Assembly (NCBI GenBank): GCA_038087875.1
Contig: CM075992.1
Coordinates: 1,180,001 to 1,244,000 of the forward strand
Length of the DNA stretch: 64,000 bases
Origin: Malacoraja senta
Taxonomy: Eukaryota
Direction: 5' to 3'
Positions 1 to 64,000 of this stretch are shown one piece after another; the stretch's first letter is position 1, and each line of letters opens with the position of its first letter. The notes beneath the pieces are model-generated. The model was not told the origin of the DNA and did no database searches. It saw only the letters and a list, made by a program, of their open reading frames with translations. Position numbers and translations under genes: made by a program.

Positions 1-237
1 ATCAGTCTGAAGAAGGGTCTTGACCCGAAATGACCCTATGTCCTTCTCTCTGTAGATGCTGCCTCACCCGCTGAGTTACTCCAACATTTCTGTGTCTATC
101 CTCGATTCACCTACTCTGGGCATGGGACCCTACTGTGCGCCTACCCGATGTATTCCTCCCGTGATATTGTACACCTACTCTGAGCTCTCTCTATCCTCCC
201 ATCGCATGACCTTGGCATAAAGCATATTGGACATGCT

Positions 238-742
238 TTGGTACACAAAAATGCTGGAGAAACTCAGCGGGTGCAGCAGCATCTATGGAGCGAAGGAAAT
301 AGGGGGGGGCAACGTTTCGGGCCGAAACCCCTTCTTCAGACTGATGGGGGGTGGGGAGAAGAAAGGAAAAGAAAAAAGGCGGAGGAGGAGACAGCCCGAG
401 GGCTGAGGGATGGGAGCAGACAGCCCGAGGGCTGAGGAAGTGGAGGGGACAGCAAGGGCTAGCAAAATTGGGAGAATTCAATGTTCATGCCCCCAGGATG
501 TAGACTCCCCAAGCGGAATATGAGGTGCATTTCCTCCAATTTCCGGTGTTGCTCGCTGTGGCCATGGAGGAGACCCAGGACAGAGAGGTCGGATACGGAA
601 TGGGAGGGGGAGTTGAAGTGCTGAGCCACCGGGAGGTCAGGTTGGTTATTGCGGAGGTGTTGGGCGAAACGATCTCCGAGCCTCCGCTTGGTCTCACCAA
701 TGCAGAGCAGCTGACATCCAGAGCAGCGGATGCAATAGATGA
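238..742 (-). mobile_element. PLE 3' fragment (GIY-YIG C-terminus plus hammerhead-bearing tail)
   Basis: Near-collinear with 46861-47365 with small deletions. Confidence 0.88.
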
Positions 743-1283
743 GCTCTCTGTACCTGTATGCTTAATGTCACGGAATTCGTGGATATTTAATGATCCACGC
801 TTAAATCCTGCCTTCTGGGAATTACTGTCATGCCAGCCAGCTGACGGCTGGAGTCTGCCAGAGTTTACCAAAGCTTCACATTTCACTCCGAGCCAGTTGT
901 CAGGGTCTGCATATCATTGCATTATAAAGCTCCACAACTGCTGCATTTCTGGCTTGCCTGAGGCATTAGTAATGAAATAATCTTATTGTTCGCCTCCAAG
1001 GTGGTTCTTCAGTGAAATGCGCATTTGAACAGCCAAGCTATGATACAATGACAGTCTCACTCAACTAAACCCAGGCTTTCAGAAAGTAGGTCGGGAAATC
1101 GCAGACGAATAATTAGAAGAAAAGCAGGTTTGCGCTTCATATGCCAAGGTAGTTTGGAGGTACAGTATATGCATTTTCCACAGGCTCTCACACTCGCCCT
1201 CTCCTCTCTATATCTATAATGATATATGGATCTGTTTTGTACTCAATGCCTTCTATCTTCTGATGTGCTGAAGCAAAGCAAGA

Positions 1284-1912
1284 AATTCAGATTCAGATTC
1301 CGATTCCACTTTCTTGTCATCGTGCAGTGTACAGTACAGACACAAGGAAATGCAGTTAGCATCTCCCTAGAAGAGCGACATAAATATGAGCAGTAAATAA
1401 ATAAATCTAATAAATCCTGGTGGGGGAGTGTGGGGGGTGAGGGGGTGATTGGCAGTCACCGAGGTACAGTGTTGAGTAGTGTAACAGCCGCAGGGAAGTT
1501 CCTCTGTTCCTGGACCTGCTGGTCCGGCAACAGAGAGACCTGTAGCGACTCCCGGATGGTAGGAGGTTGGGGTGAGAGCAGTCCTTGGCGATGCTGAGCG
1601 CCCTTCGCGGACAACGCTTGCTTTGGACAGACTCAATGGAGGGGAGTGAGGAACCGGTGATGCGTTGGGCAGTTTTCACCACCCTCTAGCGGTGCTTTCC
1701 GGACGGAGACAGAGCAGTTGCCGTACCATACTGTGATACAGTTGGTAAGGATGGTCTCGATGGTGCAGCGGTAGAAGTTCACCAGAATCTGAGGAGACAG
1801 ATGGACCTTCTTTAGTCTCCTCAGGAAGAAGAGACGCTGGTGAGCCTTCTTGACCAGAGTTGAGGTATTGTTGGTCCAAGAGAGGTCATCGGAGATGTTG
1901 ACTCCCCAGGGA
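1284..1912 (-). mobile_element. Rex1/Babar-type LINE 3' fragment
   Basis: GVNISDDLSWTNNTSTLVKKAHQRLFFLRRLKK..NFYRCTIE; (TGAATC)n-like tail at 1284-1306. Confidence 0.8.
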
Positions 1913-2054
1913 CACATGACAATAAACTCACTTGAACTTGGACTCTCTACGCTTCACTCTCGCCCTCTTTCTGTCTCCTCTTTCTGCCACTTTTCTTCTT
2001 TCTCTCTCTCTCCCTCCTCTCTTTCTCCCCCTTCTCCCTTATTCTCTCACCATG

Positions 2055-2597
2055 TAGACAATAGGCGCAGACAATAGGCGCAGCACCACCATTCACTGTG
2101 ATCATGGCTGATCATCCACAATCCTGCCTTCTCCCCATATCCCCTGACTCCGCTATCTTTAAGACCCCTATCTAGCTCTCTCTTGAAAGCATCCAGAGAA
2201 CCTGCCTCCACCGCCCTCTGAGGCAGAGAATTCCACAGACTCACCACTCTCTGTGAGAAAAGGTGTTTCCTCGTCTCCGTTCTAAATGGCTTACTCCTTA
2301 TTCTTAAACAGTGGCCCCTGGTTCTGGACTCCCCCAACATCGGGAACATGTTTCCTGCCTCTAGCGTGTCCAAGCCCTTAACAATCTTATATGTTTCAAT
2401 AAGATCCCCTCTCATCCTTCTAAATTCCAGAGTGTACAAGCCCAGCCGCTCCATTCTCTCAGCATATGACAGTCCCGCCATCCCGGAATTAACCTTGTAA
2501 ACCTACGCTGCACTCCCTCAATAGCAAGAATGTCCTTCCTCAAATTAGGGGACCAAAACTGCACACAATACTCCAGGTGTGGTCTCACTAGGGCCCT
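2055..2597 (-). mobile_element. CR1/HER1 LINE 3' fragment
   Basis: [41 protein letters not shown]. Confidence 0.9.
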
Positions 2598-3190
2598 TTG
2601 TCACTTTTATGCCCTTCCGTATTCTCTCTGTCTCTCCCTCTCATGTCCATCGCTCTCTCTGTGTCACTCTCTCTCTCCCCCTTCTTATCTCAGTCCGTGC
2701 CTCTCTGTCCATCTCTGTCCACCTGCCTATCTGTCTGTCTTTCTCCCTCAAAGAACTACAGATGCTGGTGAATGCCCAACAGGACACAGAGTGCTGGAAT
2801 AACTCAGCGGGTCAGGCAGCATCCATGGAGAACATGGATAGGTTCAGTCTGAAGACCCGAAACGTCACCTATCCATGTTCTCCACAGATGCTGCCCGACC
2901 CGCTGAGTTACTCCAGCACTCTGTGAAACGTCACCTATCCATGTTCTCCACAGATGCTGCCTGACCCGCTGAGTTACTCCAGCACTCTGTGAAACGTCAC
3001 CTATCCATGTTCCGGCAGCATCTATGGAGCGAAGGAAATAGGCAACGTTTCGGCCCGAAACCCTTCCGGGTTTCGGCCCGAAACGTTGCCTATTTCCTTC
3101 AGGGTTTCGGCCCGAAAGGTTGCCCATTTCCTTCGCTCCACAGATGCTGCCTGACCCGCTGAGTTACTCCAGCACTCTGTGACTTTCTAA

Positions 3191-3608
3191 AGGGCCTGTC
3201 CCACGGGCATGCGACCCCATGCGGTAAGCGCGACCTAACCGCAAGCGGGGGCCGCACGGGGGCCGCGCGGAGGTCGAGTGATCCCCGTACAGGGCCGGTC
3301 CCACCAGCATGCGGCTGCATGCGGCAAGCGTTACCAAATCGGAAGCGGGGGCCGTACGGCGTCGAGGCGGTGCGCAGGGCCGTCGATGCGGCGCGCACGG
3401 CCTCGATGCGGCTGCGGGCCGGCAGGCTGTTGCCGCACGGAATTTTTGAACAGGGTCAGATTTTCGGAGCCCCGCGCGATGTCGGGACCAGCTCCGCACA
3501 ACTCCATACGGCTCCGGCGATCGAAGTGGGACCGGCCCCCCGCACGGCCCCCGCTTGCGGCTAGGTCGCGCTTGCCGCATGGAGTCGCATGCCCGTGGGA
3601 CAGGCCCT
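3191..3608. mobile_element. PIF/Harbinger-type MITE, CpG-rich, ~70-bp TIRs
   Basis: AGGGCCTGTCCCAC...GTGGGACAGGCCCT; flanks TAA / TTA. Confidence 0.8.
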
Positions 3609-4286
3609 TTACACTGTATCTTCTCTGAGACTGATTTGCTGGTGTAGAGGGAGAGTTATTTGCTGAATTACCCAGACAGTGCTGCTTGCCCGAGGTGTGT
3701 TGAAGAGTCATCGTAGATAATCGCCAGGTAGAAACTAACTACAGATGCTGGTTTACACCAAAGATAGACAGAAAATGCTGCAGTAACTCAGCAGGTCGGG
3801 AAGCATCTCTGGAGAACATGGATAAGTTCGGTCTGAAGAAGGGCCCCGATCCAAAACGTCACCTATCCATGTTCTCCACAGATGCTGCCTGACCCGCTGA
3901 GTTACTCCAGCACTCTGTGAAACGTCACCTATCCATGTTCCGGCAGCATCTATGGAGCAAAGGAAATAGGCAACGTTTCGGCCCGAAACCCTTCCGGGTT
4001 TCGGCCCGAAACTTTGCCTATTTCCTTCAGGGTTTCAGCCCGAAAGGTTGCCCATTTCCTTCGCTCCACAGATGCTGCCTGACCCGCTGAGTTACTCCAG
4101 CTGTTCGGTTCAGTTTAGTTTAGTTTCTTGTCACGTGGACCGAGGTACAGTGAAAAGCTTTTGTTGCGTGCTAACCAGTCAGCGGAAAGACAATACATGA
4201 TTACAGTCGAGCCGTTCACAGTGTATTGATACATGATAAGGGAATCATGTTTAATGCAAGGTAAAGCCAGCAAAGTCTGATCAAAG

Positions 4287-4647
4287 TGTTTAAGAAGGAA
4301 CTGCAGATGCTGGAAAATCGAAGGTACACAAAAATGGTGGAGAAACTCAGCGGGTGCATCAGCATCTATGGAGCGAAGGAAATAGGCAATGTTTCGGGCC
4401 GAAACCCTTCTCCAGACCGATAGGGGGTGGGGAGAAGAAAGGAAAAAAAGGAAAAAAGGCGGAGGAGGAGCCCGAGGGCTGGGGGAGGGGAGGAGACAAC
4501 CAGAGGGCTGATGAAGGGGAGGGGAGGGGACACCAAGGGCTAGCAGAATTGGGAGAATTCAATGTTCAAGTCCCCAGGATGTAGACTGCCCAAGCGGAAT
4601 ATGAGGTGCATTTCCTCCAATTTCCGGTGTTGCTCGCTGTGGCCATG
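4287..4647 (-). mobile_element. PLE 3' fragment
   Basis: Encodes HSEQHRKLEEMHLIFRLGSLHP..EFSQFC and carries the same 3' tail. Confidence 0.88.
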
Positions 4648-5502
4648 TATATATGTGTAGACTGTATGTACACATACTGGACTTATTTTCTCGTTTACCA
4701 TATTGTTTACAGTGCATATTCTGTGGTGTTGCTGCAAGTAAGAATTTCATAGCATGACAACCCAACACTCCGGACTCTTGAATGTTAGTCCGGAACCAAC
4801 AAATATATTTAAAATGAATAAAAAGGGAAATAAGTGGCAAATAATCTTGTGGAATAGCACCACATATTCCAGGCACGCCACAGTCCTTAAGATTCAACCA
4901 CGAATTCAGCAAATTCAGCCAATCTTCTCTCCAGCTTGATTTGGTAGTGGTGGAGGGAGACATATGTTCTGATCAACCATCAGAGTGTTGGAGAGATGGT
5001 TTTAGCCGGACGAAAGTGCCTTTGATAACCCTGCCATCCCCTGCTTTGTCCAGAGGCGGTGAGATCGGTCTATTTATTGAATATCACCCGCCAGAGTTGT
5101 GAGTCTGTGTTAGTTCTCTGCCACAGAAGGCAGTGGAGGCCAATTCAATAGACAACAGGTGCAGGAGTAGGCCATTCGGCCCTTCGAGCCAGCACCACCG
5201 TTCAATGAGATCGTGGCTGATCATCCCCAATCAGTACCCCGTTCCTGCCTTCTCCCCATATCCCTTAACTCCGCTTAAATCTGTTTTCAAGAGAGAGTTA
5301 GATTTAGCTCTTAGGGCTAACGGAATCCAGGGATATGCGGAGAAAACAGGAATTGTGGGTGATCGGCCATGACCATATTGAATGGTTAACTGGCAGGGCC
5401 GAATACTCCTGCCCCTAATATCTATGTCTCTATGTTTCCGTGTGATTGTAGATGGTCATGTTTGTAGGGCCAGTGACTAATTGGTGTTCTCTTGTGGAAC
5501 AG

Positions 5503-5612
5503 GTGCAACAACCGGACGCAGTGTGTGGTGGTGGCAGGATCGGACGTGTTCCCCGACCCTTGCCCCGGGACCTACAAGTACCTGGAGATCCAGTATGAAT
5601 GCGTCCCCTACA
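5503..5612 (+). CDS. ADGRL1: Latrophilin (adhesion GPCR L1-like) internal exon, C-terminal half of RBL/SUEL lectin domain: (R)[36 protein letters not shown]
   Basis: AG acceptor at 5501-5502 and GTAAGT donor at 5613; 110 nt; peptide matches the latrophilin lectin motif [11 protein letters not shown]; phase-2 start fits the end of the 45128-45341 exon. Confidence 0.9.
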
Positions 5613-6814
5613 GTAAGTGGCCAATTTGCCTTCTTCTCTCAACCTCGCGGCCCTCTGCCCTTGTCCAGGAGGTTGTCACTCGGCGGGGGGGTTGTCCTCT
5701 CACCTCCAGCACCTGGTGGTGCGGGTGGGGTGGGGAGGGGGGGAGAGGCCACTGGTGAAGGGGGGACAGGCAGCCCCCCGTGACCGATCCCGTGGTCCCG
5801 ATTGGATTCAGCAGGATGCATCTGCCATTTCTGCCTTCCCTTGCAGATGCTTGCATGGCAGCGTTGAATCTTCTCGATCACAACTCGCTCCCCACAGACT
5901 AATGACTGGCCTTGCTTGGTGTTTGCTGCTGTTAACTCGATCCTTCTAACCCTGCTCACCGCTTCTTTTCAAGACTCCTTCCTTCCTTTTCCTCCTTTCT
6001 TCTCCCTTTTCTGCCCGCAGCTCAACGAGAAGAGGAGTCGGCGGAACCAGCGCAGGATGGGGGGGGTGGGGGGGGGTTGAAACCATGACTTGGGGTCTGT
6101 TTGTGTTGCGGAAGTCGTGTGTGGGGGGGGGGGCAGTGGGGAACGTTAGGTCCTCGTGACGCATGATGCTACCTAACGATGTAAAGAGACTGGGGTTCTG
6201 TGTCTGCTGGGGTCTGATAATGAGAGACCCCCCCCCTACACCCACACCCCCAGCCCTGGGTCACCAAGGGTCCACATCCCACCCCCCCCCCCCTCCGACC
6301 CTGCCCAAATATCTCTCCCTAGTGTGGGCCCACAAAGTCCAGTCTGCACCTCCCCATACAGGTCTACCCGGTAGAGTGTATGAGGAGGTCCACCTAACCT
6401 CCACATCCCAATGTCCCAAGGTACTGTCTCATAGGGAGACTACCACTCGGAGGTCCAAGCATCTGATAGGAGGTCCCACCATCCCAGCCCGAATGGTGCA
6501 GTCTAACAGGGAGTCCACCCCCCAATCCCAATGTCCATGGTACAGTCTGATAGGTGTTCATCGGTGATAGGAGCAGAATTAGGCCATTCGGCCCATCAAG
6601 TCTACTCCGCCATTCAATCATTGGCCGATCTATCTCTCCCTCCCATCCCAGCACAAATGGTGGAGTCTGTCGGAGAGTCTGCACCCTCTCTTGTCCAAAG
6701 CCGCACCTCACCCCACATGCCCACCCCGTCCTACATGCGTGAGTGATTGAGAGCGAGGACCAGCATGTTGCAAGCCCTAGGCACGTGAAGTCTCCATTGG
6801 TAAGGTCCAGGAAA

Positions 6815-7815
6815 CCAGTGTGGTGTGAATAGAGCCCACCAGTGTAGTGACCACCAGTGCAGTGACCACCAGTGTAGTGACCACCAGTGCAGTGACCACC
6901 AGTGCAGTGACCACCAGTGCAGCAGTGACCACCAGTGCAGTGCAGTGACCACCAGTGCAGTGACCACCAGTGCCATGACCACCAGTGCAGTGACCACCAG
7001 TGCAGTGAACACCAGTGCAGTGACCACCAGTGTAGTGACCACCAGTGCAGTGACCCACCAGTGTAGTGACCACCAGTGCAGTGACCACCAGTGCAGTGAC
7101 CACCAGTGCAGTGACCACCAGTACAGTGACCACCAGTGCAGTGATCACCAGTGCAGTGACCACCAGTGCAGTGACCACCAGTGCAGTGACCACCAGTGCA
7201 GTGACCACCAGTGCAGTGACCACCAGTGCAGTGACCACCAGTGCAGTGACCACCAGTGCAGTGACCACCAGTGCAGTGACCACCAGTGCAGTGACCACCA
7301 GTGCAGTGACCACCAGTGCAGTGACCACCAGTGCAGTGACCACCAGTGTAGTGACCACCAGTGCAGTGACCACCAGTGCAGTGACCACCAGTGCAGTGAC
7401 CACCAGTGCAGTGCCCACCAGTGCAGTGACCACCAGTGCAGTGACCACCAGTGTAGTGACCACCAATGTAGTGACCACCAGTGCAGTGACCACCAGTGCA
7501 GTGACCACCAGTGTAGTGACCACCAGTGCGGTGACCACCAGTGTGGTGTGCCCTGGTGTGAATAGAGCCCACCAGTGCAGTGACCACCAGTGTAGTGACC
7601 ACCAGTGCAGTGACCACCAGTGCAGTGACCACCAGTGCAGTGAACACCAGTGCAGTGACCACCAGTGCAGTGACCACCAGTACAGTGACCACCAGTGCAG
7701 TGACCACCAGTGCAGTGACCACCAGTGCAGTGCAGTGACCACCAGTGTAGTGACCACCAATATAGTGACCACCATGTAGTGACCACCAGTGCAGTGACCA
7801 CCATGTAGTGACCAT
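6815..7815. repeat. 15-bp minisatellite (CACCAGTGCAGTGAC)n
   Basis: About 60 or more tandem units with C/T variants. Confidence 0.97.
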
Positions 7816-8272
7816 GAGCATCCACCACAGTGACTCCTCCACATTCCTCACTGTGATGGAAGACGAAAAAAAGTTCAATCTCTCCCCTTCTTTGTTCTCC
7901 GGTGAGTTTTCACCGGGCGCTCCGGTTTCCTCCCACACTCCAAAGACGTCCAGGTTTCCAGGTTAATTGGCTTTGGGGAAAAAATGTGTAGATTGTCCCC
8001 AGGGTGCAGGGTGGTGTTAGTGTGCGGTGATCGCCGGTCAGCGTAGACCCGGTGGGCCAAAGGACCTGGTTCCCACGCTGTATCTCAACTTGCGGTGTCT
8101 AAATGCACAACGTGAATGCAGGTTTCGTTTACGGTCAGGTGAAAAGCTTTTGTTGCGTGCTAACCGGCCAGCGGAAAGGAGTCAGGGCAGTGAGGCAGCA
8201 TCTCGGAGTATCGCCTTCCAACCACCTGCCTGCCTTCTTCAACTCACTGGGTTGGAAGGAACTGCAGATCGA

Positions 8273-8548
8273 AGCCCCTGTCCCACTTTCCCGAATTCAC
8301 CCGAGTTTTCCCCTCGATTCAAACTCGGAGAATGTCCGTAGGAGTCCGTAGATATATCGTGGCGGCTGGTAATGCCAGCCGTAGGTACTCGGGGCATCCG
8401 GTAAGTGGGGACGTTTGATCAGCATGTTGAAAAATGTCCACGAGTAAAAAATATATCCCCGAGTACCTACGCCTGGCATCTCCGAGTTTGAATCGAGGGG
8501 AAAACTCGGGGGAATTCGTGAGTAACTCGGGAAAGTGGGACAGGGGCT
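8273..8548. mobile_element. PIF/Harbinger-type MITE
   Basis: AGCCCCTGTCCCACTTTCCCGA...TCGGGAAAGTGGGACAGGGGCT; related to 33126-33487. Confidence 0.75.
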
Positions 8549-9100
8549 TAGCTTACTGTCTCCGCCTACATTCTACCTTAGTCCCGCCCGCTCCCCTGAG
8601 AAGTCAGTGGAGTCTGAAGAAGGGTCTCGACCCGAAACGTGGCCTATTTCCTTCGCTCCATAGATGCTGCCTCACCCGCTGAGTTTCTCCAGCATTTTTG
8701 TCCACCAGCAGGAAAGACAATACATGATTACAATCGGGCCATTCACAGTGCACAGATACAGGGTAAAGGGAATAATATGAATAATGGTCTTTCTTTTGGA
8801 AATGGTTCTTTATTTTATAAATGGAGGTGGGGACCGCTTTTCATCCTTTGACACCACACGGTTCTGGTTCTTGGTCCCCCAAAATATTCCAAATGGAATT
8901 TAAACTGGAGGTGATGGGGGAAAAAAAATGACTTACACAGCAATTGCTGCTAAAACTGTCCATTATATGAAGTGTCTGTCACACAGCTGAGAGTCTGTTA
9001 AAAAAAAACACCAGTGAGTTGAAGATAGGCACAAAATGCTGGAGTAACTCAGCGGGTCAGGCATCATCTCTGGAGAGAAGGAATTGCTGACATTTCAGGC

Positions 9101-9128
9101 CTGAAGAAGGGTCTCGACCCGAAACGTC
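9101..9128 (+). ncRNA. Minimal hammerhead-like motif, second subfamily, inside fold-back PLE-tail element 9020-9230
   Basis: CUGAAGA-A-GGGU(CUCG)ACCC-GAAA-C-GUC; identical motif at 24201-24228 (+) and 23482-23509 (-). Confidence 0.6.
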
Positions 9129-12100
9129 ACCCGTTCCTTCTCTCCAGAGACGCTGCCTGTCCCGCTGAGTTACTCCAGCGTTTTGTGTCTATCTTCGGTG
9201 TAAACCAGCATCTGCAGTTCCTCCCGACACACAAATGGATCAGGCATGTTGGGTTCAGACTGAGTAAACCGCAGCAGAGGCAGATGAATGAGGGACAGCC
9301 GATTTCCTAACAAAAAGACATTTCGACTTGACTGGCTCGGCATCAGACAGGTTTCCTCGACATCTCCCCAGGGCTCCTGAAGAGAGGATGATGATCACCA
9401 TTTACTTGTGATCTACACTCTCATTTCTCCCTGTCACGGCGGCGGATAGAGGGATGTGATATTGTTAATATTATTTATGGATGTTCTTTAAACAGCAATG
9501 AGGCCCCCAAACCATTTCTGCTGCTTTATGCAGGTATTGGCAGGCACAATTTGTTACTGCCGACATAAGGAAGTATTGAGGCAGGATAAAGGGTCTGGGC
9601 AGCGGGTGGAGCAGCTTCAGCAACCCGGGTTCGATCCTGACCTCAGGAGCTGTCCGTGTGTGGAATTTCCACATTCTCCCTCTGACTCCGGTTTCCTCCC
9701 ACTTCCCAAACGCGTGCGGGTTTGTGGATTATTTGGCCACTACAAACGGTTGTCGGTGGGCGGTAGACTTTGGAAGGAGTTGATACAAATGCCTGGAGAA
9801 TACAACAGGTTGGGTTAGGATTAGTGGCCACGGGCGGTCGGTGGTCAGGGCGACCAGGCTCAGCGTGCAGAAGGGCCGGTTTCCATGCTGTGTGACTCGA
9901 AACGGGCCTCGGGAGAGAGGTGGAGGTGAACTTCACCAACACACACATGGAAACTCAACACAATGGTACAGAGCAACAGGGCATATAAATCAGATGGGCA
10001 CAGCATGGGTGACCACACTCTGTAGGTGGTGGGACTCACCTGGCCTAGATGTACCTACCATGAGCTGGCCCCTGGTTAACAATTACTAGAATCGAACACG
10101 ATAGGGAGAGGTAGTTGTTCAACTAGGGGTCCTAACCCAATGAGGCAGAGTGATGGATGCAATCAGAAGAGATACATAGATACATAGACAATAGGTGCAG
10201 GAGTAGGCCATTCGGCCCTTCGAGCCAGCACCACCATTCCATATGATCATGGCTGATCTTCCAAAATCAGTACCCGTTCCTGCTTTCTCCCCATATCCCT
10301 TGATTCCTTTAGCCCTGAGAGCTAAATCTAACTCTCTCTTGAATATATCCAGTGAATTGGCCCCCATTGCCTTCTGTGGCAGAGAATTCCACAGATTCCC
10401 AACTCTCTGGGTGAAAAAGTTTTTCCTCGTCTCAGTTCTAAATGGCCGACCCCTTATTCTTAAACTGTGCGATCCCTGTTTGTGGATGTGAGACAGAAGG
10501 AAAACTGGGAAGGCTAAGGAGTTATTGAGGGCACGTAGGCTTAGTGGGACCAAATGTATTTCAACGTGAAAATCCCAGCGTATGATCTGACAGAAAAGAT
10601 GAGTGACAGTAATGGCCACTCTCTCCCTCCTGCTTAGCGGCTGTGATTTATCGACCACATTCACCATACTGCTTGCTGCGCATTCCCATCTAAGCGGCAG
10701 GACAGGATTGTCAAAATAGGACTCGTCCTAAGGTGCAGTAGACACATAAAAGCTGGAGTAACTCAGCGGGACAGGCAGCGTCTCTGGAGAGACTTTTCGG
10801 GTCGTTAGACCCTTCTTCAGACCTAAGGTGTTTGGTGTAACGATACAGTCCAGGCACACCTGTCTCTGCCTGTTGTGTGAAAGTGCCAAGTTCTAACCAT
10901 TTGTCTTTGATGCCGCAGTGGGACTGTTACTGAATTAATGACAGATTCTATCACGTTGTTTCAGCTCCGTCTTGTATCCCCCTAACTAACTGTTTCCACA
11001 TCGCTGTCTGGGAGGAATTAATCTGACCTTTCTCCGCAGAGGAGCTGTATAATCACGTTTTGCTTTTGCAGATCCGGTGCTGTGCAAACAGAGCTGGGAC
11101 CCGGCTGGATTTTCTAATCACTCTCCTTCCTAATATTAAATCTTCAAATGATGAATATTTTCAGAGATGCATGAATATCTATCTGTCCCATCTTTCATCC
11201 TTCTCTCTGTTGCCTTCCTCAAACCACAGCCACGCTCTTGAATATTAGTTATTTGTCTTTCTCTCTTTTCCTGCCTTCTGCCTCTCACCCTTCATCCCAC
11301 CCCTTCTCCTCTGCTCTCCTCCTCACCCTCTCCTTTGTTCTCTTCGAGTGCAAGATGGTCAGACTTTCCCCATTCTCTTCTTACACTCATTTTCTCACTC
11401 CAGACTGCGGCCTCTTCCTGTCCTCTCACTCTGCCGTGCGTGGGACCATTGTAGGGGTTTGGTGGAGAAGAAACTAACCCTGTTTGTTTCCTGATCTAGC
11501 AGGACAATTCCCACAGACTAACAAAGGAAGTACAACTGCTGTGTTGTTGGATAGCCTTTAACAATAAACACAAATCACTTTCCCCTTCAGAATAACACAA
11601 GGAGAAAATAAATTTCCCCAAATCAAGGCAATTTATTGGCGGTTAAAACATTAGGCGAGCACATCACAGCACGAGGTTGAATGGAACACAAGCGGGCTAA
11701 GTGTTCAGTTCAGTTTATTGTCACGTGTACCGAGGTACAACGAACAGCGTTTGTTGCGTGCTATCCGGTTAGCGGAAAGACAATATATGATTACAGTCGT
11801 AATCGTAAAAGAGAGAAAGGTTATACCAACACAAGAGGCTCTCAATGGCTGTCTATGTAGGGCTCATAAAAATAGCGGAGTCAGGGGATATGGGGAGAAG
11901 GCAGGAACGGGGTACTGATTGGGGATGATCAGCCATGATCACATTGAATGGCGGTGCTGGCTCGAAGGGCCGAATGGCCTACTCCTGCACCTATTGTCTA
12001 TTGTCTATGAAAACCTCTGCATTTACAATCATCCACAAAGCCAAATGATCTCATGGTTTTCTTAACCTGTGGATTTGGCAGTGAGTGAGTGAGTGAGCTG

Positions 12101-12999
12101 GAATTGGGCGGAATTTGGTAGCTTCAAGGGATTTGTTTAATGTTGTCAAGATTCTCATCAGGTTAAAGCTGAGCTGTTCATTGATGAGAATTTGGGCACG
12201 GACATTCCCAAGCCCGGCCCTGCGTTCATTTCCATCTTTAGACTGGGCAGGAGAGACCAGGTTCTGAGCCAACGTACGTTTTGCAGGTCAAGGAAAAACT
12301 GCTCCATCTTTGGCATCTATCAACGTTCAAATGAAAAAGGAAATGTCTCCCTCCCCCACTCCCCAGCCCAGCCTGGCCAATCCTATCCTTGCCGATCTTT
12401 CAAACTAATGCCACAAGATAACAATAAATGTAGAGATCAATCTGACCAGCGTCCATCTGACAGAAACGTCCAGCTTTCAATTATTGTAACAATGGCCTCT
12501 CCGTTATCACTGTTGCCAGTTACGTTGGAGCGAATACTACGATTCTTGTTGTCGTAACTAATTACTTTTACTTCCAGACCATCCAGAACATTTACAAAGA
12601 ATTTGAAAGGAACACAAAAGAAATGTGATTACTATAATGTGCTTATTCCCTTCAGATATCCATCTTGTGTTTGGTTCACAATGTCCTTGTATCAGATGTA
12701 TCTTTCCTTTCTGTTCCTTTGTCCACGCCCTTTGTCCCACCTTCCTCTCTTTCAATTACTCGGTCTGCATCACACTCTCTTCTCCTTATCGTTTTTGCAT
12801 CTCATTTAATTCTTGTATCTATCCAAATCTCTTCTCTCTCTCAACTCTCCTAATTCAGAGTTGTGTAACCTTTGGTTTTTTAATCACTGAAGAATTTCTG
12901 CAGGTGGCAAACACACCCTTACTCGAAATATTCTGCATGTGTGGAAAGAGAAATAAGTTCAAAATGTGTAGGAGCTGAATTGGGCCATTCGGCCCTTCA

Positions 13000-13536
13000 A
13001 GTTTGGGTCCCCTAATTTGAGGAAGGACATTCTTGCTATTGAGGGAGTGCAGCGTAGGTTTACAAGGTTGGCGGGACTGTCATATGCTGAGAGAATGGAG
13101 CAGCTGGGCTTGTACACTCTGGAGTTTAGAAGGATGAGAGGGAATCTCATTGAAACATATAAGATTGTTAAGGGTTTGGACACGCTAGAGGCAGGAAACA
13201 TGTTCCCGATGTTGGGGGAGTCCAGAACCAGGGGCCACACACACAGTTTAAGAATAAAGGGTAAGCCATTTAGAACGGAGACGAGGAAATACTTTTTCTC
13301 ACAGAGAGTTGTTAGTCTGTGGAATTCTCTGCCTCAGAGGGCGGTGGAGGCCGGTTCTCTGGATACTTTCAAGAGAGAGCTAGATAGGGCTCTTAAAGAT
13401 AGCGGAGTCAGGGGATATGGGGAGAAGGCAGGAACGGGGTACTGATTGGGGATGATCAGCCATGATCACATTGAATGGCGGTGCTGGCTCGAAGGGCCGA
13501 ATGGCCTACTCCTGCACCTATTGTCTATTGTCTATT
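13000..13536 (+). mobile_element. CR1/HER1 LINE 3' fragment with (CTATTGT)n tail
   Basis: ORF 13017-13445 is the CR1 ORF2 C-terminus. Confidence 0.9.
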
Positions 13537-14501
13537 TACTCCGCCATTCAATCATGGCTGATCTATCTTCCCTCCCGACCCCATTCTCCTACCCTTTACC
13601 CATGAACCCTGACACCCATATTAATCAAGATCCTACCAATCTCCACCTTAAAAATATCCATTGGCTTGGCCTCAACAGCCGCCTGTGGCAATAGTCAATG
13701 TTTCACGTCAAAAGTCCTTCTGACAAATAACTTTGTGGCCTACACCGTGAGTGTTTGCAGAATTTTTTTTTTTTTAATTGGTTCAGCCATTTGCCGTCAT
13801 ATCTGGCAAGTTAACTGGAATCATGACCGCATCGCATTTAAGTTGCTGATTGTTCCATGATCATCTCGGAATCCAGATAACTTTTGTCTTTTCCATCGCA
13901 AACCATCTTAAATCTTAAACAAAGTGGACGAGCTTGAGGCTCAGTTAGAAATTGGCAAGTTGTGGAAATTGCAGAGACATGAGATTGAAGAAGGGACCCT
14001 ACCCGACACATCATCGATACCTATTCTCCAGAGATGCTGTTGGAACCGCTGAGTTACTCCAGCTTTTTGTGTCTGTCCTAAACTTCTCCTACTCTCAGGC
14101 TCTTTATAAATTCATCTTTATCAAAAGAAAACTTCTTCCTCCCTGCCTGCAGTCTATTCACTCGATATTATGGATCAAACCTTTCTTCCCAATGCTGTGT
14201 TGTTGAATATCATTAAAGGTGCCCTACTCTCTGGCAATGTTCCCTTTGCTATATTATTTATTGAGTTTGTTCTTTCCAAAAAAATCAACAAAATCCTTTG
14301 CCTTACATCACCCCTGTCTCTACTTTCCCTGTCCTCCTTGAATGTTGTGTTCTCCAAAATTAATACTCTTTCTAACCTAGAATTACTGGAGTCATAGAGT
14401 GTGGAAACATGTCCTTCGTCTCAGCCTGACCATGTCAACCAAGATGCCCCCATCTTGGAGCCTGAAGAAGGGTCTCGACCCGAATCTATCTAAATGGCGT
14501 C

Positions 14502-14880
14502 GTACTATCTAAATGGCGTCAAGTTGGGAAAAGGAGAAGTACAACGGGATCTGGGGCTCCTTGTTCATCAGTCTATGAAAGTAAGCATGCAGGTACAGCA
14601 GGCAGTGAAGAAAGCCAATGGCATGTTGGCATTTATAGCAAGAGGAATCGAATATAGGAGCAAAGAGGTCCTTCTGCAGTTGTACAGAGCCCTAGTGAGA
14701 CCACAGCTGGAGTATTGTGTGCAGTTTTGGTCCCCTAATTTGAGGAAGGACATTCTTGCTATTGAGGGAGTGCAGCGTAGGTTTACCAGGTTAATTCCCG
14801 GGATGGCGGGACTGTCATATGCTGAGAGAATGGAGCGGCTGGGCTTGTACACTCTGGAGTTTAGAAGGATGAGAGGGAAT
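14502..14880 (+). mobile_element. CR1/HER1 LINE internal fragment
   Basis: [30 protein letters not shown]. Confidence 0.9.
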
Positions 14881-17704
14881 CCCGCTGAGTTTCTCCAGCA
14901 TTTTTAGCTGCCCCATGTACACTAGTCCCACCTGCCCACATTTGGCCCACATCCCTCTAAACCTTTCCTATCCATGCACCTGTCCAAATGTCCTTTAAAC
15001 GTTGTTATAGTTCCTGCTTCAACTGCACCATCCGGCAGCTCGTTCCATACACCCACCACCCTCTGGATGAAAAAGTTGCCCTTCAGATTCCTATTAAATC
15101 TTTCCCACTTATCTTAAACCTGGTTCTTGATAATAGGAGGTTGAGGTCTATTGTTGTCATGTCTACCGAGTTACAGTGAAAAGTTTTGTTCTGCATTCAA
15201 TCCAGGCCAACCCGACAATGGTACACATAAATACAATCAAACCAAACTCGTACAATAGGTAGAGTGAAGGGGATGATATGCAGTGCAGAATATAGCTCCC
15301 ACCATTGTGGTGCTCCAATTCCAGAGACAATGCCATAAGGAATAGTAGAATTAGACCATTCGGCCCATCCAGTCTATTCCGCCATTCATTCATGACTGAT
15401 CTATCTCTCCATCCTAACCCCATTCTCCTGCCTTCTCCCCATAACCCCTGACACCCGCACTAATCAAGAATCTATCTATCTCTGCCTTAAAAATATCCAT
15501 TGACTTGGCCTCCACAGCCTTCTGTGGCAATGGATTCCACAGATTCACCACCCTCTGACTAAATAAATTTCTCCTCATCTTCCTAAACGAACGTCCTCCC
15601 ACACTCCAAAGACGTGCAGGTTTGTAGTATAATTGGCTTGGTATAATTGTAAATTGCCCCTAGTGTGTGTAGGACGGTGTTAGTGTGCGGGGATCGCTGG
15701 TCAGCGCGGACTCGGTGGGCCGAAGGGCCGGTTTCTGCGCTGTATCTCCAAACTAAATTAAACTAAACTGCACCTGAATGGAGTATACTCACCTGGTCTC
15801 CTCCTATTTACGCAGGTGTACCACTTTCCTGTAGTCACACCCCATTGACTTCATAGAAACATAGAAAATAGGTGCAGGAGTAGGCCATTCGGCCCTTCGA
15901 GCCTGCACCGCCATTCAATATGATCATGGCTGATCATCCAACTCAGTATCCTGTACCTGCCTTCTCTCCATACCCCCTGATCCCTTTAGCCACAAGGGCC
16001 ACATCTAACTCCCTCTTAAATATAGCCAATGAACTGGCCTCAACTACCCTCTGTGGCAGAGAGTTCCACAGATTCACCACTCTCTGTGTAAAAAATGATT
16101 TTCTCATCTCGGTCCTTAAAAGACTTCCCCCTTATCCTTAAACTGTGTGACCCCTTGTTCTGGGCTTCCCCAACATCGGGAACAATCTTCAGTCATCCCC
16201 CAGAAGAACCATGAAGGACTTTTCTTCTGCCGCTCACCACATGCTACATGTTCCCAAACCATCAGATATTTACAGCTGCAACGATCCAACGCTTTGGAAT
16301 TCCCTCCCTGTCTGATGCCTAAATTATGATGCTCCTTAAAATCTCTCTCTTTAACCAAGCTCCAAGCTAATAGATAGTTTGCCTTGATATCTCCTGTCTC
16401 CGCGCCAAACTTTGTTAATAAAACATTTATGAAACACCTTTGGGTATTCAATGGTAAAGATGCAATAAAAATATATGTTGCACTTAATGTTGTCCAAGCA
16501 CACTAACACACTCTGATATTCTGTCTCTTTGCACTCTCATCTACTTACCACTCCCGTGTCTCCTCTTTGTCAAACATTCTCCTTATCTTGCCCCCCCTCT
16601 CTCTTTCCCTCTCACCACCCCCACCCTGAATATCTACCGGGATCTCTGCTGAGTGGTTTTATTGCTATGAATTGATTTCATAATAGCAATATCTCTAAGT
16701 GCATGTGTAATTTAACAAAGCAGAAATGTTCTAGCATTTTATCAATATTAACAATTAATATTTAACTGCAATAGCCAGGATGCAGACTCCCTGTCTCAGA
16801 TTTGTATAGAACTTCTATTTCAATTCAAGTGCAAGTACCTTTGTTTTTTTCCTTTCCATATCACTTGTGTGTGTGTGTGTGTTTGTCCTGATGGGCTGGG
16901 ATGATGCTGGGAATTGGAATATGTCCCCCCCCACCCCCCACCCGCTGCCCACGCCCGTATCACATCTGCCCTGATGTGCCCCGTTCGGTCACATTCCTGC
17001 CGCTGTGTATCGTTTGCCCTGTTGCCTTTCTCTCCACCATCTCAAGCCGGTTGTCATATCCAGCCTGAGGCCGGACAGCACCATTGAGTTCCGCTGGTAG
17101 TGCCACAATAATATATTGGTTATGGATAAAATATTACCCCCGATAACAATGATACTGTCTGAACGAGGGAGTGGAAACAAAGAGAAAAACATTAACACTG
17201 GCCACACAACGGTGAATATGTAATAATGTACCAGGCATGGAATAACGCACCCAAAATTTAATAACATCATTAAACATGTTCCCTTGGAGCAGAAGTAGTA
17301 TTCAGCCCATCAAGTCTACTCCGCCATTCAATCATGGCTGATCTATTTTTCCCTCTCAACCCAATTCTCCCGCCTTCTCCCCCATAACCTTTGACGCCCT
17401 TCCTCATCAAGAATCTATCTCCACCTTAGAAATACCCAGAGTCTTGGCCTCCACAGCCATCTGTAGCAACAAATTCCACAGATTCCCTTCATACAGTATC
17501 TAATCCAAGATATACCATCCCCTGGAAGTATATAGTAGGTAACTGTGAAGGATATTAACTGATTGAATCTGTGCTGGGCCTGAAGGATTTAGATTTCACA
17601 CCATATACAGGTGGCCTTATTCCTAATCTAGCTTTACAACAGTTGTCCTGTTGATAGCACACAGCAGAGGGAAATTAACTAGGTTTACCATGAAGTCATC
17701 AGGT

Positions 17705-18008
17705 TTAGTTTAGAGATACAGCACGGAAACAGGCCCTTCGGCCCACCCGGTCCCTGCCGACCAGCGATCCCCGCACATTAACACCATCCTACACCCACTA
17801 GGGACAATTTTTACATTTACCAAGCCAATTAACCTCCAAACCTGCACGTCTTTGGAGTGCAGGAGGAAACCGAAGATCTCGGAGAAAACCCACACAGGTC
17901 ACGGGGAGAACGGACAAACTCCGTACAGACAGCACCCGTAGTGGGGATTGAACCCGGGTCTCCGGTGCTGCATTCGCTGTAAGGCAGCAACTCTACCGCT
18001 GCGCCCCG
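17705..18008 (-). mobile_element. HE1-like V-SINE; other copies or fragments near 7900-8090, 9597-9900, 15595-15770, 22855-22964, 38637-38786 and 62453-62736
   Basis: Reverse complement of the same consensus. Confidence 0.82.
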
Positions 18009-18158
18009 TGAATCTGTTGCATTCAGAATGGACAATCATAGGCCAGGGTTCATGGCACTGAGTTTGGACAGTCTACCACACCATGAGTTAATACTTCAGC
18101 TGCTAAACCATTCACTGTTCAATAACTGAGCTTCTATCTCAATACCATATCAATACTA

Positions 18159-18627
18159 GGAATGAGTGGGTTAACCTATGATGAGTGTTTGTCGGCACTG
18201 GGCCTGTACTCGCTAGAGTTCGGAAGAATGAGGGGGGGGACCTCATTGAAACTTACCGAATAGCAAAAGTCTTGGATAGAGTGGATGTGGAGAGGATGTT
18301 TCCACTAGTGGGAGAGTCTAGGACTAGAGGTCACAGCCTCAGAATCAAAGGACGTTCTTTTAGGAAGGAGATGAGGAGAAATCTCTTTAGTCAGAGGGTG
18401 GTGAATCTGTGCAATTTGTTCCCACAGAAGGCTGTGGAGGCCAAGTCAGTGGATATTTGTAAGGCAGAGATAGATAGATTTTTGATTAGTGCGGGTGTCA
18501 GAGGTTATGGGGAGAAGGCAGGAGAATGGGGTTAGGAGGGAGAGATAGATCAGCCATGATTGAATGGTGGAGTAGACTTGATGGGCCGAATGGCTTAATT
18601 CTACTCCTATCATTTATGACCTTATGA
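18159..18627 (+). mobile_element. CR1 LINE 3' fragment (different subfamily)
   Basis: GDLIETYRI..RTRGHSLRIKG..EKAGEWG. Confidence 0.85.
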
Positions 18628-19702
18628 TATGGATTGTGGACGGCTGGGCTCCATCACCACTGCCCGTGTTAAACCACAGCGGGTCACCCTAATCAATTTA
18701 TTCCCACCCTGTGTTTTCTGTTCAATGTCCAATCCTCTCCCTATATCAGCTAATTAACTCCAGCCTCATGTGCTCCTATCTTTTTGGCCATCGACCCATG
18801 GAGAATTTAATTGAACACGTTCCAAATACACCACCTCCACTGGTTCCCCCTTATCTATTCCAGTCACACCTTCAATGAAGCAAGCAAGTAAGTAAGTTTA
18901 TTGGCCAGGTATTCACATACAAGGAATTTGCCTTGGTGCTCCGCCCACAAGTAACAACATGACATACAGTGACAGTTACAAGTGACTCAGAAAACACTAA
19001 ACATTAATAATAATAAAACATTAATGATAAAACACCATAGAAGTCCAGCAGTTGAATCAAATATAATTTTCCATTCATAAATCCATGTTTGCACTGCTCA
19101 ATCTGATTTTCTTTTCTAAGTGTTCCAAATTATATTATTGATGCCAGCATTTTCCTTACCATTGATCTCAGGATAATAGATCAGAAGTTCCCCGTCTCAC
19201 TCTCCTTCTGATGGGGTCACTTTTGCTACTTTCCCATCTTCAGCAACATTTCCAAGATCTGTAGAACTTTGGAAGATGACAATCAAAGCATGTGTTATCT
19301 TTAAAGCCACCCGTGTTTCAGTGACATCTCTCCTCATTCTTCCAAACTCGACTGCATGCAAGTTTTGTACACCAACCTGGTCAACCCATAAGATCATCCC
19401 ACCATCCCAGGAATCAGTCTGGTGGAATTTTTTGTCCCTACAGCAAATCTATTTTTCTTAAGTAAGGAAATCAACACTTCACACCATATGATACACGTGG
19501 TCTCCCCAAGACCCTGTACAACTGCAGGACATCCTTGCTTCTGTATTGACAACCTCCAGCAGTGAAGCCCCTTGTACCAACTCCTTTCTTAACTATTTGC
19601 TACACCTATATGTTTGCTTTCATGTGACTAATGTACAAGACTAATGTACAGGTCGTTCATGCTGCACAGCAATATTTCCCAATCCAGCACTAGTTAAATA
19701 AT

Positions 19703-19951
19703 TTGTTTGAGAAGGAACTGCAGATGCTGGAAATTCGAAGGTAGACAAAAATGCTGGAGAAACTCAGCGGGTGCAGCAGCATCTATGGAGCGAAGGAAAT
19801 AGGCAACGTTTCGGGCCGAAGCCCTTCTGGAAATAGGCAACGTTTCGGGCCGAAACCCTTCCGGGTTTCGGCCCGAAACGTTGCCTATTTCCTTCGCTCC
19901 ATAGATGCTGCTGCACCCGCTGAGTTTCTCCAGCACTTTTGTCTACCTACC
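19703..19951. mobile_element. Fold-back (palindromic) PLE-tail element with 11-bp TSD
   Basis: Inverted arms of about 75 bp; agttaaataat at 19692-19702 and 19952-19962. Confidence 0.85.
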
Positions 19952-20941
19952 AGTTAAATAATATTCTGCCTTTTAGTTATCTTAACATTTAGCCATACTA
20001 TACTGCATCTACCATGAATTGGTACATGCATTCCACCTGTCTAAATCATCTTGAAGCCTCTTTGCATCAACTAACTACACAATCCCATCCAGTTTTTGTG
20101 CAGTAGATATATTTACAAATATCCCATTTGGTTCCTTCACTCATATCATTGATTGTGATTAGCTGCCTAGTTTCCAATTATCTTACGATTGAACAGTCTC
20201 AGCCCACGATCCCAGCATCTCAGATTTTCTCCACATTTATTGAGTTTGAACGGCCTTAGTTCAGTTAGTCATTAAGATGATGATGCATTTTATTTGCTGC
20301 CGCCTTTCTGGACACCCAAGGACACCTTACAGGACATAAAATCACAATACATTTATCAATATTAAAATCTTGACACCTTACAATTTAACAAAGAAACATG
20401 TAAACATATAATCAGAGTAAAATAAGCTATAAAGACATCACAAATGCACAAACCAAAAACAGAAATTCGATCCAAAGAGGACAACAACAAAATTCAGAAA
20501 ACACAATATGAAGATCATATTGATCAAAGTTGTCATTAGATCAAAGTTGTAGACTCTCGGTCTCATACATAGAAATAGAAACATAGAAAATAGGTGCAGG
20601 AGGAGGCCATTCGGCCCTTCGAGCCTGCACCGCCATTCAATATGATCATGGCTGATCTTCATCATCGTGAGTTTGTACAGCTTCAGTCTTCTTCTCCATT
20701 GCCTCCATTGGTAACCAATGTATTGAGTTTGAACCTTTTCTATTCTCCAGTGTAGTGAGTATGTAGTCAGTCCAGCTGTCCACTGTGGATATAAAGAACT
20801 GCAGATGCTTGTTTAAAAAGATAAAGTGCTGGAGTAACTAAGCGGGGAAGGCATCCCTGGAGAACATGGATAGGTGACGTTTTGGGTTGGGACCTTTCTT
20901 CAGTCTTCTTCTGAAGATTGATTTATAAGACCCGACTCATT

Positions 20942-21326
20942 TATCCATGTTCTCCAGAGATGCTGCATATCTGACCCGCTGAGTTACTCCAGCACTCTGT
21001 GAAACGTCACCTATCCATGTTCTCCACAGATGCTGCCTGACCCGCTGAGTTACTCCAGCACTCTGTGAAACGTCACCTATCCATGTTCTCCACAGATGCT
21101 GCCTGACCCGCTGAGTTACTCCAGCACTCTGTGAAACGTCACCTATCCATGTTCTCCACAGATGCTGCCTGACCCGCTGAGTTACTCCAGCACTCTGTGA
21201 AACGTCACCTATCCATGTTCTCCACAGAGGCTGCCTGACCCACTGAGTTACTCCAGCACTCTGTGAAACGTCACCTATCCATGTTCTCCACAGATGCTGC
21301 CTGACCCGCTGAGTTACTCCAGCACT
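20942..21326. repeat. 66-bp tandem repeat (about 6 copies) derived from the PLE tail
   Basis: gaaacgtcac recurs at 21001, 21067, 21133, 21199, 21265. Confidence 0.95.
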
Positions 21327-21523
21327 GTGACTTTTTCAGCTGTCCAAATGCACTAGTTTGGATAATCTAGGCCAATCCTTAGGATATTGAATATGACAAT
21401 CTTTGTCAACTACAAAGTCTTCATCCAGTTCTCATTGCCTTGATTTTAGGCAGGCTGAGCAGGGGTTTCTCAAACTGGTTTGCTGGATCCTGGATAGTTA
21501 AAATCCTCAATAGACACAAAATG

Positions 21524-21723
21524 NNNNNNNNNNNNNNNNNNNNNNNNNNNNNNNNNNNNNNNNNNNNNNNNNNNNNNNNNNNNNNNNNNNNNNNNNNNNN
21601 NNNNNNNNNNNNNNNNNNNNNNNNNNNNNNNNNNNNNNNNNNNNNNNNNNNNNNNNNNNNNNNNNNNNNNNNNNNNNNNNNNNNNNNNNNNNNNNNNNNN
21701 NNNNNNNNNNNNNNNNNNNNNNN
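21524..21723. other. Assembly gap (200 N)
   Basis: Run of exactly 200 N; fixed size suggests a scaffolding join. Confidence 0.99.
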
Positions 21724-22540
21724 TTCATATGAAGAAAGACTGGATAGACTCGGCTTATACTCGCTGGAATTTAGAAGATTGAGAGGGGATCTTATAGAAA
21801 CTTACAAAATTCTTAAGGGGTTGGACAGGCTAGATGCAGGAAGATTGTTCCCGATGTTGGGGAAGTCCAGGACAAGGGGTCACAGTTTAAGGATAAGAGG
21901 GAAGTCTTTTAGGACCGAGATGAGAAAAACATTTTTCACACAGAGAGTGGTGAATCTCTGGAACTCTCTGCCACAGAGGGTAGTTGAGGCCAGTTCATTG
22001 GCTATATTTAAGAGGGAGTTAGATGTGGCCCTTGTGGCTAAAGGGATCAGGGGGTATGGAGAGAAGGCAGGTACGGGATACTGAGTTGGATGATCAGCCA
22101 TGATCATATTGAATGGCGGTGCAGGCTCGAAGGGCCGAATGGCCTACTCCTGCACCTATTGTCTATGTTTCTATGTCCTTCTACTCTCACTTTCTTTCAG
22201 ACTTTTCCAGATACAGCGCGGAAACAGGCCCTTCGGCCCAACGAGTCGAATATGTGGTAAGCCATTTTAGAACGGAGATGAGGAAAAACTTTTTCACACA
22301 GAGAGTTGTGAGTCTGTGGAATTCTCTGCCTCAGAGGGCGGTGGAGGCCGGTTCTCTGGATGCTTTCAAGAGAGAGCTAGATAGAACTCTTAGGGATAGC
22401 GGAGTTAAGGGATATGGGGAGAAGGCAGGAACGGGGTACTGATTGGGGATGATCACCCATTGAATGGCGGTGCTGGCTCGAAGGGCCGAATGGCCTACTC
22501 CTGCACCTATTGTCTATTGTCTATTGTCTATTGTCTATTG
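21724..22540 (+). mobile_element. Two CR1 3' fragments (21724-22176 young subfamily; 22255-22540) at the contig edge
   Basis: ORF2 C-terminus and microsatellite tails. Confidence 0.88.
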
Positions 22541-23125
22541 AATCCACCCCAACCAACGATCCCCGACACTAACACTATCCTAAATACTAGGAACGAGTTA
22601 CAATTTACTGAGGCCAAATTAACCTACAAACCTGCACGTCTTTGGAGTGTGGGAGGAAACCGGAGCATCCGGAGAAAACATGGCTCACGACTTCTGCACC
22701 AATGAATATGTCATTGACAATTGACTAATCTGTCCCCTGACAGCCTCATCCAGCCAGTTATGTACGGGACAAACAACAATGGTGTCAGCACTCAACCCCG
22801 TGGTACAGATCTCCAGTCAGAAAAACACCCCTTCATCTGTCACCGTCAATTATGGGGCGGTACGGTGACGCAGCGGTAGAGTTGCTGTCTTTCAGCGCCA
22901 GAGACCCGGGTTCCATCCAGACCACGAGTGCTGTCTGTGTGGAGTTTGTACGTTCTCCCGTGACCTACTTAATCAGTCCCTGCTTTTTCCCCAATAAACA
23001 TAAGTCCCATACCTTGGAATTCCTTCCCATAAACTGGTGCCAGGATTCAGGGGAGTTGCAGTAAGTGTAGGAAGGAACTACAGGTGCTGGTTTAAACTGA
23101 AGAGAGACACAAAATGCTGGAGTCA

Positions 23126-23437
23126 AAGCCCTGTCCCACTGTAGGAGTTAATTCAAGAGCTCTCACGAGTTTAGAAAAAATCAAACTGGTGGTAAGCACG
23201 GAGAATGAAGGTAGCGGGTACGTCGGAGCTCGGGGACGTCTCTTAGCGCTAACGGCAGGTACTCGGGAAGACTCGCTAACGGCAGGTAAGCACGGGAAGA
23301 CTCGTGAAGATTTTTCAACGCGATGAAAAATGTCCACGAGAGCCCCGAGTACCGACGAGCGGCCATTGCCGTAAATCTCCGAGTTCGAATCAGGACAAAG
23401 AGCTCTTGGAATGAACTCGTACAGTGGGACAGGGGTT
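23126..23437. mobile_element. PIF/Harbinger-type MITE inserted in ggagTAActcagc of a PLE-tail element
   Basis: TIR core CTGTCCCAC; flanks TCA / TAA; host resumes on both sides. Confidence 0.8.
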
Positions 23438-24357
23438 TAACTCAGCGGGACAGGCAGCTTCTCTGGAGAGAAGGAATGGGTGACGTTTCGGGTCGAGATC
23501 CTTCTTCAGACTAGTCAGGGGAAAGAGAAACGAGAGATATAGACAGTACAGGAAACAGGACATGGGCGTGGGTGAGAATGGGAACCTGGTGCGACTTGGG
23601 TTGGGGGAGGGATGGAGAGAGAGGGAGTGCAGGGGTTACTGGAAGTTAGAGAAAGCAATATTTCTGTTGCTTCTCACAGCAGGTATCCTGGAATAGATTC
23701 CGTCGGGCCCTGGGGATTTGGCCACCTTAACGTATCCATCTCCTGATATCGTATCCTCCACATCCTTCTCCTGGTGAGGTATTCTGTTATGAAGCTGGAA
23801 ATTTCCCCTGGGACTACACGTTGGTTTTCCTTTTGTTCCCAACAGGGACCTATAATTTCCTTAGCTATGAAGGTAGACAAAAATGCTGGAGAAACTCAGC
23901 GGGTGAGGCAGCATCTATGGAGCGAAGGAATAGGTGATGTTTCGGGTCGAGACCCTTCTTCAGACTGATCCTTAGCTACCTTCATTCTTCTAACAAACTC
24001 ATCAAAAGGTTGTAGGATTCTCACTTACGACGGCCATTCCATATCCTCTTTTTGCTTTCCCAATTTCATTCTCTCCCACATCCCCGCTAACGGAGAGGTC
24101 TCTGGTGATACCAAATATCTGACCATTGCTTTCTTCTTATGTGTAATCAAACCTTCAATTATCTTTGTGTAGGGAGGAACTGCAGATGCTGGTCCTCGAC
24201 CTGAAGAAGGGTCTCGACCCGAAACGTCACCCATTCCTTCTCTCCTGAGACGCTGCCCGTCCCGCTGAGTTACTCCAGCATTCTGTGGCTATCTTCGATT
24301 ATCTGTGTTCACTAAGCTTCCAAAATCTTTCCAAAAATAGCCACAAAATGTTGGAAA

Positions 24358-24835
24358 CAATAGACAATAGGTGCAGGTGTAGAGGCCATTCGGCCCTTCG
24401 AGCCAGCATCGCCATTCGTTGTGATCATGGCTGATCATCCCCAATCAGTACCCCGTTCCTGCCTTTTCCCCTGACTCCGCTATCTATAAAAACTCTATCC
24501 AACTTTCTCTTGAAATCATACAGAGAATCGGTCTCCATTGCCTTCTGAGGCAGAGAATTCCACAGACTCACAACCCTCTCCGGGTGAAAAAGTTTTTCCT
24601 CATCTCCGTTCTAAATTGCTTACTCCTTATTCTTAAACTGTGGCCCCTGGTTCTGGACTCCCCCAACATCGGGAACATGTTTCCAGCGTTTAATGTGTCC
24701 AAATCCTCAATAAGATCACCTCTCATCCTTCTAAACTCCAGAGTGTACAAGCCCAGCCGCTCCATTCTCCCAACATATGACAGTCCCGCCGTCCCGGGAA
24801 TTAACCTCGTGAACCTACGCTGCACTCCCTCAATA
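24358..24835 (-). mobile_element. CR1 3' fragment
   Basis: ORF 24568-24825 CR1 motifs. Confidence 0.88.
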
Positions 24836-25501
24836 GGGAGTAACTCACCGGGTCAGGCAGCATCTCTGGAGAACACAGCAGGTGACGTATTGGGTCAGGG
24901 CACTTCCAAACCCCAAACGTCACCCATCCATGTTCCCCACAGATGCTGCCTGACCCGCTGAGTTACTCCAGCACTCTGTGAAACGTCACCTATCCATGTT
25001 CCGGCAGCATCTATGGAGCGAAGGAAATAGGCAACGTTTCGGCCCGAAACCCTTCCGGGTTTCGGCCCGAAACGTTGCCTATTTCCTTCAGGGTTTCAGC
25101 CCGAAAGGTTGCCCATTTCCTTCGCTCCACAGATGCTGCCTGACCCGCTGAGTTACTCCAGCACTCTGTGAAACGTCACCTATCCATGTTCTCCACAGAT
25201 GCTGCCTGACCCACTGAGTTACTCCAGTTACTCTGTGTCTATCTTTAGGATAAACCAGCATCTGCAGTTCTTTGTTTCTACCTAACGAACATCTGTGAAG
25301 ACTGACAAAGCCCTTCACCACTTCTAGGGCAAACACTGCACAAGTGAGTCAGAAAAGTCGGCCGTGGAAGTTGGCTATGGGAACGGATCTGCCGGCTCCG
25401 GGCCGGGCCAGAGTTCCAGAACCCCAGCCGCAGGTGGCAAATTCCACCTGGCGATCGGCCATTGTTATCCCAATGAGTCAGAAGTTTGTCGGCTCACCTG
25501 T

Positions 25502-25938
25502 CATAGAAACATAGAAACGTAGAAAATAGGTGCAGGAGGAGGCCATTTGGCCATTCGAGCCAGCACCGCCATTCATTGTGACCATGGCTGATCGTCCCCA
25601 ATCAATAACCCGTGCCTGCCTTCTCCCCATATCCCTTGACTCCACTAGCCCCTAGATCTCTATCTAACTCTCTCTTAAATCCATCCAGTGACTTGGCCTC
25701 CACTGCCCTCTGTGGCAGGGAATTCCACAAATTCACAACTCTCTGGGTGAAAAAGTTTTTTCTCACCTCAGTCTTAAATGACCTCCCCTTTATTCTAAGA
25801 CTGTGTGGCCCCTGGTTCTGGACTCGACCAACATTGGGAACATTTTTCCTGCATCTAGCTTGTCCAGTCCTTTTATAATGTCATATGTTTCTATAAGATG
25901 CCCCCTCATCCTTCTAAACTCCAGTGAATACAAGCCCA
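25502..25938 (-). mobile_element. CR1 3' fragment (subfamily shared with 34077-34375, 56062-56693, 61803-62050)
   Basis: [17 protein letters not shown]; (TTTCTATG)n tail. Confidence 0.88.
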
Positions 25939-26117
25939 AGGCGCCACATTTTGGGGGGGGATTTCCGGGGGGGGGGGGGGTTGCTGGAAAATCAATGGCG
26001 GACCTGTATTTGATTTTACCATCCTGAGAAACAAAGATCCTCACTGTCTACCCTATCTATGCTATCTCCCCTTGTGTTCCCCACCCTCCTGGACATCCCC
26101 ATCTTTCAATGTCCCCA

Positions 26118-26392
26118 CTGTGGAGCAGCGGTAGAGTTGCTGCCTCACAGCGCCAGAGACCCGGGTTCAATCCTGACCAGAGTCTGCTGTCTGTACGGAG
26201 TTTGCACGTTCTCCCCGTGACCTGCGTGGGTTTTCTCCCACACTCCAGGTTTGCAGGTTAATTGGGTTTGGGTAAAGATTGCAAATTGTCCCTAGTGTGT
26301 GTTGGGTAGTGTTAGTGTGGGGGATCGCTGGTTGGCACGGACTCGATGGGCCGAAGGGCCTGTTGGCGTGCTGTATCTAAACTAAACTAACT
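26118..26392 (+). mobile_element. HE1-like V-SINE
   Basis: A/B boxes, V-domain, (AAACT)n tail. Confidence 0.82.
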
Positions 26393-26537
26393 AGAGTAAA
26401 GATAGACACAAACAGCTGGAGTAACTCAGCGGGTCAGCCAGCATCTCTGGAGTAAAGGAATAGATAACATTTCGGGTCGAGACCCTTCTTCAGACCCCTT
26501 TGCCCCAGGATTGCTGCCTGACCCGTTGAATTACTCC

Positions 26538-26706
26538 AGCTTTGTTCGTCCATCTTCGATTCAAACCATGCATCTGCAGTTCTTTCCTAAACTAGCTTTG
26601 TTTGTCCATCTTCGATTCACACCATGCATCTGCAGTTCTTTCCTAAACTAGCTTTATTTGTCCATCTTCGATTCATACCATGCATCTGCAGTTCTTTCCT
26701 AAACTA
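26538..26706. repeat. 56-bp tandem repeat x3 from the PLE-tail extreme 3' end
   Basis: agcttt at 26538, 26594, 26650. Confidence 0.9.
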
Positions 26707-27661
26707 AACAACACACTGAGTTAGCCTCTGGATTGGAACATTCCAGGGACCCATCACCCTGTGAGCGGGGCAACAGAAAAAAAATATGTGCAGTATTTAT
26801 GTAACATATGTACAAAAATATGTAACAGAAAAAAATTAGCAGTAGGCCATTCGGCCCTTCTAGGCAGCACCGCCATTCAATATGAAGATGTTTACAGTAG
26901 GGAAGTCGGCAGCTGTTGAGCTGTGGCTGGGGAACTCTGTGGAGATTCCCTCTCTCTTTCTCTCTGGGTTGGCACAGGATCGAACACCTCAGCTCAACGC
27001 TGGGCTGTCCTCCTCGCTGTGGCAGGTGTGTGTGAGGTTCCTCAGGAGACAAGCTTCAACTCCCCCCCCCTCCCCTCCCTCTCTCTCTCTCCGTCACTCT
27101 CCGCTGCTGGGAGACTCGGTGAGTGGGCCACGAGGGGAGGGGGGGGGGGACTCTCCCCGCTGGGTTCAGCGGCAGCGTGTTGTGAAGGGAAACACCCGCG
27201 GGCTACACACACACACACACGAGGCCCACGCATCTGCCGCCCGAATGTTTTGTCTCACCTTGGTGCCGCTGAGTGCAAGGGAGGAGAAGTTTCCATTCTC
27301 AACACCAGCGTCTCAGCACGCCATCCAACACCAGCAGTAAACACACCAGGGTCAAACCCGCTCTCAACTCTACTCCAAGAGGCTGTCGCAGAATGTTCAC
27401 TAGTAATAGGAGCAGAATTAGGCCATTCGGCCCATCAAGTCTACTCCACCATTCAATCAGGGCGGTGGGCGTATGGAACGAGCTGTCGGAGGAGGTAGTT
27501 GAGGCAGGGACTAGTTCAACGTTTAAGAAACAGTTAGACAGTAAGTAAGTATTAATTAAACCTTGCTCAAGTAAGTAAGTAAGTTTATTGGCCAAGTATT
27601 CACATACAAGGAATTTGCCTTAGTGCTCTGCCCACAAGTAACAACATGACATACAGTGACA

Positions 27662-29593
27662 GATTCTAGCAGTTTCATTAGGATGGAGAGTGACATTGTT
27701 AATTCAGAAACAAGGGTCCTGAACTTAAAGAAAGGTAACTTTGAGGGTATGAGACGTGAATTGGCCAAGATAGACTGGCAATTGATTCTTAATGGGTTGA
27801 CGGTGGATATGCAATGGAAGGCATTTAAAGACTGCATGGATGAACTACAACAACAGCAAAAAAAAAAATCAGGGAAGGTAGTGCATCCGTGGATAACAAG
27901 GGAAATCAGGGATAGTATCAAAACAAAAGATGAAGCGTACAAATTAGCCAGAAAAAGCAGCCTACCAGAGGACTGGGAGAAATTCAGAGTCCAGCAGAGG
28001 AGGACAAAGGGCTTAATTAGGAAAGGGAAAATAGATTATGAAAGAAAACTGGCAGGGAACATAAAAACTGACTGCAAAAACTTTTATAGATATGTGAAGA
28101 GAAAAAGATTAGTTAAAACAAATGTAGGTCCCTTGCAGTCAGAAACAGGTGAATTGATCATGGGGAACAAGGACATGGCAGACCAATTGAATAACTACTT
28201 TGGTTCTGTCTTCACTAAGGAAGACATAAATAATCTGCTGGAAATAGCAGGGGACCGGGGGTCAAATGAGATGGAGGAACTCATCTCATTTGACCCCCGG
28301 TTAGCCAGGAAGTGGTGTTAGGTAAATTGAATGGATTAAAGGCCGATAAATCCCCAGGGCCAGACAGGCTGCATCCCAGAGTACTTAAGGAGGCAGCCCC
28401 AGAAATAGTGGATGCATTAGTGATAATTTTTCAGAACTCCTTATATTCTGGAGTAGTTCCTGAGGATTGGAGGGTAGCTAATGTAACCCCACCTTTTAAA
28501 AAGGGAGAGAGAGAGAAAACGGGGAATTACAGACCAGTTAGTCTAACATCGGTAGTGGGGAAACTGCTAGAATCAGTTATTAAAGATGGGATAGCAGCAC
28601 ATTTTGAAAATGGTGAAATCATTGGACAAAGTCAGCATGGATTTATGAAAGGTAAATCATGTCTGACGAATCTTATAGAATTTTTCGAGGATGTAACTAG
28701 TAGAGTGGATAAGGGAGAACCAGTGGATGTGTTGTATCTGGACTTTCAGAAGGCTTTCGACAAGGTCCCACATAAGAGATTAGTATACAAACTTAAAGCA
28801 CATGGTATTGGGGGTACAGTATGGATGTGGATAGAGAACTGGCTGGCAAACAGGAAGCAAAGAGTAGGAGTAAACGGGTCCTTTTCACAATGGCAGGCAG
28901 TGACTAGTGGGGTACCGCAAGGCTCAGTGCTGGGACCCCAGCTATTTACGATATATATTAATGATTTGGACGAGAGAATTGAATGCAACATCTCCAAGTT
29001 TGCAGATGACACGAAGCTGGGGGGCAGTGTTAGCTGTGAGGAGGATGCTAGGAGGCTGCAAGGTGACTTGGATAGGCTGGGTGAGTGGGCAAATGCAGGG
29101 CAAATGCATGGCAGATGCAGTATAATGTGGATAAATGTGAGGTTATCCACTTTGGTGGCAAAAACAGGAAAGTAGACTATTATCTGAATGGTGGCCGATT
29201 AGGAAAAGGGGAGATGCAACGAGACCTGGGTGTCATGGTACACCAGTCATTGAAAGTAGGCATGCAGGTGCAGCAGGCAGAGAAGAAAGCGAATGGTATG
29301 TTGGCCTTCATAGCAAAAGGATTTGAGTATAGGAGCAGGGAGGTTCTACTGCAGTTGTACAGGGTCTTGGTGAGACCACACCTGGAGTATTGCGTACAGT
29401 TTTGGTCTCCTAATCTGAGGAAAGACATTCTTGCCATAGAGGGAGTGCAGAGAAGGTTCACCAGACTGATTCCTGGGATGTCAGGACTTTCATATGAAGA
29501 AAGACTGGATAGACTCGGCTTATTCTCGCTAGAATTTAGAAGATTGAGGGGGGATCTTATAGAAACGTATTTTCTATGTTTCTATGTTTCTAT
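27662..29593 (+). mobile_element. CR1/HER1-type LINE, 5'-truncated ORF2 with RT domain, frameshifted pseudogene
   Basis: [53 protein letters not shown]; 11-bp duplication near 29088-29110; (TTTCTATG)n tail; interrupts another repeat whose intact form is at 18885-19040. Confidence 0.93.
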
Positions 29594-29876
29594 GACAGTT
29601 ACGAATGACTCAGAAAACACTAAACATTAATAATAATAAAACATTAATGATAAAACACCATCGATCAAGCAGGTGAACCAACAAAATACCAGATCAAAGG
29701 GAGGCTACAGATATTTGGCTGGTACATGGTACAGGTATATGGATAGGACATGTTTAGAGGGATACGGGCCAAACGCAGGCAGGTGGGACTAGTGTCTTAT
29801 CCATGTACCTGTTTCTTAAACGTTGGGATAGTCCCGGCCTCAACTACCTCCTCCGGCAGCTCGTTCCATACACCTA

Positions 29877-30516
29877 ACATAGAAACATAGAAAATAGGTG
29901 CAGGAGTAGGCCATTCCGCCCTTCGAGCCTGCACCGCCATTCAATATGATCATGGCTGATCATCCAACTCAGTATCCCGTACCTGCCTTCTCTCCATACC
30001 CCCTGATCCCTTTAGCCACAAGGGCCACATCTAACTCCCTCTTAAATATAGCCAATGAACTGGCCTCAACTACCCTCTGTGGCAGAGAGTTCCAGAGATT
30101 CACCACTCTCTGTGTGAATTTGTTTTTTCTCATCTCGGTCCTAAAAGACTTCCCCCTTATCCTTAAACTGTGACCCCTTGTTCTGGACTTCCCCAACATC
30201 GGGAACAATCTTCCTGCATCTAGCCTGTCCAACCCCTTAAGAATTTTGTAAGTTTCTATAAGATCCCCCCTCAATCTTCTAAATTTTAGCGAGTATAAGC
30301 CAAGTCTATCCAGTCTTTCTTCATATGAAAGTCCTGACATCCCAGGAATCAGTCTGGTGAACCTTCTCTGCACTCCCTCTATGGCAAGAATGTCCTTCCT
30401 CAGATTTGGAGACCAAAACTGTACGCAATACTCCAGGTGTGGTCTCACCAAGACCCTGTACAACTGCAGTAGAACCTCCCTGCTCCTATACTCAAATCCT
30501 TTTGCTATGAATGCTA
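29877..30516 (-). mobile_element. CR1 3' fragment, young subfamily
   Basis: Uninterrupted ORF2 C-terminus in ORF 29969-30703. Confidence 0.9.
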
Positions 30517-31487
30517 ACGTAACACAGGGCAGGTGGGACGAGTGTAGCTGGGACATGTTGGCCGGTGTGGGCAAGTTGGGCTTGTTTCCACGCTGTATGA
30601 CTCTACGCCTGCCAGCAATGGTCGATGTAGATAATGCACCATCTCCAACCCCCCTCCCTCCCTCCCTCCTCCCTCTGGGTTCCTTCTCATCTCCCAATAG
30701 CAACTCCAGCGGGTAAATGACTTTTCCTTTGAAGGGGAAGCTGAGGGAGTGGTTGGTAAATGAGCAGGTTGTTCCATTTGCTTTCTCTGCCTCAGCCAGC
30801 GGGAGCTGAGGGGTGGGAAGGTTTCAATTCCCTGCTCTATCAACCCACCTCCCAGAGCGGTGGTAAACACAGGCCTCTCTCTCCAGCTGGGACAAAGGGC
30901 TTTCTTCGCCTCAGCTGCGTGCAAACCCGGGGGTGGGGGCGGGGGAACCATGCTCCCAATTTAGCAAAGAACCACCTCCCCTGACCTCACCGCCCACCTC
31001 TGTGGTAGTAGGTTCCCCGGCAGAGAGAGGCTTCCCATCGTACCTGCGGGCACCAGGAATGTGGAGCAAAAAACAATGATCACACAAGAGGGACCGGAAA
31101 ATCCCAGCTGATAGAGTCATCGAGTGAGTAATGTGTGGGAAGGAACCGCAGATGCTGCTTTACACCAAAGACAGAAGGACTGGAGAGAAGGGTCTCGACC
31201 CGAAACGTCACCCATTCCTTCTCTCCAGAGATGCTGCCTGTCCCGCTGAGTTACTCCAGCATTTTGTGTCTATCTTCGAGTCGTAGGGTGATACAGTGTG
31301 GGGAAAAGGCCCTTCAGCCCAACTTGCCAACATGTCCCAGCAACACTAGTCCCACCTGCCATGCGGTGGGTGTATGGAACGAGCTGCCAGAGGAGGTAGT
31401 TGAGGCAGGGACTATCCCAACGTTTAAGAAACAGTTAGACAGGTACATGGATAGGACAGGTTTGGAGGGATATGGGCAGGTGGGGAC

Positions 31488-31901
31488 CAAAGACCCTACA
31501 GCGAGCAAGATAGACCACTCGACGAAAAAGGTGTAGTACGGTCATGGGCAGATTCACGGGTAATTTAAGGCCCCATTTCCGTAACCGGCTTCCGTCTCCG
31601 CACCAGAGATCCCGTCACAGCGGAGCGAAGATTACTAGTGGGGAGACGGAAACCGGTTACGGAAACATCCTCGTAAAAATAAAAGTTCTTTGTTAAAAAT
31701 CTTCTCCTCATTTTCAGAATTTTTAATTTATTAACACAAACTGTTCCCCCGCAACGTTGATTACACTGCGGGTCGGGTCGGGTCGGGTCGGGTTACGGAA
31801 ATGGATGAGAAAAAGGGCCACGTTCCGCTCCGTTGCGTACTACACGTCAGCCCGTTGCATTTAGCAGGAGTGGTCCATCTTGCTCCGTTATGGGATCTAT
31901 G
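31488..31901. mobile_element. hAT-like non-autonomous DNA element
   Basis: Imperfect ~34-bp TIRs (ca[a/t]aga..gagcaagat[a/g]gaccactc); ~8-bp TSD ggtgggac (left copy has one extra G); interrupts a LINE tail. Confidence 0.65.
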
Positions 31902-32736
31902 GGTGGGACGAGTGTAGCTGGGACATGTTGGCCTGTGTGGGCAAGTTGGGCCGGAGGGCCTGTTTCCACGCTGTATCACTCTCTGACTCTACGAGAGAGA
32001 ATGTTAGAGAGAGAGAGAGAGAGAGAGAAGATGAGAAACAAAAGATGGGAGAATGTGCGAGAGACAGAGTGGGCGGAGGATAGAAAGATCGAGTGAGTGG
32101 GGGCTGAGAATTGGAGAACGGCTGAGGGACTGGAGGGAGATGGAGAATTGAAGAGAGGGATTAGAGCAATTGAGAAGCAAAAGACATTGCCAAGATTATC
32201 GGGCAGGAGGAAAGTGTTTTCTATAAAAGGCCAGTAGTGGACTCAGGTCATTCTTCCTCATTAAGTGCGGGTTTTGTGTTGTCCTCACTGCATGATCAAA
32301 TTTCAGGATCAAATCCATTCAACATTTTAATTACAGCGTCTAGAAACTGCAAGCTCTCAGCCTCTGGTGCGGTGGTAATATAATTCAGATTAAACTCGCT
32401 CACTGCAGAGTGAGACAGGCATTTTACGCGTTTAAAGCCTGTGGTGGATGGAAGCGAGACATAAAGCATAGCTGCTCATTAGCACAGATTAACAATAAAA
32501 CTCATTTAGCTCGAGTGAGAGATTCATTATTCAGAACGTTGCTTCGGATCTGGTGATTCACAGCCCTCGTCTCTGTGTGAATATGTTTACTCTGTGCCCT
32601 GCTTGTGTTAATCAGCAGCGCATCAGTTCAGTCCAGTGTGGATTATTGTCACGTGTACCGAGGTACGGTGAAAAGCGTTTTGGTTCTTGGTTTCTTGGTC
32701 CTCCAAAATATTCCAAATGGAATTTAAACTGGAGGT

Positions 32737-32917
32737 ACACAAAAATGCTGGAGGAACTCAGCGGGTGCAGCAGCATCTATGGAGCGAAGGAAATAGGCAA
32801 CGTTTCGGGCCGAAACCCTTCTTCAGACTGATAGGGGGTGGGGAGAAGAAAGGAAAAAAGGAAAAAGGCGGAGGAGGAGCCCGAGGGCTGGGGGAGGGGA
32901 GGAGACAACCAGATGGC
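32737..32917 (-). mobile_element. Short PLE 3'-tail insertion with 14-bp TSD
   Basis: tttaaactggaggt duplicated at 32723-32736 and 32918-32931; similar uninterrupted site near 8899-8912. Confidence 0.85.
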
Positions 32918-33125
32918 TTTAAACTGGAGGTGGTGGAGGGAGGACTTAAGCCAGAAAGGGTTTTTGGGAAGAAGGAGCTACCTTAAATTTAGTTGCACCT
33001 GGTTGGGTAACTAAAGTAGGGTGGAGATTATTCCATGCTTTAATTGTGCGGGGGAAGAATGAATTGCTGTCCACATCTGCCTTGGTAGCTGGAGTCACAA
33101 ATTGGATCGAATGGTTACGTGCAAA

Positions 33126-33487
33126 GGGGCCTGTCCCACTTTCCCGAGCTGCTCACGAATTCTCCCGAGTCTTCCCCTTGATTCAAACTCGGAGCATGTT
33201 GGTAACGGGTCTGTAGATATATCGTAGCGGCTCGTTACGCCAGCCGTAGGTACTCGGGGCATTAAATATTGCGTTTTTTCTCCTCCCGACTATTTTTTTA
33301 CTCGTGGACATTTTATGTCATGCCGGAAAAAACGTCAACGAGTTACCCGATGCCCCGAGTACCTATGGCTGGCATAACGAGCCACTACGATATATCTACA
33401 GACCCGTTACCAACATTCTCCGAGTTTGAATCAAGGGGAAAACGCGGGGAGAATTCGTGAGCAGCTCAGGAAAGTGGGGCAGGCCCT
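33126..33487. mobile_element. PIF/Harbinger-type MITE
   Basis: TIRs of about 35 bp; inserted at cgtgcTAAccagtcagc. Confidence 0.8.
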
Positions 33488-33571
33488 TAACCAGTCAGCG
33501 GGAAGACAACGCATGATTACAATCGATCCGTTTACAGTGTCCAGATACTGTACATGAGAAACGAATAACGT

Positions 33572-33833
33572 GTGTAGGAAAGAACTGCAGGTGCTGGTTT
33601 AAACCGAAGGTAGACACAAAATGCTGGAGTAACTCAGCGGGACAGGCAGCATCTCTGGAGAGAAGGAATGGGTGACGTTTTGGGTCGAGACCCTTCTTCA
33701 GACTGATGACGTTTCGGGTCGAGGCCCTTCTTCAGACTGATTCAGTCTGAAGAAGGGACTCGACCCGAAACGTCACGCATTCCTTATCTCCAGAGATGCT
33801 GCCTGTCCCGCTGAGTTACTCCAGCATTTTGTG
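33572..33833. mobile_element. Fold-back PLE-tail element (second subfamily) with hammerhead motifs on both strands
   Basis: Minus motifs at 33674-33701 (GAAA mutated) and 33708-33735; plus motif at 33747-33774; long inverted arms. Confidence 0.8.
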
Positions 33834-35349
33834 CCTACTGTATCATAAGGGAATAACGTTTAGTGCAAGGTAAAGCCAGCAAAGTCCGGTCAAGGATAGT
33901 CCGAGGGTCACCAATGAGGTAGATAGTAGTTCAGCACTGCTCTCTAGTTGTGGTAGGATGGTTCAGTTGCCTGATAACAGCTGGGAAGAAACTGTCCCTG
34001 AATCTGGAGGTGTGTGTTTTCACACTTCTGTACCTTTTGCCCGATGTATAGAATACTCCGAAGATAGACACAAAATACATAGAAACATAGAAAATAGGTG
34101 CAGGAGGAGGCCATTCGGCCCTTCGAGCCAGCACCGCCATTCATTGTGATCATGGCTGATCGTCCCCAATCAATAACCCGTGCCTGCCTTCTCCCCATAT
34201 CCCTTGATTCCACTAGCCCCTAGAGCTCTATCTAACTCTCTCTTAAATCCATCCAGTGACTTGGCCTCCACTGCCCTCTGTGGCAGGGAATTCCACAAAT
34301 TCACACAACTCTCTGGGTGGAAACGTTTTTTTCTCACCTCAGTCTTAAATGACCTCCCCTTTATTCTAAGACTGTGGGTGAGGCAGCATCTTCGGAGGGA
34401 AGGAATGGGAGGCGTTTCGGGTCGAGACCCTTCCCCAGACAAGAGAGAGGGTGAGGTGTGAAAAGGACAGATCAAAGCAGATGGTGATCAAGGAAACGTA
34501 CAATGTTTAATTGTTGGCTGAGGGGAAGGTGACAATGAGGTATATAATCAGTAATATTTATTCAGGAGTCCCATATCTGTCCTATCCATGTACCTGTCCA
34601 ATTGTCTTTTAAACGTTGGGATAGTCCCAGCCTCAACTACCTCCTCCAGCAGCTCGTTCCATACACCCACCACCCCTTGAGAGAAAAAGCTACCCCTCAG
34701 ATTCCTATTGAATCTTTTCCCCTTCATCTCAAACATATGTCTTTTGGTTTTTGATTCACAACGTTTAAGAAACATTTAGATAGGACAGGGTTTAGAGCGA
34801 TACGGGCAGGTGGGACTAGTGTAGCTGGGACATGTTGGGCGGTGTGGGCAAGTTGGGCCGAAGGGCCTGTTTCCACGCTGTATCACTCTCCGACCTGCCC
34901 CCCGCCGCCCCCTCCTTATTCCCCTGCAACCTTGGAGCTTGTTCTTTCTCACAGGGAGAGAACTTCCTCCTCTGCCCCCTCACGACCCGCATTCTCCTGT
35001 CCTTCCTCCTACCCCTCCATTCATTCTGCCCCCCCCTCTCCTCCTCTCCCCACCCCTCCTTCATTCCACCCCTCCCCCTTCCTTGTCTCTTCTCTCCCCT
35101 CATTCTACTATTCCTCCTTTGCTGCCCACCACTTCTCCATTCTCCCCCCCCCTCCTGACTCTGCCATCGTTACTGTTCCTCCTCCCCCAATCTTCCCCAG
35201 GCCCCTTGCCCCTTGCACCTGCTAATCCACGGCCCTGTCCAGATGCTCCTCGCTTCTGTAAACGGCTAAAGGGCCTGTCCCACTTTCACAACCTAATTCA
35301 CCACCTCTGCCGAGTTTGCCCTTGACTCATACTCGCAGCATGGTCGTCA

Positions 35350-35737
35350 CGAGGTTGTGGGAGGTCGTAGGTAGGTGGTAGGAGGTTGTAGGTAGGTGGT
35401 AGGAGGTAGGAGGTTGTGGGTAGGTGGTAGGAGGTTGTAGGTAGGTGGTAGGAGGTTGTAGGTAGGTGGTAGGAGGTTTTGGGTAGGCGGTAGGAGGTTG
35501 TAGGTAGGTGGTAGGAGGTTGTGGGTAGGTGGTGGGAGGTTGTGGGTAGGTGGTAGGAGGTTGTAGGTAGGTGGTAGGAGGTTGTAGGTAGGTGGTAGGA
35601 GGTTGTGGGTAGGCGGTAGGAGGTTGTGGGTAGGTGGTAGGAGGTTGTGGGTAGGTGGTAGGAGGTTGTGGGTAGGTGGTAGGAGGTTGTGGGTAGGTGG
35701 TAGGAGGTTGTAGGTAGGTGGTAGGAGGTTGTAGGAG
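35350..35737. repeat. 21-bp G-rich minisatellite (GGTAGGTGGTAGGAGGTTGTR)n continuing a MITE left end (35270-35370)
   Basis: About 18 tandem units; strongly strand-skewed. Confidence 0.93.
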
Positions 35738-35815
35738 GGGGGGGGGAAATTCCGAAGAAGGGTCTCGAGCCGAAACGTCACCTATTCCTTTTTCTCCAGA
35801 GATGCTGCCTGAGCC

Positions 35816-36466
35816 TTGTACTCGCTAGAATTTAGAAGATTGAGGGGGATTTGAGTATAGGAGCAGGGAGGTTCTACTGCAGTTGTACAGGGTCTTGGTG
35901 AGACCACACCTGGAGTATTGCGTACAGTTTTGGTCTCCAAATCTGAGGAAGGACATTATAGCCATAGAGGGAGTGCAGAGAAGGTTCACCAGACTGATTC
36001 CTGGGATGTCAGGACTTTCATATGAAGAAAGACTGGATAGACTCGGCTTGTACTCGCTAGAATTTAGAAGATTGAGAGGGGATCTTATAGAAACGTACAA
36101 AATTCTTATGGGGTTGGACAGGCTAGATGCAGGAATATTGTTCTCGGTGTTGGGGAAGTCCAGGACAAGGGGTCACAGCTTAAGGATAAGGGGGAAATCC
36201 TTTAAGACCGAGATGAGAAAAAACTTTATCACACAGAGAGTGGTGAATCTCTGGAACTCTCTGCCACAGAGGGTAGTTGAGGCCAGTTCATTGGCTATAT
36301 TTAAAAGGGAGTTAGATGTGGCCCTTGTGGCTAAAGGGATCAGGGGGTATGGAGAGAAGGCAGGTACGGGATACTGAGTTGGATGATCAGCCATGATCAT
36401 ATTGAATGGCGGTGCAGGCTCGAAGGGCCGAATGGCCTACTCATGCACCTATTTTCTATGTTTCTA
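35816..36466 (+). mobile_element. CR1 3' fragment, young subfamily
   Basis: ORF 35883-36377. Confidence 0.9.
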
Positions 36467-37743
36467 TTCCTTTTTCTCCAGAGATGCTGCCTGTCCCGCT
36501 GAGTTACTCCAGCTATAGTGTCTACGTTGAAAGAAACATTAAAATGGAGCCGGCAGATGTACCGAGTGAGAACTAATTCAGTGCGTGTCAGATTTGATCT
36601 GAAGCTGAGCTGAAGAGATTTTCTCTGCTCACCTTGAGAAGGAGAACAGCAAGCCCCGGGAATGATTTGAATTGAGATAATCATCTGTGCTCGGGGAAGC
36701 TGCGACTTAACATCATTAGGTGACATTAAAAAAATGCTCTTCTGCAGGTGCCGCGAAAAGGCCATTGCTCAGGGGGATTCGAGGCATTGTTATCACTGAA
36801 TGTGCCCTAGGCTGCATTAAGCGTAGAACAAGGAGATCAGCAGCAAATTAAAGAGTCTTGTTAATGTGGATGTTAAAAAAAATCACGGTCAAAGAGTGCG
36901 CTGATGACACTTCCCGTTGCGTGCTGCTGCCGTACTGGGTGACATTATTAAAATTATCTTTCCGGTTTCACCGCTGGTTTCTCCCCTCTCGCCCACGTCA
37001 CCTCCACCGACCGGGTTGCGCGGTGAATCTGCGGAAACCGTTGCCACGGAGGGCAGCGCAGTCCAAATCAACGGATATTTGTAAAAGCCGGAGGATGTTT
37101 CCACTAGTGGGAGAGTCTAGAACTAGAGGCCACAGCCTCAGAATTAAAGGGCGTTCCTTTCAGGAAGGAGATGAGGAGGGATTTCTTTAGTCGGAGGGTG
37201 GTGAATCTGTGGAATCCTTTGCCACAGAAGGCTGTGGAGGACAAGTCAGTGGATATATTTAAGGCGGAGATAGATAGATTCTTGATCAGTACGGGTGTCA
37301 GGGGTTATGGGGAGAAGAATGGGGTTGGGAGGGAGAGCTAGATCGGCCATGATTGAACGTCGGAGTAGACTTGATGGGCCGAATGGCCTAATTCCATCCC
37401 TCATCACTTGGTCCTTTCTGCCATGATTCCAACACACCTCACATCTTGCTTGGGAGGCTCACAACCCAACTGTATGAATCTTGATTTCTCTAATGCTAAG
37501 TATCCCCTGCATTCCCCCTCTCTCTCCGTCCCTGCCCCTCTCTAGTCATCCTGCCAGTTCCACTATTCGCATCCGTATATCCTTTCGTCGTCACCTCCTG
37601 CGAGTGCCCGCGGAGCTTGTCGGCCGGCGTGGACTCAGTAAGCCGAATAGCCTGTTTTCCTGCTGTATCTCTAGAGCCTCTGCCTCAGCAGGCTGTGGAG
37701 GCCAAGTCAGTGGATATTATTAAGGTGAAGATAGATAGATTCT

Positions 37744-37884
37744 GATCATCAGTCTGAAGAAGGGTTTCGGCCCGAAACGTTGCCTATTTCCTTCGCTCCA
37801 TAGATGCTGCTGCACCCGCTGAGTTTCTCCAGCATTTTTGTCTACCTTCGATTTTCCAGCATCTGCAGTTCCTTCTTAAACACC
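37744..37884 (+). mobile_element. About 140-bp hammerhead plus PLE-tail insertion with 13-bp TSD, nested in a CR1 tail
   Basis: atagatagattct at 37731-37743 and 37885-37897; motif at 37754-37781. Confidence 0.85.
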
Positions 37885-40257
37885 ATAGATAGATTCTTGA
37901 TCAGTACGGGGGGGTGTGTCAGGGGTTATGGGGAGAAGATAGGAGAATGGGGCTGAGAGGGAGAGATAGATCAGCCGTGATTGAATGGCGGAGTAGACGT
38001 GATGGGCCGAATGGCCTAATACTGCTCCTACACCTGATGAATTTATGAAGATTAAAGTGTAAACATTGCTCTATACCCTGCACGTGGCCCTACCCTGGAC
38101 TATAGCATTCCCACGTACACTTCTGTACATTCTGTGACCATGTACCTGGCTACAGTCTGACAGCACAGTCTAGTTTTGTTTAGAGATACAAGCGCGGAAA
38201 GAGGCCCTTCGGCCCACCGAGTCCAATCACCGCATGTTAACACTCTCCTACACAAACTGAACTAACCGTTCTGTATTTATGTTTACAATACTCTGTTGTG
38301 CTGAAGCAAAGTAAGAATTTCATTGTCCTATCTGGGACACACGACAATTAAACTCTCTTGACTTGACATTTATTACCTACAAACCTGCCCGTCTTTGGAG
38401 TGTAAGTAAGTAAGTTTTTTGGCCAAGTATTCACATACAAGGAATTTGCCTTGGTGCTCCGCCCACAAGTAACAACATGACATACAGTGACTCAGTAAAC
38501 ACGAAACATTAATAATAATAAAACATTAATGATAAAACACCATTGATCAAGCAGGTGGACCAACACAATATCAGATCAAAGATAGGCTACAGATTTTTGG
38601 CTGTTGAGTAGAGCAACTACTCGTGGATAAAAACTCGTGGGAGGGAACCGAAGATCTCGGAGAAACCCCACGCAGGTCACGGGGAGAACGTGCAAACTCG
38701 GTACAGACAGCAGCCGTAGTCGGGATGGAACCCGGGTCTCTGGCAGCTGCATTCGCTGCAAGGCAGCAACTCTACCGCTGCGTCACAGTTGGATTAATCC
38801 CACAACCTGCCAACCTCTGTAACCTCAGCCCACATCCAGGGCTTTGTAGCTCACAGCAGTCCTGTACACCTTGTGTCTGCTGTGCCCATTTCATAGCTGA
38901 GACCTGATCAGGCAACATTACTGATGTAATTAGGCTGCACAGTGCAGGGATCGCTTCTGCCCTCTGTAGTAAACTTCTACAAACTAATTAGCTGAGAAAA
39001 AGGTAGCAGGGTTTGAAGGCCCATTGTGTTGCTCTGCAGAATACGTTGCTTAATTAGTAACCAGCTCTCAGTCACCACTTCATGTTTCACTCTGTGGGTT
39101 ACAGCTTTGGACTGATATTTATGCCATGTTTAATTATGCTTTTCCCATCGCAGCATTGTCACAAACGGCAAGCTTCAAAGAGCAGCAACTTCACCGCATC
39201 CTTATAAATTCAGCCAGAGTACGGGCTCGACCAAGCACGAGGAAATGTGGTGCGGGCTAAATGTCATGTTTTTCTTTAATGGGAAATGTAAGACTTAGGT
39301 CGGCGATCACAGTCAGGCAGGCGTCCCCTGCGAGACGGGTCCCTCCGAGCGACCCGTCTCAACCCTCCTCCCACTCCTGATCTACCAATACCCTTTCCCA
39401 CGGAGGTCCATTGATCCTGACTAGAGGTCACAGCCTCAGAATTAAAGGGCGTTCTTTTAGGAAGAGGAGAAATTTCCTAAAGGAGATGAGGAGATGAGGA
39501 TGGTGGTGAATCTGTGGAATTCATTGCCACAGAGGTTGTGGGGGCCTTCAATGGGCGGAGATCGATGGATTCTTGATGAGTGGGGGTGTCAGGGGTTAGG
39601 GGGAGAAGTCGGGAGAATGGGGGTGAGGGGGGAGAGATAGATCAGCCATTGTTGAATGGCGGAGTAGACTTGATGGGCCGAATGGCCTAATTCTACTCCT
39701 ATCCCCGATGACCTTATGACCAACACCCCCAACAAATGGGAGAAACTATTGATCGATGTGGATATAGCAGGGAAATGATACAATACGATACGATAGAACC
39801 TTAATTATCCCAGGAGGAAATTGATCTGCCGACTGTCGTAAAACACAACAAGATCCGTTAAAGTGACGAGTGGAAAGGATTGGGGATGTGTAAAGAATGG
39901 GGGAAGGGGAGGGGAGTCAGTTTACCCCACGACAGAAGGGGGAGGAGTTGTACAGTTTGATAGCCACAGGGATGAAGGATCTCCTGTGGCGTTCTGTGCT
40001 GCATCTTGGTGGGACCAGTCTGTTGCTGAAGGTTCTCACCCTTCGGCCCCACCCAGTCCAGTTCAGTTTAATTTACTGTCACCCTGTGACCGCGTGGGTT
40101 TTTCTCCGGGTGCCCTGGTTTCCTCCCACATCCCAAAGTTGTGCAGGTTTGTAGGTTAATTGGCCCTGTGCAAATTTCCCCCCCGCTGGGTAGGGAGAGA
40201 TCGAGAACGTGGGATAACACAGAACCAGTGTGAACGGGAGATGGATGGTCGATGTGG

Positions 40258-40590
40258 ACCCTCTCCCATCGGGCAAGTGGTACAAAAGTGTGAAAATACA
40301 CACGTCCAGATTTAGAGACAGTTTCTTCCCAGCTGTTATCAGGCAACTGAACCATCCTACCACAACCAGAGAGCGGTCCTGAACTACTATCTACCCCATT
40401 GGTGACCCACGGACTATCTTCGATTGGACTTTGCTGGCTTTACCTTGCACTAAACGTTATTCCCTTATCATGTATCTGTACACTGTGAACGGCTCGATTG
40501 TAATCATGTATTGTATTTCCGCTGACTGGTTAGCACGCAACAAAAGCTTTTCACTGTCCCTCGGTACACGTGACAATAAACTAAACTGAA
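40258..40590 (+). mobile_element. Rex1/Babar-like LINE 3' end; related pieces at 33845-34045 (-), 39780-40040 (-) and 52850-53200 (+)
   Basis: KTHTSRFRDSFFPAVIRQLN-type C-terminus and (AAACT)n tail. Confidence 0.65.
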
Positions 40591-40624
40591 TCATGGCAAG
40601 AACAGGGATACAGATTGGGGATAA

Positions 40625-41265
40625 TATAGAAACATAGGCAATAGGTGCAGGCGCCATTCGGCCCTTCGAGCCAGCACCGCCATTCAATATAATCATGGCT
40701 GATCATCCAAAATCAGTAACCCGTTCCTGCTTTCTCAATAGACAATAGACAATAGACAATAGGTGCAGGAGTAGAGGCCATTTGGCCCTTCGAGCCAGCA
40801 CCGCCATTCAATAGACAATAGACAATAGGTGCAGGAGCAGGCCATTTGGCCCTTCGAGCCAGCACCGCCATTCAATAGACAATAGACAATAGGTGCAGGA
40901 GTAGAGGCCATTTGGCCCTTCGAGCCAGCACCGCCATTCAATGTGATCATGGCTGATCATCCCCAATCAGTACCCCGTTCCTGCTTTCTCAATAGACAAT
41001 AGACAATAGACAATAGGTGCAGGAGTAGGCCATTCAGCCCTTCGAGCCAGCACCGCCATTCCATGTGATCATGGCTGATCATCCCCAATCAGTACCCCGT
41101 TCCTGCCTTCTCCCCATATCCCCTGACTCCGCTATTTTTAAGAGCCCTATCTAGCTCTCTCTTGAAAGCATCCAGAGAACCTGCCTCCACCGCCTCCTGT
41201 GGCAGAGAATTCCCCAGATTCACAACTCCCTGGGTGAAAAAGTTTTTCCTCATCTCAGTCCTGAA
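40625..41265 (-). repeat. Tandemly reiterated CR1 3' tails (62-64-bp and ~120-bp units) attached to a CR1 fragment
   Basis: caataggtgcaggag..cccttcgagccagcaccgccatt repeated five times. Confidence 0.88.
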
Positions 41266-43712
41266 AGGGGCGGATAACGCATGGATGATAAAAATACATC
41301 AAACTCAGGAGAGCCACGGCACATTAATGTTCCCAATGTTCTCAATCTCTCTTCAGACAACAGAGTTAATGTAATGGAGAGAGAACGAAATGGGTTCAGA
41401 TATCAACTTTCCACTCTGTGTATCATTGCAGGCGCAATGGCATTTGTTAAAGGAAGTGAAGATATCGTTAGGAATAAAAAAATCGATTCCAGTGTTTTCA
41501 TCGCATGCCGTTCCCTTGAGGCGTTGCTGTGAAAGCAAACTGCAGCATGAAATGAATCGAAATTCCATTTCCAGACATTCAGGGGCAAGTCATGCCTCAG
41601 AAAGCTGAGCCAAACAACAGGGCTCCCATGGGGACCCTTGGCTGGGCCACTGCTCCTCTGCTGTAGTTACCTCAACCATCCCAAACACTGCCGCACGCTC
41701 TCTCTCTCTCTCTCTCTCTCAGCCAAAGCACCAAGGGGCCCAGTGTCTAACATGAGCTCTCCTGGTACTCAATCTGTCCGACTCGCCATCAATCCTCCGA
41801 GGACTCATTCTCGGCACTTGTTTTACGAGCTGATCCCCTGTAAACCCGGGGTTTAACATGTCCGCGCGTGCCGGTGCGGGTCACGGTATATCCACGTGTA
41901 CGTGTGTGTGTGTGTGTGTGTGTGTGCGTGCATTTATGCAAGCATGTTGCAACACGCGTGTTCACGGGTTTATGCAGAGGCGTTTCAGCTCACATGAGCA
42001 CGCGTGGGTGCGTGTGCATGCACGCACACTTGTGTGTTTTGTAACATGCGTCGAACTACTGTTGGGATTAACCATGAGGGGACCTGTTGGCTTAGAGTCA
42101 TACAGTGTGGAAACTGGCCCTTCGGCCCAACTTGCCCACACCGGCCAGCTACACTAGTCCCACCTGCCTGCGTTTGGTCCATATCCCTCCAAACCTGTCC
42201 TACTAATAGGCAATAGACAATAGGTGCAGGAGTAGGCCATTCGGCCCTTCGAGCCAGCACCGCCATTCAATCTGATCATGGCTGATCATCCACAATCAGT
42301 ACCCATGTACCTGTCTAACTGTTTCTTAAACGTTGGGATAGCCCCAGCCTCAACTACCTCCTCTGGCAGCTTGTTCCATACACCCACCACCCTTTGTGTG
42401 AAAACGTTACCCCTCAGATTCCTATTAAATATTTTCCCCTTCACCTTGAACCTCTGTCGGTTTGTACTCGCTAGAATTTAGAAGATTGAGGGGGGATCTT
42501 ATAGAAACGTACAAAATTCTTAAGGGGTTGGACAGGCTAGATGCAGGAAGATTGTTCCCGATGTTGGGGAAGTCCAGAACAAGGGGTCACAGTTTAAGGA
42601 TAAAGGGGAAATCTTTTAGGACTGAGATGAGAAAAAACATTTTTCACACAGAGAGTGGTGAATCTGTGGAATTCTCTGCCACAGAAGTTACCCCTCAGAT
42701 TCCTATTAAATCGTTTCCCCTTCACCTTGAATCTGTGTCCTCTGGTCCTCGATTCCCCTACTCTGGTCGAGAGACTCTGTGCGTCTACCCGATCTATTCC
42801 TCTCATGGCTTATTGAAATCTTGACTTCTATCTTCATGCTCACTAGAATTAGTTCCATGTGGCATAGCGTGCTATTCTGAATGTGCTCATCTGAAATGGA
42901 TGGAGCCATTACAAGCTCAAAGGTGATAGGAGTAGAATTAGGACATTCGGCCCATCAAGTCTACTCCGTCAGCCAATCATGGCTGATCCATCTCTCCCTC
43001 CTAACCCCATTCTCCTGCCTTCTCCCCATAACCCCTGACACCCGCACTAATCAAAAATCTATCTATCTCTGTCTTAAAAATATCCATTGACTTGTGGCCT
43101 CCACAGCCTTCTGCGGCAATGAATTCCACATTTACCGTTAACTACCGCAGTCTACGGTTGACCCAACAAAAATGGCTACAAAAACATCTTGCCGTTGCTC
43201 CCCAACGCTCGGTAAGTCAGAAAAGCTAATGAGTGGAATTCAAACCATGGAAATAGGTTCGTCAAAGTGCTGGGGGAACCCAGCGGGTCAGGCAGCATCT
43301 GTGGAAGGATCATAAGGTCATTTAGGAATAGGAGTAGAAGTAGGCCATTCGGCCCATCGAGTCTACTCTGGTCAAGAGACTCTGTGCATCTACCCGATCT
43401 ATTCCTCTCATGGCTTATTGAAAACTTGACTTCTATCTTCAGGCTCACTTTGAATTAGTTCCATGTGGTATATCGCGATGTTCTTAATGTGCTCATCTGG
43501 AATGGATGGAGCCATTATTACAAGGTCATAAGTGACAGGAGCAGGATTAGGCCATTCGGCCCATCAAGCCACAGAGGGCAGTGGAGGCCAAGTCACTGGA
43601 TGGATTTAAGAGAGAGTTAGATAGAGCTCTAGGGGCTAGTGGAATCAAGGGATATGGGGAGAAGGCAGGCACGGGTTATTGATAGGGGACGATCAGCCTC
43701 TGACCGAATACA

Positions 43713-44256
43713 TACATACATAGATACATAGAAAATAGGTGCAGGAGTAGGCCATTCGGCCCTTCGAGCCTGCACCGCCATTCAATGTGATCATGGCTGA
43801 TCATCCAACTCAGTATCCCGTACCTGCCTTCTCTCCATACCCCCTGATCCCTTTAGCCACAAGGGCCACATCTAACTCCCTCTTAAATATAGCCAATGAA
43901 CTGGCCTCAACTACCCTCTGTGGCAGAGAGTTCCAGAGATTCACCACTCTCTGTGTGAAAAAGTTTTTCCTCATCTCGGTCTTAAAGGATTTCCCCCTTA
44001 TCCTTAAGCTGTGACCCCTTGTCCTGGACTTCCCCAACATCGGGAACAATCTTCCTGCATCTAGCCTGTCCAACCCCTTAAGAATTTTGTACGTTTCTAT
44101 AAGATCCCCTCTCAATCTCCTAAATTCTAGCGAGTACAAGCCAAGTCTATCCAGTCTTTCTTCATATGAAAGTCCTGACATCCCAGGAATCAGTCTGGTG
44201 AACCTTCTCTGCACTCCCTCTATGGCTATAATGTCCTTCCTCAGATTTGGAGACCA
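43713..44256 (-). mobile_element. CR1 3' fragment, young subfamily (left arm of inverted pair)
   Basis: ORF 43810-44214. Confidence 0.9.
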
Positions 44257-44380
44257 ATGGCCTCCTCCTGCACCTATTTTCTATGTTTCTATGTTTCTAA
44301 GTCTACTCCACCATTCAATCATGGCTGATCTATCTCTCCCTCCTAACCCCATTCTCCTGCCTTCCACCCATAACCCCTGA

Positions 44381-44824
44381 CCAAATCTGAGGAAGGACAT
44401 TATTGCCATAGAGGGAGTGCAGAGAAGGTTCACCAGACTGATTCCTGGGATGTCAGGACTGTCTTATGAAGAAAGACTGGATAGACTTGGTTTATACTCG
44501 CTAGAATTTAGGAGATTGAGAGGGGATCTTATAGAAACGTACAAAATTCTTATGGGGTTGGACAGGCTAGATGCAGGAAGATTGTTCCCGATGTTGGGGA
44601 AGTCCAGGACAAGGGGTCACAGCTTAAGGATAAGGGGGAAATCCTTTAAGACCGAGATGAGGAAAAACTTTTTCACACAGAGAGTGGTGAATCTCTGGAA
44701 CTCTCTGCCACAGAGGGTAGTCGAGGCCAGTTCATTGGCTATATTTAAGAGGGAGTTAGATGTGGCCCTTGTGGCTAAAGGGATCAGAGGGTATGGAGAG
44801 AAGGCAGGTACGGGATACTGAGTT
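44381..44824 (+). mobile_element. CR1 3' fragment, young subfamily (right arm of inverted pair, runs into gap)
   Basis: ORF 44417-44821 differs from 43810-44214 by one residue. Confidence 0.9.
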
Positions 44825-45024
44825 NNNNNNNNNNNNNNNNNNNNNNNNNNNNNNNNNNNNNNNNNNNNNNNNNNNNNNNNNNNNNNNNNNNNNNNNNNNN
44901 NNNNNNNNNNNNNNNNNNNNNNNNNNNNNNNNNNNNNNNNNNNNNNNNNNNNNNNNNNNNNNNNNNNNNNNNNNNNNNNNNNNNNNNNNNNNNNNNNNNN
45001 NNNNNNNNNNNNNNNNNNNNNNNN
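44825..45024. other. Assembly gap (200 N)
   Basis: Run of exactly 200 N; left edge is inside a young CR1 copy. Confidence 0.99.
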
Positions 45025-45127
45025 GTCCCCACCGGACTCTGCCCCTCAATGTCCCTGGGCCGTGGTCCTCCCCCCACAGAGCCTTGGCGTTGGCTGCAAA
45101 GTACACGAACGGGCAGGAGGGTCCTAC

Positions 45128-45341
45128 CTTTGTGACATGATCTTGAAGGTTTCGGGAAGGAAACACTCGACGTTCTCCATCTGGAAGAGGTCCGCGTCAC
45201 AGATCTTGTTGTCAGTCCGTCCGTAGTTGGCGCTCTCGATCATGATGACGTCGCTGCCTGGACAGCGCAGCTCGATGGGGTAGCCTTCGCACGCTAGCTC
45301 CCTCCGCATCAGACCGAAGGGCAGGGCCGCCCGGCTCAGAC
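45128..45341 (-). CDS. ADGRL1: Latrophilin (ADGRL1-like) internal exon, N-terminal half of lectin domain: [71 protein letters not shown](R)
   Basis: Minus-strand tgcag|GT acceptor and AAG|gtagga donor; 214 nt; [20 protein letters not shown] resembles ADGRL1 more than ADGRL2/3 (from memory). Confidence 0.9.
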
Positions 45342-45656
45342 CTGCACGCAAATACACAGCACACAAATTCAGTTGTTACCTTCTCCCAGCTAACAATGAT
45401 CTATTCCACACTTCCCTCGGATCACCACCCCCTTTGTTCCGGTTTCACACCTCGCACTTCCTTATCTATGTATCTCCGCGCTCCACAGATGCACAGGTTT
45501 GTAGGTTAATTGCCTTCGGTGAAATTATAAATTGTCCCTAGTGTGTGGGATAGTTTTAGTGCTGGGCGGACTCGGTGGGCCGAAGGGCCTGTTTCCGCGC
45601 TGTATCTCTAAACAAAACTGAAAAGTTGGCCGAAGATTGGTACAAGATAGTCGGCA

Positions 45657-46040
45657 GGCGGTCACAGTGGCGCAGCGGTAGAGTTGCTGCCTCACAGCAA
45701 AATGCAGCGCCAGAGACCCGGGTTCGATCCCGACTACGGGCGCTTGTCCGTACGGAGTTTGTACCTTCCCCCCGTGACCTGCGTGGGTTTTTCTCCGGGT
45801 GCCCCGGTTTCCTCCCACACTGCAAAGACGTACAGGTTTGTGGGTTAATTGGCTTTGGTATAATTGGTTTGATAAATGTGAAATTTGTTCAGTATGAAAT
45901 AGTCCAACTTCCAGCATAGTCCCTGGTGGACTTCGCAAGGTGCAAGGTAGTGTGTGTAGGGGGGGAGTGTTTGTGTGTGTGGATCGCTGGTCAGCGCAGA
46001 CATGATGGGCCGAACAGCCAGTTTCTGTGCTACACGTCTA
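45657..46040 (+). mobile_element. HE1-like V-SINE with internal insertions
   Basis: A/B boxes and V-domain. Confidence 0.8.
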
Positions 46041-46860
46041 AGATGAGTCTCGACCCGAAACGTCACCCGTTCCTTCTCTCCGGAGATGCTGCCTGTCCCG
46101 CTGAGTTACTCCAGCGTTTTGTATCTATCTTCAGACACACATTGAGTTCAGTTCAGTTTAGTTCCTTGTGACAGTGAAAAGCATTTTTTTTCTCGCGTCA
46201 GCGGAAAGACAATACATGATTGTAATCGACCCTCGGGGGGGGGGGGGGCACCTTGGAACACCAGCCCTCCCCTTCCTACGCCCCCCAGGAAAGGAAGTGT
46301 TGGAGCAGGAAGGAACTGCAGATGTTGGTCTACACCGATGATAGACACAAAATGCTGGAGTAACTCAGCGGGACAGGCAGCATCTCCGGAGAGAAGGAAT
46401 GGGTGACGTTTCAGGCCGAGTCCCTTCTTCAAGCTGTCTTAGAACATATAACATCGGAACAGTCTTTCGTCTCAGCGTCTAAGGAAAGTTATTCTTCCTC
46501 TGGACGGAACACTATAAGACCACAGGCAATGGGATCAGAATTAGGCCATTCGGCCCATGGAGTCTGCCCCGCCATTTAATCATGGCTGCCCTACCTTTCC
46601 CTCTCAACCCTATTCTCTAGACTTCTCCCCGTAAACTTTGACACTGTACCTTGGTTTATTAGTGTCATGTGTACTGAGGTGCAGCAAAAAGCTTTTGTTT
46701 GTTGCGTGCTATCCAGTCGGCGACAAGACAAGACGTGATTACAATGAAGCCGTCCACAGTGCACAGATACAAGATGGGGGGAATAATGTTCGATGCAAGA
46801 TAAAGTCCATTAAAATCCCATTAAAGATAGTGCGAGGGTTACTAATCAAGAACCTATCTA

Positions 46861-49185
46861 AGGTACACAAAAATGCTGGAGAAACTCAGCGGGTGCAGCA
46901 GCATCTATGGAGCGAAGGAAATAGGTAACGTTTCGGGCCGAAACCCTTCTTCAGACTGATAGGGGGTGGGGAGAAGAAAGGAAAAAAGGAAAAGGCGGAG
47001 GAGGAGCCCGAGGGCTGGGGGAGGGAGGAGACAACCAGATGGCTGATGAAGGGGAGGGGACAGCCAGGGCTAGCAGAATTGGGAGAATTCAACGTTCAGG
47101 CCACCAGGATGTAGACTGCCCAAGCGGAATATGAGGTGCATTTCCTCCAATTTACGATGTTGCTCGCTGTGGCCATGGAGGAGACCCAGGACAGAGAGGT
47201 CAGATACGGAATGGGAGGGGGAGTTGAAGTGCTGAGCCACCGGGAGTTCAGGTTGGTTATTGCGGACCGACCGGAGGTGTTCGGCGAAACGATCGCCAAG
47301 CCTCCGCTTGGTCTCACCGATGTAGATCAGCTGGCATCTAGAGCAGCGAATGCAATAGATGAGGTTGGAGGAGATGCAGGTGAACCTCTGTCGCACCTGG
47401 AACGACTGCTTGGGTCCTGGAATGGAGTGGAGGGGGGAAGTGAAGGGACAAGTGTTGCATCTCTTGCGGTTGCAAGGGAAAGTACCAGGGGAGGTGGTGG
47501 TATGGGAGGGAAGGGAAGAATTGACAAGGGAGTTACGGAGGGAGCGGTCTTTGCGGAAGGCAGACATAGGGGGAGATGGGAAGATGTGGCGAGTGGTGGG
47601 GTCACGTTGGAGGTGGCGGAACTGACGGAGGATCACTTGTTGTATGTGACGGCTGGTGGGGTGAAAGGTGAGGACTAGGGGGACTCTGCCTTTGTTGTGA
47701 GTGGGGGGATGGGGAGAGAGAGCAGTGTTGCGGGGTATGGCAGAGACCCTGGTGCGAGCCTCATCTATGGTGGAGGAGGGGAACCCCTGTTCCCTGAAGA
47801 ATGAGGACATTTCAGATGCCCTGGTGTGGAACGCCTCATCCTGGGAGCAGATGCGGCGTAGACGGAGGAATTGGGAGTGGGGGATGGAGTCCTTACAGGA
47901 AGCAGGGTGGGAAGAAGTGTAGTCCAGATAGCCATGGGAGTCGGTAGGTTTGTAGTGGATGTCGGTAAGGAGTCTATCACCTGCGATGGAGATAGTGAGG
48001 TCAAGGAATGGTAGGGAAGTGTCGGAAATGGTCCAGGTGTATTTGAGTGCCGGATGGAAGTTGGTGGTGAAGCGGATGAAGTCAGTCAGTTGTGTGTGGG
48101 TGCAGGATGTGGCACCAAAACAGTCATCGATGTAGCGGAGGTAGAGGTCGGGGATGGGGCCCTGGTACGCATTGAACAGGGATTGTTCTACGTACCCGAC
48201 AAAGAGGCAGGCGTAGCTGGGGCCCATGCGTGTGCCCATAGCTACGCCTTGTATTTGGAGGAAATGGGAGGAGTCAAATGAAAAGTTATTGAGTGTAAGT
48301 ACCAGCTCCGCTATGCGGAGGAGGGTGTCAGTGGCCGGGTATAGATTGCTTCTACGGTCGAGGAAAAAACGGAGGGCTTTGAGACCATCCTGGTGGGGGA
48401 TGGAGGTGTACAGTGACTGGACGTCCATGGTGAAGATGAGGGGGTGAGGGCCTAGAGAGTGGAATGCGCGGAGATGACGGAGAGTGTCTGAGGTGTCTTG
48501 AACATAGGTGGGGAGGGATTTAACCAAGGGGGATAGTATGGAGTCGAGGTAGGTGGAGATGAGTTCGGTGGGGCACGAACAGGCAGAGACAATGGGTCTA
48601 CCGGGACAGTCAGGTTGTGGATTTTGGGGAGAAGGTAAAAGCGGGCTGTGCGGGGCTGGGGAACGATGAGGTTGGAGGCTCGTTCGGGCAGGGCGTGGGA
48701 GTGGATGAAGTTGGTGATGGTGCTGGAGATGGTGGCCTGGTGCTCGTCAGTGGGGTCATGGTCCAGGGGTAAGTAGGAAGAGGTGTCCGAGAGTTGGCGC
48801 GTGGCCTCAGCTTTGTAGAGGTCGACGCGCCAGACTACCACGGCACCTCCCTTGTCGGCGGTTTGATAACCCAATCTAGGTTGTTGCGGAGTGAGTCGAT
48901 GGCAGTGCGTTCAAGGGGGGAGAGATTGGAGTGAGACAGGGGAGTGGAGAAGTTAAGGCGGCTGATGTCACGGCGGCAGTTTTTAATAAAGAGTTCTAAA
49001 GCTGGAAGGCTGCGAGGGGGGTTCCATGAGGATGGGGTGCGTTGGAGACGGGAAAAGGGGTCATCAGTGGGGAGCGAGGACTGCTTCCCATGGAAGTGAG
49101 CTGTGAGGCGGAGGCGACGGTAGAAGCGTTCCAAGTCATGGAGGGCACGGAACTCATTGAGATGGGGACGGAGGGGGACAAAGGT
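46861..49185 (-). mobile_element. Penelope-like retroelement (Neptune-type), 5'-truncated, with frameshifts near 48860 and 48610; RT plus GIY-YIG endonuclease
   Basis: ORFs 48835-49134, 48452-48874 and 47070-48527 contain ADKGGAVVVW, MDVQSLYTSI, GVAMGTRMGPSYA, YLRYIDD, Cys linker CNRKRCNTC and LIYCIRC..YIGET; flanked by acctatcta direct repeat (46852-46860, 49189-49197). Confidence 0.92.
46927..46954 (-). ncRNA. Minimal type I hammerhead ribozyme-like motif in the PLE 3' terminus
   Basis: Sense strand reads CUGAAGA-A-GGGU(UUCG)GCCC-GAAA-C-GUU; core boxes intact, stem III reduced to palindromic ACGU. Confidence 0.65.
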
Positions 49186-50007
49186 AAGACCTATCTATCT
49201 ATCTATCTATCTCCGCTTTTAAAACCTATCTATCTCCGCTTTTAAAATAAGCAATGACTTGGCCTCCACCTCCATTCCACAGATTCGCCACCCTCGGGCT
49301 AAAGAAATTCCTCCTCCTCTCCATTCTGATTTTATTCTGAGGCTGTGACCTCTGGTTCTAGGCTCTCCAACTAGTGGGAACATCCTCTCCACGTCCACTC
49401 AATCCAAGCCTTTCACCACCCCCCCATCCTTCTAAACTTCAGCCGAGGCCTAGTGCCGCCAAACTCTCCTGACACGTTAACTCCCTGGGATCATTCTCCT
49501 AATTCTCCCCTGGACCCTCTCCAAAGCCGGCACATCCTTGCTCGGATATGGGGGGGCTCAAAAACTGCTCAGAATATTCCAAAAAAGTGGCCCCACTAAC
49601 GCCGGAATACCAAAGGAATTGGATGACGAGGAAAGCACAGCATGGACAGGAGGAATAAGGGACTTTGGCATTTCATCCAAAACCACGGACACCAGACTCC
49701 AAAGAACAACGGATTCATAACTCAGAGCACAGCCTTGAAGGAAGAATAAAAATAAAATTAAAACTAACCTATGGAAGCAATATTTCAACGAGAGAGCGGT
49801 GAGTCTGTGGAAGTTGTTCCCCAGCCAGCTGTTAGCAATGATTCATTCAAATATTTATTAGATTAAATTCTCCCGGAAAATAATATTTTAGTTTCTGTTA
49901 TGTGTGAGACAGTGTGGAGATTGGTTGGGGAGAACTAGGGGACATTGGAGTTAAGCAGATATTCCAACAAACACATTGGTGATCAAAGACAGACACAAAA
50001 TGCTGGA

Positions 50008-50212
50008 GTCCCACTTTCACGACCTTTAAAATACTCGTGGACATTTTGCTAGAAAAAACGCCTTCGACCTACTTGATGCCACGAGTACCTACGACTAGCA
50101 TCACGGCCCGCTACGACCTACCTACCACCTCGTGACGACCATGCTGCCAGTATGGGTCAAGGGCAAACTCGGCAGAGGTCGTGAAATAGGTCGTGAAAGT
50201 GGGACTGGCCCT
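50008..50212. mobile_element. PIF/Harbinger-type MITE (left TIR eroded) in ggagTAActcagc
   Basis: Reverse complement of the 51849-52093 family; right flank TAA. Confidence 0.75.
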
Positions 50213-50892
50213 TAACTCAGCAGGACAGACAGCATCGTTGGGGAGAAGGAATGGGTGATGTTTCGGGTCGAGACCCTTCTTCGGAAACATCACCCATTCC
50301 TTCTCTCCAGAAATGCTGCCTGCCCCGCTGAGAGGCACTCCAGCATTTTGCGTCTGTCTTCGGTTTAAACCACCATCTGCAGTTCCTTCCTACTCACTGG
50401 CCAATCAACGTAGGTAGCTGCAGGTTGCGTCGATAGCAACGATGATTTTTGCGTTGTGTTTTGAAAATAAATGGCAATCGCTAAAAACTGCTCTCTGGTA
50501 GATGCTGAGCTGGAGGGGGAGCTGGCATCTGGTAACAGCCACTTCACAACAGAACTGGTTAAAGTGCCCTTACCCTGCCCTTAGCCATTGAAGCACATCT
50601 GTATGAATACAATCAGCTGTCCCCCCAGAGACTGTGTTTAATCGGTGCGGTGCTGTGCTGGTCCCGGGAACACAGGCTCTGGATAGAGAGGCAGGCCATG
50701 AGAAAATGAAAAAATAAAAGTGTTCGGGAGATGGTGACAACTTCAATCTATCTGGCGGAGAGGGGAAGGATTTACAATCTAAGGGCTGAACAGACCCTGA
50801 TGAATTGGAACGAGGAAAACAAATCAAGGCAGGCCTGAGGCAGGGCTCCGATTGATGGGCCTAAGGCACGTCCTAAACTGAGGCCCATCGAT

Positions 50893-51185
50893 CGGTGGCG
50901 CAGCGTTAGAGTTGCTGCCTCACAGCGCCGGTGACCGGGGCCCGATCCTGACCACGGGCGCCGTCTGCACGGAGTTTGTACGTTCTCCCCGTGACCCGCG
51001 CGGGTTTTCTCCGAGATCTTCGGTTTTCCACTCCACAGGTTTGTCGGTTAATTGTCTTTGGTAAAACTGTAGATTGACCCTGGTGTGTGTAGGGTAGCGT
51101 TTGCGTGTGGGGGTCGTGGGTCGGCGCGGGCTCGATGGGCCGAAGGGCCTGTTTCCGTGCTCTATCGCTAGACTAAACTAACTAA
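50893..51185 (+). mobile_element. HE1-like V-SINE
   Basis: Collinear with 60567-60867. Confidence 0.82.
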
Positions 51186-51476
51186 AGGTAGACAGAGGTC
51201 TTCCTCACACATGGAAGATGGGCCCCAGACCGATCCCAAATCAACCTGTTTAAAGCAATAGAAGCCTGAATATTGGGACCTGAAGCCCAGTTGAGCCTGG
51301 CCATGGTCAGAGTGAGGCCCAACGCAAATTGGAGGAACAGCACTTCATACAGTATTTCGCTTGGGAAGCTTCCACCCCACTGATATGAACATTCAAGTAA
51401 CCTTTGCTTTCCCTCTCTCTCCATCCCTCCCCCATCACAGTTCTACGACCGGTCTGACTGTCCCCTGATTACGTTT

Positions 51477-52675
51477 TAGACAATAGACAACAGGTGCAGG
51501 AGTAGGCCATTCGTCCCTTCGAGCCAGCACCGCCATTCAATGTGATCATGGCTGATCATCCCCAATCAGTACCCCGTTCCTGCCTTCTCCCCATATCCCC
51601 TGACTCCGCTATCTTTAAGAGCCCTATCTAGCTCTCTCTTGAAAGCATCCAGAGAACCTGCCTCCACCGCCCTCTGAGGCAGAGAATTCCACAGACTCAC
51701 AACTCTCTGTGAGGAAAAGTGTTTCCTCGTCTCCGTTCTAAATGGCTTACCCCTTATTCTTAAACTGTGTGGCCCCTGGTTCTGGACTCCCCCCAACATC
51801 GGGAACATGTTTCCTGCCTCTAGCGTGTCCAAGCCCTTCATAATCTTAAGGGCATGTCGCACTTTCACGACGTAATTCACAACCTCTGCCGAGTTTGCCC
51901 TTGACTCATACTCGCAGCATGGTCGTCATGAGGTCGGAGGAGGTGTAGGAGGTCGTAGGTAGGTCGTAGCAGGCCGTGATGCTAGTCGTAGGTACTCGTG
52001 GCATCAAGTAGGTCGAGGCGATTTTCTAGCCTGATGAAAAATGTCCACGAGTAAAAAGGTGGTGAATTAGGTCGTGAAAGTGAGACAGGCCCTTTATATG
52101 TTTCAATGAGATCCCCTCTCATCTTTCTAAACTCCAGAGTGTACAAGCCCAGCCGCTCCATTCTCTCAGCATATGACAGTCCCGCCATCCCGGGAATTAA
52201 CCTTGTAAACCTACGCTGCGCTCCCTCAATAGCAAGAATGCCCTTCCTCAAATTAGGGGACCAAAACTGCACACAATACTCCAGGTGTGGTCTCACTAGG
52301 GCTCTGTACAACTGCAGAAGGACCTCTTTGCTCCTATATTCGATTCCTCTTGTTATAAAGGCCAACATGCCATTCGCTTTCTTCACTGCCTGCTGTACCT
52401 GCATGCTTACTTTCATAGACTGACGTACAAGGACCCCCAGATCCCGTTGTACTTCCCCTTTTCCCAACTTGACGGCATTTAGACAGTAATCTGCCTTCCT
52501 GTTTTTGCTACCAAAGTGGATAACCTCACATTTATCCGCATTAAACTTCACCTGCCATGCATCTGCCCGCTCCCCCAACCTGTCCAAGTCCCCCTGCATT
52601 CTCATAGCATCCTCCTCACATTTCACACTGCCACCCAGCTTTGTGTCATCTGCAAATTTGCTAATGTAACTTTGA
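51477..52675 (-). mobile_element. CR1 fragment interrupted by a MITE at 51849-52093
   Basis: [21 protein letters not shown]; resumes across a TTA duplication. Confidence 0.9.
51849..52093. mobile_element. PIF/Harbinger-type MITE with perfect TTA TSD
   Basis: TTA at 51846-51848 and 52094-52096 reconstitutes CR1 aatcTTAtatgtttc. Confidence 0.85.
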
Positions 52676-53991
52676 TGTAGAACGCTGAAAAGCTCTTGGT
52701 ATAGCATCACCCAGCACTATGATGTTGGTGGACGTGCTAGTCGAGGTGGAGATGCATCTTTGTGTGTGTTGATGTTTTTCGGAGATCTCTGATGCTGGCT
52801 GGTTAGGTAGGGTGTTCCAACCCTTGCTGTCGTGAAGAAACACGAGTTAGAAAGTGCTAATGAAGTGCCGTGCGGAATGAAATAATTTCCAGGTTGGTAG
52901 TTGACGAACACTCTCTTGGACGTCTAGAGATATGCAGCAAAGAGCAGATTGACTGGTTGCATCAAGGCCTGGTTCATCTCCTTGAACTCCCAGGAACGAA
53001 GAAGATTGAAATAATAAGTGGTAAACACTTCCCAGTCGACCACGGGTACTGAGCTCCCCACCATCAAAGGGGTCTACAAGAGATGCCACCATCAAAAAAG
53101 CAGCCAGCATCATCACCATAGACCCACCCCACCCTGGCCACGCTCTCATTTCACTCCTGTCATTGGGAAGTTTTTTCGGAGCCTGAAAATTGTACATTTT
53201 CGACACCCTAGGGACAAGTTTGAAACCTACACACTGGGGACAATTTGCAGAAGCCAATTATCCTACTAAAAGATTCTTCCAAGTAGACAAAAAATGCTGG
53301 AGAAACTAATCGAGAAACTCATCAGACTGAAGAATGGTTTCGTCCCGAAACGTTGCCTATTTCCTTCGCTCCATAGATGCTGCCGCACCCGCTGAGTTTC
53401 CCCAGCAATTTTGTCTACCCCCTCTCTCATCGAGTGAGGCAGCATCAATGGAGAGATGGAGAAGGGGTGGGTGACGTTTTGGGTCGAGACCCTTCTTGAG
53501 ACTTCAAGCTTCACACCATCTGTGCCTCTCATAATTCCATATATGTCGATCAAATCTCCCCTCAGCCTCGGTATTTAAAAAGTGCGTCTTTGTTCCCAAT
53601 ATTCGTCCCCCTCCATCGCTGAGCACAAGTGTTTTCACTCAGTCTTTTTCTATAGAACGATTGCAAAAGCTCCTAAAATAATTCAGTCTATGTGTATCGC
53701 TTCGGGAGTTTTCTGAGAGGTGAGATATAAGCAGACAGACGGATGATAAGACGGTGGGTTGAACAAAGGAGGCACGATCTTGCTCTGCCAAATGCCCATT
53801 CAGGAGGTGAAGAAAAAAATCCGCCAATGTGTAATAGCAATTCAGCCGCTGGTTCATCTTTTGTCTCTCACTGACAACAGGCCTGTCAGAATCAGACGCT
53901 GAGATTCAGCTCTGAGCCCTGCCGCTCCCAATGGTCCCCAGGACCGAGAGTTCAACCCTAGATCACAACCACCTCCTCAGTGTTACACCAC

Positions 53992-54680
53992 TCACCCCTC
54001 ACTATGGCAGATACACCCCTCGATGTAACAGATACACCCCTCACTGTAACACTGATACACCCCTCACTGTAACAGATACACCCCTCACTGTAACAGATAC
54101 AACCCTCACTGTAGCAGATACAACCCTCACTGTAGCAGATACATCCCTCACTGTAGCAGATATACCCCTCACTGTAGCAGATACATCCCTCACTGTAACA
54201 GATACACCCCTCACTGTAACAGATACACCCCTCACTGTAGCAGATACACACCTCACTGTAGCAGATACACCCCTCAATGTAGCAGATACACCCTTGATGT
54301 AACAGATACACCCCTCACTGTAGCAGATACATCCTCACTGTAGCAGATACACCCTCACTGTAACACTGATACACCCCTCACTGTAGCAGATACACCCCTC
54401 AATGTAGCAGATACACCGCTCGATGTAACAGATATATCCCTCACTGGTATATCTGCTACATCGAGGGGTGTATCTGCTACAGTGAGGGATATATCTGTTA
54501 CATCTGTTACACTGTAGCAGATACACCCCTCACTGTAACACTGACACACCCCCTCACTGTAGCAGATACATCCCTCACTGTAACACTGATACACCCCTCA
54601 CTGTAGCAGATACATCCCTCACTGTAACAGATACGCCCCTCACTGTAGCAGATACACCCTTCGATGTAACACTGATATAT
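53992..54680. repeat. 21-bp minisatellite (GATACACCCCTCACTGTARCA)n with an internal inverted block
   Basis: Tandem units; reverse-complement units at about 54447-54510. Confidence 0.95.
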
Positions 54681-55069
54681 GCCCCACATCCCTGCCTGTA
54701 ATATGTCCCTAATAAACTCCATGCCCCGACCATATTCAGGGGATATGGGGAGAAGGCAGGAACGGGGGTACTGATTGTGGATGATCAGCCATGATCACAT
54801 TGAATGGCGGTGCTGGCTCGAAGGGCCGAATGGCCTACTCCTGCACCTATTGTCCATGTCTATGTTTCTATACTGCAGTATCTGATTGACTCCACTGTGA
54901 TACTTCTCCAGACTGAAGGCAGTATCCAATTCTGAAGAAGGGTTTCGGCCCGAAACGTTGCCTATTTCCTTCGCTCCATAGATGCTGCTGCACCCGCTGA
55001 GTTTCTCCAGCACTTGTCTACATCCAATTCTCAATGTTTGACAGCTCTTCTCTTCCACTTTCGTTCCTC

Positions 55070-55697
55070 TCTGCACCGCCCTTGCACCGCCCTGCACCGC
55101 CCTACACCACCCTGCACCGCCCTACACCACCCTGCACCACCTCACCGCCCTGCACCGCCCTGCACCACCCTGCACCACCCTGCACACCCTGCACCACCCT
55201 GCACACCCTGCACCGCCCTGCACCGCCCTGCACCACCCTGCACCACCCTGCACCACCCTGCACCGCCCCTGCACCACCCTGCACCGCCCTGCACCGCCCT
55301 GCACCACCCTGCACCACCCTGCACCACCCTGGCACCATCCTACACCACCCTGCACCACCCTACACCACCCTGCACCACCCTGCACCGCCCTGCACCACCC
55401 TGCACCACCCTGCACCACCCTGCACCACCCTGCACCACCCTGCACCACCCTGCACCACCCTACCCCACCCTGCACCACCCTACACCACCCTGCACCACCC
55501 TGCACCGCCCTGCACCACCCTGCACCACCCTGCACCACCCTGCACCACCCTGCACCACCCTGCACCGCCCTGCACCACCCTGCACCACCCTGCACCACCC
55601 TACACCACCCTGCACCACCCTGCACCACCCTGCACCACCCTGCACCACCCTACACCACCCTGCACCACCCTGCACCACCCTGCACCACCCTGCACCG
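55070..55697. repeat. 10-bp minisatellite (CTGCACCACC)n
   Basis: About 60 tandem units. Confidence 0.97.
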
Positions 55698-56061
55698 AAT
55701 CTCATTTACACAAGATGATTTTTTTACCAAGTGTTTACCAAGGTTGAGAATGAGCTATTTTACGGATCCCCTGTCACCTAATGCGTTAAGTAACAACTGT
55801 TCCTGATTAACAGGAAGAGCGTAGACTAACGTGGCTGAATTCTGCTGAGTGCTATACCACTGAGACTAAATAAAACAGCAGCAGAACTTTCACAGAGAAC
55901 TGAAAAAAACGACTCAGGTATTTTATCAAGAAGGGTACCTTGGGTATTGCTTGGAAATGGTACAAATTGAACATAGAACATAGAACAGTACAGCGCAGGA
56001 ATGGGCCCTTCAGCCCACAATGTCTGTGCCGAACATTATGCCAAGTTAAACTGATCTCATA

Positions 56062-56693
56062 ACATAGAAACATAGAAAATAGGTGCAGGAGGAGGCGATT
56101 CGGCCCTTCGAGCCAACACCGCCATTCATTGTGATCATGGCTGATCGTCCCCTATCAACAACCCGTGCCTGCCTTCTCCCCATATCCCTTGATTCCACTA
56201 GCCCCTAGAGCTCTATCTAACTCTCTCTTAAATCCATCCAGTGACTTGGCCTCCACTGCCCTCTGTGGCAGGGAATTCCACAAATTCACAACTCTCTGGG
56301 TGAAAAAGTTTTTTCTCACCTCAGTCTTAAATTGACCTCCCCTTTATTCCAAGACTGTGGCCCTGGTTCTGGACTCGCCCAACATTGGGAACATTTTTCC
56401 TGCATCTAGCTTATCCAGTCCTTTTATAATTTTATATGTTTCTATAAGATTCCCCCTCATCCTTCTAAACTCCAGTGAATACAAGCCTAGTCTTTTCAAT
56501 CTTTCCTCATATGACAGCCCCACCATCCCAGGGATCAATCTGGTGAACCTACGCTGCACTGCCTCAATCACGAGGATGTCCTTCCTCAAATTAGGAGACC
56601 AAAACTGTACACAATACTCCAGATGTGGTCTCACCAGAGCCCTATACAACTGCAGAAGAACCTCTTTACTCCTATACTGAAATCCTCTTGTTA
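56062..56693 (-). mobile_element. CR1 3' fragment
   Basis: ORF 56344-56709. Confidence 0.88.
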
Positions 56694-57396
56694 TGATCTG
56701 CCTATACATGATCCATATCCTTCAATCACCATACACTTCCATGTGCCAATCTAAAAGCCTCTTAATAACACCACTATCCTATCTGCCACCCCTTGAACGA
56801 CTAGTCGTGAAGTACCAGCTTAGCCATGGATGGAATATTGAGGTTGCAATTTAGGAAGGATGCCAAGGTTTTTGAGAAGGTACAATTGAGATTTCCCAGA
56901 CCAATTCCAGTGAGGTGGAACTTCAGTTGAATGGAAGGGTTTGCAGGAGTCTCTGTGGAGCAAAGAAGGTTCCTTCAACAAACGCATCTTGAAATCTGTG
57001 AGGGGGCGTTTGGAATAAATAAGCAAAATCCATTTCCACCATCAGAAGCAGCGGAAAACTAAAGGGCACAGATCTATGATAAGCAGCAAATTAAACAACG
57101 CAGAGAGAGATGAGGAGATCGCTTTTCACTCTCGGTGTTTTTCAGTCTGAACTGCTCTGCATTCGGGTTGTGGAGGCAGGTTCAACAATAACTTTCAGAA
57201 GGGAATTGGGTAAATATATAAAACGGTGACATTTGCACGATCGGTGAGAAATAGACCCATGAATATTCCTCGTCTCCAACCGAATGTGGTGAATGACATG
57301 AACCTTTTATTGTTTACATATTCTGTTGTGCTGCTGCAGGTAAGAATTTCATTGTTCCATCCAGGACATATGACAATAAAACGCTCTTGAATGTTA

Positions 57397-57688
57397 AAGA
57401 AGGAAATGCAGATGCTGGAAAATCGAAGGTAGACAAAAATGCTGGGAGAAACTCAGCGGGTGCGGCAGCATCTATGGAGCGAAGGAAATAGGCAACGTTT
57501 CGGGCCGAAACCCGGAAGGTTTCCTATTTCCAGAAGGGTTTTCGGCCCGAAACGTTGCCTTATTTCCAGAAGGGTTTCGGCCCGAAACGTTGCCTATTTC
57601 CAGAAGGGTTTCTGCCCGAAACGTTGCCTATTTCCTTCGCTCCATAGATGCTGCTGCACCCGCTGAGTTTCTCCAGCACTTTAATCTA
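57397..57688. mobile_element. Fold-back PLE-tail element with internal ~34-bp tandem copies and 13-bp TSD
   Basis: ctcttgaatgtta at 57384-57396 and 57689-57701; similar uninterrupted site near 4775-4787. Confidence 0.85.
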
Positions 57689-60111
57689 CTCTTGAATGTT
57701 AGACTGAATCGACAATTATATTTAAAATGAATTAAATGGGGAAATAAGCTGCAAATCCCCAGCATAAACTTGTGGAATAGCCCCGAATATTCCAGGCACA
57801 CCACAATCCTTGAGATTCAACCACGAATTCTTCGGCAAATTCAGGACAGGACGGTTTAAGATTGAGACACAAGACAGTTTAGCATTGAGACAAAGTGCTG
57901 GAGGAACTCAGGGAACCAGGCAGCATCTCTGCAGAAGCTCATAAGGGATAGGAACAGAATCAGGCCATTCAGCCCATTAAGTCTACTCCTCCACTCGGTG
58001 ACAGATTGTTGATTAGTACGGGTGTCAGGGGTTATGTGGAGAAGGCTGGAGAATGGGGTTGAGAGGGAAAGGTAGATCAGCCATGATTTAATTTGTGAAG
58101 TAGACTTGATGGGCTGAATGGCCTTGTTAGTTCTGCCCCTATGACTTATGAGTTTATGAAGGAGAGGTTTTTTTGTCCCTTCCTCTGCTTTTCCTCCAGC
58201 TGAACCAGCGGAACCTCCCTCAGTCTCTGATTCATCACAAAACTGCAATTATCTGCCGAGTCGGTCAATACGAGGAAACAAACAATAAATTTGCAGTTAC
58301 ATCATAAAAACCATTTGCGTTTTTCACTTCTATCCGGTGATTAAAGGTTGATAAGTGATAGGAGCAGCATTAGGCCATTCGGCCCATCAAGTCTACTCCG
58401 CCATTCAATCATGGCTGATCTATCTCTCCCTCCGAACCCCATTCTCCTGCCTTCTCCCCATACCCCCCTGACACCCGCACTAATCAACAATCTATCTATC
58501 TCTGCCTTAAAAACATCCAAGGTGGAAATGTCAAAGACGAGATGGCATAGTTTGAAGGTAAATGGGGCAAGCTTAATGGAGGTGTACGGGGCAGGGTTTT
58601 TACACAGAGAGCGATGGGTGCCTGGAATCTGCTGCCAGGGTGGTGGTGAAGCAGATTATGGTAGTGCCGTTTCAGAAGCTTTTAGGTTGAGATGCAGACT
58701 AGTTTAACTTTTTAACTTGGCATCATGTACGACACAGACATTGTGGCCTGTTCCTGTGCTGTACTGTTCTACATTCTGTTGAGAAGACGGAGAGAAAATT
58801 GGAGTAGTGGCAAGAAATATCAGAAGGCAGCAGCAAGCACTTCACACGGTGAAGGCATCACTGCTCTTCAATAGAACAGAGTTATCCGAAGCAGAATCAA
58901 GCTGCCTTACTGTACATTTTGTGCTACCAAGTGGGATGAATTCCAAGTGCAGGGCTTGCCAAAGTTAGTATCATAGAGAGTCATAGAGTGATACAGCGTG
59001 GAAACAGGCCCTTTGGCCCAACTTGCCCACACCAGCCAACATGTCCCAGCTACACTAGTCCCACCTGCCAGTGCTTGGCCCATATTCCTCCAAACCTGTC
59101 CTATCCAGGGTCTGAAGAAGGGTTTCGGCCTGAAACGTCGCCTATTTCCTTCGGAACATAGATGCTGCTGCACCCGCTGAGTTTCTCCAGCATTTCTGTG
59201 TACATATCCATGTCAAACTGTTTCTTAAATGTTGGGATAGTCCCTGCCACAACTACCTCCTCTGGCAGCTCGTTCCATACACCCACCACCCTTTGTGTGA
59301 AAAAATTACCCTCTCAGTAGTTACCCCTTAAAATTCCTATTAAATCTTTTCTTCACCTTCACCTTCACCTTGAACCTATGTCCTCTGGTCCTCGATTCCC
59401 CTACTCTGGGCAAGAGACTCTGTGCATCTACCCGATCTATTCCTCTCATTAGGAACACAGTTACTCATCGGGAAAACTAAAAGAATATCATTGTTAGAGA
59501 ATAAACCTGCAGATGCTAAAAAAAACACAGAGAATACCGGGGATATGGTCAAGGAATAGGTCAAGGAACAGGTCAAGGAATATGGAGAAAAAGCAAGAAT
59601 GGGGTCCTGAGTTTAGATGATCAGCCATGATCATATTGAATGGTGGTGCTGGCTCGAAGGGCTGAATGGCCTATTCCTGCACCTAATTTTCTATGTTCTA
59701 TCGTTCTAGGTCAGGCAACATCAGTAGGAAGGGCAGCAGAGTTGATGATTAGGATCAGGGAGAGAGGATAAGTGTGTTTTAGTTTGCAGGGAGGATTAGG
59801 TGGAGAGGTAACAGAGGGAATGCATGTTATTAGGTACGGACCAATGTTGTCAAGGTAATATTCACTTCAGCAAGAGTCTGAAGAGCAAGAAAATAAAGAA
59901 TTTGAAGAATTTGAAAGGAAAAGCCACATCTGTGAAAGAAAGAAGTGGGTGGTTGTCTGAAAAAATGTTCAACTCAATATTAGGTCCGGATCGATCCCAG
60001 ACAGAGGATGAGTTTCCTCCCACATCCCAAAGCTGCGCGGGGTTGCAGGTTAATCGGCCCTCTGTAAATTGCTCCCAGTTTGTAGGGAGTGGATGAGAAA
60101 GTGGGAATATA

Positions 60112-60466
60112 CAGTGGCTTGCAAAAGTATTCATACCCCTTGAACTTTTCCACATTTTCCACATTAGATGTGCAAAGCTGGTAGAGACATACCCCCAAAA
60201 GACTTGCAGCTGTAATTGCAGCGAAAGGTGGTTCTACAAAGTATTGACTCAGGGGGGCTGAATACTTTTGCACGCAACACTTTTCAGTTTTTTACTTGTA
60301 AAAAAATTTGAAAACCATGTATCATTTTCCTTCCACTTCACAATTATGCGCCCCTTTGTGTTGGTCTGTCACGTAAAATCCCAATAAAATACATTTACGT
60401 TTGTGGTTGTAACGTGACAAAATGTGGAAAAGTTCAAGGGGGTATGAACACTTTTGCAAGCCACTG
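60112..60466 (+). mobile_element. Tc1-like DNA transposon, internally deleted
   Basis: TA TSD; TIR CAGTGGCTTGCAAAAGTATTCATACCCC; transposase C-terminus RCAKLVETYP/KRLAAVIAAKGGSTKY* at 60166-60247 (1-nt frameshift); inner direct repeat at about 60252-60275. Confidence 0.9.
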
Positions 60467-60566
60467 TAAAAAAGAATAAAATCAGGAAAGGGGAAAAGGG
60501 GGAATGAGGCTGAAGGGAAATGGAACATTCTGGAGAGCTGCCGTGGGAGATGACTTTGATGGAACC

Positions 60567-60867
60567 GCACGGTGGCGCAGCGGTAGAGTTGCTGCCTCAC
60601 AGCGCCAGAGACCCGGGTTCGATCCTGACTACGGGTGCTGTCTGTACGGAGTTTGTACCTTCTCCCCGTGACCCGCGTGGGTTTTCTCTGAGATCTTCGG
60701 TTCCCTCCCACACTCCAAAGACGTGGAGGTTTGTAGGTTAATTGGCTTGGTGTATTTTAATTTGTCCCTGGTGTGTGTAGGGTAGTGTTTGTGTGCGGGG
60801 ATCGCAGGTCAGCGCAGACTGGGTGGGCCGAAGGGCCTGTTTCCACGCTGGTTCTCTAAACTAAACT
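60567..60867 (+). mobile_element. tRNA-derived V-SINE (HE1-like), near full length
   Basis: A box TGGCGCAGCGG 60573-60583, B box GGTTCGATCC 60616-60625, V-domain ggagtttgtac..tctccccgtg..cctcccacactccaaagac, (AAACT)n tail. Confidence 0.85.
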
Positions 60868-61000
60868 GCCATCCATCTTCTCCTACAGGTCCTCCAGCAG
60901 TGAGGAGACCACATTGTCAGCACCTTGTTATTCCATCCACACCTATGTTGTGCATTCTATCAAAGTCTTGACCTGAAACGTCAACCATCCCACTGTCTCC

Positions 61001-61615
61001 ATAGATACATAGATACATAGATACATAGGTGCAGGAGTAGGCCATTCGGCCCTTCGAGCCTGCACCGCCATTCATTGTGATCATGGCTGATCATCCAACT
61101 CAGTATCCCGTACCTGCCTTCTCTCCATACCCCCTGATCCCTTTAGCCACAAGGGCCACATCTAACTCCCTCTTAAATATAGCCAATGAACTGGCCTCAA
61201 CTACCCTCTGTGGCAGAGAGTTCCAGAGATTCACCACTCTCTGTGTGAAAAAGTTTTTCCTCATCTCGGTCTTAAAGGATTTCCCCCTTATCCTTAAGCT
61301 GTGACCCCTTGTCCTGGACTTCCCCAAAATCGGGAACAATCTTCCTGCATCTAGCCTGTCCAACCCCATAAGAATTTTGTACGTTTCTATAAGATCCCCT
61401 CTCAATCTCCTAAATTCTAGCGAGTATAAGCCAAGTCTATCCAGTCTTTCTTCATATGAAAGTCCTGACATCCCAGGAATCAGTCTGGTGAACCTTCTCT
61501 CTATTCCCTCTATGGCAAGAATGTCTTTCCTCAGATTTGGAGACCAAAACTGTACGCAATACTCCAGGTGTGGTCTCACCAAGACCATGTACAACTGCAG
61601 TAGAACCTCCCTGCT
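61001..61615 (-). mobile_element. CR1 3' fragment, young subfamily
   Basis: ORF 61100-61663; (TCTATGTA)n tail. Confidence 0.9.
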
Positions 61616-63189
61616 GCCTGGCCTGCTGCAGTTTGTTTGTCTATTCGATCTAGACTCCAGCATCTGCTGTCTTTTGTGCCCGATTCTATACTATGTCCGT
61701 TTCAGTGAACATCCTTGCCCTGAAAAGGTGATTCCGTCTCTCTCTCGCCACAGACAAAGGATGATCTATGTTCTATTAAGAAGACGTTGAGAAAATTTGC
61801 ATGAGGAGGCCATTCAGCCCTTCGAGCCAGCACCGCCATTCATTGTGATCATGGCTGATCGTCCCCTATCAACAACCCGTGCCTGCCTTCTCCCCATATC
61901 CCTTGACTCCACTAGCCCCTAGAGCTCTATCTAACTCTCTCTTAAATCCATCCAGTGACTTGGCCTCCACTGCCCTCTGTGGCAGGGAATTCCACAAATT
62001 CACAACTCTCTGGGTGAAAAAGTTTTTTCTCATCTCAGTCTTAAATGACCTCTTAAATGGGGATGATCAGCCATGATCACATTGAATGGCGGTGCTGGCT
62101 CGAAGGGCCGAATGGCCTACTCCTGCACCTATTGTCTATAGTCTATAATACCTAGGGTGGGCAGGTTGCCTTATTTAGTTGTGCACCTACCCAATCTATT
62201 GTTCTCATGACTTTATACAGCTCAATAAAATCACCCTTCATCCTCCTGCACTCCCAGCCTACTCAACCTCACCCTATAGCTCAGACCCTCTAGCCCTGGC
62301 AACATCCGTGTAAATCTTTTCTGTACCCTTTCCAGCTTGACAACATCGTTTCTATATGACAACATCTTTCTCCCTTCACAAACTCGCACCAAATGCCTCC
62401 AGGGAAAGTACAGCATGTGTTAGATATATGGGTCAGTTTAGTTTAGTCCAGTTTGGACATACAGCGTAGAAACAGGCCCTTTGACCCGTCGGGTCCACAC
62501 CGACCACCCATCACCTGCACATTTAGTTGATGTCCTACAAACTAGGGACAGTTTACAGGAGCCCATTAACCAACAAACCTGTGCGTCTTTGCGGTGTGGG
62601 AGGAAACCAGAGAACCCGGAGGAAAACCCTCGCAGTCACGGGGAGAGCGTGCAAACTCCTCACAGACAGCACCCACAGTCACGATCAATCCTGGCTCTTT
62701 GGTGTTGTAAGGCAGAAACTCTACTGCTGCGCCACCTAAGGCCAAATTAGCTTAGATGAGGCATCTTGGTCCACGTGGACTAGTAGTTCTATGAAAAAGG
62801 AAGACATCCCTTTTGAAAGGCAGGCGCTCCATTTAGTTGAGTACTAAAGATGGGCCGAATGGTCTGACTGATTCCCTGCTGCCTGACTCTACAGTATGGC
62901 TTCAGGATATCACAGGACTCTGCACTACCATCCTGGAATTAACAAAGCCATAATCTGTGCTGTTTACTCTGCTCCTAATGGTTTAATTACTGGGCTTGGT
63001 GACAGAGCCTGGCGGGAGAGAGGAACTAACCAGTGCTTCGGTCTTCAGAGTCTTCACAGCCGTGGAGAGACAGGCAAACGGATCTAGGACTGTAGCTTGA
63101 ACTGACATTACATAAAAATCATGAGAGGAATAGATCGGGTAGATGCACAGAGTCTCTTGCCCAGAGTAGGGGGAATCGAGGACCAGAGG

Positions 63190-63624
63190 ACATAGAAACA
63201 TAGAAACATAGAAAATAGGTGCAGGAGTAGGCCATTCGGCCCTTCGAGCCTGCACCGCCATTCAATATGATCATGGCTGATCATCCAACTCAGTATCCTG
63301 TACCTGCTTTCTCTCCATACCCCCCTGATCCCTTTAGCCACAAGGGCCACATCTAACTCCCTCTTAAATATAACCAATGAACTGGCCTCAACTACCTTCT
63401 GTGGCAGAGAATTCCACAGATTCACCACTCTCTGTGTGAAAAAAGTTTTTCTCATCTCAGTCCTAAAAGATTTCCCCTTTATCCTTAAACTGTGGCCCCT
63501 TGTCCTGGACTTCCCCAACATCGGGAACAATCTTCCTGCATCTAGCCTGTCCAACCCCTTAAGAATTTTGTAAGTTTCTATAAGAGCCCCCCTCAATCTT
63601 CTAAATTCTAGCCAGTATAAGCCG
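63190..63624 (-). mobile_element. CR1 3' fragment nested in another CR1-like fragment
   Basis: ORF 63108-63596; host sequence continues on both sides (63115-63190, 63625-63910). Confidence 0.85.
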
Positions 63625-64000
63625 ACATAGGTTCAAGGTGAAGGGGAAAATATTTAATAGGAATCTGAGTGGTAACTTTCTCACAAACGGTGGTGGGTGT
63701 ATGGAACGAGCTGCCAGAGGAGGTAGTTGAGGCTGGGACTATCCCAACGTTTAAGAAACAGTTAGACAGGTACATGGATAGGAGAGGTTTAGAGGGATAT
63801 GGACCAAACGCAGGCAGGTGGGACTATTATAGCTGGGACATGTTGTCCGGTGTGGGCAAGTTGGGCTGAAGGGCCTGTTTCCCCACTGTATCTCTCTATG
63901 ACTCTATGAAACAGCGACAGGAAGGAACTGCAGAGGCTAATTTACACCGAAGATGGACAAAAAATGATGGAGTGCCTACCGCACCTTCCATATCTCTAGT

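Follow-up and report, generated by a model that had tools for sequence, protein, structure and literature searches.

The stretch of DNA analysed here (the window) comprises 64,000 nucleotides of contig CM075992.1 from the skate Malacoraja senta (positions 1,180,001 to 1,244,000, GenBank assembly GCA_038087875.1) and includes an exon of a host gene together with the remnant of a Penelope-like element (PLE). The exon (45127..45342, reverse (-) strand) encodes lectin-domain sequence of ADGRL1 (latrophilin-1), its product being 100% identical to an Amblyraja radiata protein named ADGRL1, and the PLE sits 1.5 kb upstream on the same strand. What remains of the element's open reading frame (ORF; 47070..49191, (-)) encodes a reverse transcriptase (RT), a CX4CXXC linker, and a GIY-YIG endonuclease. 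The copy is 5'-truncated near 49200 and its frame changes twice, near 48850 and 48630, leaving 558 open codons at 47070-48746. Its Pfam scores lie under the curated cut-offs (26.5 against 29.6 and 20.4 against 22.6), and its best named homologs, at 63-69% identity, come from sharks and rays. Truncated, frameshifted, and without a 5' pLTR, the main genomic copy is dead. It adjoins a GATA repeat.

The linker reads CNRKRCNTC, with cysteines C425, C430, and C433 invariant in an alignment of homologs (A1). A CX2-5CXXC linker preceding a C-terminal GIY-YIG domain, as found here, marks PLEs of the Neptune or Nematis type in the available sections of Craig et al. (2021; PMC8557442). The same sections describe further Neptune features shared with the skate element, namely a DKG motif, present in the homologs and in a matching segment at 48859, and a pLTR with an inverted 5'-truncated partner and a one-sided tail. 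By these sequence features the element appears to be a Neptune-type PLE; Nematis shares the linker and stays formally eligible, and a second link to Neptune, through a hammerhead motif of the coral Acropora, is indirect.

Downstream of the stop codon lies a pyrimidine-rich 3' UTR (46957..47069, (-)), the upstream part of the pLTR in subfamily A, which ends in an initiator-like TCAGT. It is followed by a hammerhead ribozyme motif (46927-46954, (-)) reading CUGAAGA-A-GGGU-UUCG-GCCC-GAAA-C-GUU at 46954..46927, with a gap of 115 nt to the stop codon (which ends at 47070); sequence and placement are as reported in the preliminary description. In hammerhead numbering and on the (-) strand throughout, the 5' strand of stem I (G2.2, U2.1) occupies 46955..46956, the core box CUGAAGA (C3-A9) with an extra A preceding stem II 46947..46954, stem II (GGGU/GCCC with a UUCG loop) 46935..46946, the GAAA box and an ACGU palindrome (A15.1-C-G-U16.1) 46928..46934, and H17 (U) with the 3' strand of stem I 46925..46927. 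The predicted cut falls between 46927 and 46926, the variants having U or C at H17 and A or G at 1.1. The pLTR tail (46860..46924, (-)) ends about 94 nt past C3, and other copies extend ~30 nt further into a PLE 'tail' extension.

The core boxes CUGANGA, GAAA, and UH stand in type I order, within the pLTR of an element that encodes RT and GIY-YIG. Features of the minimal hammerheads of PLEs are also present: an extra nucleotide between A9 and 10.1, a G10.1-C11.1 pair, and a palindromic A15.1-N-N-U16.1, here ACGU, replacing stem III. The palindrome is unable to close stem III intramolecularly and would instead pair with that of another copy. The junction is closed by a stem I of 2 bp (U-A or U-G, then G-C), which is followed by an A.C mismatch in all three tabulated window copies; an earlier estimate of 2-3 bp was right about its weakness but one pair too generous at its upper end.

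Within the window, the pattern CTGANGA-N13-GAAA matches 15 times where 0.26 ± 0.48 matches are expected, a number reached in none of 100 shuffles. These matches are all copies of one repeat, so the shuffle count shows repetition rather than function. The strict pattern including stem I is found in three copies only (32826, 37754, and 46954). A second subfamily, B, has GGGU/ACCC and a CUCG loop in stem II. Its motif had been placed at three sites and is exact at two of them, 9101 and 24201, both of which begin at C3 and so have no 5' stem I strand; the third (23482-23509) reads GGAU for GGGU, which creates a mismatch in stem II. One subfamily B copy (23438..23662, (-)) retains its own UTR and the last endonuclease codons, NIAFSNFQ-stop, 126 nt before C3, which ties this subfamily to the PLE ORF, the likeness to homolog C-termini being judged by eye.

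When one representative copy of subfamily A is set against one of B, the motif shows 4 changes in 26 positions and the tail 10 in 56. All four motif differences fall at tolerated positions (a loop base, 11.4 G/A, H17 U/C, and 1.1 G/A), sparing the 11 core positions and keeping the pairs, and reads and contigs of related organisms carry only these four variants in the motif among the matches listed. The preliminary description had the subfamilies differing in their flanks, which is true of the upstream UTR only; by these counts, divergence in the 3' tail is similar to that in the motif. Its expectation that the core would be more conserved than the flanks was not borne out: in 24 near-full window copies there is no significant excess, either in private changes (7/261 in the core against 55/1265 in the tail, p=0.30) or in shared-variant columns (1/11 against 19/74, p=0.45). 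Inserted copies are dead and decay without selection, so no core excess is expected and the reading of the motif as a hammerhead is not refuted; core-versus-flank conservation was dropped as a test for the same reason. An Rfam search returned no hammerhead match at the gathering threshold or at E<=10. Since the Rfam hammerhead models expect a real stem III, this negative has no bearing on the minimal class. An exact search for the motif in a genome contig collection gave 0 matches. A candidate tail hairpin (AGAUGCUG/CAGCAUUU) is unsupported, with one double change (9101), several broken pairs, and a fold z of about -0.65 to 0.08.

Evidence for the fold from within the window is thin, and comparison with distant relatives is decisive. 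Loci encoding relatives of the PLE were fetched (90, mostly at about 45-55% protein identity), 37 of which were usable in that the ORF end and enough downstream DNA were present. Scanning with a descriptor recovered a hammerhead on the sense strand past the ORF end from 16 of these 37 loci: 14 are minimal, at +83..+208, and two canonical-like, at about +380, with 0 antisense matches in the related loci and 0 in 740 shuffles. Among the 21 misses, the first box takes a CCGA form in six, and roughly five look decayed by eye. When anchored on the core only, 20 of the 37 loci match and, together with the three window copies, yield 20 distinct motifs. The first three pairs of stem I are paired in 54 of 60 cells of this set, against 20-23 of 60 when slid, and swap between A-U and U-A and between C-G and G-C. 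In most relatives stem I is 3-5 bp long with double changes (of the 17 distinct motifs from relatives, 15 form pairs one and two of the stem and 16 form pair three); the skate family, at 2 bp, stands at the weak end of this range. The extra A is present in 20/20 distinct motifs, while G-C at 10.1-11.1 and complementarity of 15.2 and 16.2 are each found in 19/20.

A separate alignment, A2, holds 20 motifs located beside distantly related PLE ORFs and leaves out the window sequence. Its cells are paired in 94.2% of cases, against 58.9% when shuffled and 22-43% when slid, and six of its seven pairs, including three of the four in stem II, change on both sides; its rows were partly picked with a pairing-aware pattern, which inflates these counts and makes the core-anchored stem I test the cleaner one. 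A covariance model built from A2 only (R1) ranks 46919-46962 first in the window, with 39.4 bits and a rough E of 7e-8. Stems I and II covary across related elements, although in stem II the window itself shows a one-sided change only (U-G/U-A).

The hammerhead is of a known kind. Its architecture, its position, and a dimer model have already been published, including for Xena, Poseidon, and Neptune elements of fish and for corals (Cervera & de la Pena, 2014; PMC4209133). As far as the available text of that work goes, the minimal hammerheads of metazoan PLE pLTRs resemble the skate motif in their type I order, CUGANGAH box, extra base before stem II, G10.1-C11.1 pair, lack of a loop III, palindromic 15.2/16.2, and U-rich upstream sequence, as well as in their pLTR position after RT-EN, widespread solo copies, and opposite-strand pairs. 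The core, extra A, G10.1-C11.1, and ACGU of the skate match the published consensus and the stems covary, which upholds the original assignment to the minimal type I class. The Acropora digitifera Neptune motif (PMC4209133, Fig. S3) closely matches two of the relatives, L054 and L037. The skate motif, with 2 bp in stem I and 4 bp in stem II, lies at the small end of the published range; cartilaginous fish are absent among the 56 motifs listed there, and a pile-up of insertion junctions is not described in the portion available. A literature search, with most subscription journals and Repbase outside its scope, returned no paper on PLE hammerheads of skates and none on junctions piling up at a hammerhead motif. 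The motif adds skates to the known list; any novelty would lie in the junction pattern alone.

This pattern emerges from the short pLTR copies, which appear in the window as 71 BLAST fragments in 38 loci and amount to 5305 bp, or about 8% of its length. Once one non-tail match and a window-edge copy were dropped and shared junctions collapsed, 51 distinct 5' junctions remained, with end positions accurate to a few bases. Counted from C3, four lie at -10 or beyond, 23 at -9..+1, 12 at +2..+19, two at +20..+25, none at +26..+30, and ten past +30. Thus 23/51 fall within 11 nt at the 5' edge of the motif (including 34382-34443, probably one of the longer copies from a third subfamily), no junction among the 51 lies at -60..-10, and no window copy starts at the cut site between +27 and +28. 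Sequence lying upstream of the short copies matches neither of the UTR references, and some junctions recur in 3-4 loci. At the other end, the copies stop at about +84..+99, with a subset ~30 nt longer that reaches about +125; this extension is the known PLE tail and usually occurs on one arm of a head-to-head pair.

Duplications of at least 7 bp flank 11 of the 38 loci, against a background of 4.6%, and these loci include four solo copies and three head-to-head pairs, with two that look fortuitous. Such target duplications indicate that the short copies are primary insertions. For instance, a solo 100-bp copy (23870..23969, (-); -6..+94) has a 10-bp target-site duplication, a solo copy with a complete motif and tail extension (37748..37848, (+); start at -6) has one of 13 bp, and a head-to-head pair with the extension on one arm only (33602..33837) has one of 9 bp. 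Non-LTR retrozymes (PMC7229834; bioRxiv 10.64898/2026.07.22.740005) are similar, in the sections available, in being short units derived from a pLTR, non-coding and equipped with a type I hammerhead, that are likely mobilised by PLEs. They differ in forming head-to-tail arrays with a complete ribozyme per unit, whereas the skate copies are solo or head-to-head. One tandem array (66-bp unit, 20951-21332) occurs in the window and is without a CUGANGA box and stem II.

Run-off at an RNA 5' end, on templates of uncut RNA, is the likely origin of the short copies. We tentatively propose, as a real possibility somewhat short of probable, that the 100-bp copies form a fossil map of this RNA, in which the 3' ends would mark two RT starts, the 5' ends the start of transcription, and the hammerhead a protein-triggered, cap-removing off switch on the element's mRNA. 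No copy begins at the cut site, so on this reading the hammerhead would not make the insertion template. A comparable boundary is found in a coral-type family from one contaminated bin, where 16 of 28 copies stop at -16..+10, 11 reach the 5' edge of the locus, and one stops at -223; the search pattern spanned +5..+33 and was thus blind to starts at the cut site. The 3' ends in this family cluster at +92..+98 and +143..+155. Its diverged members share a CCAAT and a TATA box at -39/-37. Textbook TATA spacing places a start ~30 nt downstream, near -8 in this family, and the boundary indeed lies ~30 nt below the conserved box. Subfamily B of the skate has TATAT at -32, and the TCAGT of the skate, with its A at -3 (3 nt before C3), resembles an initiator and may act as one. 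Promoters within pLTRs have been published (PMC3846280, PMC2377424, PMC6765202), and in D. virilis the start lies 125 nt before C3, which means that start-to-core spacing is not universal. In line with the boundary, polyA reads of a related organism (X24) fall in depth from about 3500 to 370 between 46950-59 and 46960-69, partly because of the differing UTR of subfamily B, and have loose, poorly agreeing ends behind 46956 and 46960.

Instead of a transcription start, the piled-up 5' boundary could reflect an RT pause or end-joining hot spot, or the end of short SINE-like masters, a fair possibility though less likely than not. It is suited by the spread of the junctions over 11 nt with 12 more at +2..+19, and by their recurrence in 3-4 loci, which indicates that composite masters exist. 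Subfamily A has no TATA box and 9/23 relative motifs have no TATA-like word within 70 nt; a TATA at a fixed distance in all relatives was accordingly rejected as a general feature, being confined at -37..-39 to one large family and the relative L002. There is also a YAG after a pyrimidine tract at -4..-2, a possible splice acceptor, although splicing was rejected as the main cause of the boundary, as the short copies share no upstream exon. Pausing or masters account less well for the same boundary arising in subfamilies with unrelated upstream UTRs and with unique flanks, and for its distance from the coral-type TATA box; a hairpin, moreover, should stall RT at its 3' arm and not once unwound.

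Returning to the motif itself, its predicted folding points to poor activity. For five window copies, the predicted cost of the active dimer over a pair of folded monomers is 4.7-16.7 kcal/mol; for 11 relatives given the same test it is 1.1-18.5 kcal/mol. The probability of the G10.1-C11.1 pair is 0.00-0.04 in three subfamily A copies, against 0.57-1.00 in relatives with short flanks; stem II barely forms in the predicted fold of subfamily A, folding predictions pair the purine-rich core with a CCUUC immediately 3' of it, and fold z-scores of the motif are about 0. The 9063 raw X24 reads, from a fragmented polyA library of another, related organism and hence a weak test, show no pile-up of read ends and no dip in depth at the cut site. 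In the available accounts of related motifs, activity is likewise low: published minimal motifs have low in vitro activity, a schistosome motif having none as a monomer and little as a dimer (PMC4209133), and one of nine Xenopus retrozyme dimers cleaved in vitro (bioRxiv 10.64898/2026.07.22.740005). The hammerhead of an Anolis PLE was cleaved only with protein and was dispensable for in vitro insertion, uncut RNA being the dominant substrate (PMC11167929). Taken with the modelled folds, this published behaviour fits a weak, assisted ribozyme, and the skate motif likely cuts weakly, as a pair, and with protein help.

A PLE-derived hammerhead that is catalytically dead in the skate lineage, its bases being kept because they serve the pLTR as promoter, initiator, or binding site for protein, is an unlikely alternative in our judgement. 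It would explain the 2-bp stem I with its conserved A.C mismatch, the competing hairpin and unfavourable active fold, a tail as conserved as the motif, the absence of both copies and read ends at the cut site, and similar copy numbers on both strands near the host exons. The last point comes from a hand count of R1 matches at E<=0.01 on the two outer contigs (7 sense, 9 antisense), a low-power figure; used to ask, from strand bias, whether the host gene is depleted of cleavable copies, it gave no signal, and the test was rejected as confounded by two ADGRL1 exons that lie on opposite strands across assembly gaps. Loss of catalysis is harder to reconcile with the four subfamily differences that spare all 11 core positions and keep the pairs. 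In addition, motifs with a 2-bp stem I are published for Culex, Drosophila, and Oikopleura (PMC4209133, available part), and some relatives with stems of 3-4 bp score equally badly in the dimer energy test.

The reading that we consider probable is therefore that of a minimal type I hammerhead in the pLTR of a Neptune-type PLE, which would cut after GUH only when paired through ACGU, slowly and with the help of protein, while uncut RNA is inserted and the short copies represent 5' run-offs. In an intact tandem, the two pLTR motifs ~3 kb apart would be the pairing partners, an arrangement seen in L002, whose two direct-repeat pLTRs carry motifs 3066 nt apart. By default the core would be held in the competing hairpin with CCUUC, keeping the ribozyme mostly off. 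Transcription likely begins just upstream of the core in the upstream pLTR, and the protein would bind the tail and prime reverse transcription at internal sites (+94 or about +125), as in the Anolis element. A start in the 3' (downstream) pLTR would give long 5'-truncated copies such as 46860-49200; a start in the 5' pLTR would run off a few bases before the core after ~100 nt and produce the solo and head-to-head copies. With either start, the template would span an uncut hammerhead. Cleavage by paired motifs would fall ~30 nt from the RNA start, which may fit an off switch better than maturation of a template.

The closest parallel is Poseidon PAc of Anolis carolinensis (Frangieh et al., 2024; PMC11167929). 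In the sections available, PAc likewise has a hammerhead in its pLTR, two internal RT starts with an optional tail of 30-40 nt (compare the skate 3' ends at ~+94 and ~+125), and no RNA-seq ends at the cut site, and its cutting of both strands fits the head-to-head pairs of the skate. Unlike the skate element, PAc belongs to a different clade; the Cys linker is a feature of the skate element, and the PAc ORF starts at stem II while the skate ORF start lies outside the window. PAc cleavage has been assayed, whereas that of the skate motif is predicted.

The model proposed in 2014 (PMC4209133), in which a dimeric ribozyme works efficiently without protein and its product, unit-length or circular element RNA, serves as the insertion template, is very improbable for the skate. 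The core and palindrome are intact and the direct repeats of L002 would supply a dimer, but RNA cut in the 5' pLTR should give copies from +28, where 0/51 junctions lie at +26..+30, and a religated circle would have no boundary at -6..+1. The low in vitro activity of minimal motifs (PMC4209133) and the dominance of uncut RNA as substrate in Anolis (PMC11167929), both as given in the text available, also speak against it. Lastly, the idea that the motif looks like a hammerhead by accident and was multiplied with its repeat, to which the lack of an Rfam match and the descent of all 15 matches from one repeat might point, is effectively refuted by the core-anchored stem I test and the R1 ranking, with the same position, an invariant core, and compensatory stems found at about 45-55% protein identity. 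The interpretation given in the preliminary description is, overall, partly supported.

The role of PLE hammerheads has been called unclear (PMC8557442, available sections). With pLTR fragments making up ~8% of the window, dated insertion junctions are likely to be very numerous in skate genomes. Their statistics could show in vivo whether cut or uncut RNA inserts and where transcription starts, and would extend the single in vitro result from Anolis. If the short copies are indeed a fossil map of the RNA, counting such junctions across whole genomes of skates and corals would test the purpose of PLE hammerheads in vivo.

The two subfamilies of pLTR, the terminal repeat of the Penelope-like element (PLE), share a YAG that follows a pyrimidine tract and occupies positions -4 to -2 relative to C3, the first base of the hammerhead core box CUGANGA (46957-47000 (-) in subfamily A; 23510-23545 (-) in subfamily B). 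Because an intron in D. virilis ends at helix I, as described in PMC4209133, the YAG could by analogy serve as a splice acceptor. Such a role could account for the conserved A that disrupts the third pair of stem I.

Relatives of the element carry other forms of the ribozyme. In a coral-type subfamily, U4C turns the CUGACGA box into CCGACGA while the remaining motif stays intact (L018, L064, L081, L083, L084, and L085; for example L083:2062). A genome collection entry labelled as a bacterium contains many animal PLE copies (L081-L087, L091-L112), so this bin is contaminated with host DNA. Two more distant relatives, L059 and L077, possess canonical-like hammerheads rather than the minimal form, located ~380 nt past the ORF, with a long stem I and a longer palindromic stem III.

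Within the window, pLTR pieces from two subfamilies have been joined in direct and inverted orientation into a composite shared by three loci (2785-3190, 3761-4101, and 24837-25245), with ~250 bp at 98-99% identity. Its junction recurs at 19861 and 57513, and the composite may represent a non-autonomous master element. A head-to-tail array at 20951-21332 repeats a 66-bp unit whose first bases are the GAAA box, lacking both CUGANGA and stem II; it is a ribozyme-less pLTR minisatellite of a third subfamily.

Two insertions lie in a GATA-repeat stretch belonging to another repeat family (46850-46860, 49200-49230, and 37730-37870), a location that agrees with the preference of Neptune elements for microsatellites reported in PMC8557442. 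At 51302-51440 (+), a fragment from the C-terminus of a different PLE subfamily's endonuclease has no hammerhead downstream. Two other LINE fragments bearing reverse transcriptase (RT) are found at 27650-29630 (+) and 51982-52716 (-). Two consecutive exons of the host latrophilin-1 gene, ADGRL1, lie on opposite strands (5501-5611 (+) versus 45127-45342 (-)) and are separated by N gaps (21524-21723 and 44825-45024); a contig of the assembly is probably mis-oriented.

In the full-length relative L002 (1028-1062), an open reading frame traverses the 5' hammerhead, and the predicted cut falls within the first in-frame ATG (GUA^UG). If this ATG is the real start, cleavage at the predicted site would destroy it.
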